The notes under the pieces were generated by a model. That model saw nothing but the letters and a program-made list of their open reading frames with translations. It was not told where the DNA came from and made no database searches. DNA of 6,135 nt from a virus, in IMG/VR virus record IMGVR_UViG_3300020019_000004, positions 1 to 6,135 of that record, one strand, 5' to 3'. Below are positions 1-6,135 of the stretch, piece by piece; the first letter of the stretch is position 1, and the number at the start of each line of letters is the position of its first letter. Both the position numbers and the translations under genes were made by a program.

Positions 1-121
1 TGGTTAGAAAGTTGCAGCGATGTCTTATTGGAAACACGAAGCCAAGCCATAAGCGAGTTCGGATAGGCACGCGAAGCACCAAGAGCAGAATTAGGAGTGG
101 TGGTGCCGGATGTACCAACAA
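1..121. repeat. Terminal direct repeat, copy 1 (circular-assembly overlap)
   Basis: I compared this stretch base by base with 6015..6135 and all 121 nt match (tggttagaaagttgcagcg...ggatgtaccaacaa). It lies inside the capsid coding sequence, so it is redundancy from linearising a circle and not a biological repeat. Confidence 0.95.
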
Positions 122-434
122 GAGCGGTAATCCAATTCAAGCTCAAATCATTCATGTCGAACTTACTACTATTCGTCCTCATTTCGGGGTGATACAGCTG
201 AAGCGGCACCCAAAAACGGTGAAGCCGAACAGTATAAGGGTTAAACGTCGGAACGGCAAGAGGATTGCTACGAACGTCGATACCCTGCTCGATAGAAACG
301 CGATCACGAGCATTAATAAAATCAATGCGCACTGGATACAAAATACCCGGCGTGCAAGTAAAGGCTTTACTCTCAGGAACATCGTAACGAGAGTAGCCAT
401 TTACAGCGTGAGAAATAAAAGGTTGTTTTCCCAT
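1..434 (-). CDS. VP1: Major capsid protein (phiX174 F / VP1 family), N-terminal segment; the ORF runs off the window start and continues at 6014 after circularisation
   Basis: I translated the minus strand by hand from the ATG at 434..432 and found no stop down to base 1. The product reads MGKQPFISHAVNGYSRYDVPESKAFTCTPGILYPVRIDFINARDRVSIEQGIDVRSNPLAVPTFNPYTVRLHRFWVPLQLYHPEMRTNSSKFDMNDLSLNWITALVGTSGTTTPNSALGASRAYPNSL, then M(50..48)AWLRV... This is in frame with the listed ORF 4649..6064 (434-50 = 384 = 128 codons). The pattern F-x-SH ... G-x-L-x-P ... P-x-x-x-P ... FxVP-x-x-L is the usual N-terminal signature of microvirus capsid proteins. The full length is 434 + 1366 = 1800 nt, which gives 599 aa plus a stop. 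The ORF track missed this segment because it has no stop inside the window. Confidence 0.9.
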   Translation of the reverse strand, partial: MGKQPFISHAVNGYSRYDVPESKAFTCTPGILYPVRIDFINARDRVSIEQGIDVRSNPLAVPTFNPYTVRLHRFWVPLQLYHPEMRTNSSKFDMNDLSLNWITALVGTSGTTTPNSALGASRAYPNSLMAWLRVSNKTSLQLSN

Positions 435-437
435 AAA

Positions 438-1508
438 TTAAATAATTAGTTGAAGTTTATAATGATCTCTCCAAAACTGAAGAATATCCATATCTAGCCA
501 AGTAGGGGGGTCAAAATCGGGCATCTTCCAAGAAGACGCAGAAAAACGCATTATTTGCTTTTGCTCCCACGTATACGACGCTCTACTGGATACGGTGGAA
601 TCGAGGGAGAACCGCTCAACACACAAAGACACAATACGCTTAACCAGAGAAGACTTGCTAAAACGTGCATAAGCGTCAGCAGCAGCAATCGAACGCATAA
701 CTTCGTCTTCCGATTTGAGATACTTATGATAGTATCGAGGGATCGAGTAATTATAATTGATACGCTTCGAAAAATCAAAATAAGACCACGACGCAACGCG
801 AGCAGAAGGACGAGGCATATAACCAAGAAAATCACCAACGCCAGCAGATACGAATTTTCGCGTATAACGGCGATGTTGGAGGAGGATAGATAAAGGTATA
901 AGGTTTCCATTTACAGTAACATATTTATCCGAAATTTCTTCGGGATTAAACTGAATTTGCTTAGTAACATACTTAACACAATAACGAGCCCGTTTATGAG
1001 TAGCCTTCGCTAGCCATAAAAAACCGAGGTCTCGAACAGCGGCACGAATAGTGTTGTAAAGGACATTTGTGCCAAACAAGAACCCATGAAAGTGTAAGCG
1101 AGGTTCGTTCCCCATTTCAGGGTGAGTGCCGAATTCTTGGAAGAAAGCATGTTTGAACGAATGACCAAGTTTGTGCCGCAACCGCTCGTTGAAACGACGA
1201 ATGAATCGAGAAGGATCAAGTAACGCCTCATTATAATACTTTGGGGCAATTGTAATTGTGACAAAAATAGCCTGCTGACTATCAGCTTTACAACGAGTAA
1301 GTTCGCGCTCCAAACGAATGAACCAGTCATTACGCTGACGACGCAAACAGTCTTCACACTTTCCACATGGGACCATCAACCATTGGCGAGCGATATCCCA
1401 GGGACGAAGGGAGAGTGCAGACTTAGCGACATCAGAACCGTTACGACAAGGATTTTTCTTGTCAAAATAACGGCGATTTCGTATCCATATGGGAGAAGAA
1501 CAGGCCAC
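438..1508 (-). CDS. VP4: Rolling-circle replication initiator (HUH endonuclease, phiX174 protein A / VP4 family), 356 aa, GTG start
   Basis: The protein has a Cys cluster, PCGKCEDCLRRQRNDW, at aa 47-62. Motif 1 is IFVTITIAP (aa 81-89). The HUH-type motif is RLHFHGFLF (H139 codon 1094..1092, and H141). The double-tyrosine motif is YCVKYVTK (Y176 = 983..981, Y180 = 971..969); as I recall it, this matches the phiX174 protein A active site YVAKYVNK. The first codon is GTG (1508..1506). The frame is closed by TAA four codons upstream, and the first in-frame ATG is codon 45. Confidence 0.92.
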   Translation of the reverse strand: MACSSPIWIRNRRYFDKKNPCRNGSDVAKSALSLRPWDIARQWLMVPCGKCEDCLRRQRNDWFIRLERELTRCKADSQQAIFVTITIAPKYYNEALLDPSRFIRRFNERLRHKLGHSFKHAFFQEFGTHPEMGNEPRLHFHGFLFGTNVLYNTIRAAVRDLGFLWLAKATHKRARYCVKYVTKQIQFNPEEISDKYVTVNGNLIPLSILLQHRRYTRKFVSAGVGDFLGYMPRPSARVASWSYFDFSKRINYNYSIPRYYHKYLKSEDEVMRSIAAADAYARFSKSSLVKRIVSLCVERFSLDSTVSSRASYTWEQKQIMRFSASSWKMPDFDPPTWLDMDILQFWRDHYKLQLII

Positions 1509-1708
1509 TACAGAAGGCTTTTAAGACAATCGAACTTAATGTGAGAATGATCAAGACGACAACGGACTAAATAATCATTCGCAGAAGTTTCATCAACAAA
1601 CCAAGCAATAACGACTCGCTTTTTACCGCGGTATGCGCCAATGGAATAGCGATAAGGAACACTATTAACAATAGGGGAAAATCTAGGTCTGAAATCAAAA
1701 TAATCCAT
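1508..1708 (-). CDS. Hypothetical 66-aa mildly basic protein immediately upstream of Rep
   Basis: It starts at ATG 1708..1706 with an A/T-rich leader like those of the other genes. Its TAG stop (1510..1508) shares one base with the Rep GTG. It is on the same strand as all other genes. I recognise no motif (MDYFDFRPRFSPIVNSVPYRYSIGAYRGKKRVVIAWFVDETSANDYLVRCRLDHSHIKFDCLKSLL). Confidence 0.55.
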   Translation of the reverse strand: MDYFDFRPRFSPIVNSVPYRYSIGAYRGKKRVVIAWFVDETSANDYLVRCRLDHSHIKFDCLKSLL

Positions 1709-1720
1709 AATTTAAAAATA

Positions 1721-1804
1721 TTACTTAGCATCAACTACTACATTTCGCCGGCCGACAGCCTTAACGGCTGGGACGCTGCGCGTCTTCGGCCTCCGTGGCT
1801 CCAT
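1721..1804 (-). CDS. Candidate 27-aa highly basic peptide, possibly a J/VP8-like DNA-binding packaging protein; too short for the ORF track
   Basis: Hand translation runs from ATG 1804..1802 to TAA 1723..1721 and gives MEPRRPKTRSVPAVKAVGRRNVVVDAK, with 8 of 27 residues Arg/Lys. It lies between the terminator and the 66-aa ORF, 12 nt upstream of the latter. Its size and charge resemble the small DNA-binding proteins of other microviruses. Caveat: the same bases form a perfectly paired three-way junction, which could by itself explain the local GC richness. Confidence 0.3.
   Translation of the reverse strand: MEPRRPKTRSVPAVKAVGRRNVVVDAK
1750..1791. other. Compact three-way junction (16 Watson-Crick pairs in 42 nt) in the GC-rich intergenic region
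   Basis: The closing stem pairs 1750-1755 with 1786-1791 (ggccga/tcggcc). Hairpin 1 pairs 1756-1760 with 1766-1770 (cagcc/ggctg) around the loop ttaac. Hairpin 2 pairs 1772-1776 with 1780-1784 (gacgc/gcgtc) around the loop tgc. Single-nucleotide linkers sit at 1771 and 1785. All pairs are Watson-Crick, so the fold is available to either strand as ssDNA or RNA. The 7-mer catttcg occurs on both sides (1741-1747 and 1802-1808). Confidence 0.6.
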
Positions 1805-1818
1805 TTCGTTTGGGATAT

Positions 1819-1832
1819 ACCGGTAAACCGGT
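1819..1832. promoter_or_regulatory. Tandem palindromic hexamers ACCGGT-AA-ACCGGT (8-bp period); possible protein-binding site
   Basis: accggt occurs at 1819-1824 and again at 1827-1832. The pair sits between the terminator T-tract and the ATG of the small basic ORF. The function is unknown. Confidence 0.3.
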
Positions 1833-1833
1833 G

Positions 1834-1873
1834 AATAAAAAAAGAACCCGCAGGAGAGGGGCGTCTCCTGGGG
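1834..1873 (-). terminator. Rho-independent terminator after the 107-aa ORF
   Basis: The minus strand reads CCCCAGGAGA-CGCCCC-TCTCCTGCGGG followed by TTCTTTTTTTATT. The stem has 10 bp (1864-1873 pairing with 1847-1857, with C1850 bulged) and is GC-rich, the loop has 6 nt, and a run of seven T follows immediately. It lies 47 nt downstream of the TAG at 1922..1920. Confidence 0.8.
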
Positions 1874-1919
1874 CTCAGCGAGTTAAAGGACTCTTCCACC
1901 AAGCGGGCGGGTCACTACT

Positions 1920-2243
1920 CTAGTGCCCTTTCCCTTCTTCTTGCGACGCGCTTTCATTATGAGTCAAATTAGTGCTAAACATAAGAACAAGTGTATTATC
2001 GAAGAAATCAATCGAAAAATCAGGATACGCAATCAGGGCCTCTACAAGGCTAGGTATCTGACAATGATTGATATAGGGCGAAGCAGAGATACTAGAATGC
2101 TCTATAAAATCAGAAACAGGAGTATGATCAAGAGCATCAAGAGGCAGTGTCGAAAACTGGTCATCTTTAATACAGCCTACCTGAACAAGATCGACCTTAA
2201 GAGCCGGATTAATACGGCGGACAACGATATGAACTTGTGTCAT
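1920..2243 (-). CDS. Hypothetical acidic 107-aa protein
   Basis: It starts at ATG 2243..2241 and is on the same strand as all other genes. The amino-acid composition is balanced but has roughly 14 Asp/Glu against 5 Arg/Lys. It is followed by the terminator. It is preferred over the antisense ORF 1923..2258, which needs a GTG start and is K/R/I/N-rich. I recognise no motif. Confidence 0.6.
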   Translation of the reverse strand: MTQVHIVVRRINPALKVDLVQVGCIKDDQFSTLPLDALDHTPVSDFIEHSSISASPYINHCQIPSLVEALIAYPDFSIDFFDNTLVLMFSTNLTHNESASQEEGKGH

Positions 2244-2266
2244 AATAATATAATTTAACGTTTCAT

Positions 2267-2572
2267 TTAGAGCTTATCGTAAAAAAGCTTCCAAGCGTCG
2301 GAGTGCTTGATCCAGAATTCGTAACCCTCAGGAGTTGAAGTAAACAGAAAAGCAGAGGAGATGAGGGACTCGGGGCCAAGGCTAGGCGAACGATAAACAT
2401 ATTGGATGTGGTCACGCAAGCAGTCTCGAAAGGTCTTCTGAGTCGTAGGGATGCGGTCATAGTTCGCCCTAAAGGCGGTAAATATTCCTCGACGAACAAG
2501 CCACTCAACGAATGCGTATTCTACAACATCGATCATCAACTTGTCAACTTTGGGAATTTTGCTCTTTTTCAT
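2267..2572 (-). CDS. Hypothetical 101-aa protein
   Basis: It starts at ATG 2572..2570, about 26 nt downstream of a full Bacteroidota-type promoter match. The C-terminal segment AFLFTSTPEGYEFWIKHSDAWKLFY looks like an aromatic-rich motif (F-x-x-T-x-EG-x-x-FW...W) that I believe recurs in small phage hypothetical proteins, but I cannot name a family. Confidence 0.65.
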   Translation of the reverse strand: MKKSKIPKVDKLMIDVVEYAFVEWLVRRGIFTAFRANYDRIPTTQKTFRDCLRDHIQYVYRSPSLGPESLISSAFLFTSTPEGYEFWIKHSDAWKLFYDKL

Positions 2573-2598
2573 AACAATGCGGTTATTGGTTTACAGCG

Positions 2599-2629
2599 CA
2601 AATATAACAACAAAAATCTAAAATACAAA
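2599..2629 (-). promoter_or_regulatory. Bacteroidota-type promoter (-33 TTTG / -7 TAnnTTTG)
   Basis: The minus strand reads TTTG (2629..2626), then 19 nt, then TATATTTG (2606..2599). This fits the published Bacteroides consensus TTTG-N19-21-TAnnTTTG. It lies in the 70-nt gap between the VP2 stop (2643) and the 101-aa ORF start (2572). My scan of the window found four TAnnTTTG matches on this strand, and this is the only one with a correctly spaced TTTG. Confidence 0.55.
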
Positions 2630-2642
2630 AAAATCAACGATT

Positions 2643-4013
2643 TTAACGATTCCTTCGAGTAGTATTGTACGAGCTCGAATGAGTACCACGAGTCATCTCT
2701 GTCTTCGCATAACCAACAAGATTCCCCTTCGAGTCGTAACGAGTTGTGAGCGAAGAGCCAGCGGAGTTACTGGTAGAACCGCCGGCAGAGATAGTCTTGG
2801 AAGCGCGAGACATGCCTCCACGAATTATGCCTGCGCCGGCGATGCTAGCGGCCGCACCAACCAAAGCTTTGGAAATTTCGACATACGGATCAACCTTTGC
2901 ATTGCGAAGGGCAATACGAGCTTGCTCAGGAAGAAAGTCAGACGCGTTTGCCTCATTTATAATAGTTTTATCATAAAAGTCTTTAAGCGACATCGAAATT
3001 TTGAAAGTTCTAGGACCAGGATTTCCACGGATGATGGGATTTTTGCTTCTAAGATTTTCTAAATACTGAGGATTCGGAATTTCAACATCGAAACGCTTAT
3101 CCCAATTACGCGCGAGCTCATTGGCAGTATCGAGATTGTTTAAGCGAAAAGACTCTATGACTTCGCGAGCCTGCTCACCAAGAGTTTGATTAAGAACGGC
3201 TTGAGTATTCATCATGAAGGCTTGAGCCGACATGACAGCGCCTAAATGATCATTCTCAATATTCAAACGACGAACTTCCGCAGCAGTCAGGGCAGCTTGA
3301 TTCTTTTTTTCATCAATAGTGCTCAAGAGAGTAGCATCTGAGATAAAAAGCGCATTCCTTTCAAGACCTTCCTGCACCTTAAGAACGTCAGCGACGGCTA
3401 TGTTATGCTTAGCGGCGGCCTGATCTAGAGCTACGCGAGTTTGAGCCATAAGAGTGTATAATTGATTACCAACGTTTTGGTCGCTAATCGATTGAGCTTC
3501 AGCATTATCGCGATTAGCAGCGGCAGCGTTGCGATCAACCGTAGACTGTGCAACCATATTCTGCGCAATAGCAGTAGGGTCGCCAACGGGGGAACCGCCA
3601 GGACTGACAGGGGAACCGCCGGAGGGGCCAGAGGCAGAAGGCATAGCAGCAGAACCACCAGACATGGTAGCGTTTACGCCAACACCAGAAGAACCTAAAA
3701 CAGCAGCAGGCGTAACACCTGCCTTCAGATAACGATCGAAGACTTTCGAAGGGTCATTATAAGCATTCTCATAATCAAACTGTCTCTGCCAATTAGCATA
3801 AGAAAGCTCTGACTGTTTTTGCATTTGCTCTAAAGCATACTGCTGTTGAAGCTTCATCTGCTTTTGCTGGAAACGCCATTGGCGGCGAGCATTCATTCCA
3901 CCAAAAAGCTGACCAAGGGCGCCAGTTATCAAACCGGTAGCACCAGTAGAGGCAGCAGACTGGCCAAGAGCTTGACCAAAAGATGCGGCAATAGGAGCGA
4001 CAGGAACAGGCAT
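2643..4013 (-). CDS. VP2: DNA pilot / minor capsid protein (phiX174 H / VP2 family), 456 aa
   Basis: The N-terminus is rich in Gly, Ala and Gln (PIAASFGQALGQSAASTGATGLITGALGQLFGG). It is followed by QMKLQQQYALEQMQKQSELSYANWQRQFDYENAYNDPSKVFDRYLKAGVTPAAVLG, which corresponds to the conserved ...Y-x-R-x-x-x-AG-(L/V)-(N/T)-P... block of microvirus VP2 proteins. A long helical, coiled-coil-like middle region and a Ser/Gly-rich tail follow. Its size and its position relative to VP1 are typical. Confidence 0.85.
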   Translation of the reverse strand: MPVPVAPIAASFGQALGQSAASTGATGLITGALGQLFGGMNARRQWRFQQKQMKLQQQYALEQMQKQSELSYANWQRQFDYENAYNDPSKVFDRYLKAGVTPAAVLGSSGVGVNATMSGGSAAMPSASGPSGGSPVSPGGSPVGDPTAIAQNMVAQSTVDRNAAAANRDNAEAQSISDQNVGNQLYTLMAQTRVALDQAAAKHNIAVADVLKVQEGLERNALFISDATLLSTIDEKKNQAALTAAEVRRLNIENDHLGAVMSAQAFMMNTQAVLNQTLGEQAREVIESFRLNNLDTANELARNWDKRFDVEIPNPQYLENLRSKNPIIRGNPGPRTFKISMSLKDFYDKTIINEANASDFLPEQARIALRNAKVDPYVEISKALVGAAASIAGAGIIRGGMSRASKTISAGGSTSNSAGSSLTTRYDSKGNLVGYAKTEMTRGTHSSSYNTTRRNR

Positions 4014-4014
4014 A

Positions 4015-4206
4015 CTATATATGGGTTAAATTATTAGAACGAATAATATAGTCGACGCGAACAGTGTCAATGTGAACACCACTACGCTGCATCCTAGCCT
4101 GAGCAGAACACGAGGCAAGGAAAAAGGCAGCCAAAGCAGCAACAATAGAAGAAACAAGCGTCCAAAAAGCTTTCGACTTATAGAAAGGTTGTTTAGTGTC
4201 AGACAT
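4015..4206 (-). CDS. Small predicted lipoprotein (63-aa precursor, about 31-aa mature lipopeptide)
   Basis: It starts at ATG 4206..4204. The N-region carries K5, K10 and K12. The hydrophobic core is FWTLVSSIVAALAAFF. The lipobox is L-A-S-C, with Cys33 at codon 4110..4108. The stop at 4017..4015 lies 1 nt from the VP2 ATG, so the gene sits within the structural gene block. Confidence 0.7.
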   Translation of the reverse strand: MSDTKQPFYKSKAFWTLVSSIVAALAAFFLASCSAQARMQRSGVHIDTVRVDYIIRSNNLTHI

Positions 4207-4231
4207 AAGAATAAAATTTAAAGAACGATAG

Positions 4232-4309
4232 AAAAATGCGCGGCCTCTCCCTCAGTCGTTACCAATAACCTTCAGCAATTCACGAACTCTTGCAGAAGGG
4301 GTCCGCGCA
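4232..4309 (-). other. Nested GC-rich stem-loop followed by a T5 run (possible attenuator/terminator or ssDNA structure) in the second intergenic region
   Basis: The outer stem on the minus strand is TGCGCGG (4309..4303) paired with CCGCGCA (4243..4237), followed by TTTTT (4236..4232). The inner hairpin is CCTTCTGCAA (4299..4290) paired with TTGCTGAAGG (4278..4269), with 9 of 10 positions paired and an 11-nt loop. The 59-nt distance between the outer arms is long for a classical terminator. Confidence 0.35.
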
Positions 4310-4339
4310 CGTAGCATATATCGTCAAGTAAAGAATACA

Positions 4340-4636
4340 CTATTTTTCTTCAGAATCAGTAGACCTCGAAGTGGGCTTCGATCTATCTAACTCCGAATCA
4401 ATGAGTTCCTGACCAATCTCGAGACCATCAAACTTATCCATACGAGAGAATGAATTAGGGTCGAAGTCGATTTCAGGGTTAAACCTCTCGCCCTTCTCGA
4501 AATCAGAGGGCTCAGCCGTTATATCCGGGCGACCGGGAATAACATCTACGGAGCCAGAACCATCAAGAACGGAAAGAATACGTTGACCGCGAGAAACGTA
4601 AGCGGGAGTATCTTCAAGGAGCCAATCAAGTGCCAT
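4340..4636 (-). CDS. Hypothetical strongly acidic 98-aa protein, possibly a scaffolding-type protein
   Basis: It starts at ATG 4636..4634, 12 nt after the VP1 stop, on the same strand. It has about 23 Asp/Glu against 11 Arg/Lys. Calling it a scaffold rests only on its acidity and its position next to the capsid gene. Confidence 0.6.
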   Translation of the reverse strand: MALDWLLEDTPAYVSRGQRILSVLDGSGSVDVIPGRPDITAEPSDFEKGERFNPEIDFDPNSFSRMDKFDGLEIGQELIDSELDRSKPTSRSTDSEEK

Positions 4637-4648
4637 AAGATTAATATA

Positions 4649-6135
4649 TTAACGGTTAGACAAACGAGTTGCAAACGTCTTATTAATTAAGTTCTTCTTC
4701 TGAACCGAATAAGACATATTTACAAAGAAATTATCCTCTACCTTGGAAGCAAAGGGCGAATTAACTTGTGCCATATCCACAAAGAGTGCGGGATAATAAT
4801 TAGCGCTAGCGGAGCCTACATACGAAAAACCAAGAGAACGTTGCTGTACCCAATACGAGTAAAGAGGCTTGGGAAGGCCTAACTCAGGAGCGGGATATGC
4901 GGACAATGAACCTAATACCTCATCATAGGATGAACGAAACTCGTTAAAACAAGGCTCGTAAGCGACCGCGAGACCAAGGTTAGAACCTGCGGCGTTACTA
5001 AAAAGCCGCGCAGCGGGGACATCCTGATAGCCAATATCGTTATAAATAGGATTAAAATAATCCGAGCCTTGATAACCCAAGTAATCGGGGGTAATTCCGC
5101 TCCAAAAATAGACAGGACGAATACTCAGCATGTCGATCATATAGCCAGGTTCGCGGAAATAATAGGACTGTCGACGACCTAATCGATCGTTAAAAGCAAT
5201 AGCTCCACCTTGCTGACCGAGGGGGCCGTTAGCCGACGGGCCAGCAAAATTATTTTGGCCGGCTTGATTCATGACGATCTGTACATTAACAGTTTGCGAA
5301 GCACTAAAAAGAAGCTTCGGGCGATCGACGTGTTCGATCTTCGATGCAAAAAACGTCTCCAGCCAATCACTATAACGACTGCCGCCAGCACCAAGGAGGT
5401 CTTTGTATTCCTGAAGACGAGAAGCGATAGCCAACTGCGGGATAGTGTTTACGCCGGTCATGGAAACAGCGGACGATGAGCCCACAGGAATGAGACGACT
5501 AAAGCGATCAGGATTCGAGGGCACAACAGCCATAGGATGTGCAAACAAGAAAGCCGAAATACTAGAGACAGAGGTCGAACCTACTTCGACAGAGAACTGG
5601 CCGGATGGACCGCTTCCAGTGGCGATATTAGCACCGCTAGGCAACGTAGTAGAAACAGGGTAACCATTTTGATCGCCACCTGTCGGAAGTTGGGAATCGA
5701 TTATCTGGAAAAACAAGTTGCCTCTATTGAAAGTATTGTTCGTGCTCGAAACAGCTGACGGATAAAACTGACTCTCAAAATAAGAATCAAGAAATTCTAG
5801 GTTGGCGAACTCCTGCTTGAAAAATGTAGACTCAGAAGAAAAAGAATAGGAGTTATCCAAAACCGACCAGGAAGCAGGCCACGCGACCGAAAATAAAGAC
5901 CACTGTGAGTAGCTGTAATAATTTCGAACAATATCCCAATAAGCTAAATATGTATCAGCGTTTGCCCACTGATTAACCGCAGCGCCAGAAGGGAGGCTAG
6001 CAGTATAAGGAGGTTGGTTAGAAAGTTGCAGCGATGTCTTATTGGAAACACGAAGCCAAGCCATAAGCGAGTTCGGATAGGCACGCGAAGCACCAAGAGC
6101 AGAATTAGGAGTGGTGGTGCCGGATGTACCAACAA
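4649..6135 (-). CDS. VP1: Major capsid protein, main and C-terminal part (aa 106-599 plus stop); the 5' end is open at the window edge and overlaps the redundant copy of 1..121
   Basis: The track lists ORF 4649..6064, but the frame stays open upstream to the window end (codon phase 6133, 6130...). Bases 6015..6135 repeat 1..121, so the real start is the ATG at 434. The product is large, rich in aromatic residues and Gly/Ser/Asn, as expected for a jelly-roll capsid protein with long insertion loops. The stop is TAA at 4651..4649. Confidence 0.9.
   Translation of the reverse strand, partial: VGTSGTTTPNSALGASRAYPNSLMAWLRVSNKTSLQLSNQPPYTASLPSGAAVNQWANADTYLAYWDIVRNYYSYSQWSLFSVAWPASWSVLDNSYSFSSESTFFKQEFANLEFLDSYFESQFYPSAVSSTNNTFNRGNLFFQIIDSQLPTGGDQNGYPVSTTLPSGANIATGSGPSGQFSVEVGSTSVSSISAFLFAHPMAVVPSNPDRFSRLIPVGSSSAVSMTGVNTIPQLAIASRLQEYKDLLGAGGSRYSDWLETFFASKIEHVDRPKLLFSASQTVNVQIVMNQAGQNNFAGPSANGPLGQQGGAIAFNDRLGRRQSYYFREPGYMIDMLSIRPVYFWSGITPDYLGYQGSDYFNPIYNDIGYQDVPAARLFSNAAGSNLGLAVAYEPCFNEFRSSYDEVLGSLSAYPAPELGLPKPLYSYWVQQRSLGFSYVGSASANYYPALFVDMAQVNSPFASKVEDNFFVNMSYSVQKKNLINKTFATRLSNR
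6015..6135. repeat. Terminal direct repeat, copy 2 (circular-assembly overlap)
   Basis: Identical to 1..121, with an offset of exactly 6,014 nt. Confidence 0.95.

What the first reader, a model, noticed from the sequence alone, without database searches (positions are those of the whole stretch)
4015..4206. A small lipoprotein gene inside the structural module: a candidate lysis or superinfection-exclusion factor
The 63-aa ORF has a textbook signal-peptidase-II signal: a basic N-region, the hydrophobic core FWTLVSSIVAALAAFF, and the lipobox LAS|C at Cys33. Processing would leave a 31-aa mature lipopeptide, CSAQARMQRSGVHIDTVRVDYIIRSNNLTHI. The best-known microvirus lysis gene is phiX174 E, a transmembrane MraY inhibitor overprinted in gene D. 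As far as I know, most non-phiX microviruses have no assigned lysis gene. The mature size is similar to that of colicin lysis (bacteriocin release) lipoproteins. Other precedents are receptor-masking phage lipoproteins such as T5 Llp or Cor-type proteins, and outer-membrane spanin subunits, although no partner inner-membrane spanin is evident here. The gene sits 1 nt upstream of the VP2 start, so it is likely expressed along with the structural genes.
Basis: partly seen in the sequence, partly recalled or inferred. Interest (0 to 1): 0.7.

Follow-up and report, generated by a model that had tools for sequence, protein, structure and literature searches.

The report
Conserved small lipoprotein gene in microvirus
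The 63-codon ORF is a real, strongly conserved lipoprotein gene shared by a large group of gut microviruses that infect Bacteroidales such as Alistipes; it probably acts on the host envelope, perhaps in lysis, but its function is untested.

Summary
The ORF lies at 4015..4206 on the minus strand. It encodes 63 aa with a basic n-region, a hydrophobic core, the lipobox LAS|C (Cys33) and a 31-aa mature part. Its stop lies 1 nt before the VP2 start.

It is a genuine gene. It is intact and exactly 192 nt in 79/79 close relatives. pN/pS is about 0.1, similar to Rep and the scaffold gene, and the cysteine is invariant.

The family has hundreds of database clusters, all in microviruses, including prophages in two Alistipes genomes. 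No known protein family matches the mature part.

The N-terminal "signal" is the most conserved piece, while the roughly 30-aa mature modules are swapped between lineages. This N-terminal module weakly resembles the first transmembrane helix of small holin-like proteins of tailed phages.

These genomes have no endolysin or peptidase. I therefore favour an envelope-acting lysis or release factor (about 0.4) over superinfection exclusion (about 0.2). Nothing here tests function.

A rival lysis candidate appeared: a 119-aa hydrophobic ORF overprinted in Rep (551..910), supported by sharp suppression of synonymous variation.

The 100-aa form annotated in relatives is an artefact. The upstream stretch is a conserved noncoding hairpin.

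The parts
4015..4206 (-). Lipoprotein precursor gene (63 codons plus TAG)
   Evidence: ORF list and sequence. Intact at 192 nt in 79/79 relatives. pN/pS 0.095 or 0.13 on a subsample, comparable with Rep at 0.09 and the VP3-like gene at 0.15.
4111..4206 (-). Predicted signal peptide, residues 1-32: n-region MSDTKQPFYKSK and h-region AFWTLVSSIVAALAAFF. This is the most conserved module of the whole family.
   Evidence: pN/pS is 0.078-0.080, and second-position diversity in the h-region is 0.002 while third positions vary at 0.43. All invariant columns of the diverse alignment A1 lie here. Distant profile hits match only this part.
4108..4119 (-). Lipobox L30-A31-S32-C33
   Evidence: The regex matched all 120 database homologues and all 9 divergent phage homologues. 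Cys33 is present in 80/80 sequences.
4018..4110 (-). Mature 31-aa lipopeptide CSAQARMQRSGVHIDTVRVDYIIRSNNLTHI (type A module, motif G-x-H-x-D-T-V)
   Evidence: pN/pS 0.11. G43, H45, D47, T48 and V49 are invariant in A2. Other lineages carry unrelated modules of about 30 aa in its place. No family hit was found. No acidic residues follow the Cys.
4011..4017 (-). TAG-T-ATG junction with the VP2 (pilot protein) start
   Evidence: The same stop, 1 nt, ATG arrangement occurs in 79/79 relatives.
4222..4325 (-). Conserved noncoding element upstream of the gene. An imperfect hairpin of about 75 nt (4236..4310) is followed by a T-run (4232..4236). It is read as an N-terminal extension (the '100-aa form') in some annotations.
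   Evidence: The same nucleotides appear in different frames, with stops and indels, in relatives. The window has TGA where others have TGC. It is 88-89% identical even in otherwise diverged genomes (H18 and H19). The consensus fold has 31 pairs, 2 of them with compensatory changes.

Best explanation
SHOWN: 4015..4206 (minus strand) is a real, strongly constrained gene of a microvirus whose relatives integrate into Alistipes (Bacteroidales). It encodes a 63-aa precursor with a signal-peptidase-II type signal and an invariant lipobox cysteine. It sits after a conserved hairpin and T-run element, and its stop is 1 nt from the VP2 start.

INFERRED, step 1: it is translated with the late structural genes, exported by Sec, lipidated at Cys33 and cleaved. 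This gives a 31-aa, basic, probably beta-forming lipopeptide. Because no acidic residues follow the Cys, the lipopeptide should stay on the periplasmic side of a membrane, alongside a 32-aa membrane-embedded signal peptide.

INFERRED, step 2, the functional commitment: it is an envelope-acting lysis or release factor that works like a colicin-lysis (bacteriocin release) lipoprotein. In that model both the unusually conserved signal peptide, whose n- and h-regions resemble the first helix of small holin-like phage proteins, and the small lipopeptide damage the envelope late in infection. It may act alone or together with the overprinted 119-aa membrane protein encoded inside Rep.

Confidence that it is a genuine lipoprotein gene is about 0.9. 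Confidence in the lysis or release role is about 0.4, and that is the figure given below.
For: Gene reality. The ORF is 192 nt in 79/79 relatives. pN/pS is 0.10-0.13, against Rep 0.09, VP3-like 0.15, VP2 0.29 and the small accessory ORFs 0.27-0.48.

Lipoprotein signal. A cysteine directly after the hydrophobic core is kept in every family member examined, whatever the mature module.

Host: homologues lie in prophages of Alistipes sp. GCA_019425285.1 and A. montrealensis. There is no Shine-Dalgarno sequence before the ATG, as expected for Bacteroidota from general knowledge.

Core-gene behaviour: every relative examined carries a family member. It lies either before VP2 or between VP2 and Rep, and some relatives carry a different mature module at the same locus.

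No alternative enzyme: no peptidase or endolysin domain was found in any window ORF. None of about 170 lipoprotein-bearing loci has the phiHBP1-type M15 peptidase, and the 3 M15-bearing microvirus loci lack the lipoprotein.

The signal is more conserved than the cargo.

Link to lysis cassettes: the weakest profile hits are Cys-less two-helix proteins sharing the KLKALLKSKKFW-plus-helix module (hhalign probability 98.7%). They give weak PHROG holin matches. One of them lies two genes after an M15-type endolysin.
Against: There is no experimental evidence and no homology to any characterised lysis lipoprotein, spanin or single-gene lysis protein. The holin link is weak: the library E-values are 2e-4 to 9e-4 on a largely hydrophobic segment; the hhalign partner set was chosen by the same profile; only 1 of 3 genomic contexts shows an endolysin. 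The window's clade has another candidate, a conserved overprinted 119-aa protein with two or three hydrophobic helices inside Rep, which could be the true lysis gene. The gene is also kept in prophages, and its mature module is swapped between lineages; both fit an exclusion or receptor-masking role. A lipopeptide alone has no obvious way to breach peptidoglycan. The AF2 model of the mature part is low-confidence. The mutual exclusion with M15 peptidases rests on only a few clades.
Confidence: 0.4

Rival explanations
1. It is a superinfection-exclusion or receptor-masking lipoprotein that works like T5 Llp or Cor. The lipopeptide binds the periplasmic face of the envelope protein the phage uses for entry. 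This protects lysogens and infected cells, and stops progeny from being wasted on debris.
For: It is a small lipoprotein, as in the precedents. The gene is retained in integrated Alistipes prophages. Mature modules of about 30 aa are exchanged between related genomes while the signal is kept, as expected if the target varies between hosts. In the window's clade the gene sits next to the pilot protein gene.
Against: The gene behaves as a core gene rather than a patchy accessory one. It is present in every relative examined and is as constrained as Rep and the scaffold gene. Within type A the mature part is under purifying, not diversifying, selection (pN/pS 0.11). It has no homology to Cor or Llp and no PADLOC hit of note. 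This reading does not explain why the signal peptide is the most conserved part. Expression from the prophage state is unknown.
Confidence: 0.2
2. The lipoprotein has some other envelope role, such as aiding DNA delivery, pilot-protein handling or host takeover. The true lysis gene of this clade is then the overprinted 119-aa hydrophobic protein inside Rep (551..910), an E-like or holin-like single-gene lysis factor.
For: Rep third-position synonymous diversity falls from 0.44 to 0.15 exactly over codons 200-320, while Rep amino-acid diversity rises. VP1 shows no such dip and serves as a control. The alternative frame's longest open stretch is exactly 119 codons in 49 of 58 relatives and 116 codons or more in all 58. 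The ATG start and 119-aa length are also kept in L001-L003. The product has hydrophobic helices at about residues 21-39 and 75-98 and a basic C-terminal tail, which is a holin-like layout. phiX174 E and K are precedents for overprinted membrane proteins (general knowledge).
Against: No homologous overprinted ORF was recognised at that place in more distant lipoprotein-bearing relatives, whereas the lipoprotein family is widespread. The +1 frame of Rep is intrinsically poor in stops (P(>=119 open codons) = 0.22 in synonymous shuffles), so openness alone means little. The ORF has no PHROG hit. The two proteins could also act together, in which case this is not a true rival.
Confidence: 0.25
3. 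The hydrophobic segment is an uncleaved membrane anchor and the protein is not lipidated; the lipobox is incidental. The protein would then act as a bitopic membrane protein, like the phiX174 E transmembrane domain.
For: The n- and h-regions are conserved far more than is usual for a cleavable signal. Cys-less relatives with the same N-terminal module exist.
Against: A cysteine directly after the helix, usually preceded by S, A or G, is kept in every member across four unrelated mature module types and about 170 loci. This is hard to explain without lipidation.
Confidence: 0.08

Closest known systems
Colicin lysis proteins / bacteriocin release proteins (Pfam Lysis_col; e.g. pCloDF13 BRP, ColE1 Kil)
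   Same: Both have a very small prolipoprotein precursor and a mature lipopeptide of about 30 aa (31 here). Neither has an enzymatic domain. In BRPs the stable signal peptide itself contributes to lethality (general knowledge), which parallels the unusually conserved signal here.
   Different: There is no sequence similarity (no Pfam hit even at E<=10). This protein is encoded by an ssDNA phage of Bacteroidales, not by an enterobacterial colicin plasmid. The signal is long (32 aa) with a conserved n-region. The mature modules are interchangeable. Dependence on an outer-membrane phospholipase is unknown.
Spanins: o-spanin (lambda Rz1) and unimolecular spanin (T1 gp11)
   Same: All are small phage-encoded outer-membrane-type lipoproteins. 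In many relatives the same N-terminal module heads an ORF of about 190-200 aa that ends in a short hydrophobic patch and a basic tail. This superficially recalls the u-spanin layout.
   Different: The window protein has no C-terminal helix. No i-spanin partner, holin or endolysin is present. The mature part is not proline-rich and has no extra cysteine. In the long forms the middle 90 codons are unconstrained in this frame, and the hydrophobic patch is only about 11-16 residues long.
T5 Llp and Cor-type exclusion lipoproteins
   Same: All are small phage lipoproteins that act on the envelope. This gene is also present in prophages.
   Different: There is no homology. The mature part is half the size. 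The gene behaves as a core gene. No target is known.
phiX174 E (single-gene lysis, MraY inhibitor)
   Same: Both come from the family Microviridae, have a single N-terminal hydrophobic helix, are small and are expressed late.
   Different: E is overprinted in gene D, is not lipidated, and acts from the cytoplasmic membrane through its transmembrane helix. This gene has its own reading frame and a lipobox. The E-like feature in this genome is instead ORF 551..910 inside Rep.
Small two-helix holin-like proteins of tailed phages (weak matches to PHROG holin families 297, 2359, 4712 and 34682)
   Same: They share the N-terminal module x-K-L-K-A-L-L-K-S-(K/R)-K-F-W followed by an alanine-rich helix. 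One member lies near an M15 endolysin.
   Different: Those proteins have a second helix and no lipobox. The microviral proteins replace helix 2 with Cys plus a lipopeptide of about 30 aa. The similarity is weak and is partly driven by hydrophobic composition.

Membership tests
Bacterial lipoprotein precursors (signal peptidase II substrates; PROSITE PS51257 rule) | A positively charged n-region with K or R in the first 7 residues | tested here: met
   K5, with further lysines at K10 and K12. K5 and K12 are conserved.
Bacterial lipoprotein precursors (signal peptidase II substrates; PROSITE PS51257 rule) | An uncharged hydrophobic core followed by the lipobox [LVI..][ASTG..][AGS]C, with the Cys at position 15-35 | tested here: met
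   The core is A13-F29 and the lipobox is L-A-S-C33. The regex matched 120/120 database homologues and 9/9 divergent phage homologues. Cys33 is present in 80/80 sequences. Some type C relatives have L-E-S-C, which fails the strict regex but keeps the Cys.
Bacterial lipoprotein precursors (signal peptidase II substrates; PROSITE PS51257 rule) | Lipidation by Lgt and cleavage by LspA in the host | not testable with these tools
   This needs labelling, globomycin treatment or mass spectrometry. SignalP and LipoP were not available.
Colicin lysis protein / BRP family (Pfam Lysis_col) | Sequence membership of the family | tested here: not met
   Pfam returned no hit at E<=10 other than a sub-threshold match to the generic lipid-attachment site LPAM_1 (E=1).
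Colicin lysis protein / BRP family (Pfam Lysis_col) | A mature lipopeptide of about 28-33 aa with no enzymatic domain | tested here: met
   The mature part is 31 aa and has no domain hit.
Colicin lysis protein / BRP family (Pfam Lysis_col) | Causes quasi-lysis and release through envelope damage (phospholipase activation) | not testable with these tools
   An expression experiment is needed.
Two-component spanin, o-spanin subunit (Rz1-like) | A partner i-spanin gene (type II membrane protein with a periplasmic coiled coil) that is adjacent, overlapping or embedded | tested here: not met
   The neighbours are the acidic VP3-like protein and VP2. No such ORF appears in the ORF list.
Two-component spanin, o-spanin subunit (Rz1-like) | Part of a holin-endolysin lysis cassette | tested here: not met
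   No endolysin or peptidase domain was found in any window ORF, and there is no M15 homologue.
Unimolecular spanin (T1 gp11-like) | An N-terminal lipoprotein signal plus a C-terminal transmembrane helix in one polypeptide | tested here: not met
   The window protein ends 30 residues after the Cys with a hydrophilic tail. For the long forms in relatives the test is inconclusive: the hydrophobic patch is only 11-16 residues, the middle is unconstrained, and the tail is shared with a separate 24-aa gene.
Cor / Llp exclusion lipoproteins | Sequence membership of the family, or a defence-library match | tested here: not met
   Pfam, NCBIfam and PHROGs gave no match. The only PADLOC hit was a weak one to an uncharacterised candidate family (PDC-M02A, E=0.019).
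Cor / Llp exclusion lipoproteins | Blocks the phage's own receptor and is expressed in lysogens or early in infection | not testable with these tools
   Presence in prophages is shown, but expression and target are unknown.
Holins | At least one transmembrane helix that stays in the membrane plus a charged C-terminal domain, encoded next to an endolysin | tested here: inconclusive
   The N-terminal module resembles that of two-helix holin-like proteins. However, the window protein has one helix followed by a lipobox, and the genome has no endolysin.

The most novel reading that the evidence does not exclude
The precursor may be a single-gene lysis factor of a new type, in which the 'signal peptide' is the active part. 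Under this reading, a holin-derived, extremely conserved n/h-region plus lipobox engages the host's conserved lipoprotein-maturation or membrane machinery (Lgt, LspA or Lol, in the manner of a protein version of globomycin), or it accumulates as a membrane-active peptide. The interchangeable lipopeptide of about 30 aa would tune targeting. This would be the first lipoprotein-based lysis mechanism described in an ssDNA phage, and the lysis system of a large group of gut Bacteroidales microviruses.
Probability: 0.12. Interest if true: 0.85.

Novelty: new variant of a known kind. Interest (0 to 1): 0.6.

Why it matters
Microviruses are among the most abundant gut phages, yet how most of them leave the cell is unknown. 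Only phiX174 E and, by inference, some peptidases are linked to lysis. Here a tiny lipoprotein behaves as a core gene across a large group of Bacteroidales microviruses. These viruses have only recently gained a first cultured representative, and that one (phiHBP1) uses a different gene set.

If the gene is a lysis factor, it would point to a new weak spot in the Bacteroidota envelope. It would also give a 63-codon tool for controlled lysis of gut anaerobes. If it is an exclusion factor, it would identify the entry route of these phages.

The work also yields practical annotation corrections:
- the true gene length is 63 aa, not 100 aa;
- there is a conserved noncoding hairpin upstream of the gene;
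- there is an overprinted membrane-protein gene inside Rep;
- there is a 24-codon basic gene that gene callers miss.

Tried and rejected
1. The 100-aa version annotated in relatives is rejected. In the window the upstream frame has TGA. In other relatives the same conserved nucleotides sit in other frames, with stops and indels.

2. Family searches on the full and mature protein (Pfam, PHROGs, NCBIfam, PADLOC) gave only sub-threshold matches to generic lipoprotein signals.

3. The AlphaFold2 model built on a 40-sequence alignment is a single long helix. The mature part has pLDDT 53-68 and the model has pTM 0.37, so it was judged uninformative and not sent to the fold search.

4. The alternative-frame ORFs inside the lipoprotein gene (4026..4157 on the minus strand and 4072..4221 on the plus strand) are rejected. 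Four of the five other frames have pN/pS above 1. The fifth, the antisense frame that shares third positions, gives 0.24.

5. The hydrophobic alternative-frame ORF 179..400 in VP1 is not supported, because VP1 shows no clear synonymous suppression.

6. The idea that the long (about 190-200 aa) forms in relatives are a u-spanin was not adopted. Only the two ends are constrained in that frame. Openness of the middle has P = 0.08-0.48 by chance. The hydrophobic patch is short.

7. The resemblance of the basic tail and the 24-aa ORF to the phiX174, G4 and alpha3 J proteins is recalled from memory. A profile search of PDB sequences found no J protein, so it remains an analogy.

8. A third homologue search seeded with the holin-like P0207 returned only P0207 itself. 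The contexts of P0204 and P0206 were uninformative.

9. The scan of genome species representatives found only one prophage. The scan for M15 peptidase found only 3 loci. The co-occurrence argument is therefore thin.

10. Literature searches found no description of a microvirus lipoprotein.
Full report
WHAT THE WINDOW IS. The 6135-nt window is essentially a whole microvirus genome with all genes on the minus strand. The genes are Rep/VP4 (438..1508), the major capsid protein VP1 (434 down to 1, then continuing from 6135 to 4649), and an acidic VP3-like protein (4340..4636). A 133-nt gap follows, then the ORF in question (4015..4206), the pilot protein VP2 (2643..4013) and three small ORFs. The nearest database relatives are uncultured Microviridae from pig, civet, rodent, lemur and tortoise faeces.

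The gene lies on the minus strand. The sequence satisfies the PROSITE-type lipoprotein rule.

IT IS A REAL GENE. A scan of IMG/VR returned 80 close relatives. In the 79 that my motif search recovered, the ORF is exactly 192 nt. Nucleotide diversity is 0.42 at third codon positions against 0.085 and 0.034 at first and second positions. pN/pS is 0.095 overall: 0.078 for the n-region, 0.080 for the h-region plus lipobox, and 0.111 for the mature part. Four of the five other frames give ratios above 1; the fifth, the antisense frame that shares third positions, gives 0.24. Measured the same way on the same genomes, the lipoprotein (0.13) is as constrained as Rep (0.09) and the VP3-like gene (0.15). 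It is more constrained than VP2 (0.29) and the three small ORFs (0.27-0.48). These loci were chosen by similarity to the lipoprotein, which flatters its identity values but much less the ratio. The stop, 1 nt, ATG junction with VP2 is kept in 79/79.

THE TRUE START. Several relatives are annotated with a 100-aa version that begins at an upstream ATG, and the protein database holds both lengths. The extension is not coding. The window has TGA where those relatives have TGC. In other relatives the same conserved nucleotides lie in a different frame, with stops or with insertions. The stretch is instead a conserved noncoding element. It is 88-89% identical even in genomes that otherwise barely align (H18 and H19). 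It folds into a long imperfect hairpin (window 4236..4310) followed by a T-run. The consensus fold has 31 pairs, of which two show compensatory changes. It could be an attenuating terminator between the abundant capsid and scaffold genes and the less abundant pilot gene. It could also be an ssDNA hairpin used for complementary-strand synthesis. I did not resolve this.

THE FAMILY. The word-indexed search found 396 clusters. One carries the source name 'MAG TPA: lipoprotein [Microviridae sp.]', and the few others that carry any source name are called hypothetical protein. A profile search of 1.8 billion representatives found 74 clusters at 50% identity. The homologues whose genomic context I examined (about 170 loci) lie in microvirus genomes or microvirus prophages. 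The exceptions are the weakest hits discussed below.

HOST. Homologues lie in integrated microvirus prophages between the same host genes (ZnuA/ABC transporter on one side, HTH and HIT genes on the other). These occur in Alistipes sp. GCA_019425285.1, in metagenomic contigs, and in Alistipes montrealensis kh20. The host of the group is therefore Bacteroidales, at least Alistipes. For the window's own clade this is an inference. The A/T-rich, Shine-Dalgarno-free sequence before the ATG fits Bacteroidota (general knowledge).

ARCHITECTURE AND VARIATION. The gene's position is not fixed. It lies directly before VP2 in the window's clade and several others. In further lineages it lies between VP2 and Rep. 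The family is modular. The N-terminal roughly 33 residues (x-K-L-K-x-L-L-K-S-K-K-F-W-T-L-V-A-A-I-V-A-A-L-x-A-F-F-x-x-S-C) are conserved throughout, and all invariant columns of a diverse alignment lie there. The mature part comes in at least four unrelated versions of about 30 residues. Relatives that seemed to lack the gene turned out to carry a version with a different mature module (RHYVVQSASSIKSGDTTRTTITYEQVGNFKRP). It sits at exactly the same place, between the hairpin element and VP2. A cysteine directly after the helix is kept in all of them.

A signal peptide that is better conserved than its cargo is unusual. Here second codon positions of the h-region are almost invariant while third positions are nearly saturated. 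This suggests the N-terminal part does more than target the protein. The mature N-terminus (CSAQAR) lacks the acidic residues that mark surface-exported lipoproteins in Bacteroidota (general knowledge). I therefore expect a periplasm-facing lipopeptide.

LEADS ON FUNCTION. No characterised family matches: not Lysis_col, spanins, Cor or Llp, nor any meaningful defence model. AlphaFold2 gave no confident fold for the mature part. Four circumstantial lines bear on function.

(i) The window encodes no peptidase or endolysin. The only cultured Bacteroides microvirus, phiHBP1, has an M15-type peptidase and no lipoprotein. Among the loci I collected, none of about 170 lipoprotein-bearing ones has that peptidase, and the three microviral M15 loci lack the lipoprotein. 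The sample covers few clades.

(ii) The gene behaves as a core gene, not as a patchy accessory gene.

(iii) The weakest significant profile hits (E = 2e-4 to 9e-4) are Cys-less proteins with two hydrophobic helices. They share the n-region and first helix (for example MDKLKALLKTKTFW...). Profile-profile comparison gives 98.7% probability. They hit PHROG holin families weakly. One lies two genes downstream of an M15-type endolysin in a tailed-phage fragment. This is a lead, not proof: the segment is hydrophobic, the comparison set was chosen by the same profile, and two other contexts were uninformative.

(iv) Colicin lysis lipoproteins are a functional precedent for a lipopeptide of about 30 aa whose stable signal peptide contributes to killing (general knowledge).

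Against a lysis role, three points stand. The gene is kept in prophages. Its mature module is exchangeable, which suits a factor that binds a variable host surface component. And a second candidate exists, described next.

A RIVAL CANDIDATE INSIDE REP. To learn whether the lipoprotein is the only membrane protein, I looked for conserved alternative-frame ORFs. ORF 551..910 (minus strand, +1 frame of Rep codons 200-320) encodes 119 aa. It has strongly hydrophobic helices at about residues 21-39 and 75-98 and a basic C-terminal tail. Across 58 relatives, Rep's synonymous third-position diversity is 0.38-0.52 outside this ORF. Inside it the value drops to 0.09-0.22, with sharp edges at the ORF boundaries, while Rep's amino-acid diversity rises. 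VP1 shows no comparable dip and serves as a control. The alternative frame's longest open stretch is exactly 119 codons in 49 of the 58 relatives and at least 116 codons in all of them. The ATG start and 119-aa length are kept in L001-L003. This is the classic signature of an overprinted gene. It is analogous to phiX174 E or K, and it could be the lysis gene of this clade or a partner of the lipoprotein. I did not recognise it in more distant lipoprotein-bearing relatives, whereas the lipoprotein family is widespread.

LONG FORMS AND A MISSED MINI-GENE. About half of the 50%-identity clusters are 180-220 aa long. In these the lipoprotein module is followed by a Ser/Leu/Pro-rich stretch and a conserved tail ...RRGGRRGRPRPK-TKTIPLGGSHL. 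These ORFs are open in the standard code and lie just upstream of Rep, including in the A. montrealensis prophage. In related pairs, the first 60 codons and the last roughly 45 codons are constrained in this frame (pN/pS 0.1-0.2). The middle 90 codons are constrained only in the +2 frame, which encodes another gene. Keeping the middle open is not improbable by chance (P = 0.08-0.48). The tail corresponds to a separate 24-codon gene in the window, 1883..1957 (minus strand), MKARRKKKGKGTRVVTRPLGGRVL. It is present with an ATG and the same length in 76 of 80 relatives. From memory it resembles the small basic DNA-packaging protein J of phiX174, G4 and alpha3, but a profile search of PDB sequences found no J protein. 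I cannot tell whether the long forms are functional fusions or tolerated read-through. I do not file them as u-spanins.

VERDICT. The function is open. My ranking is: envelope-acting lysis or release factor working like a colicin-lysis lipoprotein (about 0.4); another envelope role, with lysis done by the overprinted ORF (about 0.25); superinfection exclusion (about 0.2); uncleaved membrane anchor (below 0.1). No paper in the searchable library describes a lipoprotein gene in Microviridae. The large survey of microvirus diversity mentions only peptidases as lysis-associated genes and explicitly omits overprinted genes. I rate the finding as a new variant of a known kind, namely small phage lipoproteins, with interest 0.6.

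Noticed in passing
window 551..910, minus strand (inside Rep/VP4, +1 frame): An overprinted 119-aa ORF encodes a very hydrophobic protein with two or three helices and a basic C-tail. Rep's synonymous third-position diversity drops from about 0.44 to about 0.15 exactly over this ORF, while Rep's amino-acid diversity rises. The alternative frame's longest open stretch is 119 codons in 49 of 58 relatives and at least 116 in all. It is a candidate E-like or holin-like lysis gene.
   Followed up: partly
window 1883..1957, minus strand: An unannotated 24-codon gene encodes MKARRKKKGKGTRVVTRPLGGRVL. It overlaps the 3' end of ORF 1920..2243 and is kept with an ATG and the same length in 76/80 relatives. 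From memory it resembles the J DNA-packaging protein of phiX174-like phages, but no PDB sequence match was found.
   Followed up: partly
window 4222..4325, minus strand (hairpin 4236..4310, T-run 4232..4236): A highly conserved noncoding hairpin plus T-run lies between the VP3-like gene and the lipoprotein gene. It is conserved at 88-89% even in otherwise diverged genomes, and two base pairs show compensatory changes. Some records mis-annotate it as the N-terminus of a 100-aa protein. It could be a terminator or attenuator, or an ssDNA replication signal.
   Followed up: partly
relatives L095, L096, L098, L099, L101, L108-L110, L134 (e.g. L096 6001..6585): In many lineages the lipoprotein ORF has no stop. 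It runs for about 190-200 codons through the +1 frame of the next gene into the basic-tail gene. Only the two ends are under purifying selection in that frame. It is unresolved whether this is a functional fusion or read-through.
   Followed up: partly
L010 (Alistipes sp. GCA_019425285.1), L012/L013, L096, L098 (A. montrealensis): Microvirus prophages are integrated at the same host locus, between a ZnuA/ABC transporter operon and HTH/HIT genes. They sit in opposite orientations in different genomes. In each case the phage genome is opened between VP2 and the small-ORF cluster that contains the lipoprotein.
   Followed up: no
window ends, about 1..120 and 6064..6135: The VP1 reading frame changes about 24 nt from the window end. 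The N-terminal 132 residues align in one frame and the rest in another. This may be an assembly or linearisation error at the circular junction, or a real frameshift.
   Followed up: partly
L097 (Bacteroides phage phiHBP1) 84..488, minus strand: The only cultured Bacteroides microvirus encodes an M15-type peptidase-like protein, annotated as hypothetical, and has no member of the lipoprotein family.
   Followed up: partly
L171 1063..1482 (P0206): A 139-aa lipoprotein in a probable tailed-phage fragment, next to a ThyX gene, carries an N-terminal segment resembling the type A mature motif (THDTIVEHQIIRDS versus VHIDTVRVDYIIRS), followed by Tyr/Asp/Lys-rich repeats.
   Followed up: no
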